Assembly (NCBI GenBank): GCA_903937405.1 | Contig: CAIZZE010000032.1 | Coordinates: 1 to 58,102 of the forward strand | Reading direction: 5' to 3' | Origin: an uncultured Alphaproteobacteria bacterium | GTDB taxonomy: Bacteria > Pseudomonadota > Alphaproteobacteria > Rickettsiales > UBA1997 | Length of the DNA: 58,102 nt | Part shown: positions 1 through 58,102 of the stretch, in pieces | How the letters are laid out: the number at the start of each line of letters is the position of its first letter | Position numbering within the stretch: position 1 is the stretch's first letter | The notes under the pieces: model-generated | What the model was told of the DNA's origin: nothing | Database searches by the model: none | Seen by the model: the letters and a program-made list of their open reading frames with translations, nothing else | Program-made: the position numbers and the translations under genes

Positions 1-2
1 TA

Positions 3-140
3 TTTGGCGTGACTCGTGTGACAATGATGAGGTGGATAAAAGATTTTGATAAAGAATCAATTGGTGGTCTAGTAGTTAGAAAAGGAAGGGGAAGAAAAAA
101 AATGTTTACCAAAGATTATGAAAGCAAGGTTTATAAAATA
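3..140 (+). pseudogene. IS630-family transposase N-terminal HTH fragment
   Basis: My translation of frame 3 is FGVTRVTMMRWIKDFDKESIGGLVVRKGRGRKK, resembling the IS630 HTH plus GRxK motif. Similarity ends at the ACCCC at 141. Confidence 0.65.
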
Positions 141-621
141 ACCCCAGTAACGCTTAAGCAACCCCAACTCGATTCAAGTAAATCCTAGGTTTGCGGGTTT
201 AACATGTAGGCAAGTAATGCTGATAAAACGTTAGTGAAGTAGTTGATTTTCGATCTGTATTTCGTGTGAACAAGGTGTCGAAAATCTTTTAATTGTCCAA
301 AGACAGTTTCGATGATTCCGCGTTTTTTTAGCAGAAATTTAGTTGTTTCGGAAATCGGTTTTGGCTTCATATTTTGTCTAACTTTTGTGATAAGATGAAG
401 CCCGTGTTTTAATAGCGCTGCTGCTGTTTTAGCTGATAAATATCCTTTGTCTCCAAACAAAAATCCGCTTAGTTTTTTAGCTAATTCTGCAGTCATATTT
501 TGATCAGAAATATTGCCCTTAGTGATCGCGAAAGAGACGATTTCTCCGAGGTGATTTGTGATCAAATGAAGCTTAAATCCATAGAACCAACCGCAACTTG
601 AGACTCCTCTTTGAGCAAGAT
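141..621 (-). mobile_element. IS982-family element remnant (C-terminal half of transposase plus putative right end)
   Basis: ORF 185..565 extends upstream in frame as LAQRGVSSCGWFYGFKLHL and contains GDKGY and KRGIIETVFGQLK, typical of IS982. ACCCC at 141 fits IS982 termini. The 5' half is absent. Confidence 0.85.
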
Positions 622-669
622 AATTTGAGCACTTTTTTGGTAAAATTTTGAAAAATCAAGCAGACAATT

Positions 670-3600
670 CTAAATCTCCAATCTTGGCAGCGCCCGCACG
701 ATCTTCATGGTTTCAAGGCTCACTGTGATTACTCGCAAAAGTAGATCAAGTGGGTAGCGGGCGTTGTTCATGGTCTCAAACGCCCAAAGATTGGCGTCGT
801 TGACAATGCCGCTTTCTTTGTGAGTTGAAATGTCTTGGCGCTCCATTACCCATTCAATTGCGGGTTTGCCGTTAACCACGTATGAGTAAGCTTCGAGTGG
901 AATATTTTCGACAGTGATTTTTGAATTATAGATCACCTTTGTCTTATCGGTTTCTTTGCCAGCTTTGGCAAATTTCATTTTCTCAACTTTAAAATCTGCG
1001 TCTTTCAGCATTTCAATTGCCAAATTTCCACCAGCAAAACTTGCCGCAAAAGGCGAGACATTTTCGTAATTGATGTGAAGCTCAGCAAGCTCGCGACCAG
1101 CTTGGCTAAAATGTAAAAAGTCGGCGAATTTTTTCACGCAGGGAATGCGCGGCAATTCTTTGGTGAGATTGTCAGCAAATCTTTGTTTGTAATCTTCCGA
1201 GTGCAAAAGCCCGTAAATGTAGTAAAAAACATCTTCCTTCGAAATTTTTTCACCCGCGTAATTTTTAGAAAAATGCGCCAAACCTGCGTCGGTAATTCCA
1301 TCTTTCACCACAAAATTTCCTTCAGTTTTTTCGTCGAATAAACTGGCTGGTTTTGGAGCGTCTGCAAACAGATTATCTTGCGGGTTTGAATCTTGAGCTG
1401 CGTGAGTCTCATTGGTTTTTGGTGAGAAGAGTTTTAGCGGGAAGCATTGCCCTTTTTCAATAGTATCGAGGCTAGAAATTTGATCCATTATCAAAGCCGA
1501 AAAACCACTCCTAGCGCCAACCCCAGAAACACAAATTACCCTATTTTTAACCGAAGCATCAGGGAAAATCTGCGGCATTTGCAAAACCATTTCATTGAGC
1601 TGACGACTGAAATACATCCATTGTTTTGTAAAAGGACGATAGCTTGCAAAAACCAAACAATTCTTTTGAAAAGAAGCGTCTTTTTTTAGACTTAAATCTT
1701 TTTTTAAAGCTCGCGACCAACTAATTTTTGTTGAATCGCTGGCAACAAAATCATCAATTTTAGGAAAATTTCCTTTTGCCAAACCATCGCACGCTGCCTT
1801 ATAGCGCAATACTTCGCTGTTATAAAAATCAATCATGCTACTCATGTTTTTGGCGAGCTGATTTTTAGAAAAATTATAGCACCAAGCGTCGCGATTGGTG
1901 GCGACACCTAAAGAATAATTTTCAAAAATTACTGAGCTGTTTTTGTCTTTCTTGTCCCCAAGTGAAATGTGATTAGCAAAACTTTCGTCGCGTTGGTTTA
2001 TCCAATCGCCGTGAGAATCTGGAACAATTTCTTGCCACAAGTTGGAAGCTGAAATTTTTTCAATACTTTTAAGCTCAACAACCTTTGTTAGCTTTTCTTC
2101 CGTTTTTAAATCATCACCAATGTCGCAATAATAAATTTTTCCTTGTTTTTGAGCTTTAGGATTTTTGATAAAAAGCGTGATTGCAGTTCCCGTCATTGAG
2201 CCGCTGCCAAAAACATTTTGCCCTTCTTTTGCCTTACCCTTGCTAAGCATATTTTTGCGAATATCGCCACGAAGATTAAAGGCGTAAATGCTTGAAAATT
2301 CTTGCGCCAAAGATTTACGCAAACCATCCATCGCTGATTTTTCAAGAAAGCCGCTTCCCGAAACAAACCCAATCACGCCCGCGTCTTTTATGCGATCACT
2401 CGCCCAGCGAATTGAGCGAATGTAAGAATCATAAAGCCCTTTTGACAAAGCGGCTTTTGAGTTTTTGGCGTAGGTCTCAGCAATGTTTTCATCAAGCTTT
2501 GGATAAGAGACATTTTGGTTGTCGTCATTGGCGCTTTCTTGACCAATCGAATAAGGTGGGTTGCCAATAATCACGCGAATATCCAACTTCTTCTGCCGCT
2601 TACGGCGCGCGCTGTTATCCACCAAAATCTCGCTGATTAAATCTTCTTTTTCGTAAAGCGCGAAAGTGTCGGTTAGGCAAATTCCATCAAACGGCTTGTA
2701 GTCGCCACCCATAATGTCGTGATAAACCGATTCAATATTGATGGTGGCGATGTAATAAGCCAAAAGCACAATTTCGTTGGCGTGAATTTCGTGAGTGTAT
2801 TTGTGGGCGAGTTGTTCTTTTGAAATTAAGCCGCTTTGCATTAGGCGGGTGATGAAAGTGCCAGTTCCTGTGAAAGGGTCGATGATGTGAACATTTTCGC
2901 TGCCTAAGGTTTGCCCAAATTCATTTTTTAGCGCGTCGTTTACCGAGTGAATGATGAAGTCAACCACCTCAACTGGCGTGTAAACAATGCCCAAACGCTC
3001 GGTCATTTTGGGAAAGGCGTTTTTGAAAAATTTGTCGTAAAGCTCAATGATGATTTTTTGTTTTGCGGCCACGTCATTAATGTTGGCAGCGCGTTGTTTG
3101 ACGCTGTCGTAGAATTTTTGCAGAGTGTCCGCTTCTTTTTCTAAATGGTGCTGACTTAAAACTTCAACCACGCCTTGCATGGCTTTGGAAACTGGGTTGT
3201 TTTTGGCGAAAGAATAGCCTTCAAAAAGCGCATCAAAAACTGGCTTGGTGATTAAATGTTGGGCGAGCATTTCAATTGCTTCACCCTCGGTGATTTGGTT
3301 GTTTAGGTCGTCGCGTAGCTCGTTTAAAAAATCTTCAAAGGCTTTGATTTCTTGCGAGTTTTCTGGGTTTTTTAAAATTGAATTGATGCGCTCGATATGT
3401 TTTTTGGCGATTGTTGAAATGTCGTTTGCCCAATCTTCCCAATGGCTGCGCTTGCCGCATTTTTTAACAACTTGGGCGTAAATGGCGCGCTCGATTTCGC
3501 TTACTTCAAATTTTATTTCTGTTTGTTGATTGCCTGAATTGCCGCTGTTTTTTGCTGCTTCGCCAATGCCAAAGCTGTTTTTGGCTTGTTGATTTTCGTT

Positions 3601-5640
3601 TGGTTTTTGAGCTTGGTTTTTTGCGCCAATTTTGTTGGTGATGCAAATTACTTCCATTTTGCTTAAGTCGCGCACGCCAAGATCAAGTTTATTTGTGAGG
3701 GCGTCGAAGCGGTCGTCGTGTGAACGCAAAGCTTGCAACACTTGCCACACAACTTTGTAGTTTTGGTTTTTATCCAAGCTTTCGTTGGCTTCCATGCCTG
3801 AAGGAATAACGACGGGCAAAATTACGTAGCCGCGTTTTTTACCTTCAGCATTTCGCATTACGCGCCCAACCGATTGCACCACATCAATTTGCGAATTGCG
3901 CGGCGTTAAAAACAAAACTGCGTCCAGTGCTGGCACGTCAACACCTTCAGAAAGGCAGCGCACGTTGCTTAAAATACGGCAGGTATTTTCTGAAGTTTCG
4001 GCTTTTAGCCAATCAATTTTTTCTTCTTTTTGGCTGGCATTCATTGAGCCGTCTACGTGCGCGGCTTCGCAAACTAATTTGGTTGCTAACTTGTCGCTTG
4101 CAGCTTCTTGTTTTTTGTATTCTTCCACGACAGCCGAAAACATGCTGGAGATTTTTTTGGAGCTGACTTTGTTGGTTTTGGAAGTGGCACTTTGTGGTTC
4201 GATCACTTGGCAAAATGCAACGGCGCGGCGCATTGGGTTGGCGTCGTCGTTTAAATCTTCGGCAGTATCTTGTTTTGAAAGAGCTTTCCAACAGCCAATA
4301 ATTCTGGCGGCATCGTCAACTTTAAGCGCGTTGTTTTCGTCTTTTAGTAAGTGCTGAAGGCGGTCGCTGACATGCTGTGAATCAACAGCCAAGACGATTA
4401 CTTTGTAATCAACTAGAAGACCTTGTTTTACGGCTTCAGAAAAATTGATGGTGAAAAGTGTTTCGCCGTAAAGCGCTTCGTCATCCATTGAACAAATAGC
4501 GATTTTATCTTTTTCAGCAACTGCCTTGGCTTCATTGCCATAGATGCGGGGCGTTGCCGTCATGTAAAGACGCTTGGCTGATTTGATGAAATTAGCATCG
4601 TGAACTTGCACAAAATTTGATTCGTCTTTGTCATCAAAAGTTTGTCCCGTGGTGCGGTGGGCTTCGTCGCAAATGATTAGGTCAAAATCTTCGAGGCTGT
4701 GATTTTTTTGGGCTTTAGAAATTACTTCAATTGAGTGGTAGGTTGAAAATACAACGCTCATGTGGTGCGAGTCGTGGCGTTTCTGCATTTCAAAAGCTAG
4801 GCGCGCAGAGTTGGTGGTTGCGGGGTAGCGCAGTTCATGAGTGAAGGTTTGGACGATGTCGTCTTCATTTTTTCGTTTCTTGCCAACGTCAGAGTCAGAG
4901 CAGACAGCGAAACTGTTGAGGGGTGTGGCGCTTTCTTGCGTCCACTCGGTTAGGGTTTGAGAAAGTAACGAAAGCGAAGGGACTAAAAACAAAACTCGCT
5001 TGTTTTTGCCCGCTAGTTTTTCGGCAATTTTTAGAGAGGTGAAAGTTTTTCCAGTGCCGCAAGCCATGATTAATTTGCCGCGAGCCGCTTCCCGCAAACC
5101 TTCTTCAACTGATTTTAGGGCGGCTTTTTGATGGTCGCGAAGCTCTTTCTTTTTCTTTAAAATCGGCTGCTGGTTTGGTTGGTATTTTGACCAATCAATT
5201 TGGCTATTTTCTAAATCGTTTAGATCGATTTTGGTGACGGGTGGTTGTTGATTTTGTAGCGCATCTTCAGCATGTTCAGACCAATTGTTGGTAGTGGTGA
5301 CGATGATTCTTTGGCTGAATTGTTTTTTGCCTGAGGCTGTAAAAAAGCTGTCGATGTCAGATTTTTGAATGCGGTAGGTTTCTTCGTAAAATTTGCATTG
5401 AATGGCGTGAAATTCGTTGGTGCCGTGAGTTGTGGCAACCAAGTCAATTCCTGAGTCGCGCTGATTTAAATTTTGCTCTTTTGCCCAATTTGAATAAGTT
5501 TGAACCGAAGAAAAAAGCTGTTGGTAAAAAGGCTCGTTTTGAAAATATTTAATTGCCAATTCTTCAAAATAAGTGCCTTGTTCGCGATTGGTTTGAGAAT
5601 TCTGACGAAGGGTTTTTAATAAATTTTGCAGGGCAGTCAT
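670..5640 (-). CDS. Type ISP restriction-modification enzyme (Mrr-like nuclease, SF2 helicase, N6-adenine MTase, target recognition domain)
   Basis: GIDLV..AIQCKFY nuclease; MACGTGKT, DEAH, QSVGRVMR helicase; DPFTGTGTF and GNPPY MTase; 1656 aa, LlaGI/LlaBIII-like layout. Confidence 0.93.
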   Translation of the reverse strand: MTALQNLLKTLRQNSQTNREQGTYFEELAIKYFQNEPFYQQLFSSVQTYSNWAKEQNLNQRDSGIDLVATTHGTNEFHAIQCKFYEETYRIQKSDIDSFFTASGKKQFSQRIIVTTTNNWSEHAEDALQNQQPPVTKIDLNDLENSQIDWSKYQPNQQPILKKKKELRDHQKAALKSVEEGLREAARGKLIMACGTGKTFTSLKIAEKLAGKNKRVLFLVPSLSLLSQTLTEWTQESATPLNSFAVCSDSDVGKKRKNEDDIVQTFTHELRYPATTNSARLAFEMQKRHDSHHMSVVFSTYHSIEVISKAQKNHSLEDFDLIICDEAHRTTGQTFDDKDESNFVQVHDANFIKSAKRLYMTATPRIYGNEAKAVAEKDKIAICSMDDEALYGETLFTINFSEAVKQGLLVDYKVIVLAVDSQHVSDRLQHLLKDENNALKVDDAARIIGCWKALSKQDTAEDLNDDANPMRRAVAFCQVIEPQSATSKTNKVSSKKISSMFSAVVEEYKKQEAASDKLATKLVCEAAHVDGSMNASQKEEKIDWLKAETSENTCRILSNVRCLSEGVDVPALDAVLFLTPRNSQIDVVQSVGRVMRNAEGKKRGYVILPVVIPSGMEANESLDKNQNYKVVWQVLQALRSHDDRFDALTNKLDLGVRDLSKMEVICITNKIGAKNQAQKPNENQQAKNSFGIGEAAKNSGNSGNQQTEIKFEVSEIERAIYAQVVKKCGKRSHWEDWANDISTIAKKHIERINSILKNPENSQEIKAFEDFLNELRDDLNNQITEGEAIEMLAQHLITKPVFDALFEGYSFAKNNPVSKAMQGVVEVLSQHHLEKEADTLQKFYDSVKQRAANINDVAAKQKIIIELYDKFFKNAFPKMTERLGIVYTPVEVVDFIIHSVNDALKNEFGQTLGSENVHIIDPFTGTGTFITRLMQSGLISKEQLAHKYTHEIHANEIVLLAYYIATINIESVYHDIMGGDYKPFDGICLTDTFALYEKEDLISEILVDNSARRKRQKKLDIRVIIGNPPYSIGQESANDDNQNVSYPKLDENIAETYAKNSKAALSKGLYDSYIRSIRWASDRIKDAGVIGFVSGSGFLEKSAMDGLRKSLAQEFSSIYAFNLRGDIRKNMLSKGKAKEGQNVFGSGSMTGTAITLFIKNPKAQKQGKIYYCDIGDDLKTEEKLTKVVELKSIEKISASNLWQEIVPDSHGDWINQRDESFANHISLGDKKDKNSSVIFENYSLGVATNRDAWCYNFSKNQLAKNMSSMIDFYNSEVLRYKAACDGLAKGNFPKIDDFVASDSTKISWSRALKKDLSLKKDASFQKNCLVFASYRPFTKQWMYFSRQLNEMVLQMPQIFPDASVKNRVICVSGVGARSGFSALIMDQISSLDTIEKGQCFPLKLFSPKTNETHAAQDSNPQDNLFADAPKPASLFDEKTEGNFVVKDGITDAGLAHFSKNYAGEKISKEDVFYYIYGLLHSEDYKQRFADNLTKELPRIPCVKKFADFLHFSQAGRELAELHINYENVSPFAASFAGGNLAIEMLKDADFKVEKMKFAKAGKETDKTKVIYNSKITVENIPLEAYSYVVNGKPAIEWVMERQDISTHKESGIVNDANLWAFETMNNARYPLDLLLRVITVSLETMKIVRALPRLEI

Positions 5641-5722
5641 TTGTGAGTTTTTAATATTTTAATTTGTTCAAAAATCTAAATTTTCTAGGCATGTTTGGGA
5701 TAATACGCTTAGAAAACTTCAA

Positions 5723-5778
5723 TTTTCTATAAGTGAGACGCTCATCACTTATAGGAAAGCGCATTTTTCTATAAGTGA
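5723..5778. promoter_or_regulatory. Three copies of a 14-bp motif TTTTCTATAAGTGA (direct, inverted, direct); putative operator
   Basis: Copies at 5723-5736, 5745-5758 (inverted, 13/14) and 5765-5778, between the Fic stop and the Type ISP start. Confidence 0.55.
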
Positions 5779-5784
5779 TAAGTT

Positions 5785-6858
5785 CTAAAAACCACCACCC
5801 AAAAGTTTAAAAAGCTTGATGTTGATGTAGTAAGATTCGCGCCATTTCTTTTCTTTGTGCATTAAGCCAATGCGCAGCAACTCGTTTAAATATTTGGTTG
5901 CTGTAAGGTTACTAACGCCAAGTTCTCTAACCACAAAATCAATTTTGGTGTAAGGGTGGCCAAATATCACATTAATCAGGTCTTGGCTGTAAATTTTTGG
6001 TAATTCGCTACGCATCTTATCTTTATGATTTTGCATCAGAATTTTCATGCCTTGAATTAGCTGAGTGGTTTGGCGTGAGGTTTGCTCGATGCCTTCAAGC
6101 ATGAATAAAGCCCATTCTTCCCAAGCATCTTCGTTGCGCACTTTTTGCAAAAGTCGGTAATAGTCGGCTTTGTTTTTGTTGATGTAGCGAGACAAATAAA
6201 GAATTGGGCTATTTAGCAATTTTTGTTTTACGAGGTACAAAACATTGATGATCCTTCCTGTTCTGCCATTGCCGTCGTAGAAAGGGTGAATGGTTTCAAA
6301 TTGATGGTGGATAATCGCCATTTTGATAAGCGGGTCTAAGTTAGAAATATCATCGTCATTGATGAATTTTTCTAAGTTCGACATAAGTGATTCGATTTCC
6401 GCTGGATTTTGCGGCGGCATGTAAACCACTTCGCCAGTTTTATCATTTTTCAAAGCCGTGCCGGGCAATTTTCTAAAACCAGCCTTGTTCTCTTCTAGTC
6501 TGGCCTGAATTTCCAGAATGCAGTTGTTCGTTAACAACTCTGACTTTTTGATCTCTTCAAATCCATTTTTTAGAGCAGCGGCATAATTATAAACTTCTTT
6601 GGCAGCATGAGTTGTAAAGCTCTGAGTTACGGCATCACTTTTGTAAAGTTCGTCATCAGTGGTGATAATATTTTCAATCGCCGAGCTGTCTTTTGCTTCC
6701 TGTAAAGACAGGGTATTAAGCAAAATATTTTGGTTGGGAATAATCGCAGCAACGCCTTTCAATTCTGCCAAAGCTTGATGTGCTTTGGTCAGTTTTTTAA
6801 GAATTTCTTTGGTTTCGAAATCTTTCTTGAGTGGAAGTTGCGGTATGATGTAATTCAT
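5785..6858 (-). CDS. Fic family protein with C-terminal HTH
   Basis: HPFYDGNGRTGR catalytic motif, SSAIEN inhibitory motif, C-terminal ELGVSNLTATKYLNEL HTH. Confidence 0.9.
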   Translation of the reverse strand: MNYIIPQLPLKKDFETKEILKKLTKAHQALAELKGVAAIIPNQNILLNTLSLQEAKDSSAIENIITTDDELYKSDAVTQSFTTHAAKEVYNYAAALKNGFEEIKKSELLTNNCILEIQARLEENKAGFRKLPGTALKNDKTGEVVYMPPQNPAEIESLMSNLEKFINDDDISNLDPLIKMAIIHHQFETIHPFYDGNGRTGRIINVLYLVKQKLLNSPILYLSRYINKNKADYYRLLQKVRNEDAWEEWALFMLEGIEQTSRQTTQLIQGMKILMQNHKDKMRSELPKIYSQDLINVIFGHPYTKIDFVVRELGVSNLTATKYLNELLRIGLMHKEKKWRESYYINIKLFKLLGGGF

Positions 6859-7130
6859 TTTTTTACTTAATTTGTCTTGGTTAATTGGTATAAACTGACT
6901 TTTCTAATTCTTTTTGTAACTGCATTAGCGGCCATCTTTCAATTGCTCCTAAGCTCCTTATTTTAGCCGATAAATTCCAGTTATTATTTTTGGCTTCAAG
7001 AATAGTTCTTTTGAAAAATAGGTAATTGGTTTGATTTTTAGTGGTTATATTTTGATCTGTCGCAAAAGCCTGGCGAAGCAATGATTATAAGGATTAAGAA
7101 GAGTGCAGAAATTAATCTAATCATGAAAAT

Positions 7131-7400
7131 TTAATTGGTTTCAAGTAAGTGATGATAATTTTTATGTTTACGCAGCCAAGACGTTGAATATCCACAAATC
7201 GGAATTATTTTTAATTTCTCCGCGTCAGCTTTTCTAGCAATTTCTTCCATTAATTTTCCGGCTGCACCGGTTCCACGAAGTTCAATTGGCGCTTCAACAT
7301 ATTTTATTGTTAGGATGTTTTTTTCTAAGCGATAATTGGCGAAAGTAATGAGACCGTTTGTTATGATTTCGAAGCGGGAATTTTGTTTGTTATCTTTCAT
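7131..7400 (-). CDS. Small GNAT acetyltransferase (YjdJ-like)
   Basis: LRGTGAAGKL acetyl-CoA motif and KIIPICGY; 89 aa. Confidence 0.8.
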   Translation of the reverse strand: MKDNKQNSRFEIITNGLITFANYRLEKNILTIKYVEAPIELRGTGAAGKLMEEIARKADAEKLKIIPICGYSTSWLRKHKNYHHLLETN

Positions 7401-7536
7401 TTCATCTCCGTTTTACTTGATGAAAAAATGTAATGAGCTTGTTGGAATAGACCGCTTAGCTTGCTTACGCACTTCGTACTACAGTGCAGTTCATCCGCTT
7501 TTGCTTACAATACAGTCTTGTCGTCCCTAGCGGGCC

Positions 7537-7572
7537 AGTCGCGATGTAGCGTAAGCGAAAGAGGATGGCGGA
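7537..7572 (-). repeat. tRNA-3'-end-like sequence plus trailer; putative att junction
   Basis: 7537-7568 matches 31659-31690 (tRNA-Arg trailer plus CCA) at 28/32. ATGGCGGA at 7565-7572 repeats the tRNA-Ser 3' end at 10258-10265. Confidence 0.6.
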
Positions 7573-7721
7573 GCTGACTGCATTCCAAACGAACCATTCT
7601 CTATCGAATGTCATTTCTAAACCTATTGTTTGTAAGACTCCAGACCATCTTATACTTAACCAAAAAGTTCGAAAAAATTTTAGCGATAGGCAAGTGGCAT
7701 TTTAAGCAAACCAAATTTAGT

Positions 7722-7776
7722 TTCTCAATTATGTTGAGAATTATAAGGTAATACTTTATGGTTCAAGAATCATAAA
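7722..7776 (+). promoter_or_regulatory. Putative sigma70 promoter overlapped by two inverted repeats
   Basis: TTGAGA (7734)-17 bp-TATGGT (7757). Inverted repeats TTCTCAA-n5-TTGAGAA (7722-7740) and TTTATGGTTC-aa-GAATCATAAA (7755-7776). Confidence 0.5.
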
Positions 7777-7791
7777 ACCATGAGGTGGAAA

Positions 7792-8775
7792 ATGGACTAC
7801 AAAAAACTAACTGAAAAAAAGAAAATATTAGATAAGCACAGACCTTTCGATACTGCGCTGATAAAGAATTTGGAAGAATGGTTTCGAATTGAATTAACCT
7901 ATACCAGCAATGCCATTGAAGGAAATACTTTGTCGCGCGCTGAAACTGCTTTGGTTGTTGAAAAGGGCTTAACTATTGGCGGTAAATCCATTACCGAACA
8001 TCTTGAGGCAATGAATCATGCTGCGGCTTTGGATTTTGTTAAAGAGCAAATCAAGCGCAAACCATCAGACCTAAAAGAAAAAGACATTCTCAAAATTCAC
8101 GAAATAATTTTAGATAAAATCGATCGTGAAAATGCTGGAATTTATCGCCGAGTTCCTGTTCGAATTTCTGGCTCCGCTGTTGTTCTACCAAATCCAAGAA
8201 AAGTTCAGGATTTAATGGATGGGTTTTTCTCTTGGTTAAAAAAAGAAGAAAAAATGCACGCCGTCGAACTTGCTGCAGAAGCTCACTATCGCTTTGTTAC
8301 CATTCACCCATTCATTGATGGTAATGGTAGAACTGCTCGTTTGTTGATGAATATGATTTTGATGATGAAAGGTTATCCACCTGCGATTATCAGAAAGAAT
8401 GATCGCTTGGCTTACATCAAATCTTTGGAAAAACCTCAGTTGGTTAATGGTGAAGGCGATTCAAAAAATGATTATTTCAAACTAATTGCCGCTGCTGTTG
8501 ATCGCTCTCTGAATATTTATCTAAAGGCAATTGATGGTGAAGTTGAAAAACCAGAAAGTGAGAAGCTTCTAAAAATCGGCGAACTTGCCAAGGCAACAAA
8601 TCAAACAGTTCCAACCATCAGGCATTGGACAAAAGAGGGTTTGTTGCAGGTTGCGGAGGTAACGGAATCAGGCTATCAAATGTTTAGTGAGGAGATGATC
8701 GAAAGAGTAAGAAATATTGAAAAAATGAAACATAAACGCCTGACGCTTACTGAAATAAAGAGGGAGATAAAATGA
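7792..8775 (+). CDS. Fic protein fused to a C-terminal MerR-type HTH
   Basis: SNAIEGN, HPFIDGNGRTAR, and C-terminal LLKIGELAKATNQTVPTIRHWTKEGLL. Start moved to ATG 7792, which follows the SD-like GAGGTGG. Confidence 0.88.
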   Translation: MDYKKLTEKKKILDKHRPFDTALIKNLEEWFRIELTYTSNAIEGNTLSRAETALVVEKGLTIGGKSITEHLEAMNHAAALDFVKEQIKRKPSDLKEKDILKIHEIILDKIDRENAGIYRRVPVRISGSAVVLPNPRKVQDLMDGFFSWLKKEEKMHAVELAAEAHYRFVTIHPFIDGNGRTARLLMNMILMMKGYPPAIIRKNDRLAYIKSLEKPQLVNGEGDSKNDYFKLIAAAVDRSLNIYLKAIDGEVEKPESEKLLKIGELAKATNQTVPTIRHWTKEGLLQVAEVTESGYQMFSEEMIERVRNIEKMKHKRLTLTEIKREIK

Positions 8776-9806
8776 CGCATAAAAATAAACGAGAATTTGC
8801 TATTGATTCAAGTAGGTTAAAAGCAAGGCATTTTCAAATTGAAGACCTTCAAATTCTTAACGAATTACACAGTGATGAAATCGTTGTTAGCACAACCAGC
8901 GGCACTCCACAAACTCTTGAAGAAACAAAAAATGAGTTGCTAGCAATCATTGATCACCGCGCCAAATACAGAGTTGCTCAAATGGCTTTTTTTGATCATG
9001 GCGGGAATTTTATTGGTCGCTGCGGAATAATTCATCGAAATTTTGCAACTGATGATGATTACAGCTATGAGATTAGATACGCTATTCATCGTCGGTGTCA
9101 AGGATTTGGAATTGGAGCAGAAATGGTCTTCTCGTACATTGATCACATCTTTAATGATCCTCAAATTGAAATTGATGTAATAACTGCTGGCGTGAGGATT
9201 GATGGTCATGAAGCGTCATCTAAAATTTTACTTAAGCTCGGTTTTTCCTATGTTGGAGATAAAATTTTTCGTGGTAACGGCAAAAATACCAGAATGTATG
9301 AGCTCAAGAAGAAGGAATGGCTGGAAACTGATAATGCTGGAACAAAATCATCTCAAAGAAAAGACAGCACAAAAATAGCGATCCAGGTAATAGATTTTGA
9401 TTCCGATCTTTATCAAAAATCATTAGATTTCCGCTATAAAATATTGCGAGAACCGCTAGGACTTATTTGGAGTAAAAAAGATCTAGATGGCGAAGAATCG
9501 CAATCTCATATCTCGGCAATATGCAATCAGAAAATTGTCGGAACAGTTGTTTTAAAGTCGGTCTCTAAAACCAGAATAAAATTACGACAAATGGCGGTTG
9601 ATAGCCATCTACAAGGCAATGGAATCGGTAAAAAATTGGTTTTGTTTGCTGAAAGTTTAGCAAAATCACAAGGCTTCCAAGAAGTTGAAATGATTGCAAG
9701 AATTTCAGCTTTGGATTTTTACAAGAAACTTGGATACAAAACTGAAGGAGAGGAATTTGAAGAGGTAACCGTTAGATCAATTAACATGATCAAGAATCTT
9801 TCCTGA
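8772..9806 (+). CDS. Tandem GNAT acetyltransferase (RimJ-like plus YjcF-like domains)
   Basis: Two acetyl-CoA motifs (QGFGIG, QGNGIG), SSKILLKLGF and FYKKLGY; ATGA overlap with the Fic gene. Confidence 0.8.
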   Translation: MTHKNKREFAIDSSRLKARHFQIEDLQILNELHSDEIVVSTTSGTPQTLEETKNELLAIIDHRAKYRVAQMAFFDHGGNFIGRCGIIHRNFATDDDYSYEIRYAIHRRCQGFGIGAEMVFSYIDHIFNDPQIEIDVITAGVRIDGHEASSKILLKLGFSYVGDKIFRGNGKNTRMYELKKKEWLETDNAGTKSSQRKDSTKIAIQVIDFDSDLYQKSLDFRYKILREPLGLIWSKKDLDGEESQSHISAICNQKIVGTVVLKSVSKTRIKLRQMAVDSHLQGNGIGKKLVLFAESLAKSQGFQEVEMIARISALDFYKKLGYKTEGEEFEEVTVRSINMIKNLS

Positions 9807-10258
9807 ATTAGTCTTTGTTAACCTAGAATTAGAATAAAACAAAAAGTTCACGCGCAGCAGCAGTTTGGAAAGTTCGATACAAATCGCGCCAGATGAGTAT
9901 TTTCAATACTTAACCTTTTTAGAAAAAGTTAAGTTTAGGCAAATTTTTGTGATATGAATAAGCAAATTCTCCAAATCTCCAATTTAGCTTAACTTCATCT
10001 AGCCCAGCAATATCAATGGTTTGCGAGTATAAATGTCTTAAAAAAAACCAAATTATTCTCCGTTTCTGTTTAACCTGAGATAATTTTAGTGATCTCTATT
10101 TGGCAATTCTTGGAAACAAAAAGCGATCTCTAGTTAAGTCTGATCTATGTTTGCGTGAATTTTTCTTTGCTAGAAAATGAAGAGTTGGAAGGACAATTTT
10201 GTGGCTAGCTTAACCACAGAGATAAGAAAAGTTTGCGCGGGGTAACATGCGCTAGGTA

Positions 10259-10348
10259 TGGCGGAAGGAGAGAGATTCGAACTCTCGTATGGTGTTACCC
10301 ATAACACGCTTTCCAAGCGTGCGCCTTAAGCCACTCGGCCATCCTTCC
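10259..10348 (-). tRNA. tRNA-Ser(GGA)
   Basis: Reverse complement folds as GGAAGGA acceptor stem, CACGC-TTGGAAA-GCGTG anticodon arm, long variable arm, GTTCGAAT, encoded CCA; 90 nt. Confidence 0.97.
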
Positions 10349-10370
10349 GTATTAAAACTAAATAACTTCG

Positions 10371-10441
10371 GTCACCCTGAGCCTGTCGAAGGGTGATTCG
10401 AAACTCGGACTTGAATCACCCTTCGACAGGCTCAGGGTGAC
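10371..10441. repeat. REP-like palindromic doublet (GTCACCCTGAGCCTGTCGAAGGGTG)
   Basis: Perfect 29-bp inverted repeat with a 13-nt spacer, between yidC and tRNA-Ser. Confidence 0.9.
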
Positions 10442-10450
10442 TTTGGGGTT

Positions 10451-12199
10451 TTAGTTTTTTTCTTTATTCAATTTGGTGCTGATAAACCATTGTTGCAAGA
10501 TTGACAATGTGTTGCTCCAAGTCCAGTAAATCAATAAACCAGCAGGGAATGCAGCTAAAACAAAAGTTAAAACATAAGGCATAAACTTCAAAACTTTTGT
10601 CTGAGTTGGGTCAGAACTCGCAGGGCTTAGTTTTTGTTGAACAATCATGGTAATGCCCATCAAGATTGGCCAAAGACCAATTGTGAAAGCGCTGCTGGTT
10701 GCAAATGGCAACAAACCAAACAGGTTAAAGATGGAAGTTGGATCTGGTGCTGATAAATCGTGAATCCAGCCATAGAATGAAGCTTGGCGCATGTCCAAAG
10801 TTACATAAAGCACTTTGTAAAGTGAAAAGAAAATCGGGATTTGAATCAGGATTGGTAAGCAACCAGAAGCCGGATTAACTTTTTCTCTTTTGTAAAGTTC
10901 CATAGTTTCGCGATTCATCGCCATGCGATCATCTTTGAAACGGGTACGAATGGCTTCGATTTTTGGCTGTAATTTTTTGATTTTGCCAATTGCCGAGTAA
11001 GATTTATTCGCCATAGGAAACAATGCCAGCTTTACTAAAACCGTCATTGCTAAAATTGCTAAACCAAAATTTCCTAAAATTTCTGACAAGAAAGAAATGA
11101 TAAAAAAGAACGGTTTGGTTAAGAAATAAAACCAGCCGAAATCTACGGCGCGATCAAAAAGTTTAGCATCATATTCTTTGGCATATTGATCTAGAAGCTT
11201 AACTTTCTTGGCTCCGGCAAAAAGATGATGATCAAATTTTAAAGTTTCGCCAGCCGGAACTTTAAATTCTTGGCCGACAAATTCGGAATTATAAAAATTA
11301 TTTTGGTTGGTTAATTCGTGATTAAAGCTGGCGCTGTATTTCAAGCTCTTATCAGGCAAAATTGAACTTAACCAATATTTATCAGTAATTCCCAGCCAGC
11401 CGCCTTTTTCGGAAGTAAATTCTTGACGTTTTTCTTTTGTAATATCTTTATATGAAGATTCGTGAAGAACATCAGAAAACACGCCAATTGGGCCTTCATG
11501 AAGAATGTAAACTGGTTTTTGGGCATTATTTAAAACACGATTAATGCGGCCATAAGAAGCGATGGAAATTTCAAAACCAGAATTATTTTTTACCGATTGA
11601 GAAACGCCAAACATGAAATTTTCATCCAGAGTAATATGAATTAAAAACTCGATGTTATTTTTATTTTTCCACGAAAGCGTAACCGGATTTTGCGGCGTTA
11701 ATTTTTTATTATCGCTTTTCCAAATTGTTGTTGGTTGAGGAAGTTCTAAGCCGCTTTCAGAGCTGATCCAGCCGAAATCAGCAAAATATCTTTCGCGACT
11801 TTCTGCGGGTGCCAAAAGCGTAACTTCTTCTTTTTTATCAATTGCCGTAAAATATTTTGCCAAAGTTAAATCATCAAAACGCGCACCTTTTAATGAAATT
11901 GAGCCATGCAAATTTTCGCTTTCAATATCAACGCGGCTTTCAGCGCTTTGGGCTAAAATTTCATCACGGTTTTTTAAAGTAACGGCGGCTTCAGCTGGTT
12001 TTGTTGTTGAAATTGCAGATGCAATTGAGCCTTTATTTTCAATGGTTTTAACCGTTTCAACTTGCGGTTTTTGTTCAGCGAGAATTTTTCTTTGTAATTC
12101 TTGCTTTTCCATTTTTGGCTTTTCGTAAAACCACGTCCAGCTCAATAAAATCATGGCAGAAAGAACGGTGGCAAGAAGGATATTTTTATTATTTTGCAT
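10451..12199 (-). CDS. yidC: Membrane protein insertase YidC
   Basis: AVDFGWFYFLTKP, GCLPILIQIPIFF, WIHDLSAPDP. Confidence 0.97.
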   Translation of the reverse strand: MQNNKNILLATVLSAMILLSWTWFYEKPKMEKQELQRKILAEQKPQVETVKTIENKGSIASAISTTKPAEAAVTLKNRDEILAQSAESRVDIESENLHGSISLKGARFDDLTLAKYFTAIDKKEEVTLLAPAESRERYFADFGWISSESGLELPQPTTIWKSDNKKLTPQNPVTLSWKNKNNIEFLIHITLDENFMFGVSQSVKNNSGFEISIASYGRINRVLNNAQKPVYILHEGPIGVFSDVLHESSYKDITKEKRQEFTSEKGGWLGITDKYWLSSILPDKSLKYSASFNHELTNQNNFYNSEFVGQEFKVPAGETLKFDHHLFAGAKKVKLLDQYAKEYDAKLFDRAVDFGWFYFLTKPFFFIISFLSEILGNFGLAILAMTVLVKLALFPMANKSYSAIGKIKKLQPKIEAIRTRFKDDRMAMNRETMELYKREKVNPASGCLPILIQIPIFFSLYKVLYVTLDMRQASFYGWIHDLSAPDPTSIFNLFGLLPFATSSAFTIGLWPILMGITMIVQQKLSPASSDPTQTKVLKFMPYVLTFVLAAFPAGLLIYWTWSNTLSILQQWFISTKLNKEKN

Positions 12200-12202
12200 T
12201 GA

Positions 12203-12592
12203 TTAGTTTGTGAAAAAATTGCTTTGTAAATCGCGGTGAAAATCAACAACCCAAGCGGAATTATTTCCGGCTTTGTAAGTTTTGATTTTAGCGGTTTTTT
12301 TGTGAATGAGAATGACGTTTCCATTCAAGGGATAAGGGGTTTCTGAGGCTTCGCTAGTATCTTCTTCTAAAAGGCAGAAATCTGATTTTTCTAGCCCAAA
12401 TTCTTTTAATTCTTTTTCAAAATCTTGAAGTTCGCTTTCATCAATAATTCTTAATTTTTTGACTTCGCCATCAATTGCCCAAGCGGGGTGAATGCCTTTT
12501 TCTTCCAGATCGTGAATCAATTCGCGAATGAGAACTTTATTACTTTCTTTCATTCCCTCCTCCGTTCGCTTGAGGATTTCTTCGTTACGCAT
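12203..12592 (-). CDS. Hypothetical acidic protein, putative partner of the zeta-like ATPase
   Basis: Overlaps the ATPase gene by 8 bp; SD-like GGGAGA upstream; 129 aa. Confidence 0.7.
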   Translation of the reverse strand: MRNEEILKRTEEGMKESNKVLIRELIHDLEEKGIHPAWAIDGEVKKLRIIDESELQDFEKELKEFGLEKSDFCLLEEDTSEASETPYPLNGNVILIHKKTAKIKTYKAGNNSAWVVDFHRDLQSNFFTN

Positions 12593-13154
12593 AGATGTTT
12601 TCCCAGAGATTTTGATTAAGAATAATTAATTGATCTTGATTTTTTTGAGCAATTTCTATGAGTTCAGGACCGCTGGCTTCGTAGACCGAAGCCGTATCAA
12701 CGATTGCTAAATAATCCTTAAGATTATCGAGGCCTCTTTGGAATCTTCTCTCAATTACGAGAGGTTCAATATCATGGCCGCCTTTGCTTACTCTATTTTG
12801 CACCCTGATTTTTGCAAGTTCCGGACTTTGTAATTTTAAAAAAATTAAATTTATGCGATAACCGGCCGCTTGTGACCTGCGAATTAGGTTCAAATAAGTG
12901 CGTGCCGATAAAGTAGTTTCGAAGGCAAAGCCGCGATCTTCATTTAAAAGAAATTCCATTCTTTTTAACATCAGGCGACCCGCTTGGGCAGCGGATTCTT
13001 TTGGGTCTTCCGGAGAAAGATTTTTGGCGATTTCATCAGCATTTACAAACTCGTTACTTTTTAAAAAATCGGGCAAAAGCGTGATTCTGGCACATGAACT
13101 TTTACCCGCTCCGTTTGGTCCGGCAATAATGTGAATTTGTTTATTTTCTGACAT
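12585..13154 (-). CDS. Zeta-toxin-like P-loop ATPase/kinase (COG4185-like)
   Basis: IAGPNGAGKSS, VNADEIA, FETTLS, RVQNRVSKGGHDI. Confidence 0.88.
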   Translation of the reverse strand: MSENKQIHIIAGPNGAGKSSCARITLLPDFLKSNEFVNADEIAKNLSPEDPKESAAQAGRLMLKRMEFLLNEDRGFAFETTLSARTYLNLIRRSQAAGYRINLIFLKLQSPELAKIRVQNRVSKGGHDIEPLVIERRFQRGLDNLKDYLAIVDTASVYEASGPELIEIAQKNQDQLIILNQNLWENIYA

Positions 13155-15489
13155 TTTTCATCACTTTTTTTGCAAGCAGGCATTCTTTAAAAGCTTCTTC
13201 AATATGAGAAATTGGTTTGATTTTCATTTTATCCAAAACTTCTTTTGGCATATCTTCTAAATCTTTTTCATTAGCTTTTGGAATCAGCACAGTTTTGATT
13301 CCGCCGCGTAATGCTGCTAAAAGTTTTTCTTTTAAACCGCCAATTTCTAAAACTTTTCCGCTTAAAGTAATTTCACCAGTCATGGCAATATCTTTTCTGA
13401 TTGGTCGATCAGATAAAACTGAAACTAAAGCCACACATAAAGCAACGCCGGCTGAAGGCCCGTCTTTTGGAGTTGCGCCTTCGGGAACGTGAATGTGGAA
13501 ATCATATTTATTGAATTTTTTGGCATCAATTTTCAGACTTTTAGCAATTGAGCGAGCGTGACTTAAAGCGGCGTGCGCCGATTCTTTCATCACGTCACCA
13601 AGTTGTCCTGTGGTTTGGATTTTGCCGTTTCCTTCAAATTTCAATGCTTCAATATCAAGCAAATCTCCACCATATTCTGTGTAAGCCAAACCAGTTGCAA
13701 CCCCAATTAAATCGCGGTCTTTGGCAATTCCGTAATGACGTTTTGGAATGCCGGCATATTTGGAAAGATTTTTTTCAGTAATATGCAGCGATTTAGTTTT
13801 TTTCATGATGATTTCTTTCACCGCTTTGCGCGCCAAATTTGAAATTTCACGATTTAAATTTCGAACTCCTGCTTCAAAAGTGTAATTGTGAATCAAGGTT
13901 AGAATTGATTCATCGCCTAAGGTAAATTCAGATTTTGAAAGACCATTTTCTTCGCGCTGTTTGCTGATTAAATGTTCTTTAGCGATATGAAGTTTTTCAC
14001 TTTCTGTATAACCAGAAAGTTTGATAATTTCCATACGATCACGAAGTGGCACCGGAATAGTGTTTAAGCTATTTGCAGTGGCAACGAACATTACTTTAGA
14101 AAGGTCGTAATCAACTTCTAAATAATGATCAGAAAAGGCTGAATTTTGTTCTGGATCTAAAACTTCTAAAAGCGCCGAAGACGGATCGCCACGGAAGTCA
14201 TGCGACATTTTGTCAATTTCATCGAGCAACATTAAAGGATTAATTGTTTGAGCCTTACGCATTGATTGAATAATGCGTCCCGGCATTGAGCCGATGTAAG
14301 TTCTGCGATGTCCACGAATTTCAGATTCATCGCGCACTCCTCCTAAGGAAACTTTAACATATTTACGTCCCAAAGCTTCGGCGATTGATTTTGCCAGTGA
14401 AGTTTTTCCAACTCCGGGCGCGCCAACTAAACATAAAATTGGGCCGCGGGATTCTTTGGTTTTCATTTGCACGGCGATGAATTCAAGAATGCGCTCTTTG
14501 ATTTTTTCTAAACCGTAATGATGTAAATCGAGAATTTTTTTAGCTTTATCTAAACTGGTTCCGGACTTTGATTTAGTGGTCCAAGGCAAAGTACAAATCC
14601 AGTCTAAATAATTACGCACTACACCCGATTCTGAAGAATATGGATTCATTTTTTCTAACTTCGCTAATTCCATATCACATTTTTTCTTCACTTCTAACGG
14701 CAATTTCAGTTTCGCCAGTTTTTCTTTGATTTCTTTGGTTTCATTTTCTTCTTCCTGACCCAACTCTTTTTTGATATTTTTGAGTTGTTCAGTTAAATAA
14801 ACTTCTTTCTGACTTTTGGCGAATTTTTCTTGCACTGATTTATTGATTCGTGCTTCTGCTTGGCCGATTTCGATCTCGCCTTTCAACATTTCCAAAACTT
14901 TGAAAAGCTTTTTACTTAAATCATTTTCTTCGAGAATTTCCTGTTTGTTTTTAATTGAATTGCCAATGTAAGTAGCGATTAAATATGCAACTTCGTGAGG
15001 TGATTTTACTTTAGTCAGCGAATTTAAAACTTCCGGCGTGATGCGTTTATTATGTTCACTATATTTGGTGAAGCTTTCAATACAGGCTTTGATTAGGCCT
15101 AAAAGTTCTTTATTGTCGGTAGCAAATTTGGGATCGATTAAAAGTTCTGCTTCGCAAGTGAAAAATTTTTCAGCGTGAATGATTTTTTTTAATTTAGCGC
15201 GCGCGATGCCTTGAAGAATAACTTTTAATGTGCCGTCAGGAGTTCTGATTGATTCAATAACATTGCATAAAGTGCCAATTGAGTGAATATTTTTTTGGTC
15301 AAATTCATCAAGGTCGGGATTGGTTTGAGTCACTGCAAAAATTGGAACTCCCAAGCGGTGAGCTTCTTCCACCGAATTTAAAGATTTTTCCCGACCAACT
15401 AAAATTGTGGTAGTCATTTGCGGAAAAATCACAATATCACGCAAAGGCAAAGCATGAAAAACTTGCGGTTGAATTTGTTGTTTGGTCAT
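13141..15489 (-). CDS. lon: ATP-dependent protease Lon
   Basis: LPLRDIVIFP N-terminus, GAPGVGKTS Walker A, PKDGPSAG catalytic serine. Confidence 0.98.
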   Translation of the reverse strand: MTKQQIQPQVFHALPLRDIVIFPQMTTTILVGREKSLNSVEEAHRLGVPIFAVTQTNPDLDEFDQKNIHSIGTLCNVIESIRTPDGTLKVILQGIARAKLKKIIHAEKFFTCEAELLIDPKFATDNKELLGLIKACIESFTKYSEHNKRITPEVLNSLTKVKSPHEVAYLIATYIGNSIKNKQEILEENDLSKKLFKVLEMLKGEIEIGQAEARINKSVQEKFAKSQKEVYLTEQLKNIKKELGQEEENETKEIKEKLAKLKLPLEVKKKCDMELAKLEKMNPYSSESGVVRNYLDWICTLPWTTKSKSGTSLDKAKKILDLHHYGLEKIKERILEFIAVQMKTKESRGPILCLVGAPGVGKTSLAKSIAEALGRKYVKVSLGGVRDESEIRGHRRTYIGSMPGRIIQSMRKAQTINPLMLLDEIDKMSHDFRGDPSSALLEVLDPEQNSAFSDHYLEVDYDLSKVMFVATANSLNTIPVPLRDRMEIIKLSGYTESEKLHIAKEHLISKQREENGLSKSEFTLGDESILTLIHNYTFEAGVRNLNREISNLARKAVKEIIMKKTKSLHITEKNLSKYAGIPKRHYGIAKDRDLIGVATGLAYTEYGGDLLDIEALKFEGNGKIQTTGQLGDVMKESAHAALSHARSIAKSLKIDAKKFNKYDFHIHVPEGATPKDGPSAGVALCVALVSVLSDRPIRKDIAMTGEITLSGKVLEIGGLKEKLLAALRGGIKTVLIPKANEKDLEDMPKEVLDKMKIKPISHIEEAFKECLLAKKVMKNVRK

Positions 15490-15511
15490 GGTTGAAATGA
15501 ATCTGAATTAA

Positions 15512-15659
15512 AGAGTCTGCTGCGTAAATCAAACTTTTCGTCGAACTTTTCGCAATTCTGATTTTTTTGAAACGCACGTACATCTAGGTACGCTTACCTT
15601 TCAAAAAAATCAGAATCACAAAAATTTCTTAGAAAATTTTGATTTACACAACAGACTCT
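15512..15659. repeat. Long palindromic element (RPE/MITE-like)
   Basis: Terminal IR 20/22 (AGAGTCTG...), perfect internal 18-bp IR ATTCTGATTTTTTTGAAA, central CGTAC-atctag-GTACG hairpin. Confidence 0.8.
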
Positions 15660-15709
15660 CGGAGAGGCGAGAATCTACAAAAAATCTAGTAATCAATTTC
15701 CAAAATACA

Positions 15710-16990
15710 ATGGCAATAGCGTTAGTTTTCACAATAATCATCGGCATTTGTGCCAGTATGTTTTTTTATTTTCTGGCTAAATTTAAAAGCCAAGCGGAAA
15801 GAGCGCAAAACGAAGTTGATTTTTTGCGTGAAGAAAAAGAAAAATCAGAAGAAAAAATTAATTTTTTACAGCAAAAAAATGTTCATTTAGAAACCCAAAA
15901 TCAATTTCTAAAATCAGAACAGCAGCAAGTTGAAAGGCAAAGAGAAGAATGGAATAAAGATAAGGAAACCATTCTTTTACAATTGTCAGAAAATCTGATT
16001 AAAAAAAATAATGAGCAGCAAAATCAGATTAGTGTAAATCAGCAGGAAAATATTAAAAAAATTACTGAAACGCTGTTTAAAAATTTTGAAAATGTGACGG
16101 CAAAAGTTGTTTCTTTGGGCGATGATGTCAAAAAATCTGCCGATATAATTAATTTAACTAAACAGGCTTTGCTCAGTCCTGGTGCGGCGGGAAGAACTGC
16201 GGAAATTACGCTGGAAAATATTTTAAAAAGTTCTGGTTTAAAAGAAAAAGCCGATTTCAATTCTTATGGCGATTATATTTTACAGTCGCATTTTTCAGGT
16301 GTGAATAATGAGTCAGAGCAAGAATCGAAAAGGCCAGATGCAATTTTGTTTTTTCCGGGAGATCAAATTGCAATTATTGATAGTAAATCTTCACCGCATT
16401 TTTATGACCTCGAAGTTGCGCGCCAAAGCGGTGATTTTGAGCAAGAAAAAATTATTTTAGCCAAGATTAAAGATGCATTTCGCAAGCATTTGGAAAGTTT
16501 GAAAAAGAAGGATTATTCGAAGTTTTTATTTGAAGAATTAAGAAGCAAAAATGCGTCGGATTATAAAATTTTAGTCGTGATGTTTTTGCAGACGGAAAAG
16601 ATGCTTGATATTGTTAGAAGTCTTGATTCTGATTTTGAGCAAAAAGCGCTTGAAGCTGGTGTTATATTGGCTTCGCCAATTGGAATGATTAACTTTTTAT
16701 CGCAAGCCAGAATTGTGATTGATCGAATTAAGCAGGAAAAAAATATCGAAGATTTAAAGATTGAAGTGCGTCGTTTGTTGGATAATGTGACGATGATTTT
16801 TAGAGATTCCAGAGAGCTTGGAAAGTCGCTAAATAAAGCGCTTGGATTGCATAGCAAAATGGTAAAAGGATTGAATCGTGGAGTTTATTCAGCGATGAAA
16901 AATATTGCGGAATTAGGAATTGAAGGGAAAAAATCTGGGGAAGTGAAGTTGCTGGAAGAATATGATGTGAATGATGATGAGGAGAATTAA
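15710..16990 (+). CDS. rmuC: DNA recombination protein RmuC
   Basis: N-terminal TM plus coiled coil; GRTAEITLENIL and RPDAI..IIDSK nuclease-like core. Confidence 0.88.
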   Translation: MAIALVFTIIIGICASMFFYFLAKFKSQAERAQNEVDFLREEKEKSEEKINFLQQKNVHLETQNQFLKSEQQQVERQREEWNKDKETILLQLSENLIKKNNEQQNQISVNQQENIKKITETLFKNFENVTAKVVSLGDDVKKSADIINLTKQALLSPGAAGRTAEITLENILKSSGLKEKADFNSYGDYILQSHFSGVNNESEQESKRPDAILFFPGDQIAIIDSKSSPHFYDLEVARQSGDFEQEKIILAKIKDAFRKHLESLKKKDYSKFLFEELRSKNASDYKILVVMFLQTEKMLDIVRSLDSDFEQKALEAGVILASPIGMINFLSQARIVIDRIKQEKNIEDLKIEVRRLLDNVTMIFRDSRELGKSLNKALGLHSKMVKGLNRGVYSAMKNIAELGIEGKKSGEVKLLEEYDVNDDEEN

Positions 16991-16996
16991 AACGAG

Positions 16997-17084
16997 CTAG
17001 ATCATGAAACAAGTTCAGGATGACGATGTGGGAAAAACGAGTTTAATCAAAACTCCGTCATCCTGAACTTGTTTCAGGATCTAG
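16997..17084. repeat. CGTC-tagged REP-like doublet (CGTCATCCTGAACTTGTTTCAGGATCT)
   Basis: Inverted repeat 28/29 between convergent rmuC and rodA. Confidence 0.9.
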
Positions 17085-17104
17085 AGTAAAGTTGAATCGC
17101 AGAT

Positions 17105-18232
17105 TTAGTTAAGTTTTAAGTCCGAATTTTTGTGTAAATCTACATTCAAAACCAATCCAAATCCAATCATCATTGACGCCATAATTGTGCCGCCATAAGA
17201 AACGAAAGGCAGCGGCGCGCCTACAACTGGAATCAATCCCATTCCCATTCCCATATTTATAAACATGTGAATGAAAAAAATATTAATCACGCCCATCACC
17301 AATAATCTGCCATATTGATGTTTGGTTTTCATGGCAATTGAAATGCCGATTCCAATGATTGCGCAATAAACCACAATCGTGAAAAAACTGCCTAAAAATC
17401 CTAACTCTTCCGATAACATTGTAAAAATAAAGTCAGTTTGTTTTTCCGGTAAGAAATTTAATTGTCCTTGCGTTCCATTCAAATAACCCTTGCCAAATAA
17501 GCCTCCAGAGCCAATCGCGATTTTGGATTGAATGATATTATATCCACTTCCCAGCGGATCATTATTTGGATTTAAGAAAGTTAAAACACGCTGTTTTTGA
17601 TAATCATAAAGCAAAAAGTGCCAGGCGAAAGGAATGGCGGCAAGGCCTGCGGCGCCTACAGAAATGAATTTCCAGGTTTTAACGCCGGCGAGAAATAAAA
17701 TTGAAACACCAACCATGATTAAAATCGTCGCGGTTCCGAGATCGGGTTGGTAAAAAATGAAAAAGGCTGGAACTGCAATCATCGCAAGTGGCGCGATAAT
17801 AAATTTTATGCGGCCGATTTCTTCAGCTTCAATGCTATAAAAATAACGCGCTAAAGCGAATACGGTGCAAACTTTCATAATTTCCGAAGGCTGAATTGTC
17901 AGCGATCCCACTCTGAACCATCTTGTTGCACCCATCGCATTGTGACCCATTATATCAACAATAATTACTAGAGTTAAAGCGATAGCATAAAAAACATAAG
18001 AGGCGCGAAACCAGATTTTTATATCGGTAACCGCGATGAAAATCATCAATGGGAAAAATATGCAGAAGAAGCCGAGTTGCCTTATGAGCCAAGGCTTGAA
18101 GCTTCCACCACCTGCGGAATAAAGCATTAAAAAACCAACAAAAGCCAGTATAATAATTAGCGAAATTAACAGCCAATTTAACTGTTCCAATTTTTGCGAT
18201 AGAGGAATTTTTTCGCGTTCGATGAAAGGCAT
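17105..18232 (-). CDS. rodA: Rod shape-determining protein RodA
   Basis: GATRW, IQPSEIMK, QPDLGT, DPLGSGYNIIQS, LPEKQTDFIF. Start set at MPFIER. Confidence 0.95.
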   Translation of the reverse strand: MPFIEREKIPLSQKLEQLNWLLISLIIILAFVGFLMLYSAGGGSFKPWLIRQLGFFCIFFPLMIFIAVTDIKIWFRASYVFYAIALTLVIIVDIMGHNAMGATRWFRVGSLTIQPSEIMKVCTVFALARYFYSIEAEEIGRIKFIIAPLAMIAVPAFFIFYQPDLGTATILIMVGVSILFLAGVKTWKFISVGAAGLAAIPFAWHFLLYDYQKQRVLTFLNPNNDPLGSGYNIIQSKIAIGSGGLFGKGYLNGTQGQLNFLPEKQTDFIFTMLSEELGFLGSFFTIVVYCAIIGIGISIAMKTKHQYGRLLVMGVINIFFIHMFINMGMGMGLIPVVGAPLPFVSYGGTIMASMMIGFGLVLNVDLHKNSDLKLN

Positions 18233-18387
18233 TTCTTTAAGAGAATTTTTTACTTTCTTAGACAAGAAAAAATAAAGAAGGGGCGGCGAATTAAGACGGC
18301 TTGAATTATTAATCAAGCTTCTTTACCTTCCGCCTGAAATTTTTTTACTAAAATTATAAACTTAGTTTCCAGCCTTTAATTTCAAGC

Positions 18388-19041
18388 ATGTCAGACCAAG
18401 ATAAAAAAACTAAATTAAAGATAAAAAGTTGGTATTCAAACCGCTACCAGATTGTTGTGGTTCAGCGTAATATACTTTTGCTTTTTACTTTAATTTCAAT
18501 GTTCTCAGTTGCGGTGGCAGTGATATTTGTAAAAAATATCATGTCTTCAAAGTCGCTTGAGCCTTATGTTATCGAAGTTGAGCAGAAAAGTGGAATTGCC
18601 ACAATTGTTAATCAAATGACGGCGCAAAATTTCACTGGCGACCAGATGATCCGCCAATATTTTATCAATGAGTTTATTCATGCTGCTAGTGCCTATGATC
18701 CAAAAACTTATAAAATGGATGTTGATAAAGTGAGATTATTGTCGGTTCCAGCTGTTTATGGTGATTTCAGAAATCGTATCAATGCCAGAGAATTGGGGAC
18801 TGATTCCAGAATTGAAATTCGCGTTAAATCAATTCAATTCACTGATAGCGTTACTGCTCAAATTCGTACTGTAAGACAAATAAGTCTTGCAGGAGTAGAT
18901 ACAAAAACTGTGGATGAAGTGATCACAATGAATTTTAGTTTTTCCCCTAACATGAAATTAAATTTGGAAGAAAGATTGATCAACCCTCTGGGCTTCCAAG
19001 TTACTAGATACGCAATTGCAGAAGAAGTATTTAATTATTAA
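18388..19041 (+). CDS. virB8: Type IV secretion system protein VirB8
   Basis: Single TM, EPYVIEV, C-terminal INPLGFQVTRY. Confidence 0.92.
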   Translation: MSDQDKKTKLKIKSWYSNRYQIVVVQRNILLLFTLISMFSVAVAVIFVKNIMSSKSLEPYVIEVEQKSGIATIVNQMTAQNFTGDQMIRQYFINEFIHAASAYDPKTYKMDVDKVRLLSVPAVYGDFRNRINARELGTDSRIEIRVKSIQFTDSVTAQIRTVRQISLAGVDTKTVDEVITMNFSFSPNMKLNLEERLINPLGFQVTRYAIAEEVFNY

Positions 19042-19057
19042 AAAAGAGAAGAAATAA

Positions 19058-19936
19058 ATGAAATCAACTGAAATCTTGAAAATTATATCATGCTTTCGAA
19101 TTGGTTTCTTTGCATGCATTTTTTTCGCTGTTTCTTTTGCGTCTTTTGCTCAAACTCCAATTACTACAGATTCGCGCATTCGTACTTTGGTTTATAATCC
19201 AAACGAAGTTTACGAGTTAAAATTTTATTATAATTATCAGTCATTTATTGAATTTGCCGAAGATGAAGAGATAGAAATGATTTCAATTGGAGAAGCTTTC
19301 GCCTGGCGTTTAACTCCGGCCGGAAAAAGATTATTCGTTCGCCCGCTAGAAATTGCGGCTCATACCAACATGACAATCATAACTAATAAACGTACTTATC
19401 ATTTTGATATTAGATCTGATGAATTTAATGGTAAGGCTGATGAAGATTTAGTTTACACTGTGAGATTTTTCTATCCTCGAGTTGGACAACCTTTGCCAAT
19501 TCCACCGCAATTAGTGGTTCCAAATTTGGCAATGAAAGCTCCGCAAATGCCTCAACAGCCTTCTGTGCCAAAAGGAGGAATAGTTAAAACTCCAACTCCT
19601 GGTGCTAATGTTACAGAGCCAATTCCGGGAATTATTCAGCGTAATCCAGAAAATAATGAATTAAATTTTGATTATAGTGTTGCAGGTAAATCTGACAATA
19701 TCGTGCCTCTTAAAGTTTACGATAATAGTTCTGAAACCTATTTCCAATTTGCCAATGATAATCTGGTAATTCCATCAATTAACATGGTTGATGTGAATGG
19801 TGGCGAACAGCCTTTAACTTATACAATTCGTGATAATTATGTTGTAATTCCTGCCATCAATCGCCAATTCACTTTGCGTTTGGCTGATAGTTTACTTTGT
19901 ATTTACAATAATAAATTGCTGACGATTCGCAGATAG
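19058..19936 (+). CDS. virB9: Type IV secretion system protein VirB9
   Basis: Signal peptide, DSRIRTLVYNPNEV, TNMTIITNKRTYHF, PLKVYDN..TYFQF. Confidence 0.92.
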   Translation: MKSTEILKIISCFRIGFFACIFFAVSFASFAQTPITTDSRIRTLVYNPNEVYELKFYYNYQSFIEFAEDEEIEMISIGEAFAWRLTPAGKRLFVRPLEIAAHTNMTIITNKRTYHFDIRSDEFNGKADEDLVYTVRFFYPRVGQPLPIPPQLVVPNLAMKAPQMPQQPSVPKGGIVKTPTPGANVTEPIPGIIQRNPENNELNFDYSVAGKSDNIVPLKVYDNSSETYFQFANDNLVIPSINMVDVNGGEQPLTYTIRDNYVVIPAINRQFTLRLADSLLCIYNNKLLTIRR

Positions 19937-19946
19937 CTAACAGTGT

Positions 19947-20561
19947 CTACATCGATAAAATCAATTTATCGCGATAGAATTCATATTTTTTAAAGCGTCT
20001 TAAAAAACTCATCCCCAAAAGTGAGGTTCCCATTTCAGCGCTATTTACGGAAGCTGGAACATCGTAAAAAACCATATTTCCAACTTTTATAGTTTTTAAA
20101 ACAACTGATGCTCCCCAAGAAATGCCATTGGCCGTTTGGTAAGATTTATTGAAGTTTAATTTTTCGGGCTTAATTCCGATTCTGCGGGCCTCGGCAGTGC
20201 TTATTACAATGTCACTCGCGCCGGTATCAATCATAAAACGCATTGGAGACTCATTAATCTCCACATCCATATAAAAATGGCCGTCTTGCGCGAGATTTAT
20301 TATCATTTCTCCCGAGGCATTAACTTGAATGCTCGAAGGTTTAATCTCGCCCATGACGCGATTTTTAAAATCGGAAAATTCAAATCGGTAAGCATAAAGC
20401 GAAATTGCAAAAATCCCGAGGGCAGACCAAATTGCTAAATATTTAAAAACTTTTCCAAAAGGCATGCGGCGTGAAATTAATCCGCTAACCATTGTTACTA
20501 AAATTAAAGTTAGATAAACAAAGTTTTGCCAATCGCTTTCGTTTAAACTGTTCAAATCCAT
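19947..20561 (-). CDS. Clan AA membrane retropepsin-like aspartic protease (TIGR02281/APRc-like)
   Basis: N-terminal TMs, DGHF, FMIDTGAS, SLLGMSFL. Confidence 0.9.
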   Translation of the reverse strand: MDLNSLNESDWQNFVYLTLILVTMVSGLISRRMPFGKVFKYLAIWSALGIFAISLYAYRFEFSDFKNRVMGEIKPSSIQVNASGEMIINLAQDGHFYMDVEINESPMRFMIDTGASDIVISTAEARRIGIKPEKLNFNKSYQTANGISWGASVVLKTIKVGNMVFYDVPASVNSAEMGTSLLGMSFLRRFKKYEFYRDKLILSM

Positions 20562-20564
20562 TAA

Positions 20565-21644
20565 TTACAAATCCTTCAAAATTTTCAAAACTTGTAAATT
20601 TTCTTCTTCAGTTCCAATCGTCATGCGTAAACAATTTTCTAAGCCATAAGATGTCATTTCGCGCAGAATTATGCCATTTTCTAAAAGTTTTTGATTGGCT
20701 TTTTTAGCATTTTCAAAACTTCCAAAATCAAGTAAAATAAAGTTGGCAATTGAAGGATGAGCCTTGATATTTTTAATTTCAGCAAATTCTTTAAATAAAA
20801 TTTCAAGCCATTTTTTATTGTGATTCTTCGAAGCTTTAAAAAATTCTTCATCTTGCAAAGCTGCAACTGCAGAAAATTGTGCCGGTCCACCAACATTAAA
20901 TGGCCCACGAACTTTATTCAAAATATCGGCAACATAACTTGAAGAATATGACCATCCGATTCGTAAACTAGCCAATCCATAGATTTTTGAAAATGTTCTG
21001 GTTAATACAACATTTTGGTTTTTATTAACTAATTCTATAGCATTTGGATAATCAGAAACTTCTGCAAATTCTTCGTAAGCATGATCCAAAACAATCAAAA
21101 CATTTTCTGGCGTGCCATTAATTAATTTTTCAATTTCATCCTTATTCAAATAAGAGCCGGTTGGATTATTTGGATTGGCGATAAAAATAATTTTAGTTTT
21201 AGGAGTAATGGCCTTTAAAACAGCGTCAATATCAGTTTTTAGATTTTTTTCTTTAACTGAAATTGCTTTTGCCCCAACGCGTTTGGCAGAAATTGGATAC
21301 ATTAAAAATCCATGTTCACTATAAATTATTTCATCATCAATTCCGGCAAAAGCGGAAGTTAAAAAAGCTAAAATTTCATCAGAACCAGCGCCACAAACAA
21401 TTCTTTCAGCATCAATTCCATTGCTTTCGGCAATCGCGTGGCGCAGATTTGAACAAGATCCGTCGGCATAACGAACAACTTCTGCCACATGTTTTTCATA
21501 GGCCTCAATTGCTTTTGGGCTTGAACCTAAAGCATTTTCATTGGAAGAAAGTTTGATAATTTTTTGAGTATTATTGCTAATTTTAGCTTTACCTGGTTTG
21601 TAAGTCTCGATTTCCAGAAGATAAGGATGTGCGGTTAATTTCAT
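20565..21644 (-). CDS. hisC: Histidinol-phosphate aminotransferase
   Basis: KLSSNEN, ANPNNPTG, RTFSKIYGLASLRIG. Confidence 0.93.
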   Translation of the reverse strand: MKLTAHPYLLEIETYKPGKAKISNNTQKIIKLSSNENALGSSPKAIEAYEKHVAEVVRYADGSCSNLRHAIAESNGIDAERIVCGAGSDEILAFLTSAFAGIDDEIIYSEHGFLMYPISAKRVGAKAISVKEKNLKTDIDAVLKAITPKTKIIFIANPNNPTGSYLNKDEIEKLINGTPENVLIVLDHAYEEFAEVSDYPNAIELVNKNQNVVLTRTFSKIYGLASLRIGWSYSSSYVADILNKVRGPFNVGGPAQFSAVAALQDEEFFKASKNHNKKWLEILFKEFAEIKNIKAHPSIANFILLDFGSFENAKKANQKLLENGIILREMTSYGLENCLRMTIGTEEENLQVLKILKDL

Positions 21645-21674
21645 GTTATTATTTTGTTAAATTTTTAAATAAAA

Positions 21675-21690
21675 AGTTTCACATGAAACT
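21675..21690. promoter_or_regulatory. parS-like site overlapping the parB stop codon
   Basis: AGTTTCACATGAAACT versus consensus TGTTTCACGTGAAACA. Confidence 0.7.
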
Positions 21691-22600
21691 ATTTTTCTAA
21701 TTTCTCTATTAAATTTTGAATTTTCTCAAACTCACTAAATTTTATAGAAATTTTTCCATTATTTTTAAAAGAGTTATAAGAAATTTTTGTTTCCATTCCT
21801 AGTAACTCAGAAAATTTATTTTCCAAAGCAGTTAAATGTTCACTATTTATAAATCTAATTTTCGATTCTGTTCTAACTAAAACCGGAACATTTTTAATTT
21901 TCTCGATTTTTTCATCACGCACTAAATCTTCTACATGACGTACAGTCAAAGCTTCGTCTATAACTTTTTTTGCCAGCTTTTCTGGATTATTGGAATTAAT
22001 AATCGCGCGCGCATGACCCATTGAAATCAATTTCTTATCCAACAAATCGCGCACAGTTTGAGGCAAACTTAATAAGCGTAAAAGATTGGCGATATGACTA
22101 CGGCTTTTACCAACTCTTTTAGCAATCTGTTCTTGTCCATAAGCAAATTCTTCAATTAATTGTTGATAACCAGCGGCTTCTTCGATTAAAGATAAATCCG
22201 ATCTTTGAATATTTTCAATAATCGCCATTTCCAAAGCTTCGTGATTGTTAATTTTTTTAACAATCGCAGCAATTGAAGTGGCACCTGCTAAAATTGAGGC
22301 GCGATATCGGCGTTCACCGGCAATGATTTCATAATGATCTTCATCACCAATTTTGCGTAAAATAATTGGTTGAATCAGACCATTTTCTTTAATTGAATTG
22401 GCTAATTCTTCTAGCTCAACCATATCAAAATTTTTTCTTGGCTGATAAATGCCGGGAGTAATTTTTCCAATTTCAATTAATTCGACTGATTTTGAATTTT
22501 TGCTAGGAACAATAAAAGTTTCATTTTTAGATTTACTTTCCCCAAGTAATGCTGACAAGCCGCGGCCTAATTTTCTTTCTTGCTGAATTGATTCTTGCAT
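21689..22600 (-). CDS. parB: Chromosome partition protein ParB
   Basis: LGRGLSALL, QPRK, IIAGERRYRA, ENIQR, HTH. Start at MQES after AGGAG. Confidence 0.96.
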   Translation of the reverse strand: MQESIQQERKLGRGLSALLGESKSKNETFIVPSKNSKSVELIEIGKITPGIYQPRKNFDMVELEELANSIKENGLIQPIILRKIGDEDHYEIIAGERRYRASILAGATSIAAIVKKINNHEALEMAIIENIQRSDLSLIEEAAGYQQLIEEFAYGQEQIAKRVGKSRSHIANLLRLLSLPQTVRDLLDKKLISMGHARAIINSNNPEKLAKKVIDEALTVRHVEDLVRDEKIEKIKNVPVLVRTESKIRFINSEHLTALENKFSELLGMETKISYNSFKNNGKISIKFSEFEKIQNLIEKLEK

Positions 22601-22611
22601 ATTGCTCCTGA

Positions 22612-23397
22612 TTAGTGTTTTTCTTTGTTTAAAATTTCTTTTGCTAACTTGATATAAGCTGAAGATCCTGGACATTTTGGATCGTAAATAATTCCGGGAA
22701 GACCATGCGAAGGCGCTTCGGATAATTTAACATTTCTTGGAATACTATGTTTAAAAACCTTTTCTTTTAGAAAGCTGCGCACATCGATTTCAACTTGTTC
22801 GGTAAGTTTATTTCTGCGGTCATGCATGGTTAAAATAATACCGCCGATTGTTAATTCGTGATTTAAATTTTCTTTTACCAAATCAAGGCTGGTTAATAAA
22901 TGACTCAAACCTTCAAGTGAAAAAAATTCACATTGCATTGGAATCAAAATTGAGTCGGAAGCTGTCAAGGCATTGACGGTAAGCATTCCAAGCGATGGTG
23001 GACAATCGATTAGAATATAATCAAAATCATGAATAACTTCTTTTAATGCCCGACGTAATAAAAATTCTCTTTTTTCTAAATTGATTAATTCAATTTCACA
23101 GGCTGATAAATCAACGGTTGAAGTTATTATTTTAAGATTGGGAATTCTGGTCGGAATTATCGCTTCTTTAATTGAGCATTCGCCAATCAGGATTTCGTAA
23201 ACTGTTTTTTGTCTTTGTGCTTGAACAATCCCAAATCCGGTGCTGGCATTTCCTTGAGGATCGGAATCAACTAGTAAAACTCTTTTTTTAATTGCAGCAA
23301 AAGCAGTAGCGAGGTTTACAGCTGTAGTTGTTTTGCCGACTCCGCCTTTTTGATTTACGATAGAAAAAACCTTCGCGCGTTTGTGATGATGTGACAT
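22612..23397 (-). CDS. parA: Chromosome partition ATPase ParA
   Basis: NQKGGVGKTTT, DPQGNA, IDCPPSLG. Confidence 0.97.
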   Translation of the reverse strand: MSHHHKRAKVFSIVNQKGGVGKTTTAVNLATAFAAIKKRVLLVDSDPQGNASTGFGIVQAQRQKTVYEILIGECSIKEAIIPTRIPNLKIITSTVDLSACEIELINLEKREFLLRRALKEVIHDFDYILIDCPPSLGMLTVNALTASDSILIPMQCEFFSLEGLSHLLTSLDLVKENLNHELTIGGIILTMHDRRNKLTEQVEIDVRSFLKEKVFKHSIPRNVKLSEAPSHGLPGIIYDPKCPGSSAYIKLAKEILNKEKH

Positions 23398-23466
23398 TAT
23401 TTTAGAAGTTTTTTAAGAAAAAATTAGATGTAGTGCAAGGTAAAAATGATTTTATTCCTGTCAATT

Positions 23467-23482
23467 TGTTTCATGTGAAACA
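23467..23482. promoter_or_regulatory. parS site upstream of parA
   Basis: TGTTTCATGTGAAACA, 15/16 to consensus. Confidence 0.85.
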
Positions 23483-23522
23483 GCTATAATTTATAATTCT
23501 GATTTAAAAATCGTTGGGAATT

Positions 23523-23966
23523 TTAGCGTTTATTGCGGAAAAAACTTTGCATCAATTCCTTTGATTCTTCTTCAGAAATTCCGGAATAAATTTCTGGTTT
23601 ATGGTGACAAGATGTGGAAGAGAAAATTCGGGCTCCATTTTCAACAGCGCCAAATTTTATATCGGAAGCGGCGTAATAAACTCGCCTAATTCTGGCTAAG
23701 GCAATTGCAGAAGCGCACATGGCGCAAGGTTCCAAAGTTACATATAAATCACAGCCATCAAGCCGCGCGGAATCTTTTATTTTAGCGGCTTCGCGCATTA
23801 CTAAAATTTCGGCATGAGCGGTGGGATCTTTTAAAATTAAATTTTGATTGTGACTTGTTGCAATGATTTTTCCATTTTCAACAATTACAGCGCCAACGGG
23901 AACTTCATCTTTTTCAAAAGCAATTTTTGCCTGTTTTAAAGCTTCTTGCATGAAATTATTTTTCAT
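23523..23966 (-). CDS. tadA: tRNA adenosine deaminase
   Basis: EVPVGAV, DPTAHAE, TLEPCAMC. Confidence 0.92.
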   Translation of the reverse strand: MKNNFMQEALKQAKIAFEKDEVPVGAVIVENGKIIATSHNQNLILKDPTAHAEILVMREAAKIKDSARLDGCDLYVTLEPCAMCASAIALARIRRVYYAASDIKFGAVENGARIFSSTSCHHKPEIYSGISEEESKELMQSFFRNKR

Positions 23967-24757
23967 AATTTTTTTGCTTTCTTAAAAATCGTGAAAAAAT
24001 TCTCAGTGGTTTGATTTGTAACTTCTTCAATGCTTAAACCTTTTAATTCGGCAATAAACTCTACAACATGTTTTGTAAAAGCAGGCTGGTTGCTTTTTCC
24101 GCGATGCGGCATTGGTGCTAAATAAGGCGAATCTGTTTCAACTAATAAAGAAGTTAAAGGTAAAGATTTTACAATTTCTTGCAATTGCGCGGCATTTTTA
24201 AAAGTAACTATTCCTGAAATTGAAATATAAATTCCTAATTCCAACGCTTTCTCAGCCAATTCTTTGGTGCTAGAAAAACAATGTAAAACGGCCGGAAATC
24301 TCCCTTTTTTTTGCTCATTTTCCAAAATTTCCATCATATCCAAATCAGCATCACGACTATGAATTATTAATGGCAATTGGGTTTTTCTAGCAGCGTCAAT
24401 ATGCGCTAAAAAGCTGATTTTTTGCAAATCAATCGCCGATCTATCATGAAAATAATCTAAACCAGTTTCACCGATTCCAATAATTTTTGGATTCTCGTCG
24501 CAGATTTTTATAATTTCTTCCGCTGCATATTTTGGTTGTTCTAAAACATTGCAAGGGTGAACGCCAGCTGAAGCGTAAATAAAATCATACAGTTTGGTAT
24601 AGCTTAAAATTTTCTCAATTTCAGTAATTCTGGTACAAATTGTTTGCAAAAGTTTTACATTATTCTGCAAAGAATTTTCGATTATCTCTTCAATTTTTGC
24701 GCCCTGTTTTTCAATCAAATCAAGGTGGCAATGAGTATCAACAATATAATTATTCAT
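23963..24757 (-). CDS. tatD: TatD family hydrolase
   Basis: DTHCHL, GETGLD, IHSR, LHCF, ETDSPYLAP. Confidence 0.93.
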   Translation of the reverse strand: MNNYIVDTHCHLDLIEKQGAKIEEIIENSLQNNVKLLQTICTRITEIEKILSYTKLYDFIYASAGVHPCNVLEQPKYAAEEIIKICDENPKIIGIGETGLDYFHDRSAIDLQKISFLAHIDAARKTQLPLIIHSRDADLDMMEILENEQKKGRFPAVLHCFSSTKELAEKALELGIYISISGIVTFKNAAQLQEIVKSLPLTSLLVETDSPYLAPMPHRGKSNQPAFTKHVVEFIAELKGLSIEEVTNQTTENFFTIFKKAKKL

Positions 24758-25259
24758 TTGAATTTTTTCTTATTTCGCTTGAAGAAATGTCTAAATTTTT
24801 GGTGTAAAAAATTTTATATTTTGTGGAAGAAATAAATTTCCAAGATTGAGTTTTTTTAATTTTAGTTAAAAATTTTTCTCGCGCAAAAATTATTAAAGGA
24901 ATTTGCAAAATCAGTTTTTTAAAATTTTCCCATTGATGAAATTTTTCTAAATTGTCGGCACCCATTAACCAGAAAAATTCTATATTTTTATAACGGGTTT
25001 GCAGCCTTGAAATTAAACGTTGTGTATAAATTTCATCAAATTGTTTTATGTGAATTTTTGATTGTGATTTTGCTAAAATTTCGCATTTCAAAACACGATT
25101 TTTATAACTTTCATAAATCGATTTTTCTTTGAATGGATTTTGCGCAGTTGGAATCCACCAAACTTGATTTAATCCAAGTTTTTTTATCGCAAGCTGACTA
25201 ATATGAATATGACCTAGATGCGGAGGATTAAAGCTTCCGCCCAGCAATCCAATTTTCAT
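24750..25259 (-). CDS. nadD: Nicotinate-nucleotide adenylyltransferase
   Basis: GGSFNPPHLGH, LMGADNL, ISSSEIR. Start at 25259 in a TAATG overlap with ubiA. Confidence 0.92.
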   Translation of the reverse strand: MKIGLLGGSFNPPHLGHIHISQLAIKKLGLNQVWWIPTAQNPFKEKSIYESYKNRVLKCEILAKSQSKIHIKQFDEIYTQRLISRLQTRYKNIEFFWLMGADNLEKFHQWENFKKLILQIPLIIFAREKFLTKIKKTQSWKFISSTKYKIFYTKNLDISSSEIRKNSNE

Positions 25260-26116
25260 TATCCTAAGAAAATTGCCGTTAAAATCAAAAATCCAACCCA
25301 AGTATTTTGTTTAAAAACTGTGAGACAATTTTTGGGATTTGCAAAATCACAATTTCTGATTTTCTGGTTCAAAAATATATCAGCAACTAAAACTAAAATA
25401 TAAAATTCGCTGCGAAAATCGCTTTGCCAACCCAATCCTACCAAGGTTAAAAACATTAATAAGTTTAATGAAAGTAGGATTTTTTTTGGGTTATTTTTAA
25501 ATTTTATCGCGGTTGATTTTACGCCAATTTTTAAATCATTTTCAATGTCTTGATAAGCGTAAATTGTGTCATAAATCACAGTCCAAATAATGCTGGCAAA
25601 ATAAAGTGTTAAAGTACTAAGGCCGATTTCTTCAGTAATGGCAAGGCCGCTCATCAAAATTCCGAAATTAAAAGTAAGTCCCAAAAATATTTGCGGATAA
25701 TAAGTGATGCGTTTCATCAAAGGATAAGTTGCAAGTAAAGCCAAAGCTACAAAACCGCTCAAGATGGTTTTGGTGTTAAATTGCACTAAAATCAAAAGTC
25801 CTAAAAACAACAATGCACCAAGTAAAATCATGGCTTCAAGCCGAGAAACTTTTCCTGAAGCAAGTGGGCGGTTTTTGGTGCGATCAACATTCTTATCAAA
25901 TTTTTGATCGAGTAAATCATTCACAATGCATCCTGCAGAGCGCATTACGATTGAGCCGATAAAAAATAAAGCAACTACGCGCAGAGTTTCAAAAAAATCA
26001 GGATTGGGTACATTTTTTAAGGCTAGAAAAATTCCAAAAAGGCAGGGCAAAAAAAGTAGCCAGATTCCGGTTGGCTGATGTAAGCGTATAAGTTTTGCGT
26101 AATTAGCTAGGGCCAT
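25259..26116 (-). CDS. ubiA: 4-hydroxybenzoate polyprenyltransferase
   Basis: NDLLDQKFD..RTKNRPLASG, YDTIYAYQD. Confidence 0.95.
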   Translation of the reverse strand: MALANYAKLIRLHQPTGIWLLFLPCLFGIFLALKNVPNPDFFETLRVVALFFIGSIVMRSAGCIVNDLLDQKFDKNVDRTKNRPLASGKVSRLEAMILLGALLFLGLLILVQFNTKTILSGFVALALLATYPLMKRITYYPQIFLGLTFNFGILMSGLAITEEIGLSTLTLYFASIIWTVIYDTIYAYQDIENDLKIGVKSTAIKFKNNPKKILLSLNLLMFLTLVGLGWQSDFRSEFYILVLVADIFLNQKIRNCDFANPKNCLTVFKQNTWVGFLILTAIFLG

Positions 26117-26217
26117 AATATTTTTAGTAAAATTAAATTTGATTTTTTGATCTTCATTCATAGCATCCGCGCGCCTTTCAAATAGGTAAGTTAAATCTCT
26201 CAAATATCAAATCAATC

Positions 26218-28212
26218 ATGCATAAATTACTGATTGCCAATCGTGGCGAAATTGCTTGTCGCATTATCAAAACTTGCCGCAAAATGGGCATTAAAACTGT
26301 CGCGGTTTATTCTGATGCAGATACTAATTCTCTATTCGTGCAAATGGCTGACGAGGCTGTAAATATTGGTCACTCGCCATCTTCGCAAAGTTATTTAAAT
26401 ATTGATAAAATTCTTGCTGCTGTGAAAAAAACCGGCGCAACTATGGTTCATCCTGGTTACGGATTTTTATCAGAAAATCGTAATTTTGCCAATGCTTTGG
26501 AAAAGGCGGGAGTAATTTTTGTCGGCCCTTCGGTTTATTCAATCGAGATGATGGGTGATAAAATTCAATCTAAAAAATTAGCGATTGAAGCCGGTGTTAG
26601 CACGGTTCCGGGCCATATGGGTGTTGTCAAAGATGATATTGAAGCGGCAGAAATTGCCCAAAAAATTGGTTATCCGGTGATGGTTAAAGCCTCTGCTGGC
26701 GGCGGTGGAAAAGGGATGAGAATTGTATGGAAAAAAGAAGAAATGTCAGATGCTTTTTTCTCAGCTTCAAATGAAGCCCGTAATAGCTTTTCGGATGATC
26801 GTATTTTTATTGAAAAATTTATTGAAAATCCACGCCATATCGAAATTCAAGTTATTGCCGATAAACACGGAAACACGGTTTGTTTGGGCGAAAGAGAATG
26901 TTCAATTCAGCGCAACAACCAAAAAGTGATTGAAGAAGCGCCAAGTCCGTTTTTGGATGAAACTAGCCGCCTTAAAATGTATGAGCAATCGAAAGCTTTG
27001 GCCAAAAAAGTTCAGTATTTTTCTGCCGGAACTATTGAATATATCATGGATAAAAATCGCAATTTTTATTTCCTTGAGATGAACACTCGTCTGCAAGTAG
27101 AGCATCCCGTAACCGAGCTTGTTACTGGTTTTGATATTGTGGAATTAATGATCAAAATCGCACTGGGTGAATCGCTTTATTTCAAGCAAGAAGATGTGAA
27201 ATTAAATGGCTGGGCAATGGAATCACGTATCTACGCTGAAGATCCATCGCGTGGATTTTTACCTTCATCGGGTCGCATAAACCTTTACATCGAACCAGAA
27301 AAAAACGCCAATGTGCGCGTTGATTCTGGTGTTTACGAAGGCGGCGAAGTAAGTATGTTTTATGATGCGATGATTGCCAAACTTTGCTCTTACGGTAAAG
27401 ATCGTCATGAAGCAATTGAGCATATGCGTCACGCTTTGGGAAGTTTTGCAATTGGTGGCGTTTCGCACAATATCAGCTTCCTTGAAACTATCATGAAAAA
27501 TGAGCGTTTTGTAAGTGGCGATATTTCAACCAGCTTCATTAAAGAAGAATTTCCGGCTGGCTTTTCAGGAAGTGAGTTAGATTCGCGCGCTGAAGAAGTT
27601 CTAATCGCCAGCGCCATGCATATTTTCTTAAAAAATTATGAAAGAAATGGTCACATGACCGGTCAATTGCGCAACCGCGAAAAACAAATTTCTGAGCGTT
27701 GGGTGGTGATGATTGATGAAAAATCTTATTTGGTGAATTTACTTGAAAGATCCGAGGATCGTTTAAAGCTTGAATGCGATCATAAAGAAATCGAATTGGT
27801 AAGCTCTTGGAATAATGGTGAAAAGCTTTTTCGTGCCGTGGTTAATGACAGAAGCGTTGGTGTTAAAATTCGCGAGAATAACAATACCGGCAGCTATTTA
27901 ATGCAATATTCGGGATTTGATGCTTTCGTGAATGTTTATTCACCACGTATCGCTGAACTTTCTAAGTTCATGCCGAAAATTCAGAAAAATGCTAAACCAG
28001 TTAATTTAACCTCGCCAATCACCGGAAAAATCGTGCGCTTTAAAGTGAAGGAAGGCGATGAAGTGAAAGCCGGACAAGAATTAGTTTTAATTGAAGCCAT
28101 GAAAATGGAAAATTCAATTCGCACCGATCACGATGTAAAAATTGGCAAGATCAAATTTAGCGAAGGTGAGGCTGTAGGAATTGGACAAGTTGTGATGGAA
28201 TTCATTATTTAA
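26218..28212 (+). CDS. pccA: Propionyl-CoA carboxylase alpha subunit
   Basis: LIANRGEIA, HPGYGFLSEN, EMNTRLQVEH, EAMKM biotin site. Confidence 0.9.
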   Translation: MHKLLIANRGEIACRIIKTCRKMGIKTVAVYSDADTNSLFVQMADEAVNIGHSPSSQSYLNIDKILAAVKKTGATMVHPGYGFLSENRNFANALEKAGVIFVGPSVYSIEMMGDKIQSKKLAIEAGVSTVPGHMGVVKDDIEAAEIAQKIGYPVMVKASAGGGGKGMRIVWKKEEMSDAFFSASNEARNSFSDDRIFIEKFIENPRHIEIQVIADKHGNTVCLGERECSIQRNNQKVIEEAPSPFLDETSRLKMYEQSKALAKKVQYFSAGTIEYIMDKNRNFYFLEMNTRLQVEHPVTELVTGFDIVELMIKIALGESLYFKQEDVKLNGWAMESRIYAEDPSRGFLPSSGRINLYIEPEKNANVRVDSGVYEGGEVSMFYDAMIAKLCSYGKDRHEAIEHMRHALGSFAIGGVSHNISFLETIMKNERFVSGDISTSFIKEEFPAGFSGSELDSRAEEVLIASAMHIFLKNYERNGHMTGQLRNREKQISERWVVMIDEKSYLVNLLERSEDRLKLECDHKEIELVSSWNNGEKLFRAVVNDRSVGVKIRENNNTGSYLMQYSGFDAFVNVYSPRIAELSKFMPKIQKNAKPVNLTSPITGKIVRFKVKEGDEVKAGQELVLIEAMKMENSIRTDHDVKIGKIKFSEGEAVGIGQVVMEFII

Positions 28213-28222
28213 AAATCTCAAT

Positions 28223-28252
28223 AGTCACTCTTGAGATTTTTCAGGGGTGACT
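28223..28252. terminator. Degenerate GTCAC-type hairpin between convergent pccA and ccmB
   Basis: AGTCACTCTTGA...TCAGGGGTGACT. Confidence 0.55.
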
Positions 28253-28253
28253 T

Positions 28254-28919
28254 TTATTCCGCTGCAATTTTGACAATCTTAGAAGTCGCAAAAACCGTAA
28301 TACATCCAATAAAAATACAAAAACCGCCCAGAATTTTAAAATGAATTTTAAAATCTTCCTGCTGTCCTTCAATCAATCCGCTGTAAGCCAAAAGAATTAC
28401 TGGAATAATTAATGGCAAAGCAATCACCGCAATCATTGGCGCTGAATTTCCTAGAGTTGAAAGACTTCCGCAAAAAGTAGAAATAAAATTAATTGCCAGA
28501 CTCGCTAAAAAAACCAATAAAAAAAGTTTTACTGTTAAATCATGGTTAAGGCCAATAACAGCACCAAGTGGGAAGATTGAAATCAAAATCGGCAAACAAC
28601 AAACCAGCCAATTTCCCAGCATTTTGGCTAAAATAAAAATCTCAAAATTATCAACCGAAGTTAAGATTTGTTCAATTGTTCCATCATCAAAATCTTTTTT
28701 TAAAAATTCAGCAGCGGAAAAAATTAAACAAGAAAGAAGAGAAAACCAGATTATTGTGATCGAATAAAAAGTTGTAGAGCCTTGATTTTCTTGGTTTTGT
28801 GAGATTATGGTGAAAATTGCAACAGAGATTAGGAAAAACAAAAAATTAGATAAAATTTTTCCGATGTGACGAAATGCTATCTGAAGTTCGTGGATGAAAA
28901 TTATGAAGAAGGTCGCCAT
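28254..28919 (-). CDS. ccmB: Heme exporter permease CcmB
   Basis: DFDDGTIEQ, LPLIIPVI, multiple TMs. Confidence 0.88.
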   Translation of the reverse strand: MATFFIIFIHELQIAFRHIGKILSNFLFFLISVAIFTIISQNQENQGSTTFYSITIIWFSLLSCLIFSAAEFLKKDFDDGTIEQILTSVDNFEIFILAKMLGNWLVCCLPILISIFPLGAVIGLNHDLTVKLFLLVFLASLAINFISTFCGSLSTLGNSAPMIAVIALPLIIPVILLAYSGLIEGQQEDFKIHFKILGGFCIFIGCITVFATSKIVKIAAE

Positions 28920-28950
28920 ATTTTAGAAAAGTTTGATTTACGCGACAGAA

Positions 28951-30372
28951 TCATCTTCCGTAAATATCGCTAAAACGAATAATATCATCTTCACCCAAAT
29001 AACCGCCAGTTTGAACTTCGATCAACTCTAAAGGAATTTGCCCCTTATTTTCCAAACGATGTTTTTTCCCAACCGGAATATAAGTTGACTCATCTTCCGT
29101 CATAACAAATTCTTTACTGCCGCAAGTCACGTGCGCCGTGCCTTTAACCACTACCCAATGTTCGGCGCGGTGATTATGCATTTGCAAAGAAAGCGAAGAT
29201 TTTGGTTTCACCGTAATTCTTTTAACTTTGAAACGATCAGAAATATCGATGGTTTCAAAACTTCCCCACGGACGCAAAACTTTAGTGTGGGAATGGCATT
29301 CATCACGTTTTTGTTTTTTCAACATTTCGAACAATTCTTTTACATCTTGGGCATTGTTTTTATTGGCAACCAAAACGGTGTCTTTCAATGAAATAACAAT
29401 CAGGTTTTCAACGCCGATTGTTGCAACTAAGCCGCTGCGAGAATTGATGTAGCAATTTTTAGTTTTAACTGCAGAAACATCGCCAATCAGACTGTTTTTA
29501 TTTTCATCTTGTTTGGTAATTTCAGCAATTGCCTGCCAAGATCCAACATCAGACCAACCCACTTCAATTGGCAGTACAGCCACTTTTTCTGCTTTTTCCA
29601 TTATTGCATAATCAACAGAAATATTTGGGCATTTCTCAAAATCTTCTGCAAAAAGACGGATAAAATCCAAATCACGAACCGCTTTATTGTAGGAAATGCA
29701 GCAGCGCAAAAACATGTCATTTTGTAATTTTTGTAAAGTTTCAAGATAAGTCGAAGCTTTGAACATAAATATGCCGCTATTCCACAAATATTCGCCACTT
29801 TTTAAAAATTCTTCGGCGGTTTTTTTATTTGGTTTTTCTACGAATTTTTCAACGGTGAAGATTTCTTTAAACTTAGATAATTCTTCATCTTTTTTGATAT
29901 AGCCATAACCAGTTTCAGCCTTGTCGGGCACGATACCAAAAGTTACTAAATATTCGTCATTTGCTGCTTTGGCTGCTTTTTTTACCTGTGCTAGAAATTT
30001 TTCTTCATCTTGAATTATATGATCCGAAGGCATTACCAAAATTAAATCATCTTTTTTGGCGTGACTTGCAATCACATCGAGGGCAGCAATTGCAATGGCT
30101 GGAGCGGTGTTGCGCCCAACTGGTTCTAAAATTATAGATTTTGGAGTGATATTAATTTTTTGTAATTCTTCTGCAGCAGTAAAGCGGTGTTCATTATTAC
30201 AAACAATAATTGGCTCGTGAAAATCTTCTGAATTTTTAACTCTTAAAGCAGCTTTTTGAAACAAAGAATGTTCGCCAAAAAAATCTAAGAACTGTTTCGG
30301 GTTAAGGCTACGCGAGATCGGCCATAATCTTGTTCCCGAACCGCCGGAAAGTATAACTGGTGTAATTTTCAT
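28951..30372 (-). CDS. manC: Mannose-1-phosphate guanylyltransferase/mannose-6-phosphate isomerase
   Basis: GGSGTRLWP, FVEKP, WSDVGSW, RPWG and cupin domain. Confidence 0.96.
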   Translation of the reverse strand: MKITPVILSGGSGTRLWPISRSLNPKQFLDFFGEHSLFQKAALRVKNSEDFHEPIIVCNNEHRFTAAEELQKINITPKSIILEPVGRNTAPAIAIAALDVIASHAKKDDLILVMPSDHIIQDEEKFLAQVKKAAKAANDEYLVTFGIVPDKAETGYGYIKKDEELSKFKEIFTVEKFVEKPNKKTAEEFLKSGEYLWNSGIFMFKASTYLETLQKLQNDMFLRCCISYNKAVRDLDFIRLFAEDFEKCPNISVDYAIMEKAEKVAVLPIEVGWSDVGSWQAIAEITKQDENKNSLIGDVSAVKTKNCYINSRSGLVATIGVENLIVISLKDTVLVANKNNAQDVKELFEMLKKQKRDECHSHTKVLRPWGSFETIDISDRFKVKRITVKPKSSLSLQMHNHRAEHWVVVKGTAHVTCGSKEFVMTEDESTYIPVGKKHRLENKGQIPLELIEVQTGGYLGEDDIIRFSDIYGR

Positions 30373-30995
30373 GAAATTCCATTAAAGAGATCAATAGCGG
30401 CGAAGCCTGAAATACCAAGCTTTCTAACCGATTTTATATTCTGCGAATTAATGCCTCCAAGTGCAAAAATTTTGTGCGAAAAGTAATTGCAGTTTTTGGT
30501 TTTGAAAGCAATTTTTGCCAAATTTTTAAAACCAATTTCTTTTGTCTCCTCACGAGAAAAATCATGGCTGGTAGTTGGAAAAATTGGTGAAATCAAAATC
30601 ATGTCGGGTTTTAATTTTTGCGATCTTAAAATTGACTTAAGAGAATGGCAGGAAAAGCTGAAAATAAAATTTTTCGGAAAAGATTTTTTTATTAAAAATT
30701 GTAGCGGCAATTTATCGAAATCCGAGAAATGAACGCCATCGGCTTGAAGTTTTTTTGCCAGCAAAATATCTTTTCCAATCAATATTTTCAGAGCTCGCAG
30801 CTTGGCTAATTTAATAATTTCTCGAGCAAATTCTTCTCGTGATTTTTGATCCAAATCATATTCACGAATGATGATTGTAGAATTTTTCGGCAGGCTTTTA
30901 ATGATTTTTTTAAAGTCGGAAATTTTTTTGCGGTCGGTTAAAAAAACCGGCGGGCAAGGAAATTTATTTATCTCAAACAAAATTTTTTGATTCAT
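30369..30995 (-). CDS. Thiamine phosphate synthase/TenI-like protein
   Basis: ADGVH, SCHS, SPIFPTTSH, ALGGIN. Confidence 0.8.
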   Translation of the reverse strand: MNQKILFEINKFPCPPVFLTDRKKISDFKKIIKSLPKNSTIIIREYDLDQKSREEFAREIIKLAKLRALKILIGKDILLAKKLQADGVHFSDFDKLPLQFLIKKSFPKNFIFSFSCHSLKSILRSQKLKPDMILISPIFPTTSHDFSREETKEIGFKNLAKIAFKTKNCNYFSHKIFALGGINSQNIKSVRKLGISGFAAIDLFNGIS

Positions 30996-31671
30996 GTTAA
31001 ACCAGATAGAACGTAATTTATTTTTGATTAAGGATAAAATTAAAAGCGCTTGTAAAATCTACAGTCGAGATGCTGCAAGAGTCAACTTAATTGCGGTTTC
31101 AAAAACAATTTCAGCAGAAAAAATTCGCGAGACGATTAAAGCTGGCTGCAATATTTTTGGTGAAAATTACATCAAAGAAGCAGAAGAAAAATGGCCGCAA
31201 ATCAAAAAAGATTTTCCAGAAATTAAATTACATTTTATTGGAAATTTGCAAAGTAACAAAGCGGCGCAAGCAGTTGATTTGTTTGATTCTATTCAAACTT
31301 TAGATAGCGAAAAACTGGCTTTGGTTTTGAAAAAAGAAATTCTCAAAAAAAATAAAAACCCCGAAATTTTTATTCAGGTAAATATTGGTGAAGAAGAGCA
31401 AAAAAACGGAATTGCTCCAGAAAAAGTAAAAGATTTTATAAAATTTTCCCGCGATGAATGCGGCTTAAATATTGTTGGATTAATGTGCATTCCGCCAGCC
31501 AATGAATCTGCCACGCCTTATTTCGCCTTACTCGCCAAACTTGCCCGCGAAAATAGCCTAGAAAAATTATCAATGGGAATGAGCTCAGATTTCGAAGAAG
31601 CAATCGCACTCGGCGCAAATTATGTAAGAGTAGGAACCGCAATTTTCGGAGAACGGAAAGTCGCGCTGTAG
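30994..31671 (+). CDS. yggS: PLP homeostasis protein YggS
   Basis: IAVSKT, FGENY, HFIGNLQSNK, LSMGMS, VRVGTAIFG. Confidence 0.95.
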   Translation: MLNQIERNLFLIKDKIKSACKIYSRDAARVNLIAVSKTISAEKIRETIKAGCNIFGENYIKEAEEKWPQIKKDFPEIKLHFIGNLQSNKAAQAVDLFDSIQTLDSEKLALVLKKEILKKNKNPEIFIQVNIGEEEQKNGIAPEKVKDFIKFSRDECGLNIVGLMCIPPANESATPYFALLAKLARENSLEKLSMGMSSDFEEAIALGANYVRVGTAIFGERKVAL

Positions 31672-31687
31672 CTTCAGCGAAAGCGGA

Positions 31688-31764
31688 TGGTGTGCCCTAG
31701 ACGATTCGAACGTCTGACCTACAGCTTAGAAGGCTGTTGCTCTATCCAGCTGAGCTAAGGGCAC
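31688..31764 (-). tRNA. tRNA-Arg(TCT)
   Basis: GTGCCCT acceptor stem, ACAGC-CTTCTAA-GCTGT anticodon arm, GTTCGAAT, CCA. Confidence 0.97.
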
Positions 31765-31920
31765 CTGCTGTAAAATTGGAAGGGCATGCTTTTTAAGAAT
31801 GCGCTTGGAAAAATCAATCGATAACTTCTAAAGATTGATTTATTTGCAAAAATTACAAAACATTTCCAAAAAAAACCTCTATACTTTTGAAAGCCCTGCC
31901 GGTAAAAAGTTGATCCCGTC

Positions 31921-32087
31921 TTAGAACATGTCCACCATCTTTTTTAACCCCATATTTCGCCCTATTTTTGCTTATTTTTTGACAAAAATTATTCAAAATA
32001 TATCCAGATATTTATCATAATTTTGTCAAAAAAGCGCTAAAAATATGCCAAAATCTGTGGTTAAAAAAGATGGTGGACAGGTTCTTA
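31921..32087. mobile_element. MITE-like palindromic element with TTA duplication upstream of glnA
   Basis: TTA|GAACATGTCCACCATCTTTTTTAACC ... GGTTAAAAAAGATGGTGGACAGGTTC|TTA; TIR 25/26; internal inverted repeats. Confidence 0.8.
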
Positions 32088-32146
32088 ACACGACCGACAC
32101 ATCCGCTGTCGTTCTTTTTCTCATATAAAATAAAATTTCTCTAAGC

Positions 32147-33565
32147 ATGTCAAAGGCATCTGGCGTTTCTGCTATTTTTGATTTAGTCAAAAATAGCAAC
32201 ATTAAATTTATCGATTTCCGTTTTTCTGATTATAACGGCAAATGGCTTCATATCAGCCATTGCGCTGATCAAGTTGATGAAGAAGCTTTATTAAAAGGTG
32301 TGGCGTTTGATGGTTCTTCGGTTCCAGCTTGGAAAGAAGTTAATGATTCAGACATGATTTTAATGCCGCAACTAGATACCGTTTTTCTTGATCCTTTTGC
32401 AACTCATCCAACTTTGGTAATTACTTGCGATGTTTTTGAGCCAGCAACTGGAAAAGGTTATGATCGCGACCCGAGATTCACTGCTAAAAAAGCGGAAGAA
32501 TATTTGAAACAAAGTGGAATTGGCGATGTTGCTTATTTCGGACCAGAACCAGAATTTTTCGTTTTTGATGATGTGCGTTTCGACGTCGGAACTCACGGCG
32601 TTTCGCACTCAATTGATTCAGAAGAAGCTCCACACAATTCTAAAAAAATTATCGAAGGTGGAAATTTGGGCCGCAGATCGCCAATTAAAGGTGCTTATTT
32701 TGATCCGTCTCCAATTGATTCTGGTCAAGATTTACGCGGTGAAATGGTTGAAACTATGCGTCAAGTTGATTTGATACCACTTTTGCACCATCACGAAGTT
32801 GCCAACGCTCAATTTGAAATCGGTTTCAAATATAGCACTTTAACCGGAACGGCAGATAACATTCAAAAATTCAAATATGTAATTCACAATGTTTGCCAAG
32901 CTTATGGCAAAACTGCAACTTTCATGCCGAAACCAATTTATGCTGATAATGGTTCGGGCATGCACGTTCACCAGTCAATCTGGAAAGATGGTCAAAATCT
33001 TTTCATGGGAAATTCTCATGCCAATCTTTCTGAATTAGCATTATATTACATCGGCGGCATCATTAAACATGCCAAAGCAATTAACGCTTTCTCAAACGCT
33101 ACAACTAACAGCTACAAGCGTTTGGTTGCAGGCTATGAAGCTCCGGTAATGTTGGCTTATTCGGCAAAAAACCGTTCGGCATCAATTCGTATTCCGCATG
33201 TTACTAACGAAAAAGCACGCAGAATTGAAGCTCGTTTCCCAGATCCGGCTTCAAATCCTTACTTAACTTGCTCGGCACTTTTGATGGCTGGTCTTGATGG
33301 AATTAAAAATAAAATTCACCCAGGTGAGCCAAAAAATCAGGATCTTTATCACTTGCCAGAAAAAGAATTGAAAAAAATCCCGACAGTTGCTCGTTCACTG
33401 CGTGACGCTTTGACTGCTTTGGATAAAGATAGAGGATTCCTGCTTGAAGGCGGCGTGTTTACTAACGATCAAATCGATGCTTATATCGAATTGAAATTGA
33501 AAGAAGTTGAAAGATATGAGCAAATTCCACATCCAGTAGAATTTGAAATGTATTATAACAATTAA
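32147..33565 (+). CDS. glnA: Glutamine synthetase type I
   Basis: FDGSS, GPEPEFF, HHHEVA, FMPKP, NGSGMHVHQS, NRSASIRIP. Confidence 0.98.
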   Translation: MSKASGVSAIFDLVKNSNIKFIDFRFSDYNGKWLHISHCADQVDEEALLKGVAFDGSSVPAWKEVNDSDMILMPQLDTVFLDPFATHPTLVITCDVFEPATGKGYDRDPRFTAKKAEEYLKQSGIGDVAYFGPEPEFFVFDDVRFDVGTHGVSHSIDSEEAPHNSKKIIEGGNLGRRSPIKGAYFDPSPIDSGQDLRGEMVETMRQVDLIPLLHHHEVANAQFEIGFKYSTLTGTADNIQKFKYVIHNVCQAYGKTATFMPKPIYADNGSGMHVHQSIWKDGQNLFMGNSHANLSELALYYIGGIIKHAKAINAFSNATTNSYKRLVAGYEAPVMLAYSAKNRSASIRIPHVTNEKARRIEARFPDPASNPYLTCSALLMAGLDGIKNKIHPGEPKNQDLYHLPEKELKKIPTVARSLRDALTALDKDRGFLLEGGVFTNDQIDAYIELKLKEVERYEQIPHPVEFEMYYNN

Positions 33566-33593
33566 AAAGCTGCGCTTTTTAATTCTAAATTGA

Positions 33594-33627
33594 GTCGGAT
33601 TTTTGAGGGCGGCCTCAAAAATCCGAC
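33594..33627 (+). terminator. Hairpin after glnA
   Basis: Perfect 15-bp stem GTCGGATTTTTGAGG with GCGG loop; T-run a few bases downstream. Confidence 0.7.
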
Positions 33628-33668
33628 AAAATATTTTTTTTTCACCATAAAATAAACCAACCATCACC

Positions 33669-35183
33669 ATGGTAGCCAAAGTAAAAACCTTCTCCTTCAT
33701 CGGAATCGATGTTGCTGTAATCGATGTTCAGGTAAAAATTTCACCCGGAATGTCCAGCTTCACTATTGTTGGACTTCCCGACAAAGCAGTTGGCGAATCA
33801 AAAGAGCGCGTTCGCGCCGCAATCTCTTCCACAGGACTTTCTTGGCCTTATAAAAAAATCACCGTCAATTTAGCGCCAGCCGATTTACAAAAAGAAGGTA
33901 GTCATTTTGATCTCGCGATTGCGCTTGGAATTATGATCGAAATTGGTGTTTTATCTCAAGAAAATATCGATGATTTTTTTGTTCTCGGCGAGCTCTCGCT
34001 TGATGGAACAATCAATTCAGTTAGTGGAATAATTTCTGCTGCAATTGGTGCTAATCAAAGAAATTTTGGAATTATTTGTCCCAAAGAAAATGGTCGCGAA
34101 GCTGCTTGGGCTGGACATTTACCAATTATTGCCGCGCCAGATTTAATGACTTTGATTAATCATTTAAAGGGTGAGCAAATTTTAGCTCGTCCCGAAACAA
34201 GCAGAATTGTTGAAGAGAAAAATTATCCCGATTTGCTTGATGTCAAAGGACAAGACATTCCAAAGCGCGCTTTAGAAATTGCTGCTGCCGGCGGACATAA
34301 TCTTTTAATGGTTGGACCACCCGGAACTGGAAAATCAATGTTAGCGTCGCGTTTGCCGGGAATTTTACCAGTTTGTGAATTAGAAGAAATTCTTGAAATA
34401 AACATGATTCACAGCGTGAGCGGAAAAATTATCGATGGAAAATTAATTACGGCGCGACCTTACCGCGAAGTTCATCATTCCTGCTCAATGCCTGCAATGG
34501 TTGGTGGCGGAACAAAAGCCAAACCTGGTGAGATTTCTTTGGCGCATAATGGAGTTTTATTTTTGGATGAATTGGCAGAATTTCCGCGTCAGGTTTTAGA
34601 TTCGCTGCGCCAGCCTTTAGAAACTGGCAATGTTAGTATTTCGCGGGTTAATTCGCACATAACTTATCCGGCGAATTTTCAATTGGTAACGGCGATGAAT
34701 CCTTGTCGCTGTGGTTATTTGGGCGATGGAGCGCGCGAGTGTAAAAAAGCGCCGGTTTGTGGAGAAGATTATAAAAATAAAATTTCCGGACCACTTTTAG
34801 ATCGTATCGATATTTCGATAAATGTGGCGCAGGTTGATATTTTTACGCTGGGAAATTTGAAAAAAGGTGAAAGTTCAAAAGTAGTTGCAGCCAGAGTTTT
34901 AAAGGCGCGGAACTTACAGAAAAAAAGATATGAAGCTGAAATAGAAATGCAGAATTCACCAAAAATAAATTCACGAATTGATGGTAAAATTTTAGAAAAA
35001 TTTTGTGAACTTGATGATGAATCGCAAAAAATTCTGCAAAATTCGGTGCAAAAAATGCAAAGTTCAATGCGCGGAATAACCAGAATTTTAAGGGTTGCGC
35101 GAACTATTGCAGATTTAGAAGAATCAGAAAAAATTAATAAAAATCATTTATTGGAAGCAATTTCTTATCGCCGCAAAATTTAA
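33669..35183 (+). CDS. comM: YifB/ComM Mg-chelatase-like AAA ATPase
   Basis: VGLPDKAV.ES, GGHNLLMVGPPGTGKS, PGEISLAHNGVLFLDE, MNPCRCG. Confidence 0.92.
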   Translation: MVAKVKTFSFIGIDVAVIDVQVKISPGMSSFTIVGLPDKAVGESKERVRAAISSTGLSWPYKKITVNLAPADLQKEGSHFDLAIALGIMIEIGVLSQENIDDFFVLGELSLDGTINSVSGIISAAIGANQRNFGIICPKENGREAAWAGHLPIIAAPDLMTLINHLKGEQILARPETSRIVEEKNYPDLLDVKGQDIPKRALEIAAAGGHNLLMVGPPGTGKSMLASRLPGILPVCELEEILEINMIHSVSGKIIDGKLITARPYREVHHSCSMPAMVGGGTKAKPGEISLAHNGVLFLDELAEFPRQVLDSLRQPLETGNVSISRVNSHITYPANFQLVTAMNPCRCGYLGDGARECKKAPVCGEDYKNKISGPLLDRIDISINVAQVDIFTLGNLKKGESSKVVAARVLKARNLQKKRYEAEIEMQNSPKINSRIDGKILEKFCELDDESQKILQNSVQKMQSSMRGITRILRVARTIADLEESEKINKNHLLEAISYRRKI

Positions 35184-35905
35184 AGATCGGATATTTTGCT
35201 AATTTCCTCAACAACCAAATCTCTAAACTTCGAAACATCGCTCAAATGCGGTGCGTGACCACAATTATGAAAGATTTCCAAACGAAAATTCTTTATTCTT
35301 TCTTTAAAATATTCTGCTTGTGAAGCGTGAACAATCATATCTCCCGCGCCTTGAAAGAAAAGAGTTCGCGGCATGTTTGTAAAATCTACATCAAAGCAGG
35401 AAAAGCGACTTAATTCTTCGAGCCAAAATTTTAATTGGGCAAAATTTTTATCATTAATATCGAGAGTTTTAGCAATTTCTTTGGCGCTACGATCATTCAT
35501 CGCAGTTAAAATTGAAAATTGTTTCAGCGTTTGGGTTGGTGCTTTGACAAAATTTCCGTAAAATTCATCAAAGGAATTTTGCGACATTCCAGCGTGAACG
35601 CGGCTGTCTTTTAACATCTGAAAAGGTGGCGCGATTAAAATTAATAATTTCGGATTGAGAATTCTTTTTTCAATCAAACGCACAGCTAGTTGTCCACCAA
35701 GGCTCCACCCAATCAGAATTTCGGGATTTAATTTTTGTGCAGCAATTTCAGCAAAAAGTTTTTCAACATTATCAAAAGCAAAATAGTCAAAAGAAGACAC
35801 AAAAAAAGGGTCAGAAAAAGATTCGCTGAAAATAGTTTCCAGCGAATCAAATTTTTGACCCCAGCCCGTTAAACAAAGTATTGGGCGAGAATTTTTTTTA
35901 GACAA
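35180..35905 (-). CDS. Alpha/beta hydrolase, BioH-like
   Basis: GWG, GWSLGG nucleophile elbow, D and GHAPH complete the triad. Confidence 0.75.
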   Translation of the reverse strand: MSKKNSRPILCLTGWGQKFDSLETIFSESFSDPFFVSSFDYFAFDNVEKLFAEIAAQKLNPEILIGWSLGGQLAVRLIEKRILNPKLLILIAPPFQMLKDSRVHAGMSQNSFDEFYGNFVKAPTQTLKQFSILTAMNDRSAKEIAKTLDINDKNFAQLKFWLEELSRFSCFDVDFTNMPRTLFFQGAGDMIVHASQAEYFKERIKNFRLEIFHNCGHAPHLSDVSKFRDLVVEEISKISDL

Positions 35906-35907
35906 TT

Positions 35908-36180
35908 TTATTCGGCTTTATTTCCGCCAACAAAATCAAAATTACCAAATTTGCTTTTGAATTTAGTAAGTCTCTCGTTGCTTGCGTTAACGAAGTTTTG
36001 AGCTTTATCGTGCCAAGCTGGATGATTTTTTGGATCAACGTCTAATTTTAGAGTATCGCCTTCTTTGCCCCAAGTGGTAAAAATTTGAAACTTGGTTCCA
36101 TCAGTCATTACAATATTAACTATATGTTGTTTCGGATCAATTCCAGCAGCAGCTGTTTTTGGAAGTTTTGCTTGTGACAT
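35908..36180 (-). CDS. rpmE: 50S ribosomal protein L31 (Cys-free type)
   Basis: VMTDGT..TWGKEGDTLKLDVDPKNHPAW. Confidence 0.93.
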   Translation of the reverse strand: MSQAKLPKTAAAGIDPKQHIVNIVMTDGTKFQIFTTWGKEGDTLKLDVDPKNHPAWHDKAQNFVNASNERLTKFKSKFGNFDFVGGNKAE

Positions 36181-36420
36181 AATTTTGTTGATTTGTGTTT
36201 TCTTGTATAACTATCAAATAAGGGGCGCGCAAATTAAGAGGATAAGTTTTTTAGTCAATCCCTTAATTTAATAGTTGCCGCATAAAAATCTTGACATTGG
36301 GGAGCTGGTCTTAACAATGACTCACAGTTTATATTAAATTTTAATGCGGCTAAATCCCGATCAACCTTTACACCTCTAAGCTCACCACACAGCTTACACA
36401 TTTTAGTAACAACGAAAATT

Positions 36421-37659
36421 TTGATGAAAAACAGCTATTTTTTGAAGAAAAAAATATCAGCTACAGTTAAGTCTCTTGGTCTTTTTTTAGTAAAAGCACT
36501 TGTTAGTTTTTATAAATTTGCTTTTGCCAAAAGAACCATTCTTTTTGTTACCAACAATAAGATCAGAACCTTTACTTTAGGACCGATTCCGCAAATCTGC
36601 ACTTTGCTATTCCTTGTTTGGGTAGGAAATATTTTTGCCCAAACCATGCGTTATGATGAAGTTATTGAAGCGAAAGCAGAGGAAATCAGCAAATTAAGAT
36701 CAGCTAATAACTACTTCGAAGATGAATTTGAAGAAGTGAACGAAAAGTTAAAAAAGATTAATGAATATCTGGCTTCAATTACTGGTAATGCTCAAGCGGT
36801 AAAAGGTGAAGAGTCGCAATTTAAACAGCCAAAAAACTTCAAAGAAGAAGATTTATCCAGACGCGATAAACATACTTTAAATCAAATTAAAGATGTTGAA
36901 AGTCAGCTTTCCACTATTCAATCAATCACTCAAACCAGAATTAAGAAAATCGAAAACGCAATGGCGGTTACTGGTTTAAATATCAAAAAAATTCCACCAA
37001 AAGCTTTGCAAAAAAAATCTGGAGAAGTGAAGGAAATTTCTCTTAACGGCAAAAAAGGAATTATTGATAGACAAGGCGGACCTCTTGATTTGGACAGTCA
37101 TTCCATGGATTCAATGATTGTTTCAAATGCTTCTGAAGAAAGTTTGGAAGAGCATTTAGAAAATATCAAATTTTCTTCTGAACTCGATTATTTAATGGTG
37201 CTAGAAAAAATCGCTATTGTGATGCCATTTGCCAAACCAATGAAAAATTATTATATTTCAAGCGGCTTTGGAACTAGAGCTGATCCAATTACCGGCAGAA
37301 TGGCCTCGCATCATGGTCTTGATTTTGTTGGTGTAACTAATGAAAAAATTATCAGCCCATCGAAAGGAAAAGTTATTTTAGCTGGTCAATTTAGCGGCTA
37401 TGGAAATGCTATCGTAATTGATCATGGTTTTGGTGTTACAACGCGCTACGGGCATTTATCGGCAGTTAAAGTTACCGAGGGTCAAATGGTAAAACAAGGT
37501 GACGTAATCGCTCTTCAGGGAAGCACGGGACGAAGCACTGGAGCGCATTTACATTACGAAGTGAGATATAAAAACATACCGCTTAATCCGAGAAGATTTT
37601 TAGAAGCCGGAGAATCTTTATTTAATGATGATAAGAGTGCAAAATATGCCAATAGCTGA
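36421..37659 (+). CDS. M23 endopeptidase with TM and coiled coil (LmdC-like)
   Basis: ISSGFGTRADP, HHGLD, YGHL, GRSTGAHLHYEV. Confidence 0.92.
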   Translation: MMKNSYFLKKKISATVKSLGLFLVKALVSFYKFAFAKRTILFVTNNKIRTFTLGPIPQICTLLFLVWVGNIFAQTMRYDEVIEAKAEEISKLRSANNYFEDEFEEVNEKLKKINEYLASITGNAQAVKGEESQFKQPKNFKEEDLSRRDKHTLNQIKDVESQLSTIQSITQTRIKKIENAMAVTGLNIKKIPPKALQKKSGEVKEISLNGKKGIIDRQGGPLDLDSHSMDSMIVSNASEESLEEHLENIKFSSELDYLMVLEKIAIVMPFAKPMKNYYISSGFGTRADPITGRMASHHGLDFVGVTNEKIISPSKGKVILAGQFSGYGNAIVIDHGFGVTTRYGHLSAVKVTEGQMVKQGDVIALQGSTGRSTGAHLHYEVRYKNIPLNPRRFLEAGESLFNDDKSAKYANS

Positions 37660-38074
37660 TCTTAAAGCCAAATTTTTCCCACCAATGACTCAAAATAATC
37701 CAAACGCAGACAACGCTAAAGTTATCTCAAAAAAACTTGAATCCATTAGCGCCAATTTCAAATCAACTCCAACAATTATTTCGCGCGATCTGCGTATTGA
37801 AGGAGAAATTATCAGCCCAGGATTAATCGAAATTGAAGGTAATATTAAAGGTACGATTAAAGGTAATTCAGTAATCCTGCGCGAAGATGGTGTGGTGGAA
37901 GGAGTTATAATTGCAGAAGTTTTAAGCATCCGCGGCAAGTTTGATGGCACGATTCGCGCCAAAAATTTGAATATCGCAGCTAAAGCCAGAATTACCGGAA
38001 CAATTGAATATGATCTATTATCCGTTGAAGACGGAGCTTGTATTGATGGGCAGTTTAAGCGTTTAGAAAAATAA
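37646..38074 (+). CDS. Bactofilin
   Basis: TIISRDLRIEGEI...LSVEDGACIDG beta-helix pattern; overlaps the M23 gene by 14 bp. Confidence 0.9.
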   Translation: MPIADLKAKFFPPMTQNNPNADNAKVISKKLESISANFKSTPTIISRDLRIEGEIISPGLIEIEGNIKGTIKGNSVILREDGVVEGVIIAEVLSIRGKFDGTIRAKNLNIAAKARITGTIEYDLLSVEDGACIDGQFKRLEK

Positions 38075-38079
38075 TTTTA

Positions 38080-39417
38080 TTAATTCTGTAAGCGCTTCAG
38101 AATTTCCTCGCGTTCAATCAAATTCACCAAAAATTTTAACTCCGGACCATGTTCTTTTCCGCTTAGAGCTAAACGAATTGGCATGAATAAATCTTTACCT
38201 TTGCGGTCAGTTTTTTTCTTGATTTCATTAAGCCATAAATTCCAGCAATTTTCATCTGTAGTATCTTGAGGAAGTAAAGACGCGGCTTCGCGTAAAAATT
38301 CCTTATCTGATTCTTTATTTTCAAAACGAAATTCGTGATTACAAATCGCAATCCATTCTTTTAATTCATGAAGAAAACTGATATTTAATTTAAGCGAATT
38401 CCAGAATTTTTCAGAAATTTCTTCGCTAATTTCTATTTCTTTTAAACGCTTTGAAACAGCCATAAAATCAAGGCTTTGCAGCAATTTTTGATTTATAGTC
38501 ATGAGTTCAGAAATATCATAATTTGTGGCAGATTTAGAAAATTTTGAAAAATCAAAATCGCGCACTAATTCATCAAAATCCTTATGGATTTTTAATTGGT
38601 CGGAAGTGCCGATTTGAGCAAGTAAATTCACGATTGCCATTGGTTCGTAACCATCATTGTGCAACGATTTAACATCAAATCCGCCTTCGCGTTTCGATAT
38701 TTTTCCATCCGACGCTTTCACCAAAGCTAAATGTGAAAAGCTGGGAGATTTAGCGCCCAAAGCTTCAAAAATCTGAATTTGAATTGCAGTATTGGTAATG
38801 TGATCTTCGCCGCGAATAATATCGGTAATTTCATAATCAACATCATCAACAACTGAACAAAAAGTATAAGTTGGAACGCCATTGTCGCGCACCAAAACCG
38901 GATCAGAAAAATGGCGGCCTTCGTAAGTAATTTTGCCCTTAATTTTGTCGTCCCAAGAAGTGATTTTATCTTCGAGCAAAAAGCGATAATGTGGTTTTAA
39001 ACCTTGGGCACGCAGTGATTCTTTTTGTTCTGGATTCAAGTTCAAAGCCGCGCGGTTGTAAATCGGAGAAATGCCAGAAGCAACTTGCGCCTTTCTTTGA
39101 AAATTCAAATCTTCGGCAGTTTCAAAACATTCATAAAGTCGGCCGCTTTCGATTAATTTATTTTTAGCTTCTTCATATTTTGCCAAATGATCAGATTGCT
39201 TGAAAAGCAAATCATAATGCAAATTTAGCCAATTCATATCGGTTAAAATCATTTCGCGATATTCATCACGCACGCGCTCCAAATCTGTGTCATCAAGCCT
39301 TAAGAAAAATTGTCCGCCGGTTTTTTTGGCGTAAAGATAATTGATGATTGCGGCACGAATATTTCCGACATGCAGAAAACCAGTTGGGGAAGGGGCGAAA
39401 CGAACTTTTATAGTCAT
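38080..39417 (-). CDS. gltX: Glutamate-tRNA ligase
   Basis: VRFAPSPTG.LHVGN, IIRGEDH, KISKR. Start set at ATG 39417. Confidence 0.96.
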   Translation of the reverse strand: MTIKVRFAPSPTGFLHVGNIRAAIINYLYAKKTGGQFFLRLDDTDLERVRDEYREMILTDMNWLNLHYDLLFKQSDHLAKYEEAKNKLIESGRLYECFETAEDLNFQRKAQVASGISPIYNRAALNLNPEQKESLRAQGLKPHYRFLLEDKITSWDDKIKGKITYEGRHFSDPVLVRDNGVPTYTFCSVVDDVDYEITDIIRGEDHITNTAIQIQIFEALGAKSPSFSHLALVKASDGKISKREGGFDVKSLHNDGYEPMAIVNLLAQIGTSDQLKIHKDFDELVRDFDFSKFSKSATNYDISELMTINQKLLQSLDFMAVSKRLKEIEISEEISEKFWNSLKLNISFLHELKEWIAICNHEFRFENKESDKEFLREAASLLPQDTTDENCWNLWLNEIKKKTDRKGKDLFMPIRLALSGKEHGPELKFLVNLIEREEILKRLQN

Positions 39418-39447
39418 GTTATTTTGATTTTTTCTGTTGTAGGTTTT

Positions 39448-39560
39448 TTGTTTCAAGTCCGAGTGGACCCCGTCGTGAAGACGGGGTGACAAATTCTGGG
39501 AGGATCTTCCAGCGCATGTCACCCCGTCTTCACGACGGGGTCCACTCGGACTTGAAACAA
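39448..39560. repeat. REP/RPE-like palindromic doublet (GTCACCCCGTCTTCACGACGGGGTCCA)
   Basis: Perfect 44-bp inverted repeat with a 25-nt spacer; each arm is itself a hairpin. Confidence 0.92.
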
Positions 39561-39568
39561 TGTATAAA

Positions 39569-39853
39569 TTACAGTTTGTAAGTAATATTTGGTTTATCAA
39601 TTTTCTTTTCCATCTTAGTTTCTAGGGGCTTCAACATTGCCTGTGTTTCATAATTGTCAGGCAAAAGAAATGTGCTGCCGCAATAATCGCAATATTTTTT
39701 AGGTTTGCGTTTGCGCCACATTGAATAAAAAAAGCCCGGAATTACTAAGGTTGACCATAATAAAAACTCAACAAAAGAGCTGCCGCGCTTTCCGGTTTTA
39801 ACCTCAAATTTGGCTGTGCAATCGCCGCAAATTAATTTTTCAGTGCTGCTCAT
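39569..39853 (-). CDS. Small membrane protein with CxxC-hydrophobic-CxxC layout
   Basis: CGDC...FLLWSTLVIPGFFYSMWR...CDYC; overlaps the RDD gene by 4 bp. Confidence 0.75.
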   Translation of the reverse strand: MSSTEKLICGDCTAKFEVKTGKRGSSFVEFLLWSTLVIPGFFYSMWRKRKPKKYCDYCGSTFLLPDNYETQAMLKPLETKMEKKIDKPNITYKL

Positions 39854-40320
39854 ATTTTTTTACCATGAAAGACTCGCGTGTTACAAATTAGATCATGAAG
39901 TGCGGTTTTTTCGGCGGTGAAAATTATTGGTAAATAGCCAAGTCCCAAAGTTGCGGCGCTAAATAATCCGGCAAGCGAGCGGGCGATTGCTTTGGCGGCG
40001 CTTAGTTTTGAGCCATCACGATTTCCAACATAAATTCCCATAATTCTTTTACCAAAAGTTGCCTGTTTTTTACTGGATAAAAAATAAGCAACGTAGGCGA
40101 TACTGACGGCGTAGGTTATATAATCAAAATAGCGGCTGTGAGAAGAGGCATTGAAATAGGAAAAATTTTGTAAGTTGGAGTGAATTTTGATTGATTGAAA
40201 ATCATCCATTCCGAAGAAGAAAAACAGAATTACAAAGATGGGCAAAAGAAATGCCATATCAAGCAATCCCGCGAAAACTCTAACCCAGAAACCAGCATAT
40301 ATTGGTTGTTCGATCGTCAT
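39850..40320 (-). CDS. RDD family membrane protein
   Basis: YAGFWVRVFAGLLD, QATFGK, ALHDLICNTRV. Confidence 0.92.
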   Translation of the reverse strand: MTIEQPIYAGFWVRVFAGLLDMAFLLPIFVILFFFFGMDDFQSIKIHSNLQNFSYFNASSHSRYFDYITYAVSIAYVAYFLSSKKQATFGKRIMGIYVGNRDGSKLSAAKAIARSLAGLFSAATLGLGYLPIIFTAEKTALHDLICNTRVFHGKKI

Positions 40321-40322
40321 AA

Positions 40323-41966
40323 TTAAATTGTAAATTTATTAGTCACCGGATAACGCCGATCGCGGTCGAACGACATCTCGGAAATTTTTGGACCCAAGCA
40401 AGATTGCTGGCGTTTATATTCGCTGCGATAAAAAAGATTAGCAATTTTTTCTACCAATTCTTGTTCAAAACCAAAAGCAATAATTTCTACAACCGAGCGT
40501 TTTTCCTCAATCAAATAAAATAAAATCTTATCTAAAATTTCATATTCGGGCAGCGAATCGCTGTCTTTTTGATTTGGTCGTAATTCTGCGGTTGGCGCTT
40601 TGGCGATAATATTTTGCGGGATCAAATTTTTGTGAGGAAAAATAGAAATATTAGGCACATTTTCATTGCGCCAATTGGCTAATTCATAAACTCGAGTTTT
40701 ATATAAATCTTTGATCGGATTAAAAGCGCCGCACATGTCGCCATAAAGCGTGGCGTAGCCGCAGGCTAATTCCGATTTATTGCCGGTTGAAAGTAAAAGT
40801 GCGCCAGAATTATTGGAAAGCGCCATTAAAATATTGCCACGAATGCGGGATTGTAAATTTTCTTTGGCTAAATCTGAAATCTCGCCCAGCGTGTAAAGCA
40901 TTGTGTCAAAAGTGCTTTCGATGGAAATAATTTTTAATTCTAAATCTAAATTATGACCGCAGGTTTTGGCATCAATCATTGAGGTTTCAGAATTGAAGCG
41001 GCTTGGCAAGGCGTAAAGGGCAACATTTTCCGATCCCAAAGCATCAACAGCCATTGTTGCAACTAGCGCCGAATCAATGCCGCCGGACATTCCCAGTAAA
41101 ACATTTTTGAAATTATTTTTTCTAATATAATCGCGCAGTCCTAAAACACAGGCTGAATAATCGTGCTCTTCTTCGCTTGGTAAAACTTCGGCAATCGGGT
41201 CTTTTATTTCGCCTTCTTTGTTGATTTCGATAATTGCATCATCTTCGCAAAAATCTTTAAGCTGTAAAACATTTTGACCTTGTGCATCCATTACAAATGA
41301 AGCGCCATCAAACACCAAAAAATCTTGGCCACCGACTTGATTTACGTAAATCAAAGGCTTGTTTAAAGTTTTGGTAAAATTCTGCGCAGTTTTGTTGCGA
41401 TATTCATGTTTTTTGGTGGAATAAGGCGAGGCATTAATCGCAATTGCGGCATCAAAAATTTGTTCCTGAAGTAGAAAAATATTTTTCGAATCCCAAAGAT
41501 CTTCGCAGATTAAAATTGCTAAAGTTAAACCACGAAATTCAACAAGGGAAAGAGTCTGGGAAGCCTCGAAATATCTGTTTTCATCGAAAACGCCATTATT
41601 GGGCAAAGTTTTTTTATTTATGATTTTTTTAACTTCACCATTTTCAATTAAGTAAGCAGAATTTTGGATTATTTCTTTTTTGGCGCGATTAAAAGTTAAT
41701 GTCGGAGCGCCCAATAAAATCGCGCATTTAGAGTTTTGAGAAATTTTGCAGATTTCTAAAATTTTCTTTTCAATTTCCCAAATAAAATATTTTTTTTGCC
41801 ATAAATCTTCGCATGGATAGCCGCAAAGTGCCATTTCGGGGAATATTACCAAATCGCATTGATGCTTTTCTGCCTTGTTAAATTCATGTAAAATTTTTTC
41901 ACAATTGCCGGAAAGATCGCCAATTGTTGGATTAATTTGTGCGAGCTGAATTTTTAAATTAGACAT
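40323..41966 (-). CDS. nadE: Glutamine-dependent NAD+ synthetase
   Basis: Nitrilase domain (FPE, ICEDLW) plus SGGIDS, ENLQSRIRG, TGNKSE. Confidence 0.96.
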   Translation of the reverse strand: MSNLKIQLAQINPTIGDLSGNCEKILHEFNKAEKHQCDLVIFPEMALCGYPCEDLWQKKYFIWEIEKKILEICKISQNSKCAILLGAPTLTFNRAKKEIIQNSAYLIENGEVKKIINKKTLPNNGVFDENRYFEASQTLSLVEFRGLTLAILICEDLWDSKNIFLLQEQIFDAAIAINASPYSTKKHEYRNKTAQNFTKTLNKPLIYVNQVGGQDFLVFDGASFVMDAQGQNVLQLKDFCEDDAIIEINKEGEIKDPIAEVLPSEEEHDYSACVLGLRDYIRKNNFKNVLLGMSGGIDSALVATMAVDALGSENVALYALPSRFNSETSMIDAKTCGHNLDLELKIISIESTFDTMLYTLGEISDLAKENLQSRIRGNILMALSNNSGALLLSTGNKSELACGYATLYGDMCGAFNPIKDLYKTRVYELANWRNENVPNISIFPHKNLIPQNIIAKAPTAELRPNQKDSDSLPEYEILDKILFYLIEEKRSVVEIIAFGFEQELVEKIANLFYRSEYKRQQSCLGPKISEMSFDRDRRYPVTNKFTI

Positions 41967-42928
41967 TGGGAATTATAAAATTTTTCAACTTCGCCGCGCA
42001 CATTTTGAGCGCCTTGAGTTACATTTATTTTAGCACGAAAATCGGCAGAACCTTTGAGGCCAGAACTATACCAGCCAATATGTTTGCGGGCGAGTGGGAT
42101 TGCAACTTGTTCTCCGTAATGTTCGATCATTTCGGCAAAATGATCCAAAACAATATTCATTTGCTCTTCGATTGGCGGTGCTGCGGCAACAATTTCGCCT
42201 TTTAATTCGGCGTTAATTTGACTGATAAGCCATGGTTTTCCGTAAACACCGCGACCAATCATTACGCCACTGGCACGCGATAATTCTAAAGCTTTTCTGG
42301 CATCATCTGAATTTTTAATATCACCATTGGCAATTACAGGAATTTTTACCGCATCGGTAACTTTAGAAATTTGCTCCCAATTAGCATTGCCATTATACAT
42401 TTGGCAACGTGTGCGCCCATGAACCGTAAGCATTTTAATGCCGACATCTTCAGCTTTTTTAGCCAGACTTGGTGCGTTTAAATTTTCATAATTCCAGCCT
42501 AAACGCATTTTCATAGTAACCGGAATTTGTACGGCTTTTACAACCGCTTCCATAATGCGAGTGGCTAAATCTTCGTCTTTCATCAAAGCACTTCCAGCAA
42601 AGCCGTTTACAACTTTTTTTACCGGGCAGCCAAAATTAATGTCAATAATATCGGCGCCTAAATCTTGGTTTAATTTTGCGGCTTCAGCCATAACTTCCGG
42701 ATCACAGCCGGCGAGCTGCACCGACATTGGATAAAGCGCTTCATCCTTCTGACATTTTTTCATTGATTCGCGGGTTTGCATAATCATGGCGCGCGACGCG
42801 ATCATTTCAGAAACTACCAAAGATGCGCCAAATTTTTTGACCAAACGACGAAAAGGCAAGTCAGTAACTCCTGACATTGGCGCGAGAATTACGTTATCTG
42901 GTAATGTTATTTTATCGATTTTGATCAT
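41954..42928 (-). CDS. dusB: tRNA dihydrouridine synthase DusB
   Basis: LAPMSGVTD, DINFGCP, VHGRT, ANGDI. Confidence 0.95.
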   Translation of the reverse strand: MIKIDKITLPDNVILAPMSGVTDLPFRRLVKKFGASLVVSEMIASRAMIMQTRESMKKCQKDEALYPMSVQLAGCDPEVMAEAAKLNQDLGADIIDINFGCPVKKVVNGFAGSALMKDEDLATRIMEAVVKAVQIPVTMKMRLGWNYENLNAPSLAKKAEDVGIKMLTVHGRTRCQMYNGNANWEQISKVTDAVKIPVIANGDIKNSDDARKALELSRASGVMIGRGVYGKPWLISQINAELKGEIVAAAPPIEEQMNIVLDHFAEMIEHYGEQVAIPLARKHIGWYSSGLKGSADFRAKINVTQGAQNVRGEVEKFYNSQCLI

Positions 42929-42937
42929 AAATTATTT

Positions 42938-43012
42938 TGGTGCTCCCGGCATGATTCGAACATGCGCGCATGGTTTAGGAAACCAATGCTCTATCCCCTG
43001 AGCTACGGGAGC
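42938..43012 (-). tRNA. tRNA-Arg(CCT)
   Basis: GCTCCCG acceptor stem, TGGT-TTCCTAA-ACCA anticodon arm, GCATG-TTCGAAT-CATGC T arm, CCA; 75 nt. Confidence 0.93.
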
Positions 43013-43039
43013 GGTTATTTTGTTAAGACGTTTGGTATG

Positions 43040-44347
43040 TTACTTCTTTTGTCCAACGTGAAAATATTCAAAACCAGAATCTTTCATTTTTTTAGCATCA
43101 TATAAATTACGTAAATCAAGAATCTTTTTCGATTTGGTAGCGTGTTTAATTTTTTCTAAATCTAGATCGCGATAATTGTCCCATTCAGTTGCAATCACAA
43201 TCAAATCGGCGTCTTTCATGGCGTCGAAAGCGTCATTAAAAAACTCAATATTTTTGAATTCCAAAAATTCTTGTCTGGAATTTGCAATTGCTTCTGGATC
43301 AGTTGCGGAAATTTTTGCGCCTTTTTTTAACAATTCTTTTGCAATCGCAATTGCTGGTGAATAGCGAATATCGTCGGTGTTTCCTTTGAAGGCTAAACCT
43401 AAAAGCGCGATTTTTTTGCCGTCAATTTTACCTTCCAAAATATCAGAAATTTTCTGAGTCATTTTAACCTTACGACTGGAATTGGAAGTGATTACCGAAT
43501 CAACAACTGATAAATCAACTTTGTTTTCTTTAGCCACATTCAAAAGTGCCAAAATATCTTTGGGAAAACATGATCCGCCAAAGCCCGGGCCGGGATTTAA
43601 AAACTTTTCGCCAATTCGTGAATCAAGACCAATTGCATGTGAAAGTTGTTTAATATTTCCACCTACAACCTCGCATAAATCAGCCATTTCATTAATGAAA
43701 GCGATTTTGGTGGCGAGGAAAGAATTGGCGGCATATTTAATTAATTCTGCCGTAACAATATCAGTTACAATCAGTTTTTCCGCGGCAAAAGCCTGATAAA
43801 TTTCAGCAAAAATTTGAGCTGATTTTTGATCTTCAACGCCAACCACGATGCGATCAGGATTCATAAAATCATCAATTGCAGCACCCTCGCGTAAAAATTC
43901 TGGATTTGAAGCAACTGCAAAATCCAATTGTGGATTAGTTTGGGCGACTAATTTTTTAATTTTCGCGCCGGTTCCGGCTAGAACTGTAGATTTGGTGATA
44001 ATTAATTTGTAAGAATCAGAAAGTTCAGCAATTTCTTTTGCCGCTGCTAAAACATGAGAAAGATCAGCGCTTCCATCTTCATCTTGTGGCGTTCCAACTG
44101 AGATAAAGACCGCATTTGAGCCTTTTAGAGCTGTTTTTAAATCGGTGGTAAAAGAGATTTTTTTTGCTTTAACCGAATTTTCCAAAAGCAATTCCAAACC
44201 CGGTTCAAAAATCGGGATTATTCCAGAGTTTAATTTGGTTATTTTGCTTTCATCCTTATCGACGCAGACAATTTCATGGCCAATTTTGGCAAAGCAAATT
44301 CCTGAAACTAGGCCAACATAGCCGCTGCCAATTACCGTGATTTTCAT
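43040..44347 (-). CDS. ugd: UDP-glucose 6-dehydrogenase
   Basis: GSGYVGL, NPEFLREG, GFGGSCFPKD. Confidence 0.95.
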   Translation of the reverse strand: MKITVIGSGYVGLVSGICFAKIGHEIVCVDKDESKITKLNSGIIPIFEPGLELLLENSVKAKKISFTTDLKTALKGSNAVFISVGTPQDEDGSADLSHVLAAAKEIAELSDSYKLIITKSTVLAGTGAKIKKLVAQTNPQLDFAVASNPEFLREGAAIDDFMNPDRIVVGVEDQKSAQIFAEIYQAFAAEKLIVTDIVTAELIKYAANSFLATKIAFINEMADLCEVVGGNIKQLSHAIGLDSRIGEKFLNPGPGFGGSCFPKDILALLNVAKENKVDLSVVDSVITSNSSRKVKMTQKISDILEGKIDGKKIALLGLAFKGNTDDIRYSPAIAIAKELLKKGAKISATDPEAIANSRQEFLEFKNIEFFNDAFDAMKDADLIVIATEWDNYRDLDLEKIKHATKSKKILDLRNLYDAKKMKDSGFEYFHVGQKK

Positions 44348-45285
44348 TTTGATCTTAAAATTTTAATTAATTTTTCTTCGAGTTCTAAAACGTCAACTGT
44401 GATATCTCTAAGTTCTAAATTTTTTTCTTCGCCGGACAAAGAATAGCAATCAATGCGATAATAATTTATTGCCATTCTTTCAGCAATTTCTGCAAAACAG
44501 GTTTTTTGCCAATCGATATTTACCAATTCCAATAAATAAGATTGTGGCTTGGAAAACATTGTATTTGTTATTCCAGCGCCATGTGGAGCAATAATATATT
44601 TTGCAAAATTCATAATTGAAATCTGTTCTAAGAAAGAAAAATTTTCCATGTAAACAGTTTTAAAGCCATGAGTGGAAAGCATCGCGGTTAATTCCTGTTC
44701 ATTAGAAATTTGGCGAGTGGTATTTTTTTTTGGGTTAGAACGGCTAATATAAATTCTTTCGCCGAAATTGGTTTTTAATTTTTCTAAATAATACGAAGTC
44801 AGTATTTTAGACGCTTCTTTCGGTTTTAAGAAATTAAAATAATCTGAAAAAGTGATATTGATGCAGGGAATAAAAGCGAGATTTTTTACTCGTAAATGTG
44901 ATTTCTCAGGAATGGTTTTAATATTGTTTTGGTTGAAACCAAAGGCTTCCAAGCTTTTTACTACAAAGTCAATTTTAAGATATGATTTTGGTAAAAGTAA
45001 AATTACTTTTGGAAATTCTTTTTTTAATTTCACCAATTTTGAAAGCGATTCCCACAGCCAATGACAATAATTTTTTGACCATTCATCGGTGATTAAAATA
45101 TAAGTTTTTCTAGGATTTGTAAAAATCGGGAAAAAATATTTTAAGCGAAATCCAAACTCTTGATATTTTTGATATTGAGGCTCGGCCACGCAGGATTCTT
45201 TAACCACTTTGCCTTTGTGTAAAATAACGGAGTTATTGGTTATTTTAGCATTTTTTAGCTTATGAATTGCAAAAATTCCGGTCAT
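44344..45285 (-). CDS. Glycosyltransferase family 61 protein
   Basis: NYCHW, RIYISR, MENFSFLEQI, IIAPHGAGITN. Confidence 0.85.
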   Translation of the reverse strand: MTGIFAIHKLKNAKITNNSVILHKGKVVKESCVAEPQYQKYQEFGFRLKYFFPIFTNPRKTYILITDEWSKNYCHWLWESLSKLVKLKKEFPKVILLLPKSYLKIDFVVKSLEAFGFNQNNIKTIPEKSHLRVKNLAFIPCINITFSDYFNFLKPKEASKILTSYYLEKLKTNFGERIYISRSNPKKNTTRQISNEQELTAMLSTHGFKTVYMENFSFLEQISIMNFAKYIIAPHGAGITNTMFSKPQSYLLELVNIDWQKTCFAEIAERMAINYYRIDCYSLSGEEKNLELRDITVDVLELEEKLIKILRSK

Positions 45286-46224
45286 TTATTTTTCCAAAAC
45301 TTTTTTGAAATATTGAATAGTTTTTTCTAAGCCTTTTTCAAGATCAACTTTTGGAGAAAAGTTAATTAAGTTTTTTGCTTTCTCAATCACTGGTTTGCGC
45401 TGCATCGGATCGTTTTGTGGTAAATCTTTGAAAATGATTTTTGATTTTGAATTAGTCATTTGCAAAACTTTTTGGGCTAATTCCAAAATAGTAAATTCGC
45501 CGGGATTGCCTAGATTAATTGGGCCAATTTCGCTGCCCGATAAATTCATGAAATTTATAATTCCATCTACCAAATCATCGACATAGCAAAATGATCTGGT
45601 TTGATCACCCTTGCCGTAAACCGTAATATCTTCACCTTGTAGCGCTTGAACAATAAAATTTGAAACCACGCGACCATCATTTACCGACATGCGCGGGCCA
45701 TAAGTGTTGAAAATGCGTATAACTCTGATTTCGGTGCCATATTGTTTGTGATAATCATAAAACAAAGTTTCTGCAACGCGTTTGCCTTCATCGTAGCAAG
45801 ACCTCGCGCCCATTGTATTTACATTGCCGAAATATTCTTCAGATTGCGGATGAACCAAAGGATCGCCGTAAATTTCTGAAGTTGAAGCTTGAATGATTTT
45901 AGCATTTACGTTGCGCGCTAATTCCAACATATTGATTGCGCCCATGACGCAGGTTTTTGTAGTGTGAACCGGATTATGTTGGTAATGCACCGGAGAAGCC
46001 GGACAAGCGAAGTTATAGATTTCATCAACTTCTAGATGAATTGGCTGCGTAACATCGTGGCGGATTGCTTCAAAGCGCGGATTGCTCATTAAATGTTCGA
46101 TATTTTTTTTGCTACCGCAGAAATAATTGTCGAGTGAGATTACGTCATTTCCTGCCGCTAAAAGTCTTTCACATAAAAAAGAGCCAAGAAAGCCGGCGCC
46201 GCCGGTTACTAAAATTCGTTTCAT
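45286..46224 (-). CDS. uxs: UDP-glucuronate decarboxylase (UDP-xylose synthase)
   Basis: [43 protein letters not shown]. Confidence 0.93.
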
Positions 46225-47600
46225 TAAACTGGAATAAAAATTGTTACACGAAGTCCGCCAAATGGTGAGTCGGAAAGTTTTATACGGCCGCCGTGAGAAG
46301 TGATAGCGTCCATCGCAATTGCCAATCCAAGTCCGGAGCCGCCTCCAGATGTGGATTGGGCGGCTTTTTTATCGAGGTTACGAGAATTGTCAATGCGATA
46401 AAAAGGCTTAAACACATTGTTGCGCTCATTTTTAGGAATTCCCGGACCATTATCATCAATTGAAATAATCAGGTTATTATCGGAAAGAGAAGCAGTCAAA
46501 CTAACGAGGCTTCCGTAATTAAAAGCATTGTCGATCAAGTTAACCAGAGCGCGCTTCAAGGCTAGTTTTTTCACTGGTATTTCGAGATCATCTTTGAGGT
46601 TTAAAAAGCCATCAATTCGTTTATTCATTTTGTTATAATAATTGATGATTTTTTCCTGCAGGAATTTTTTGATCTCGATCAAATTGCTTTTTTCCTTATC
46701 ATCAGAGCGGGCGAAATCGAGATATTCATCTACCAACTTTTCCATATCAGAAATATCACTTTTTAAATCCTCGGTTTCTTCGGATTTTTGCATCATTTCC
46801 AATTGTAATTTCATGCGGGTTAAGGGAGTTCGCAAATCGTGAGAAACGCCGGATAACATGTCTGTTCGCTGAGTAATTTGGCGCATTACGCGCTCTTTCA
46901 TTTTAATAAAAGAAATTGCTAGCGAGCGGATTTCTTCTGAACCGTGAGGCTTGATATTTTCTACATTTTGTCCACGTCCAAATTTTTCAGCAATGTCTCG
47001 TAATTCTCGGATTGAACGAATTTGATTGCGCAAGAAAACTATCGAAATGAAGGAAGTTATGAGTGCGGTTAAAATCATCCAAAATGTAAAAACATAAGAA
47101 CTGGAACTGGTGATTTTTTTGATTGGAACATCGTAAGAAATCAAGCCTTGCTTGGTTTGAACTTTAACGATGATAAAATCATCATCATCTGGGCTTTCAA
47201 AAATTTCGTAAGGTTTTAAGCCGTGACTATCAAGTTCTGATTTCAGGCGGTTGTAAGGATCAACTAATGGATCAATATAATCGTAAATTTTATTCTGGCG
47301 CCAATTACTATCGCCAATTTTTTTCTTTTTTAAACGGCGTCTTTCCTCGAAAGAAAAATGTAAACTCACATTTTGGGAAAAATCCTGTAAAAGACTTTCA
47401 TATTCTGGTTTGTTGACTGACTTTTTGATGAAGACCATTTCTTCAACAATGTTGCGAGCCATGTGTTTACTGATTACGTCAAGATGTGTAAAATAAAAAA
47501 CGTAAATCGAAACCAGTTGCACGATCAAAATCGGCACCACGATGATCAGCAAAAATCTTCCATAAAGTGAACGGGGAATGAATTTTTTGAATCTCATCAA
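46224..47600 (-). CDS. EnvZ-like sensor histidine kinase
   Basis: PRSLYGR, two TMs, [24 protein letters not shown]. Confidence 0.9.
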
Positions 47601-47675
47601 AGAAATAAATGTTAATTTAGAAATGAAAAAATATTTTGTTTGGCAGTTCTTAAATCTCTTCTACAAATCGCAGTC

Positions 47676-48434
47676 ATGACCAGCAAAATTTCAGCAAAAA
47701 ATATCAATTTATTCTACGGCCAAAAACAAGCTTTATTTGACATTAATTTGGATTTTAAAGAACACAGTGTCACAGCTTTGATCGGGCCTTCAGGATGTGG
47801 AAAATCATCCTTCTTGCGTTGCATCAATCGCATGAATGACACTATTTTGGGTTGCAAAATCGAAGGCGAAATAACGCTCGATGGCCAAAATATTTATAAT
47901 CAAAACCTAGATCTGGTGCTGCTTCGCGCTTCTGTCGGCATGGTGTTTCAAAAGCCAAATCCTTTTCCAAAATCAATTTATGAAAATGTGGCTTACGGGC
48001 CAAGAATTCATGGTCTTTTTCAAAATAAAAAACAGCTCGATGAAATTGTTGAAAGCAGTTTGACCAAAGCTGGTTTATGGAAAGAAGTTAAAGATCGTTT
48101 GAATGATCAAGCCAGCGGACTTTCTGGTGGGCAACAACAACGTCTGTGCATTGCACGTACAATTGCAATTGAACCGGAAGTGATTTTGATGGACGAGCCT
48201 TGTTCGGCGCTTGACCCGATCGCTACCGCAAAAATTGAAGAATTAATCGATGAATTAAAAGATAATTTTACAATCATTATTGTTACACACTCAATGCAGC
48301 AAGCGGCGCGTGTTTCAAACATGACGGCGTTTTTCAACATGGGTAAAATTGTTGAATATGACACGACGGATAAAATTTTTACTAATCCGAATAATCAGCA
48401 AACGCAGGATTATATCACCGGCAGATTTGGTTAG
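47676..48434 (+). CDS. pstB: Phosphate ABC transporter ATPase
   Basis: [41 protein letters not shown]. Confidence 0.97.
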
Positions 48435-48460
48435 AACCTGTTCAATCGATTTTCATTTAA

Positions 48461-48835
48461 ATGTTTGGCTTTTCCTTCGCAGAATTAATTTTGGTTATTC
48501 TCATCGCCTTGATTTTTATCAAGCCGAAGGATTTGCCCGAAATTGCTCATTTTGTGGGGAAAATTTTTTATCGCGCAAAAAGAATGTATGGTGATTTGAA
48601 GAAGTCGCTAAAAGAAATGGAAGGTGAGTTGGGAATTGATGAATTAAAACATGAGTTAAATCGCGGAATTGCTGAAGAGAAAGCCAAGCTGGAAGAAGAA
48701 ATGACAGTGATTGTTGACATGTATGGCAATGAACATCATGTGCCGAATGTAAAAAAAGTTAGGCCTGATTTAAGTGAAGAGGAAGTTGAGTTGGAAATTA
48801 AAAAGCACAATGAAGAGAATTTAAAACTTAATTAA
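48461..48835 (+). CDS. tatB: Tat translocase subunit TatB-like
   Basis: MFGFSFAELILVILIALIFIKPKDLP N-terminus followed by an amphipathic helix. Confidence 0.8.
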   Translation: MFGFSFAELILVILIALIFIKPKDLPEIAHFVGKIFYRAKRMYGDLKKSLKEMEGELGIDELKHELNRGIAEEKAKLEEEMTVIVDMYGNEHHVPNVKKVRPDLSEEEVELEIKKHNEENLKLN

Positions 48836-48839
48836 GATT

Positions 48840-49508
48840 ATGAAAAACGACAATAACATAAAACACAAAAATAGAGTTGCCAATCACGGCGAGGTTTTCA
48901 CTTCCAAAAGAGAAGTGGAAGCAATGCTAAATTTGGTGGATCAAGAAACTGTAAGAATTGACTCAAGATTTTTAGAGCCCGCTTGTGGAGATGGAAATTT
49001 TTTGGCAAAAATCTTGGAAAGAAAGTTGGGAGTGGTTGTAAAGCAATATCAAAAAAATCAAATTGAATTTGAAAGATATGCTCTAATTGCCGCTTCTTCA
49101 ATTTATGGAATTGATATTTTAGAAGACAATGTTGATGAATGTCGCCAAAGATTATTGCTAATATTCAGCCAAGTTTATTGCTCAATTTACAAAAACCAAG
49201 TCAGCCAAGTTTATCTTGAAAATATCAAATTTGTCTTTTCAAAAAATATTCTGTGGGGCGATGCTTTGAGTTTGAAAAAAGTTGACAACAACCAACCAAT
49301 CACCTTTTGCGAATGGTCGGCGGTTAATGGCTCAATGATTAAAAGAAAAGATTATCAATTTTCAGATTTGCTTGCCTATAAAGATTTTGACGAACCAAGC
49401 CTTTTTTCTGTCGGGCTTTTTTCTGATTTAGGTGAAGAAGTTTTAATTGCTAAAGCCAAAAAGGAATATCCTTTAACTCATTTTATGGAATTAAATAAAT
49501 ATGATTGA
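48840..49508 (+). CDS. DNA methyltransferase-like protein, SAM-binding half only
   Basis: HGEVFT, FLEPACGDGNFL, IYGIDI, ILWGDAL; no (N/D/S)PP(Y/F) motif in 222 aa. Confidence 0.8.
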   Translation: MKNDNNIKHKNRVANHGEVFTSKREVEAMLNLVDQETVRIDSRFLEPACGDGNFLAKILERKLGVVVKQYQKNQIEFERYALIAASSIYGIDILEDNVDECRQRLLLIFSQVYCSIYKNQVSQVYLENIKFVFSKNILWGDALSLKKVDNNQPITFCEWSAVNGSMIKRKDYQFSDLLAYKDFDEPSLFSVGLFSDLGEEVLIAKAKKEYPLTHFMELNKYD

Positions 49509-51021
49509 TTCCAGCAATAACTATAATCCTGATGTTCTCACTTGCCTTGCCAATCTTAGTAATGACGAGGTTTTTACTCCGCCAAAATTAGCTAATCAAA
49601 TTTTAGATAATCTTCCCAAAGAAATTTGGAGTGATAAAAATATCAAATTTTTAGACCCAGTTGCAAAATCGGGAGTTTTTTTAAGAGAAATTACCAAAAG
49701 ATTAATTACTGGCTTAGAAAGCCAAATTCCTGATTTGCAAACCAGAATTAATCATATTTTAGCCAATCAAGTTTTTGGAATTGCCATTACCGAAATTACC
49801 GCTCTTATTTCAAGAAGAACGCTTTATTGTGCCAAAAAAGCCAATGGCAAATATTCAATTTCTAGCGATTTTGCTGATGAAATTGGCAATATTAAATTTG
49901 ATCAAACCAATCACAGTTGGAAAAATGACAAATGCATTTTTTGTGGCGCAGGCAAGCTGGCATATGATCGATGCGAAGAACTTGAAACCCACGCCTATCA
50001 ATTTATTCACCACAACAACCCTGAAAAAATATTTAATATGAAATTTGATGTAATTATTGGCAATCCTCCTTATCAAATGAGCGATGGCGGATTTGGCAAA
50101 AGCGCCAAACCAATTTATCACAAATTTATTGAGCAAGCTAAAAAATTAAATCCGCGATTTTTGTCAATGATCATTCCTGCAAGATGGTATAACGGTGGAA
50201 AAGGCTTAGATGAATTTAGAGATGAAATGTTAAATGATAAAAAAATTTCTAAAATTCATGATTTTCCAAATACTAGCGATTGTTTTGCGGGTTTAAATAT
50301 TAGAGGTGGAGTGTGTTATTTTCTGTGGGAAAGAGATCACAAAGGTGATTGTGAAATTATTACTCACAAACAAAACGAAATCATATCTTCAATGAAAAGA
50401 CCACTTTTAGAAAAAGGTTTTAATATCTTCATCAGATATAATGAGGCGATTCAAATTCTTCACAAAGTTCAAAAGTTTAAAGAACAATCTTTTAGCAATA
50501 TTGTGAGTGCAAGAAAACCATTTGGCTTGGCAACAAATTTTGCTGATTTTTCAAAACAAAAAACTACCAAAGATCAAATTCTGCTTTATAGATTTGGTGA
50601 TAATGGTTTTGTGGATGAAAAACAGGTTCAAAGCAATCATAGTTGGATTAAGATGTGGAAAGTAATATTGCCATATGCAAGCCCAGGCGATGATAGCTAT
50701 CCTCATTTAATTTTAAGCAAACCAATAATTTCTGCTCCCAATTCTTGCTCAACCGAAACCTATATTGTTGTAGGGCCTTTTCAAAATGAGGGCAAAAGCA
50801 AAAATGTTGCCAAATATATGCTCACTTCTTTTTTTAGATTTATGGTTTTGCTGGCAAAAAGCACTCAACACATTACCAAGAAAACATATATTTTTGCCCC
50901 AATGCAAGATTTTCAAGAAGAATGGGATGATGAAAAATTATATAAAAAATATGGCATCAATGAGGAAGAAATAAATTTTATCAATAGCTTAATTAGGCCA
51001 ATCGAGAAGCATTATGACTAA
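49501..51021 (+). CDS. Gamma-class amino-MTase (Eco57I-like) with target recognition region
   Basis: DEVFTPP, FLDPVAKSGVFL, FDVIIGNPPY, MIIPARW. Confidence 0.88.
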   Translation: MIDSSNNYNPDVLTCLANLSNDEVFTPPKLANQILDNLPKEIWSDKNIKFLDPVAKSGVFLREITKRLITGLESQIPDLQTRINHILANQVFGIAITEITALISRRTLYCAKKANGKYSISSDFADEIGNIKFDQTNHSWKNDKCIFCGAGKLAYDRCEELETHAYQFIHHNNPEKIFNMKFDVIIGNPPYQMSDGGFGKSAKPIYHKFIEQAKKLNPRFLSMIIPARWYNGGKGLDEFRDEMLNDKKISKIHDFPNTSDCFAGLNIRGGVCYFLWERDHKGDCEIITHKQNEIISSMKRPLLEKGFNIFIRYNEAIQILHKVQKFKEQSFSNIVSARKPFGLATNFADFSKQKTTKDQILLYRFGDNGFVDEKQVQSNHSWIKMWKVILPYASPGDDSYPHLILSKPIISAPNSCSTETYIVVGPFQNEGKSKNVAKYMLTSFFRFMVLLAKSTQHITKKTYIFAPMQDFQEEWDDEKLYKKYGINEEEINFINSLIRPIEKHYD

Positions 51022-53527
51022 AAACCAATTCTTCCCAAAGCGCCCCAACCCCAATCCAACGATTTATGCTTATGAATTGCCAAAAGAAGAAACCAGAAAA
51101 GGGTTGTTGAAAATTGGTTTTACAGATCGCGATGCCAAAATCAGAATTGCTGAACAGCTAAAAACCAGTGGCATTGCTTATAAAATTGTTTTTGAGAGCT
51201 GTGCTGTAAAAAATAATGGCGATTATTTTACTGATCGCGAAATTCATAAAATTTTGCGCAAAAAAGGCTTTAAAAACCCTGATGGTGAGTGGTTTGAATG
51301 CAGGCTTGAAGATTTGCAAATTGTTGTGAATGGCATCAAAAATAATCAAGAATTTGCCACAGAAAGAAGTTTGGATTTTGCGATGCGACCAGAGCAAAAA
51401 GATGCGGTGGAGCGAACTTCTCAATATTTCTTAAAGTCAAAACAAGAAAATTCAAAAAAACCGTCTCATTTTTTGTGGAATGCTAAAATGCGTTTTGGCA
51501 AAACTTTTACCACCTATCAATTAGCAAAAAAAATGGGTTGGAAAAAGATTTTGGTTTTAACCTTCAAGCCCGCAGTGCAAAACGCTTGGCAAGAAGATTT
51601 GGAAAGTCATATTGATTTTGAAAATTGGCAATTTATTGCCAAAAACAATGACTTAAAAAAAGTTGATTATTCAAAGCCGCTTGTTTGCTTTGGCTCTTTT
51701 CAAGATTATTTAGGCAAAAATTCTGCTGGCGGAATTAAGGCAAAAAATGAGTGGGTTCATTCCACCAATTGGGATTGCGTGGTTTTTGACGAATATCATT
51801 ATGGAGCTTGGCGAGAAAACGCCAAAGACCTTTTTGAATCGGAAGATTTGGAAGAACAAAGATTTGCTGAAGGTGAAGGTTTGGAATTTTTTGATGATAA
51901 AAATGGAAAAAATAATATTGATGAAGGTTTGATGCCAATAACTACCAGCCATTTTTTATATTTATCGGGAACGCCATTTAGAGCCATTTCTTCAGGAGAA
52001 TTTATTGAAGAGCAAATTTTCAATTGGACTTATAGCGATGAGCAAAGAGCTAAAGAAAACTGGCAAGGCAAAAATAACCCTTATTTGTCGCTGCCAAGAA
52101 TGGTTATTTTAACCTATCAAATGCCTGATTCTATTAAAGAAATTGCTCAAGGCGGTGAATTTAATGAATTTGATTTGAATGTTTTTTTCCAGGCAAAAGG
52201 GAAATTTGAAAATGCTAAATTTGTTTATGAAAATGAAGTGCAAAAATGGCTGGATTTGATTCGCGGATCTTTTTTAGAAACTCAAATTGATAATTTGAAA
52301 CAAGGAGCAAAAAAACCTTTAATGCCGTTTTCTGAAGCTAGATTATTAGAAATTTTAACTCACACATTTTGGTTTTTGCCCAGCGTTTCGTCTTGTTATG
52401 CGATGAAAAATATTTTGAGCAAAAGACAAAATATTTTTTATCATAATTATAAAATCATTGTTGCAGCAGGAAAAGAAGCTGGAATTGGCGCTGAAGCATT
52501 AAAGCCAGTTATTGAGGCAATGGAAAACCCGCTTCAAACCAAAACCATCACTCTTTCTTGTGGAAAATTAACCACGGGCGTTTCTGTTAAACCTTGGAGC
52601 GGAATTTTTATGCTTAGAAATTCTTCCAGCCCAGAAACCTATTTTCAAGCGGCATTTAGAGTGCAAACGCCTTGGCAGATCAAAAATCCTGATGATAAGT
52701 CGCCAAACAAAATCGAAATTATCAAAGAAGAATGTTATGTTTTTGATTTTGCACCAAATCGAGCGCTTCGCCAAATTGCGGATTACGGCTGTCGCCTGAA
52801 TATTGATGAGAATAATCCTGAAAAGAAAGTTGAGGAATTTATCAATTTTCTGCCAATTTTGGCTTATGATGGAAGCTCTACAAAGCAAATTAATGCCGCT
52901 GAAATATTAGATATCGCCTTTAGCGGAACCACGGCAACTTTGCTTGCCAGAAGATGGGAGAGTGCACTTTTGGTTAATGTTGATAATGCAACTTTGTCAA
53001 GATTGATGGCGAGTGAAAAAGCCATGAATGCGTTGATGAGCATTGAAGGTTTTAGAACTCTAAACCAAGATATTGAAACAATTATTAATAAATCTGAATC
53101 AATTAAAAAAATTAAAAAAGAAGCAAATGAAAGAGATTTGAGCCCTAAAGAAAAAAAAGAATTATCGGATGAAGAAAAAGAATTTAAATCGAAAAGAAAA
53201 CAAATTCAGGAAAAACTGATTAAATTTTCGACTAGAATTCCTGTTTTTATGTATTTGACTGATTATCGGGAAAGAAATCTTAAAGATGTTATTATGCAAC
53301 TTGAGCCACAACTTTTTAAAAAAGTAACTGGATTGAATGTTGGTGATTTTGATTTATTGGTAAGTCTTGGAGTTTTTAACGATTCCTTAATGAATGATGC
53401 GGTTTGTAAATTTAAAAAATATGAGGATAAAAGCCTTTCATATGCTGGCTTGTGGAGGCATAAAGATGAGGATATTGGGTTATTTAACACCACTATTTCA
53501 AGCCAAGAATTTATTGAGAATTTATAA
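51014..53527 (+). CDS. GIY-YIG/T5orf172-like nuclease fused to SF2 helicase
   Basis: IYAY..LKIGFT..RI..IH..GEWF N-terminal domain; NAKMRFGKT, FDEYH, LSGTP, YFQAAFRVQT. Confidence 0.85.
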   Translation: MTKNQFFPKRPNPNPTIYAYELPKEETRKGLLKIGFTDRDAKIRIAEQLKTSGIAYKIVFESCAVKNNGDYFTDREIHKILRKKGFKNPDGEWFECRLEDLQIVVNGIKNNQEFATERSLDFAMRPEQKDAVERTSQYFLKSKQENSKKPSHFLWNAKMRFGKTFTTYQLAKKMGWKKILVLTFKPAVQNAWQEDLESHIDFENWQFIAKNNDLKKVDYSKPLVCFGSFQDYLGKNSAGGIKAKNEWVHSTNWDCVVFDEYHYGAWRENAKDLFESEDLEEQRFAEGEGLEFFDDKNGKNNIDEGLMPITTSHFLYLSGTPFRAISSGEFIEEQIFNWTYSDEQRAKENWQGKNNPYLSLPRMVILTYQMPDSIKEIAQGGEFNEFDLNVFFQAKGKFENAKFVYENEVQKWLDLIRGSFLETQIDNLKQGAKKPLMPFSEARLLEILTHTFWFLPSVSSCYAMKNILSKRQNIFYHNYKIIVAAGKEAGIGAEALKPVIEAMENPLQTKTITLSCGKLTTGVSVKPWSGIFMLRNSSSPETYFQAAFRVQTPWQIKNPDDKSPNKIEIIKEECYVFDFAPNRALRQIADYGCRLNIDENNPEKKVEEFINFLPILAYDGSSTKQINAAEILDIAFSGTTATLLARRWESALLVNVDNATLSRLMASEKAMNALMSIEGFRTLNQDIETIINKSESIKKIKKEANERDLSPKEKKELSDEEKEFKSKRKQIQEKLIKFSTRIPVFMYLTDYRERNLKDVIMQLEPQLFKKVTGLNVGDFDLLVSLGVFNDSLMNDAVCKFKKYEDKSLSYAGLWRHKDEDIGLFNTTISSQEFIENL

Positions 53528-53575
53528 GAAAAAATTACGATAGATAATACAATACCAAATCCCATCTTTAATTAA

Positions 53576-54391
53576 TTAATTTAAATCGAACACCATTCCC
53601 ACCGTCACGCTGCGATTCACTAAATTTGTCGCCACATGTTTATCATCTTCCTCATATCTTCTTTTTTCAAAAGTATGGCGTAACTCTAAAGACATACGAT
53701 CACTAATTCGATAAACCAAGCTACTCTTCAATTCATTATCCATACTTTCATGATCAAGAAACCAATAGCCGCGTTGGGTTAGAGTCAGATTTTTTGTAAT
53801 CTTGAAATTGGTTCTAATTGATGGAATTATATCAATTTCATGTCCATAAGTTTTTATATCGTGATAGCCGATGCTAATGTCAAACTCGAGTTTCTCTTTA
53901 AAAAACATCCGTCCCAAACCAATAGCGGTATGTAAATCATAATAAAATTTGGAAAGATCGTCATACATTGTGCGGTGAAAAAACACGCCGTAATTTTCGC
54001 TGTCTTTGATTCGCACTTTGCTGGAAAGAGAAAGGTCATAAAGCTCGGATTTTTTCACATCATAACGTTTATTTTTTGCGCTGCCGCTATCGCTATATTT
54101 ATTCTCATTTTGGAAGTTTATCTCATGAATATAATTGCTGCTTTGGTAAAGATAACGCGCGTTTAAATCGTAGCTTTTGGAATTGTAATCCGATGAATAA
54201 TTGCCACCAAAAGATAAATATTTTTTAGCGCTGCTGGTTTTATAAAGGCGTTTTGATCTAGGCGACACAACCGCTTCACGATTGGCTTCAGAGTCAACAG
54301 CAAAAGCTTCTTCTGGAAGTTGTAGGGAAACGAAGGAAAGGAAAAAAATAGTGAAAGCGTGGTGACGCATATAGGTTTTCGGGTTTAACAC
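53576..54391 (-). CDS. DUF481-like outer membrane beta-barrel protein
   Basis: Signal peptide, alternating aromatic strands, C-terminal VGMVFDLN. Confidence 0.6.
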   Translation of the reverse strand: MLNPKTYMRHHAFTIFFLSFVSLQLPEEAFAVDSEANREAVVSPRSKRLYKTSSAKKYLSFGGNYSSDYNSKSYDLNARYLYQSSNYIHEINFQNENKYSDSGSAKNKRYDVKKSELYDLSLSSKVRIKDSENYGVFFHRTMYDDLSKFYYDLHTAIGLGRMFFKEKLEFDISIGYHDIKTYGHEIDIIPSIRTNFKITKNLTLTQRGYWFLDHESMDNELKSSLVYRISDRMSLELRHTFEKRRYEEDDKHVATNLVNRSVTVGMVFDLN

Positions 54392-54424
54392 TTACTTTTA
54401 GCAAACGTGTGTGAATTGCGCTAA

Positions 54425-54454
54425 CTTCGCTTGAGGTTTTAAACTCAAGCGAAG
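54425..54454. terminator. Intergenic hairpin
   Basis: CTTCGCTTGAG-n8-CTCAAGCGAAG, just downstream of 54464..54763. Confidence 0.55.
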
Positions 54455-54463
54455 GCTTTTATA

Positions 54464-54763
54464 TTACTGCTTAAGTGGCGCGTTTGGTGTTGGGTGTTGT
54501 GGGTTAGTATCAAGGTTATCCATTGGCGCTGCATCTTGTGGAGTGGCTGCTTGAGAAGCTTCTAAGTTTTCGCCACTTTCATCAAGAGTAACGCTATTTT
54601 CGTTAATATTTTCGTTAGATAAATCTGGTAATTCTACTTCTTCTTCTTTTGCTTCAAAAAGCCAGCTTGCGTGGCTTTTAACTGAATCTGAATATTTTAC
54701 GCCGGCAAAAAATGAGAAAATTAACAAAGTTAAAACTACAATTAATTCGATTGTTTTGACCAT
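54464..54763 (-). CDS. Hypothetical membrane-anchored protein with acidic disordered tail
   Basis: N-terminal TM followed by E/N/P-rich low complexity. Confidence 0.65.
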   Translation of the reverse strand: MVKTIELIVVLTLLIFSFFAGVKYSDSVKSHASWLFEAKEEEVELPDLSNENINENSVTLDESGENLEASQAATPQDAAPMDNLDTNPQHPTPNAPLKQ

Positions 54764-54882
54764 AAGTTTATTTTTTTAATAAGTTGTTTTGCCTAGAGCG
54801 GTGCAGCTTGGCGCTGTTTAGTTTTTTTTAAGAACTGTGGGAAAATAAATTGCACTTATTTCTAAAGCAATGAGTTTTTTTC

Positions 54883-56139
54883 TTAAACCACCATCAAAAT
54901 CGGATGCTCAATATAACGACGCAATGCTTTCAAAAATTCTGCACCCACAGAACCATCAACGGAGCGATGATCTGAAGATAAAGTTACATTCATCATGGAA
55001 GCGATTTTAATTTGACCATGATCAACGATTGGTTTGTCAACCGCGCGTGCAACAGCTAGAATACAGCTTTGTGGTGGGTTTACAATTGCTGAGAAATTAT
55101 CAATTCCAAACATTCCTAAATTAGAAATGCTAAAAGAACCGCCTTGGAATTCTTCCGGTTGCAATTTGCCATCACGGGCTTTTTTAGCCAATTGTTTGGT
55201 TTCAGTTGAAATTGTCTGAATAGTTTTTTGATCAGCGTTTTTGATGATTGGAGTAATCAAGCCGCCATCAATTGCCACGGCCATTGAGATGTCGATATTA
55301 TTGTAAATTAAAACTGCATCATCAGTCCAAGAAGAATTGGCTTCCGGAACTTTTTTCAAAGACATTGCGACTGCTTTAATAATCAAATCATTGACTGAAA
55401 TTTTGTAAGCTGGATTGCCGTTTTCATCGTGAGGCGCAACTTCATTTAAAGCTGAACGCAGCTCTTGAAGCTTGCTGATATTGAATTCACAAGAAAGATA
55501 AAAATGTGGAACTGTTTGTTTCGATTCCAAAAGTCTTTTAGCAATAACTTTGCGCATGTTGTTATTTTTAACTGCGTAGGTTTCTTGCGGATTGCGGCGA
55601 ACCACACCTTTAGCGGCTCCACCGCTATTGATGAATCCTAAAACATCTTCTTTAATAATTCTGCCGTGAGGGCCGGAACCATTGATTTGAGATAGTGTAA
55701 CGCCTTCATCTTTAGCGATTCTTTTTGCAAGCGGACTAGCTTTTACATGAGATGAAAAGCTTGCAGATGATTGATTTTGTTGAGCCGCTGGCGCATTAGC
55801 TACAGTTTTTTCTTCTTTTTTCTCTTCTGCTTTCGGAGCTGCGACCGCGGTTGGAGCAGCTTTTGAGGCATAATTTTCTAAAGCTTTTTTATCTTCGCCA
55901 TCTTCTAAAATTAATGCGATGCATGAATTTACAGCAACATTTTCAGTGCCTTCATTGACTAGAATTTTTCCTAAAATTCCTTCATCAACTGCTTCAACTT
56001 CCATAGTTGCTTTATCGGTTTCGATCTCTGCAATTACTTCGCCGGCTTTGATTTTATCGCCTTCTTTTTTTACCCATTTTGCAAGATTTCCCTCTTTCAT
56101 TGTTGGAGAAAGAGCAGGCATGAGAATTTCAATTGGCAT
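54883..56139 (-). CDS. pdhC: Pyruvate dehydrogenase E2 dihydrolipoamide acetyltransferase
   Basis: [13 protein letters not shown] lipoyl site, ASPLAKR, DHRSVDG. Confidence 0.96.
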
Positions 56140-56202
56140 GTGTTAAATTTGATTTTGTTTAAAGGAATAAAAAGAAACTATTTTTTGCGATGCAAAAGTA
56201 AA

Positions 56203-57204
56203 TTATTTTCTGGTGTCAAATGCATCACGAAGTGCTTCGCCGATAAAAACAAGCAAAGTTAAAATTGTGGTAATGGTTACAAATCCACTAATTCCAAGCC
56301 AGTAAGCATTTAAATTGTTTTTTCCTTGAGCTAATAATTCGCCCAAAGATGGCGATCCGATTGGTAATCCGAGGCCGAGAAAATCGAGTGAAGTTAGAGT
56401 TGCAATTGAGCCGGCGAGTAAAAATGGTAAATTGGCGAGAATCACGGGCGAGGCATTTGGTAAAATATGGCGAAAAATAATTCGCGAATTACTAGCTCCC
56501 AAAGCTTTGCTGGCTCTGACGAAATCGAAATTGCGTAATCTTAAAAACTCAGCTCGCACGTAACTTACTAAAGACATCCAACTGAAAAATAGCATTAAGA
56601 TTAAAAGTGTAAAAAAGCTGGGCGTGATTATTGAAGATAAAATTATCAGTAAAAATAAAACCGGCATGCTCGACCAGATTTCTAAGAAGCGTTGTAAAAT
56701 AAGGTCGCAAAGGCCACCGAAATATCCTTGAATTGCACCTAAGAAAATTCCCAAAATTGCGCTGAAGAAAGTTAAAGTTAGTCCAAAAATTAGAGAAATT
56801 CTGATGCCGTAAATTACGCGCGCTAAAACGTCGCGGCCATTGTCATCAGTGCCAAGAAGATTAGTGAATGTTGGTTTAGAAGGAGCGGGAGTCTTGATGT
56901 TAAAATTGATGGTGTGGTAAGAAAATGGGATTGGGGCAAAAACCATCCAGCCGTTTTTGTTGATTAATTCTTGAACTGCCGGGTCACGAAAATCGGTTTG
57001 GGTTTCAAACTCGCCGCCAAAGTTTTTTTCAGGAATATTTTGAATTATCGGGAAATAAAATTTGTTGTTGAAGTGGACAACCAAAGGTTTGTCATTGGCC
57101 AAAAATTCAGCAAAAACTGTGACCAAAAAAATCGTGGCTAAAATTATAAATGAAAAATAGCCACGCCGGTTTTTTTTAAATTTCTTGGTGAATGTTTGTG
57201 ACAT
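56203..57204 (-). CDS. yejE: Peptide ABC transporter permease (YejE-like)
   Basis: FKKNRRG, LGTDDNGRDVLAR, RHILPN, FIGEALRDAFD. Confidence 0.85.
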   Translation of the reverse strand: MSQTFTKKFKKNRRGYFSFIILATIFLVTVFAEFLANDKPLVVHFNNKFYFPIIQNIPEKNFGGEFETQTDFRDPAVQELINKNGWMVFAPIPFSYHTINFNIKTPAPSKPTFTNLLGTDDNGRDVLARVIYGIRISLIFGLTLTFFSAILGIFLGAIQGYFGGLCDLILQRFLEIWSSMPVLFLLIILSSIITPSFFTLLILMLFFSWMSLVSYVRAEFLRLRNFDFVRASKALGASNSRIIFRHILPNASPVILANLPFLLAGSIATLTSLDFLGLGLPIGSPSLGELLAQGKNNLNAYWLGISGFVTITTILTLLVFIGEALRDAFDTRK

Positions 57205-57213
57205 TTGGGTTTG

Positions 57214-58101
57214 CTAGTTGGTATAGCGGATAAGAACAATACCGCTGCCGCCAATACCACTGTTGGCGCCACCGCCGGTGTTATTCATGGCTGCTGCAGG
57301 TGTTGTGTTATTGCCTGTTCCATTGGCACCACCACCGGCACTCGCAGTTCCGCCAGCTCCACCGTTTGCAATTTTTCCGCTCCCACCTCCACCGCTGGCA
57401 AACCAACCGTTATGTCCGAAATTGGTTGAGAAGATGCTACTGTAATTTACACTTGGACCACCATTCCCTCCGGTATATGAGCCAGCTGGATTACTTCCTG
57501 CGCCAGCACCACCAACACCCCAACCAGCACCACCACCAGCTACTACCAGAACTTTTGCTGTCAAGTTTTTAGTACGGGTAAGTGTTGCGCTGCCGGAAGT
57601 AAAGGCGTGAATAACATCTCCGGTATAGGCAGTTGTATTAATTATGTTGCCACCGGTACAAGACAGGATGATACAGTTATTGACCAAATTACTCAAAGAA
57701 CCACCAGAGCAGGTATAAGTAATAGACCCGCTGGCGCCACTAGCATTACAGGATAAAGTCGTTGAATTAGCATTAACTTTGGTTCCATTTATGATTCCAC
57801 TTACCCCAGTTATTGTACATTGCAAGCCACATCCTCCACTTCCATCTGAAGCATAACCATTCGCAGTATCACATGTTGAACATCCATCACCAGTATATCC
57901 AGTTGCACATGAGCATGTTCCCGTGATTGAGGTTCCGCCGGAACAAGTATAAGCATAGCCGCTACTTGAGTAATGACTTCCGGTGTTGCAATTTATTATT
58001 CCTGATCCCGATGATACTGTTCCTGTGCTTGGGCTTCCTCCAGTTACTGTGTAACTACAATTCGAAATACATACTCCGCCCGATAAAGAATATCCAGCTC
58101 C
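57214..58101 (-). CDS. Cys-rich EGF/laminin-like protein with Gly-rich C-terminal domain (5' truncated by window)
   Basis: The frame stays open from 57825 to the window edge: ...YTCSGGTSITGTCSCATGYTGDGCSTCDTANGY...; C-terminal VLVVAGGGAG...GGSGIVLIRY. Confidence 0.85.
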   Translation of the reverse strand, partial: GAGYSLSGGVCISNCSYTVTGGSPSTGTVSSGSGIINCNTGSHYSSSGYAYTCSGGTSITGTCSCATGYTGDGCSTCDTANGYASDGSGGCGLQCTITGVSGIINGTKVNANSTTLSCNASGASGSITYTCSGGSLSNLVNNCIILSCTGGNIINTTAYTGDVIHAFTSGSATLTRTKNLTAKVLVVAGGGAGWGVGGAGAGSNPAGSYTGGNGGPSVNYSSIFSTNFGHNGWFASGGGGSGKIANGGAGGTASAGGGANGTGNNTTPAAAMNNTGGGANSGIGGSGIVLIRYTN

Positions 58102-58102
58102 A

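What the first reader, a model, noticed from the sequence alone, without database searches (positions are those of the whole stretch)
48840..53527. Three-gene MTase-half / MTase / nuclease-helicase cassette: candidate uncharacterised defence system
Seen: three co-oriented genes, each overlapping the next by 8 bp. They encode a 222-aa MTase-like protein, a 506-aa NPPY MTase, and an 837-aa GIY-YIG/T5orf172-like nuclease fused N-terminally to an SF2 helicase. The helicase has an atypical Walker A (NAKMRFGKT), an atypical motif VI (QAAFRVQT rather than QxxGRxxR) and a charged coiled coil near the C-terminus. Knowledge: Type I systems need HsdS and use PD-(D/E)xK nucleases, Type III systems use a beta-class Mod, Type ISP is one polypeptide, and Bacillus yeeABC has separate helicase and nuclease genes. 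Inference: this layout fits none of them and may be a distinct ATP-dependent restriction-modification class.
Basis: partly seen in the sequence, partly recalled or inferred. Interest (0 to 1): 0.82.

Follow-up and report, generated by a model that had tools for sequence, protein, structure and literature searches.

The report
DrdVI-type restriction-modification gene cassette
These three genes are a member of a restriction-modification family already listed in REBASE (the DrdVI type: a two-part DNA methylase plus a nuclease fused to a DNA motor), so it is a real, mobile defence cassette but not a new class.

Summary
Three co-oriented ORFs (48840-49508, 49501-51021, 51014-53527) overlap by 8 bp each and encode a 222-aa methylase N-half (M1), a 506-aa NPPY/Eco57I-type methylase with its recognition domain (M2), and an 837-aa GIY-YIG/T5orf172 nuclease fused to an SF2 ATPase (R).

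The cassette is not uncharacterised. All three proteins are full-length homologues (41/47/54 % identity) of the three genes on Deinococcus wulumuqiensis plasmid pDrdVI. REBASE lists these as M1-2.DrdVI (GCAGCC, m6A, "IIG"), shown by cloning the methylase genes in E. coli. [quoted passage not shown]

Linkage is strong: 58 of 61 informative metagenome loci keep M1-M2-R. Fused relatives (nuclease-helicase-methylase in one chain, plus M1) have the Type ISP domain order. In 12 of 24 congeners the flanks are adjacent without the cassette, so it is a mobile insertion.

Most likely mechanism (inferred): M1+M2 methylate one strand of a short asymmetric site, and R, docked to M2, translocates with ATP and cuts unmodified DNA.

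Still open: how M1 and M2's degenerate N-half share AdoMet binding, the recognition site, and the cleavage rule. Structure tools were off. Verdict: new member of a known kind.

The parts
48840..49508 (+). M1: 222-aa methylase N-half (motifs X, I, II, III; no catalytic motif IV). Homologue of M1.DrdVI.
   Evidence: 41 % identity to the pDrdVI M1 over 214 aa. Motif I EPACGxGNF in 87-88 of 89 diverse homologues, acidic motif II in 87 of 89, G[D/N] motif III in 87 of 89. NPPY-like motif in 0 of 121.
48975..49001 (+). M1 motif I (EPACGDGNF), the canonical AdoMet-binding loop
49501..51021 (+). M2: 506-aa Eco57I-type gamma N6-adenine methylase with a C-terminal recognition domain. Homologue of M2.DrdVI.
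   Evidence: Pfam Eco57I E 1.6e-40. PADLOC PDLC03375 at 3.7e-68 and PDLC03626 positions 862-1355. 47 % identity to the pDrdVI M2 over 528 aa.
49501..50025 (+). M2N: degenerate paralogue of the M1 half. It has motif X', I' (DPVAKSGVFL) and II' (FGIAITE), a C-H-C-C putative zinc site (C110, H138, C145, C148), and AYQFIH 18 residues before NPPY.
   Evidence: hhalign aligns M1 15-96 to M2 20-99 with probability 95.9 %. K56 in 79 of 80; position 95 is A/G/S in 80 of 80; the four putative zinc ligands in 75-76 of 80. Coordinates.
50047..50076 (+). M2 motif IV (DVIIGNPPYQ), the catalytic loop
   Evidence: NPPY in 120 of 120 homologues
50356..50895 (+). Most variable part of M2 (residues 286-465): the putative target-recognition domain
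   Evidence: Lowest conservation among 65 M2 sequences, and 37-41 % identity to DrdVI here against 54-62 % elsewhere. One contig of an independent lake/freshwater run has other sequence from 50248 to 51018, between near-identical M1/M2N and R.
51014..53527 (+). R: 837-aa GIY-YIG/T5orf172 nuclease + SF2 ATPase/translocase + C-terminal domain. Homologue of the DrdVI restriction gene.
   Evidence: PADLOC PDLC03626 positions 146-801. 54 % identity to the pDrdVI R over 846 aa.
51056..51337 (+). GIY-YIG/T5orf172 nuclease domain (TIYAYEL, LKIGFT, R44, GEWFE)
   Evidence: Pfam T5orf172 and MUG113. K33, G35, R44, D74, E92 and W93 are invariant; Y18, Y20 and T37 are >=90 % conserved in 36 diverse sequences.
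51371..52993 (+). SF2 helicase-like motor: motif I FLWNAKMRFGKT (51470-51505), motif II DEYH (51788-51799), motif III LSGTPF (51962-51979), motif VI YFQAAFRVQTPW (52640-52675)
   Evidence: Pfam ResIII; invariant columns; coordinates
52994..53524 (+). R C-terminal domain with a charged helical stretch (53081-53224). In fused relatives its weak counterpart lies directly before M2N.
48830..53527 (.). Approximate limits of the inserted unit
   Evidence: Homology to cassette-free congeners stops near 48783-48789 on the left and resumes at about 53583 on the right. Contigs in two independent runs carry other sequence before 48830. G003:C5 is 100 % identical only up to the last bases of R, about 53525, and differs after that.

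Best explanation
This is an intact, horizontally acquired member of the DrdVI family of restriction-modification systems, which REBASE files as Type IIG(-like). Shown by homology: M1 and M2 correspond to the methylase gene pair M1-2.DrdVI, which the NEB paper matched to m6A at GCAGCC by cloning and expression in E. coli, and R corresponds to the GIY-YIG-translocase restriction protein.

Inferred mechanism:
1. M1, M2 and R form one enzyme. Natural fusions join R to M2 and M1 to M2's C-half.
2. The recognition domain at the C-terminus of M2 reads a short asymmetric site. M2's NPPY loop methylates one adenine on one strand. The AdoMet pocket is supplied, at least in part, by M1, which keeps the canonical AdoMet-binding residues that M2's own N-half has lost.
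3. On an unmodified site, R burns ATP to move along DNA. Its GIY-YIG domain then cuts away from the site, probably when two enzymes meet, as Type ISP enzymes do. A system that marks only one strand needs such long-range sensing of site orientation.

The domain order in the fused relatives (nuclease-motor-coupler-methylase-recognition domain) is that of Type ISP enzymes. Two things differ: the nuclease is GIY-YIG instead of Mrr, and there is an extra M1 subunit.
For: Family membership: full-length homology of all three proteins to the pDrdVI genes in the same order. M1-2.DrdVI is listed as GCAGCC, m6A, cloned in E. coli (PMC6430315). DrdVI is described as a 'fused translocase and REase' with GIY-YIG (PMC4996451). 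The 'split methylase/RM' family includes MaeIV, GCACY (PMC10113651).

Linkage: 58 of 80 metagenome loci are M1-M2-R colinear, 19 are cut by a contig end and 3 are exceptions. 8 of 9 plasmid loci keep all three parts. Both genome loci found with M1 (L007, L008) have M2 and R. All 4 assessable loci of the phylum sample do. One phage record does.

One enzyme: R-M2 fusions of 1422-1493 aa (stop-to-stop ORFs) in L004, L010 and L028; an R-M2N fusion plus a separate M2C in L009; M1-M2C fusions without M2N in 3 of 150 representative clusters. The 8-bp overlaps suggest coupled translation.

Active sites are conserved: GIY-YIG residues and SF2 motifs I, II, III and VI, NPPY in 120 of 120, M1 AdoMet motifs.

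One-strand marking: GCAGCC has no adenine on its complement (read directly from the motif).

Mobility, as expected of RM systems: the cassette is missing from 12 of 24 congeners whose flanks are adjacent. It was found in 6 of 400 other genomes of the phylum. An allele with a replaced M2 C-half exists in another sample.
Against: No methylation or restriction data exist for this locus. I saw no published cleavage data for any member, so translocation, collision and distant cutting are inferred from domains only.

REBASE files the family as IIG, a label that classically implies cutting at a fixed distance.

M2 has the canonical spacing (18-20 residues) between a motif-III-like AY[E/Q]F and NPPY, with E at that position in 58 of 80 sequences. 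M2 may therefore fold as a complete methylase by itself, and M1's role may be different.

The papers I read say M1 and M2 were cloned together. They do not say that either alone is inactive.

No solved relative supports the fold assignments: the best PDB E-values are 0.016-0.2.

Expression evidence is weak. Only short contigs from two RNA libraries match, and these may be DNA carry-over.
Confidence: 0.82

Rival explanations
1. M2 is a complete, self-sufficient methylase. M1 is not its missing half but a non-catalytic AdoMet-binding accessory, for example a cofactor sensor or an assembly or licensing subunit for R.
For: M2 carries its own motifs X', I' and II', and a motif-III-like AY[E/Q]F at the canonical distance from NPPY. 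M2N is strongly conserved, with 0.67-0.92 column conservation over residues 16-120. In fused relatives M2N-M2C sits where the complete methylase sits in Type ISP enzymes (PMC3874165 passage).
Against: M2N lacks the acidic motif II residue in 80 of 80 sequences and has K in place of the first glycine of motif I in 79 of 80, while M1 keeps both canonical features. M1-M2C fusions that lack M2N exist in 3 of 150 clusters. NEB names the pair a split methylase. M1 travels with M2 in 58 of 61 informative loci.
Confidence: 0.3
2. It is a classical Type IIG-like enzyme, as the REBASE label suggests. It cuts at a fixed short distance from its site, and the ATPase serves only as a clamp or switch, not as a long-range translocase.
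For: The system is filed as 'IIG' in PMC6430315. The best PADLOC model is named REase_MTase_IIG. ATP-dependent enzymes that cut near their site exist, e.g. CglI (title and abstract of PMC5737866 in the listing).
Against: The full SF2 motor motifs are invariant. PMC4996451 itself calls the protein a translocase. One-strand marking of GCAGCC calls for sensing of site orientation (plus Type ISP/III knowledge from the passages).
Confidence: 0.12
3. It is not a defence system. It could be an epigenetic or addiction module of mobile elements, or a repair helicase-nuclease that merely travels with a methylase.
For: It is carried on plasmids and a temperate phage. In this genome it sits among housekeeping genes rather than in a defence island.
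Against: The nuclease, motor and methylase-with-recognition-domain are tightly linked, and in some relatives fused. The recognition domain is variable and an allele with a replaced one exists. Distribution is sporadic. Plasmid neighbours include toxin-antitoxin, DUF262, TIR and AbiEii genes.
Confidence: 0.05

Closest known systems
DrdVI (REBASE; Deinococcus wulumuqiensis NEB 479, plasmid pDrdVI): M1.DrdVI, M2.DrdVI and the DrdVI restriction protein
   Same: The same three genes in the same order. Identity is 41/47/54 % over essentially full length. It shares the GIY-YIG + translocase R protein and the split M1/M2 methylase.
   Different: The recognition-domain region is only 37-41 % identical, so the GCAGCC specificity cannot be transferred. 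In DrdVI M1 and M2 are 8 bp apart, while M2 and R overlap by 8 bp as here (annotated coordinates).
MaeIV (Methanococcus aeolicus PL15/Hp): M1-M2.MaeIV, GCACY m6A
   Same: Its authors state that it belongs to the same 'split methylase/RM' family as DrdVI. M1+M2 were cloned together and gave m6A (PMC10113651 passages).
   Different: It is archaeal. I had no MaeIV sequence, so homology to the window was not tested here.
Type ISP enzymes LlaGI / LlaBIII
   Same: The domain order nuclease - SF2 motor - gamma methylase - recognition domain is the order seen in the fused relatives of this family. Type ISP enzymes recognise asymmetric sites and translocate with ATP (PMC3874165 passage); one-strand methylation of Type ISP enzymes is my recollection, not from a passage I read.
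   Different: Type ISP is a single polypeptide with an Mrr/PD-QxK nuclease. Here there are three genes, a GIY-YIG nuclease and an extra M1 subunit. There was no sequence-level match to solved Type ISP structures at E <= 1.
OspHL35III-type 'Type IIG-like' systems (methylase + translocase + GIY-YIG endonuclease on three proteins; Blow et al. 2016). My recollection is that Bacillus YeeABC is of this kind.
   Same: It combines a methylase carrying the only recognition domain, a translocase and a GIY-YIG nuclease (PMC4752239 legend passage).
   Different: There the methylase is MmeI-like and unsplit, and the nuclease and translocase are separate proteins. Here the nuclease and motor are fused and the Eco57I-type methylase comes in two genes.
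Type III (EcoP15I-like) systems
   Same: An asymmetric site, one-strand methylation and an SF2 ATPase fused to a nuclease in Res (partly from the passage, partly general knowledge).
   Different: Type III Mod is beta-class and Res carries a PD-(D/E)xK nuclease at its C-terminus (general knowledge). Here the motif order is gamma (X-I-II-III-IV) and the nuclease is an N-terminal GIY-YIG.

Membership tests
DrdVI family (REBASE 'split methylase/RM', filed as Type IIG-like) | Homologues of all three proteins (M1, M2, R) | tested here: met
   blastp against the pDrdVI genes: M1 40.7 % over 214 aa (1e-49), M2 46.8 % over 528 aa, R 54.0 % over 846 aa
DrdVI family (REBASE 'split methylase/RM', filed as Type IIG-like) | Adjacent, co-oriented genes in the order M1-M2-R | tested here: met
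   58 of 61 informative metagenome loci
DrdVI family (REBASE 'split methylase/RM', filed as Type IIG-like) | R is a GIY-YIG nuclease fused to a translocase | tested here: met
   Pfam T5orf172 + ResIII; conserved catalytic and motor motifs; description in PMC4996451
DrdVI family (REBASE 'split methylase/RM', filed as Type IIG-like) | M1+M2 together give m6A at a short asymmetric site | not testable with these tools
   Shown only for DrdVI (GCAGCC) and MaeIV (GCACY) by cloning. There are no methylome data for this organism.
DrdVI family (REBASE 'split methylase/RM', filed as Type IIG-like) | Restriction of unmodified DNA | not testable with these tools
   I found no cleavage data for any member in the papers read
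Type ISP | Single polypeptide | tested here: not met
   Three ORFs. Fused R-M2 relatives exist, but with a separate M1.
Type ISP | Mrr-like PD-(Q/E)xK nuclease at the N-terminus | tested here: not met
   The N-terminal domain is T5orf172/GIY-YIG
Type ISP | Cleavage by collision of two translocating enzymes from head-to-head sites | not testable with these tools
   Needs biochemistry
Type IIG (strict sense) | Nuclease and methylase in one chain, cutting at a fixed distance, no NTP-driven motor | tested here: not met
   The genes are separate and carry a conserved SF2 ATPase. Only the 'single recognition domain for the whole system' criterion of Blow et al. fits.
Type I | Separate HsdS subunit and a PD-(D/E)xK HsdR | tested here: not met
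   There is no third specificity gene in the cassette. The variable domain lies inside M2. The nuclease is GIY-YIG. NCBIfam gave no Hsd match.
Type III | Beta-class Mod (motif IV before motif I) | tested here: not met
   Motif order is X-I-II-III in M1 and X'-I'-II'-IV in M2
BREX / DISARM | PglZ/BrxC, or DrmA/B with DUF1998, beside the methylase | tested here: not met
   There were only weak partial PglX hits to the methylase motifs. No such genes lie in or next to the cassette.

The most novel reading that the evidence does not exclude
The methylase may be a three-module machine. M1 would supply the working AdoMet-binding half in trans to M2's NPPY/recognition half. M2's own N-half would be a degenerate, zinc-bearing pseudo-half that has been recruited as the coupler holding the GIY-YIG translocase. 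In fused relatives this pseudo-half lies directly after the R C-terminal domain, and it is absent from the M1-M2C fusions. If so, the DrdVI family would be a Type ISP-like collision enzyme built on a different nuclease, in which one AdoMet-loaded small subunit licenses both methylation and restriction. It would also be one of the largest RM families with no structure or published mechanism.
Probability: 0.35. Interest if true: 0.55.

Novelty: new member of a known kind. Interest (0 to 1): 0.3.

Why it matters
For the scan, this candidate 'new defence class' is a catalogued RM family and should be scored down. For the field, the family is very large. It occurs in many phyla, on plasmids and on a phage. 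Yet I found no solved structure and no published cleavage mechanism. The modular split (M1 | M2N | M2C | R), the natural fusions and the M2 C-half allele swap seen here give concrete, testable hypotheses for how a split methylase is coupled to a translocating GIY-YIG nuclease.

Tried and rejected
The question of which half binds AdoMet therefore rests on sequence only.

The ESM Atlas search with M1 found only its own kind of ~200-230-aa 'MmeI-like methylase domain' clusters and holds no model.

PDB sequence and profile searches gave nothing significant. For M2 the best hit was a BREX PglX chain at E 0.016, over motifs X-II only. For M1 the best hits were HsdM, MmeI and BseCI N-halves at E 0.03-0.15. 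For R nothing scored below E 0.17.

NCBIfam gave no hit above any cut-off.

The promoter and terminator scan was at background: 26 promoter-like sites against 23 expected, and 4 terminator-like sites against 5 expected.

No terminal direct or inverted repeats beyond chance-like short matches were seen at the cassette ends.

The genome-contig scan with M1 alone returned only 2 loci, because single-protein patterns are narrow.

My regex count for helicase motif VI matched unrelated earlier stretches and is not used. One search is used instead.

'M1-2.Ble401ORFSP' in PMC5920184 is a predicted GCATGC methylase. I could not tell whether it is of this family, so it is not used.

RNA-library contigs (X19: four pieces of 172-280 nt on M2/R; X20: two pieces of 151 and 211 nt on R) may be DNA carry-over. 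They are not counted as proof of transcription.

Absence of cover in parts of the RNA runs is not evidence of anything.

REBASE, DefenseFinder and the papers' supplements (e.g. S3 Table and S4 Fig of PMC4752239) could not be consulted. They may list this family explicitly.

Literature searches that found no mechanistic paper on the family are.


Full report
OBSERVATION. Both junctions overlap by 8 bp (ATGATTGA and ATGACTAA).

Pfam gives Eco57I for M2 (E 1.6e-40). For R it gives T5orf172 (residues 17-108, E 4e-9), MUG113 and ResIII (122-273). For M1 there is only a sub-threshold MmeI_Mtase match.

M1 has gamma-class motifs X, I (EPACGDGNF), II (IYGIDI) and III (WGDAL) and no motif IV. M2 has NPPY at residues 188-191. 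R has FLWNAKMRFGKT, DEYH, LSGTPF and YFQAAFRVQTPW.

The 'atypical' motor motifs are hallmarks of the family. AKMRFGKT occurs in 118 of 120 and DEYH in 120 of 120 close homologues. The motif I, II, III and VI residues are invariant in 36 diverse sequences of 34-100 % identity. The GIY-YIG core is conserved too: Y18, K33, G35, R44, E92, W93.

Only the 'coiled coil' was not tested with a dedicated predictor.

WHAT IT IS. A tblastn search of plasmids with R found 81 records, 14 of them with near-full-length matches. One is plasmid pDrdVI of Deinococcus wulumuqiensis NEB 479. It carries the same three genes in the same order, with 41, 47 and 54 % identity to M1, M2 and R over essentially their whole lengths.

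The genome announcement for that strain (PMC6430315, whole text read) lists for pDrdVI 'M1-2.DrdVI, GCAGCC, 6mA, IIG'. [quoted passage not shown]

Two further NEB papers name the family:
- PMC4996451 (passage) speaks of a 'Type IIG R-M system ... [quoted passage not shown] PADLOC's REBASE-derived model PDLC03626 (REase_MTase_IIG, 1359 positions) is matched by R over positions 146-801 and by M2 over 862-1355. This shows that a fused form is catalogued too.

The cassette is therefore a member of a known, REBASE-listed family. What I did not find in print is any cleavage mechanism for it (literature searches).

LINKAGE AND ARCHITECTURE VARIANTS. I built HMMs for M1, M2N (M2 residues 1-172), M2C (176-506) and three parts of R. 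I used them to annotate every fetched locus.

Counts of loci that keep the three parts:
- 80 metagenome loci were found with an M1-M2C fusion protein as query. 58 are M1-M2-R colinear. 19 end at a contig edge within 300 nt. 3 are exceptions: L038, L101 and L108.
- Of 9 plasmid loci examined, 8 keep all three parts. In L001 (Corynebacterium) the R gene is separated from M1/M2 by a Tn3/IS insertion with aph genes.
- Both genome loci found with M1 (L007, L008) have M2 and R.
- All 4 assessable loci of a 400-genome phylum sample do too.
- A temperate-phage record from human faeces carries all three.

Variants seen:
- In Enterococcus and relatives, M1 is followed by one ~1450-aa chain: GIY-YIG-motor-M2N-M2C (L004).
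- In Companilactobacillus, the fused chain comes first and M1 follows it (L010).
- In Arthrobacter, the order is M1, then a 1098-aa R-M2N protein, then a separate 346-aa M2C starting at NPPY (L009).

In the fused chains a weak match to R's C-terminal domain lies directly before M2N (domain E 5.7e-7 to 9e-3). These 'Rosetta-stone' fusions argue that R, M2 and M1 act as one enzyme. They also show that its linear logic is that of Type ISP enzymes: nuclease-motor-coupler-methylase-recognition domain (PMC3874165 passage).

THE SPLIT METHYLASE. M1 residues 15-96 align to M2 residues 20-99 (hhalign probability 95.9 %). So M2 carries its own, diverged copy of the N-half.

Across about 80-90 diverse sequences:
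- M1 keeps motif I EPACGxGNF (87-88 of 89), an acidic motif II residue (87 of 89) and G[D/N] in motif III (87 of 89).
- M1 never has an NPPY-like motif (0 of 121).
- M2 always has NPPY (120 of 120).
- M2's motif I reads DPxxK[S/T]GxF (K in 79 of 80).
- M2's motif II position is A/G/S in 80 of 80.
- M2 has a C-H-C-C set, a putative zinc site, inserted after motif II (75-76 of 80).

A phmmer search of 1.84 billion representatives with M1 found 3232 proteins at E <= 0.001 and 335 at E <= 1e-30. Of the best 150, 143 are stand-alone M1. Three (P0439, P0451, P0483) are full M1-M2C fusions with no M2N, and P0448 is a fourth, shorter M1-M2C remnant.

This favours the reading that M1 is the working AdoMet-binding half for M2's catalytic and recognition half.

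Against it, M2 has a motif-III-like AY[E/Q]F at the canonical 18-20 residues before NPPY (E in 58 of 80; Q in the window). M2 may therefore fold as a whole methylase domain on its own. The papers I read state only that M1 and M2 were cloned together. I put about 0.65 on trans-complementation. Structure prediction, which could have tested it, was switched off.

MECHANISM (INFERRED). GCAGCC has no adenine on its complementary strand (read from the motif), so DrdVI can mark only one strand. Systems of that kind are Type III and Type ISP, which use one-dimensional communication between sites (passages), and, from my recollection rather than a passage read here, MmeI-like enzymes.

With an invariant SF2 motor and GIY-YIG core in R, the most likely working is as follows. 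M2's C-terminal domain recognises a short asymmetric site. M1+M2 methylate it. On unmodified sites R translocates with ATP and cuts at a distance, probably on collision. None of these steps has been shown for this locus.

The recognition site cannot be predicted. M2 residues 286-465 are the most variable part of the family and are only 37-41 % identical to DrdVI.

GENOMIC SETTING. The window is one contig of a 1.66-Mb, 98.6 %-complete genome. The neighbours are housekeeping genes:
- upstream, a histidine kinase, pstB and a weak TatA/B-like ORF;
- downstream, two conserved ORFs, a 2-oxoacid dehydrogenase E2 and a peptide permease.

A DNA search of 24 same-genus genomes with window 46224-56139 found both flanks in many of them, but cassette sequence in only one. 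Reading the coordinates in that table:
- In 12 of 24 (G002, G003, G004, G006, G011, G012, G014, G016, G017, G019, G023, G024) the end of the Tat-like gene and the downstream ORF lie about 20-760 bp apart on one contig, with no cassette.
- In the other 12 the flanks are on different contigs, far apart, or not all found.

Homology stops near 48783-48789 and resumes at about 53583.

G003 has an empty site. It also has, at the start of another contig, the last 1353 bases of R at 100 % identity, followed by unrelated sequence right after the end of R.

In two independent lake/freshwater runs, contigs join other sequence to the cassette exactly at 48830.

With R as query, matches were found in 1 of 40 relatives and in 6 of 400 other genomes of the phylum. 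GC content is slightly lower in the cassette (0.32-0.36) than around it (0.36-0.41). No integrase or terminal repeats were seen.

The three genes thus move as a bare unit. Here they are a solitary insertion, not part of a defence island. On plasmids their neighbours include RelE/HigA, YafQ/RelB, DUF262, TIR and AbiEii genes.

POPULATION VARIATION. In run X5, one contig matches M1 and M2 as far as the NPPY motif (48400-50076) with 2 differences. Another contig, of 5059 nt, matches R and the right flank with 25 differences in 2682 nt. Between 50248 and 51018 that second contig has 762 other letters in place of the window's 771, and it shows 30 differences in the 201 nt before that.

So there is an allele with a replaced M2 C-half, from about NPPY to the end of M2. 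The breakpoint coincides with the module boundary seen in the Arthrobacter split and in the M1-M2C fusions. Exchange of the specificity module is typical RM behaviour.

VERDICT. The feature is real, intact and mobile. Its anatomy was read correctly. Its classification as an uncharacterised new class is not upheld: it is a new member of the DrdVI 'split methylase + GIY-YIG translocase' family that REBASE files as Type IIG-like. The modification activity has been demonstrated for two relatives.

Remaining interest lies in the unpublished restriction mechanism, the role of M1 against M2's pseudo-half, and the absence of any structure. Interest 0.3.

Noticed in passing
window 50047-51018 (M2 from NPPY to its end): In an independent freshwater run (X5), one contig has near-identical R (25 differences in 2682 nt) but carries 762 other letters in place of 50248-51018, and shows 30 differences in 50047-50247. 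This is an allele with a swapped M2 catalytic/recognition half. Contigs with the window's version are also present in that run.
   Followed up: partly
window 48830; G003:C5 (L030) 1-1353: The cassette also occurs in other contexts. Loose ends in runs X5 and X6 join different upstream sequence exactly at 48830. A congener has the 3' end of R at 100 % identity followed by unrelated DNA, while also holding an empty site on another contig.
   Followed up: partly
window 48461-48835: The upstream 124-aa ORF (weak TatA/B-like match, E 0.019) is conserved in congeners, but its last codons differ at the insertion junction. M1's ATG follows its stop codon by 4 nt, so the insertion seems to have replaced the end of this gene.
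   Followed up: partly
L001 (Corynebacterium crudilactis plasmid pCRULAC2): R is intact but is separated from the M1/M2 region by about 8 kb holding Tn3-family and IS3-like transposases and aph(3'')-Ib / aph(6)-Id. R is therefore no longer adjacent to its methylase genes; whether M2 is still intact there was not checked. Described only.
   Followed up: no
G328:C3 (L027 and L028): One genome carries both a three-gene cassette and, about 20 kb away, a fused 1422-aa R-M2 gene. No M1 was detected for the fused gene within the 10 kb fetched.
   Followed up: no
L084, L085, L086: Two tandem M1-like ORFs precede M2 in these metagenome loci.
   Followed up: no
Many loci, e.g. L044, L048, L071, L074, L115: Many R homologues run on for 100-250 residues beyond the window's C-terminus. 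Their stop-to-stop ORFs are 960-1106 aa, and the phage copy is annotated at 974 aa. The extension was not examined.
   Followed up: no
L115 (phage NatCom_35866, human faeces): A phage record with an excisionase gene carries M1-M2-R, with 62 % identity in R.
   Followed up: partly
window 50581-53340: Short contigs from two metatranscriptome libraries (X19, X20) match parts of M2 and R at 95-100 % identity. This is a weak hint of expression at most, because DNA carry-over is not excluded.
   Followed up: partly

What the first reader, a model, noticed from the sequence alone, without database searches (positions are those of the whole stretch)
48840..51021. Complementary motif loss suggests a two-subunit methyltransferase
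Seen: gene 1 has canonical SAM-binding motifs (FLEPACGDGNFL, YGIDI, GDAL) but no catalytic motif. Gene 2 has catalytic GNPPY but a degenerate motif I (FLDPVAKSGVFL) and Ala at the usual acidic ribose-binding position of motif II (FGIAI versus GIDI/GVEI). Gene 2 also has an insert with possible Zn ligands (C...H.W...CIFC). Both begin with an EVFT motif X, so this is not one frameshifted gene. Inference: the small protein may supply or sense SAM for the catalytic subunit, or act as a cofactor-sensing regulator of the nuclease.
Basis: partly seen in the sequence, partly recalled or inferred. Interest (0 to 1): 0.78.

Follow-up and report, generated by a model that had tools for sequence, protein, structure and literature searches.

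The report
DrdVI-type split methylase restriction cassette
The two genes are the small and large methylase subunits of an intact copy of a widespread, already catalogued restriction-modification system (the DrdVI family), and the complementary loss of motifs is a family-wide trait that suggests, but does not prove, that the small protein supplies the cofactor-binding half of the enzyme.

Summary
Gene 1 (48840-49508, 222 aa) keeps motifs X, I, II and III of a gamma-class adenine methylase and has no catalytic motif. Gene 2 (49501-51021, 506 aa) keeps NPPY, but has Lys at the first Gly of motif I, Ala at the acidic position of motif II, and a conserved Cys/His insert. The pattern is family-wide: 0 of 143 gene-1 homologues have a (D/N/S)PP(Y/F/W) motif, and 133 of 133 gene-2 homologues have NPPY with the altered motifs.

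With gene 3 (51014-53527, T5orf172/GIY-YIG-like nuclease plus SF2 helicase) they form a three-gene cassette homologous to M1.DrdVI, M2.DrdVI and DrdVI on plasmid pDrdVI (41, 47 and 54% identity). M1 and M2 cloned together methylate GCAGCC (PMC6430315), and the family is called "split methylase/RM genes" (PMC10113651). So it is a new member of a known kind, and this scan has met it before on other DNA.

New here: single-chain relatives join a gene-1-like half directly to the gene-2 catalytic half, without gene 2's own degenerate half. None of the three bacterial loci examined has an intact nuclease gene. A gene-1-like gene accompanied every gene-2-type methylase whose upstream DNA I could read. 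This favours gene 1 as the working SAM-binding lobe. It is untested.

The parts
48840..49508 (+). Gene 1 = M1-type subunit, 222 aa. It is the N-terminal SAM-binding lobe of a gamma-class N6-adenine methylase, followed by a conserved hairpin and tail. It has no catalytic motif.
   Evidence: ORF. Pfam MmeI_Mtase only 21.1 bits, below the cutoff of 27. More than 8000 homologues of about 215-230 aa. 41% identical to the pDrdVI 212-aa protein. The model aligns to the N part of the methylase domains of MmeI (Z 8.9), CamA (8.8) and BrxX (8.3).
48891..48902 (+). Gene 1 motif X (EVFT, residues 18-21)
   Evidence: Sequence. E18, V19, F20 and T21 are invariant in 23 of 23 aligned homologues.
48969..49004 (+). 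Gene 1 motif I (FLEPACGDGNFL, residues 44-55)
   Evidence: F44 to G50 and G52 to F54 are invariant in 23 of 23. EPACGxGNF is in 136 of 143 homologous ORFs.
49104..49118 (+). Gene 1 motif II (YGIDI, residues 89-93, acidic D92)
   Evidence: Y89, G90 and D92 are invariant in 23 of 23. Y-[GA]-x-[DE] is in 143 of 143.
49257..49268 (+). Gene 1 motif III (GDAL, residues 140-143)
   Evidence: G140, D141, A142 and L143 are invariant in 23 of 23.
49501..51021 (+). Gene 2 = M2-type subunit, 506 aa. It is an Eco57I-family gamma-class N6-adenine methylase with NPPY, a C-terminal target-recognition part, and a degenerate N-terminal lobe of its own.
   Evidence: Pfam Eco57I 1.6e-40. PADLOC MTase_II PDLC03375 3.7e-68 on residues 180-498. 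47% identical to the pDrdVI 539-aa protein. The model matches CamA at E 1.4e-15, and also BrxX, M.BseCI, MmeI and M.TaqI.
49648..49683 (+). Gene 2 variant motif I (FLDPVAKSGVFL, residues 50-61, with K56 in place of the first Gly)
49774..49788 (+). Gene 2 variant motif II (FGIAI, residues 92-96, with A95 in place of the acidic residue)
49828..49944 (+). Gene 2 insert with candidate metal ligands C110, H138, C145 and C148
   Evidence: H138, W140, C145 and C148 are invariant and C110 is at least 90% conserved in 33 sequences. The pattern is in 119 of 133. The model is of low confidence here, pLDDT about 50-68, so the fold is not known.
50059..50073 (+). Gene 2 catalytic motif IV (GNPPY, residues 187-191)
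   Evidence: NPPY is in 133 of 133 homologues.
51014..53527 (+). Gene 3 = restriction subunit, 837 aa. It has an N-terminal T5orf172 (GIY-YIG-like) domain and an SF2 (ResIII) helicase-like motor.
   Evidence: Pfam T5orf172 4.1e-9 (residues 17-108) and ResIII 1.7e-7 (residues 122-273). PADLOC REase_MTase_IIG PDLC03626 3.5e-32. 54% identical to the pDrdVI 851-aa protein.
48836..53575 (.). Extent of the inserted cassette, between tatB and a convergent 271-aa gene
   Evidence: In 4 of 6 same-genus loci examined, tatB is followed directly by the homologue of the 271-aa gene. A gene-1 homologue was found in only 2 of 41 genomes searched, own genome included.

Best explanation
Genes 1, 2 and 3 are an intact, horizontally acquired copy of the DrdVI family of ATP-dependent restriction-modification systems. 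Gene 1 corresponds to M1, gene 2 to M2, and gene 3 to the nuclease-translocase.

M2 recognises a short asymmetric DNA site through its C-terminal part and carries the catalytic NPPY loop. M1 is an obligatory partner that carries the only canonical SAM pocket. Together they form the adenine-N6 methylase.

My preferred mechanism is that M1's lobe takes, in trans, the place next to M2's catalytic half that the N-terminal lobe occupies in ordinary single-chain methylases. M2's own degenerate lobe, with its Cys/His insert, would then serve coupling to, or control of, the nuclease-motor rather than cofactor binding.

Shown: homology to DrdVI, the family-wide motif pattern, the co-occurrence of the genes, and the existence of single-chain forms. 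Taken from papers: M1 and M2 cloned together methylate. Inferred: that M1 is required, that it provides the catalytic SAM site, and the role of M2's own lobe.
For: (1) Homology and synteny with pDrdVI: 41, 47 and 54% identity for the three proteins, in the same gene order.

(2) Papers (passages read). [quoted passage not shown] (3) The complementary motifs hold across the family and in remote relatives. All 12 small upstream proteins examined, DrdVI M1 among them, match the gene-1 profile. 12 of 12 keep the motif II acid, 9 of 12 keep G-x-G, and 0 of 12 have a motif IV. Their large partners carry S/T/C-K-x-G wherever the motif could be read.

(4) Co-occurrence. A gene-1 homologue lies upstream of gene 2 in 121 of 122 loci with at least 800 nt of upstream DNA. 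The one exception is an ORF-calling artefact.

(5) Of 120 longer relatives of gene 1, 83 are single chains that join a gene-1-like lobe (39-60% identity) to the gene-2 catalytic half (36-65%), without gene 2's own lobe. P0134 is an example. In 26 aligned examples, FLEPACGxGNF and NPPYQ are invariant.

(6) On a tree of the lobe these single chains are not one clade: 7 changes by parsimony, and supported branches force at least 2.

(7) Orphan methylase modules without a nuclease keep a gene-1-like part. Three bacterial single-chain loci have no intact gene 3 and no remnant of gene 2's lobe. Phage FNU4 has an M1-like part fused to the catalytic half. Phages PTm1 and PTm5 have an M1-like gene beside the methylase domain only.
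Against: - No text I could search reports M1 or M2 expressed alone, so the requirement for M1 is not shown.
- The AlphaFold model of gene 2 alone folds its own lobe and the catalytic half into a complete CamA-like methylase (TMq 0.57). That leaves no empty place for M1.
- Gene 2's lobe keeps motif X and the Asp of L-D-P, and it is more conserved than the rest of the protein. It may still bind SAM in an unusual way.
- The single-chain form reported in Bibersteinia is fragmented and inactive (PMC4996451), so some single chains may be decay products.
- Only three bacterial single-chain loci and one phage locus were examined. Niastella still carries a 111-aa remnant of gene 3.
- In PTm1 the methylase gene is split by a frameshift at a run of A.
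- The 80 genome loci were found through gene 1 itself, which biases the co-occurrence count. The metagenome and plasmid sets were not found that way.
Confidence: 0.6

Rival explanations
1. M2 is a self-sufficient methylase that binds SAM through a non-canonical pocket, for example with K56 and E98 taking the place of the usual residues. M1 is a SAM-binding accessory, acting as a sensor or adaptor. It would tune the nuclease-motor or hold the complex together, and would not contribute to the catalytic site.
For: The model of gene 2 is a complete methylase fold without M1. Gene 2's lobe keeps motif X and L-D-P and is highly conserved. An Asp/Glu three residues after the lost acid (G-I-A-I-T-E) is common, with GIAITE in 75 and GLAITE in 18 of 133. 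M1-like lobes are also found fused to other effectors: to the helicase in place of the nuclease domain (P0145) and to an OLD-type ATPase-TOPRIM protein (P0172). This fits a portable sensor or adaptor module. From recall: SAM stimulates or is required for cleavage in several Type I, III and IIG enzymes.
Against: It does not explain why single chains repeatedly replace gene 2's lobe with the gene-1-like lobe and keep its SAM motifs invariant. It does not explain why nuclease-less phage modules keep an M1-like part. The near-universal acidic residue of motif II is missing in all 124 gene-2 homologues that the pattern matched.
Confidence: 0.27
2. M1 is an active enzyme in its own right, with a non-canonical catalytic loop such as the conserved N-G-S-M at residues 163-166, and modifies a different base, strand or substrate.
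For: N163, G164, S165 and M166 are conserved at 90-100%. They follow motif III at roughly the spacing where motif IV lies in compact methylases. REBASE-style naming gives it an M1 name.
Against: About 50 residues remain after this loop. That is too few for strands 5-7 of the fold or for a DNA-recognition domain. The single chains that keep this hairpin still need the NPPY half downstream. Only one m6A motif is assigned to the M1-2 clones.
Confidence: 0.04
3. Gene 1 is a decaying fragment of a duplicated methylase gene, or genes 1 and 2 are one gene broken by a frameshift.
For: Gene 1 looks like the first third of a methylase. About 15 of the 120 longer relatives are in-frame gene 1-gene 2 fusions. 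Cassettes do decay by internal deletion (L050, L062, L066, L072).
Against: Gene 1 homologues are a uniform 215-230 aa at about 57% identity across many phyla and in an archaeon, with dozens of invariant residues including the tail. Each gene has its own motifs X, I and II. The start and stop overlap is kept. Homologous ORFs are intact in 143 gene-1-like and 133 gene-2-like cases.
Confidence: 0.02

Closest known systems
DrdVI system of Deinococcus wulumuqiensis NEB 479, plasmid pDrdVI (M1.DrdVI, M2.DrdVI, DrdVI), and MaeIV of Methanococcus aeolicus
   Same: Same three genes in the same order. The proteins are 41, 47 and 54% identical. M2.DrdVI has the same C-T-K-S-G, G-I-G-I and C/H insert, and M1.DrdVI has the same FLEPACGSGNFL and YGIEL. 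The papers describe M1 and M2 cloned together, an m6A mark on a short asymmetric motif, and a nuclease that is 'a fused translocase and REase' with a GIY-YIG domain.
   Different: The recognition sequence of the window's system is unknown, and the C-terminal part of gene 2 diverges. The window's copy sits on the chromosome between tatB and a housekeeping gene, not on a plasmid. The papers I read do not describe the complementary motif degeneration or test the subunits separately. I could not see their supplements.
Type ISP restriction-modification enzymes (LlaGI, LlaBIII)
   Same: Both combine a nuclease, an SF2 helicase-like motor, a gamma-class N6A methylase and a recognition domain acting on an asymmetric site. 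The gene 1 model aligns to the methylase domain of LlaBIII (Z 6.5, residues 869-1009) and of LlaGI (Z 6.3). Fused relatives of genes 3 and 2 exist as single proteins of 1320-1460 aa.
   Different: From recall, Type ISP enzymes are single polypeptides with an Mrr/PD-(D/E)xK nuclease and no separate M1. Here the nuclease domain is T5orf172/GIY-YIG-like, the proteins are separate, and even the fused relatives keep a small M1-like gene upstream.
DnmA (YeeA)-YeeB-YeeC clusters of Bacillus subtilis and Vibrio crassostreae
   Same: An adenine methylase is linked to an SF2 helicase-like protein and a T5orf172-domain protein in one operon (PMC9973331, passages read).
   Different: There the methylase is MmeI-like and a single protein, the helicase and T5orf172 parts are separate proteins, and no half-methylase partner is described.
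Naturally or artificially split DNA methylases (M.AquI and M.EcoHK31I alpha/beta subunits, recalled; split M.SssI and M.HhaI fragments, seen in the listing only)
   Same: Two polypeptides that each carry part of the methylase motifs assemble into one active enzyme.
   Different: Those are C5-cytosine enzymes cut into two non-redundant pieces. Here the large subunit still has a complete fold with a degenerate copy of the lobe that the small subunit carries.

Membership tests
DrdVI-type restriction-modification system (REBASE M1/M2/R) | Three genes in the order: small M1-like gene, Eco57I-type M2, GIY-YIG/T5orf172 plus helicase R | tested here: met
   compared with the pDrdVI annotation.
DrdVI-type restriction-modification system (REBASE M1/M2/R) | Sequence homology of all three proteins to the pDrdVI proteins | tested here: met
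   blastp: 41% (E 4e-50), 47% (E 0) and 54% (E 0), each nearly full length.
DrdVI-type restriction-modification system (REBASE M1/M2/R) | M1 plus M2 give m6A at a short asymmetric site | not testable with these tools
   Known only for DrdVI (GCAGCC) and MaeIV (GCACY), from papers.
DrdVI-type restriction-modification system (REBASE M1/M2/R) | NTP-dependent cleavage by the R subunit | not testable with these tools
   Only the domains are seen. I found no biochemical report.
Gamma-class N6-adenine DNA methylase, Eco57I family (gene 2) | Pfam PF07669 above its cutoff, and motif order X-I-II-...-IV with NPPY | tested here: met
   139.4 bits against a cutoff of 25.3. NPPY at residues 188-191. Fold match to CamA, BrxX and M.TaqI.
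Gamma-class N6-adenine DNA methylase, Eco57I family (gene 2) | Canonical SAM pocket: G-x-G in motif I and an acidic residue at the end of strand 2 (motif II) | tested here: not met
   K56 and A95 align to the Gly and the Asp of BrxX. The same holds in the homologues.
DNA methylase (gene 1 as an enzyme) | Catalytic motif IV, (D/N/S)PP(Y/F/W) | tested here: not met
   Absent in gene 1 and in 143 of 143 homologous ORFs.
DNA methylase (gene 1 as an enzyme) | Pfam methylase domain above its cutoff | tested here: not met
   MmeI_Mtase 21.1 bits against a cutoff of 27, covering profile positions 20-120 of 259 only.
Type ISP restriction-modification enzymes | A single polypeptide with an Mrr-type nuclease, a motor, a methylase and a recognition domain | tested here: not met
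   There are three separate ORFs, and the nuclease domain is T5orf172. The definition itself is recalled.
Type III restriction-modification | Beta-class Mod methylase (motif IV before motif I) with a PD-(D/E)xK Res subunit | tested here: not met
   In gene 2, motifs X and I precede motif IV (gamma order). Res-like gene 3 has T5orf172. The definition is recalled.

The most novel reading that the evidence does not exclude
The catalytic half of M2 can pair with either of two homologous lobes. With its own SAM-blind lobe (K-S-G, no acidic residue, Cys/His insert) it would form a DNA-recognising but methylation-dead state that serves the nuclease-motor. With the SAM-loaded lobe of M1 it would form the active methylase. 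The choice between restriction and modification would then be set by a lobe exchange that reads SAM availability. If so, the system could respond to phage SAM-degrading enzymes.
Probability: 0.1. Interest if true: 0.8.

Novelty: new member of a known kind. Interest (0 to 1): 0.45.

Why it matters
The family is very common. At least 596 species genomes across many bacterial phyla, an archaeon and candidate-phyla bacteria hold a relative. It is also on plasmids of lactic acid bacteria and enterococci and in phages. Yet I found no paper that says how its two methylase-like proteins divide the work.

If the small protein really supplies the cofactor-binding lobe while the large one keeps a dead copy, this would be a natural half-domain complementation in an adenine methylase. 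It would also be a candidate point of control between modification and restriction.

In practice, methylome studies and cloning work need to know that both genes must be moved together. Annotation pipelines call the small gene a stand-alone 'DNA methyltransferase' or 'N-6 DNA methylase', which it very probably is not.

Tried and rejected
- **Complex prediction.** Gene 2 plus SAM plus gene 1 gave no verdict (score 0.00, mark 0.32, controls not run). It counts neither for nor against binding.
- **Sequence search against solved structures.** The single proteins gave nothing significant. A weak hit of the gene 2 insert to a zinc-knuckle protein (AIR2, E 0.11) is below any threshold and is only a hint.
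- **Foldseek on the gene 1 model.** No match at E <= 0.001. The VIA second look gave Z 8-9 to the N part of methylase domains.
- **A 'true split' in phage PTm1.** I first read it as a 344-aa catalytic half plus a separate M1-like gene. I rejected this after tblastn with a fused relative found the degenerate lobe just upstream in another frame, with the shift at a run of A.
- **Pseudogene or frameshift reading of gene 1.** Rejected on conservation.
- **Boundary repeats and promoter or terminator scans around the insertion.** Nothing above chance.
- **Literature searches.** 'T5orf172 + methyltransferase + helicase + defense system', 'split methyltransferase / restriction-modification / SAM-binding', 'DrdVI' and 'split methylase/methyltransferase/MTase' turned up no paper that tests M1 and M2 separately. 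Supplements were closed and may hold clone details.
- It failed on a format rule (it needs a G handle) and was redone as the tool advised.
Full report
**What is at the coordinates.** Three same-strand ORFs overlap by 8 nt each:
- Gene 1, 48840-49508, 222 aa.
- Gene 2, 49501-51021, 506 aa.
- Gene 3, 51014-53527, 837 aa.

Gene 1 scores only a sub-threshold match to the first part of a methylase domain: MmeI_Mtase 21.1 bits against a cutoff of 27, on profile positions 20-120 of 259. Gene 2 is an Eco57I-family methylase (1.6e-40). Gene 3 has a T5orf172 (GIY-YIG-like) domain followed by a ResIII-type helicase domain. PADLOC files gene 2 under type II methylases and genes 2 and 3 together under one fused type IIG model of 1359 positions.

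- Gene 1 has EVFT, FLEPACGDGNFL, YGIDI and GDAL, and no (D/N/S)PP(Y/F/W).
- Gene 2 has EVFT, FLDPVAKSGVFL, FGIAI, C110...H138-x-W...C145-x-x-C148 and GNPPY.
- A profile of 33 gene-2 homologues aligned to the solved BrxX/PglX methylase puts K56 on the first Gly of its G-S-G and A95 on the Asp of G-L-D-I-D.
- The two proteins are barely alignable to each other, at 20% over the N-terminal lobes. They are two paralogous lobes, not one broken gene.

**The pattern is a family trait.**
- Gene 1 belongs to a very large and uniform family. The 120 listed are 214-296 aa long and mostly 56-60% identical, although they come from many phyla.
- In 23 aligned members the SAM-pocket residues (E46, G50, G52, N53, F54, D92, D141), a hairpin (P153...W159...G164...R169) and the tail (P211, H214, F215) are invariant.
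- In the best 80 of those loci and in 80 metagenome loci, the counts are as follows:

| Set | n | Result |
|---|---|---|
| Gene-1-like ORFs | 143 | EPACGxGNF in 136; Y-[GA]-x-[DE] in 143; motif-IV-like tetrapeptide in 0 |
| Full gene-2-like ORFs | 133 | NPPY in 133; Lys at the first-Gly position in all 129 the pattern matched; no acidic residue at the motif II position in any of 124 matched; Cys/His pattern in 119 |

- A gene-1 homologue lies upstream of gene 2 in 121 of 122 loci with room for it. The exception, L202, is an over-extended ORF call, and gene 1 is there.
- An intact gene 3 follows in 31 of 34 loci with at least 4.5 kb of downstream DNA. Two more have fragments and one has none.
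- The 80 genome loci were retrieved through gene 1, which biases the first count. The metagenome set was retrieved with patterns from both halves.

**It is a catalogued system.**
- Plasmid pDrdVI of Deinococcus wulumuqiensis NEB 479 carries a 212-aa 'DNA methyltransferase', a 539-aa Eco57I-domain protein and an 851-aa helicase-family protein in this order.
- They are 41, 47 and 54% identical to genes 1, 2 and 3, and show the same motif variants.
[quoted passage not shown] - The Bibersteinia paper describes DrdVI as 'a fused translocase and REase' with a GIY-YIG domain. [quoted passage not shown]
- None of these passages tests the subunits apart. Four literature searches found no paper that does. 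Supplements were closed.

**New comparative evidence on the mechanism.** The 120 listed longer relatives of gene 1 fall into four classes:

| Class | Count |
|---|---|
| Single chain: gene-1-like lobe + gene-2 catalytic half, without gene 2's own lobe | 83 |
| In-frame gene 1-gene 2 fusion | 15 |
| Gene-1-like lobe joined to part of the gene 3 helicase | 10 |
| Other | 12 |

- P0134 from Niastella populi is a single chain. It is 55% identical to gene 1 over residues 1-171 and, by the domain pieces, 65% identical to the gene 2 catalytic half from MKFDVI-GNPPYQ to the end.
- In 26 aligned single chains, FLEPACGxGNF and NPPYQ are invariant at 48% mean column identity.
- I built a tree of the lobe with 28 two-gene and 26 single-chain rows. 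Every second of 60 paired loci was used, and 4 of those dropped out because the motif pattern failed. The single chains need 7 changes by parsimony, and supported branches force at least 2. DrdVI M1 is nested among single chains.
- The three bacterial single-chain loci I could reach (Niastella L135, L153, L162) have housekeeping neighbours and no intact gene 3. No remnant of gene 2's lobe is present in any frame. Niastella keeps a 111-aa remnant of gene 3.

**More remote relatives tell the same story.**
- Three-gene sets occur in Mycobacteroides, Variovorax and Legionella plasmids.
- Two-gene sets, in which nuclease, motor and methylase are one protein of 1320-1460 aa, occur in Lactococcus, Enterococcus, Pediococcus, Lysinibacillus and Paenisporosarcina plasmids and in two Bacteroidota genomes.
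- All of them have a small gene directly upstream.
- All 12 small proteins tested match the gene-1 profile, with E from 2.6e-61 to 2.2e-5, and none has a motif IV. The motif II acid is kept in 12 of 12 and G-x-G in 9 of 12. hhalign gives 92% probability for one of the most distant.
- Their large partners carry S/T/C-K-x-G where the motif could be read.

**Phages.**
- One phage record holds the whole cassette.
- Phage FNU4 has an M1-like part fused straight to the catalytic half.
- Phages PTm1 and PTm5 keep an M1-like gene and only the methylase domain of a fused relative, with no nuclease or motor. That methylase gene is interrupted by a frameshift at a run of A.

**Reading.** The lobe carried by gene 1 is kept wherever the catalytic half is kept. 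It can stand in the place of gene 2's own lobe, and it holds the only canonical SAM pocket. Gene 2's lobe is missing from the single-chain forms, which lacked an intact nuclease gene in the loci I could examine. The simplest account is that M1 is the working cofactor lobe of a two-subunit methylase, and that M2's own lobe, with its Cys/His insert, serves the link to the nuclease-motor.

**Evidence against this reading.**
- The model of gene 2 alone is a complete CamA-like fold (pLDDT 80, Foldseek E 1.4e-15).
- Gene 2's lobe is strongly conserved, including motif X and L-D-P.
- The sample of single-chain neighbourhoods is small.
- The gene 1 model (pLDDT 77) is the N part of a methylase domain plus a hairpin and a tail. 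Without coordinates I could not say what covers its open sheet edge.

**Context.**
- A gene-1 homologue was found in 2 of 41 genomes searched: the window's own and one same-order genome at 49% identity. Two further weak hits lie in 690- and 321-aa frames.
- In 4 of 6 same-genus loci, tatB is followed directly by the convergent 271-aa gene that here lies after gene 3. So 48836-53575 is an insertion of the bare cassette.
- There is no integrase, no clear boundary repeat, and no promoter or terminator signal above chance. G+C is slightly lower than in the flanks.

**Verdict.** This is a new member of a known, catalogued kind that the scan has already met on other DNA. What remains open and worth a simple experiment is the division of labour between M1 and M2.

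Noticed in passing
window 48836-53575: The cassette is inserted precisely between tatB and a convergent 271-aa gene. These two genes abut in 4 of 6 same-genus loci examined. Gene 1 starts 4 nt after the tatB stop, so it may be read through from tatB.
   Followed up: partly
L119:6370-7449 (+); gaps of 0.7-1.5 kb between genes 2 and 3 in many loci: A YhcG/DUF1016 PD-(D/E)xK nuclease gene sits between the methylase gene and the nuclease-helicase gene in one relative (Pfam 3.2e-57). Similar gaps in other loci may hold the same kind of passenger.
   Followed up: partly
protein P0172 (835 aa): An OLD-type AAA ATPase plus TOPRIM protein carries a gene-1-like lobe at its C-terminus (residues 621-783, 51% identity). 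The half-methylase module is therefore also attached to a different kind of defence-type effector.
   Followed up: no
protein P0145 (1090 aa): A gene-1-like lobe replaces the T5orf172 nuclease domain at the N-terminus of a gene-3-type helicase. The same protein ends in a PcrA/UvrD Tudor domain.
   Followed up: no
window 49404-49418 (gene 1 residues 189-193): The window's gene 1 has five extra residues (FSVGL or LFSVG, a local duplication of LFS) in the low-confidence loop before the tail. All 22 aligned homologues lack them.
   Followed up: no
L231:3149-4541 (Tenacibaculum phages PTm1 and PTm5): The phage methylase gene is split by a one-base shift at a run of A, so the annotated 344-aa ORF starts exactly at the catalytic strand. 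This could be a sequencing error, a phase-variable tract or a dead gene.
   Followed up: partly
L050, L062, L066, L072: Several relatives are internal-deletion remnants. In L066, for example, the N-terminal part of gene 2 is fused to the C-terminal end of gene 3. The cassette often decays by deletion.
   Followed up: no
window 57214-58101 (-): A Gly/Ser/Thr/Cys-rich repetitive ORF runs off the end of the window. It looks like a surface or secreted repeat protein.
   Followed up: no
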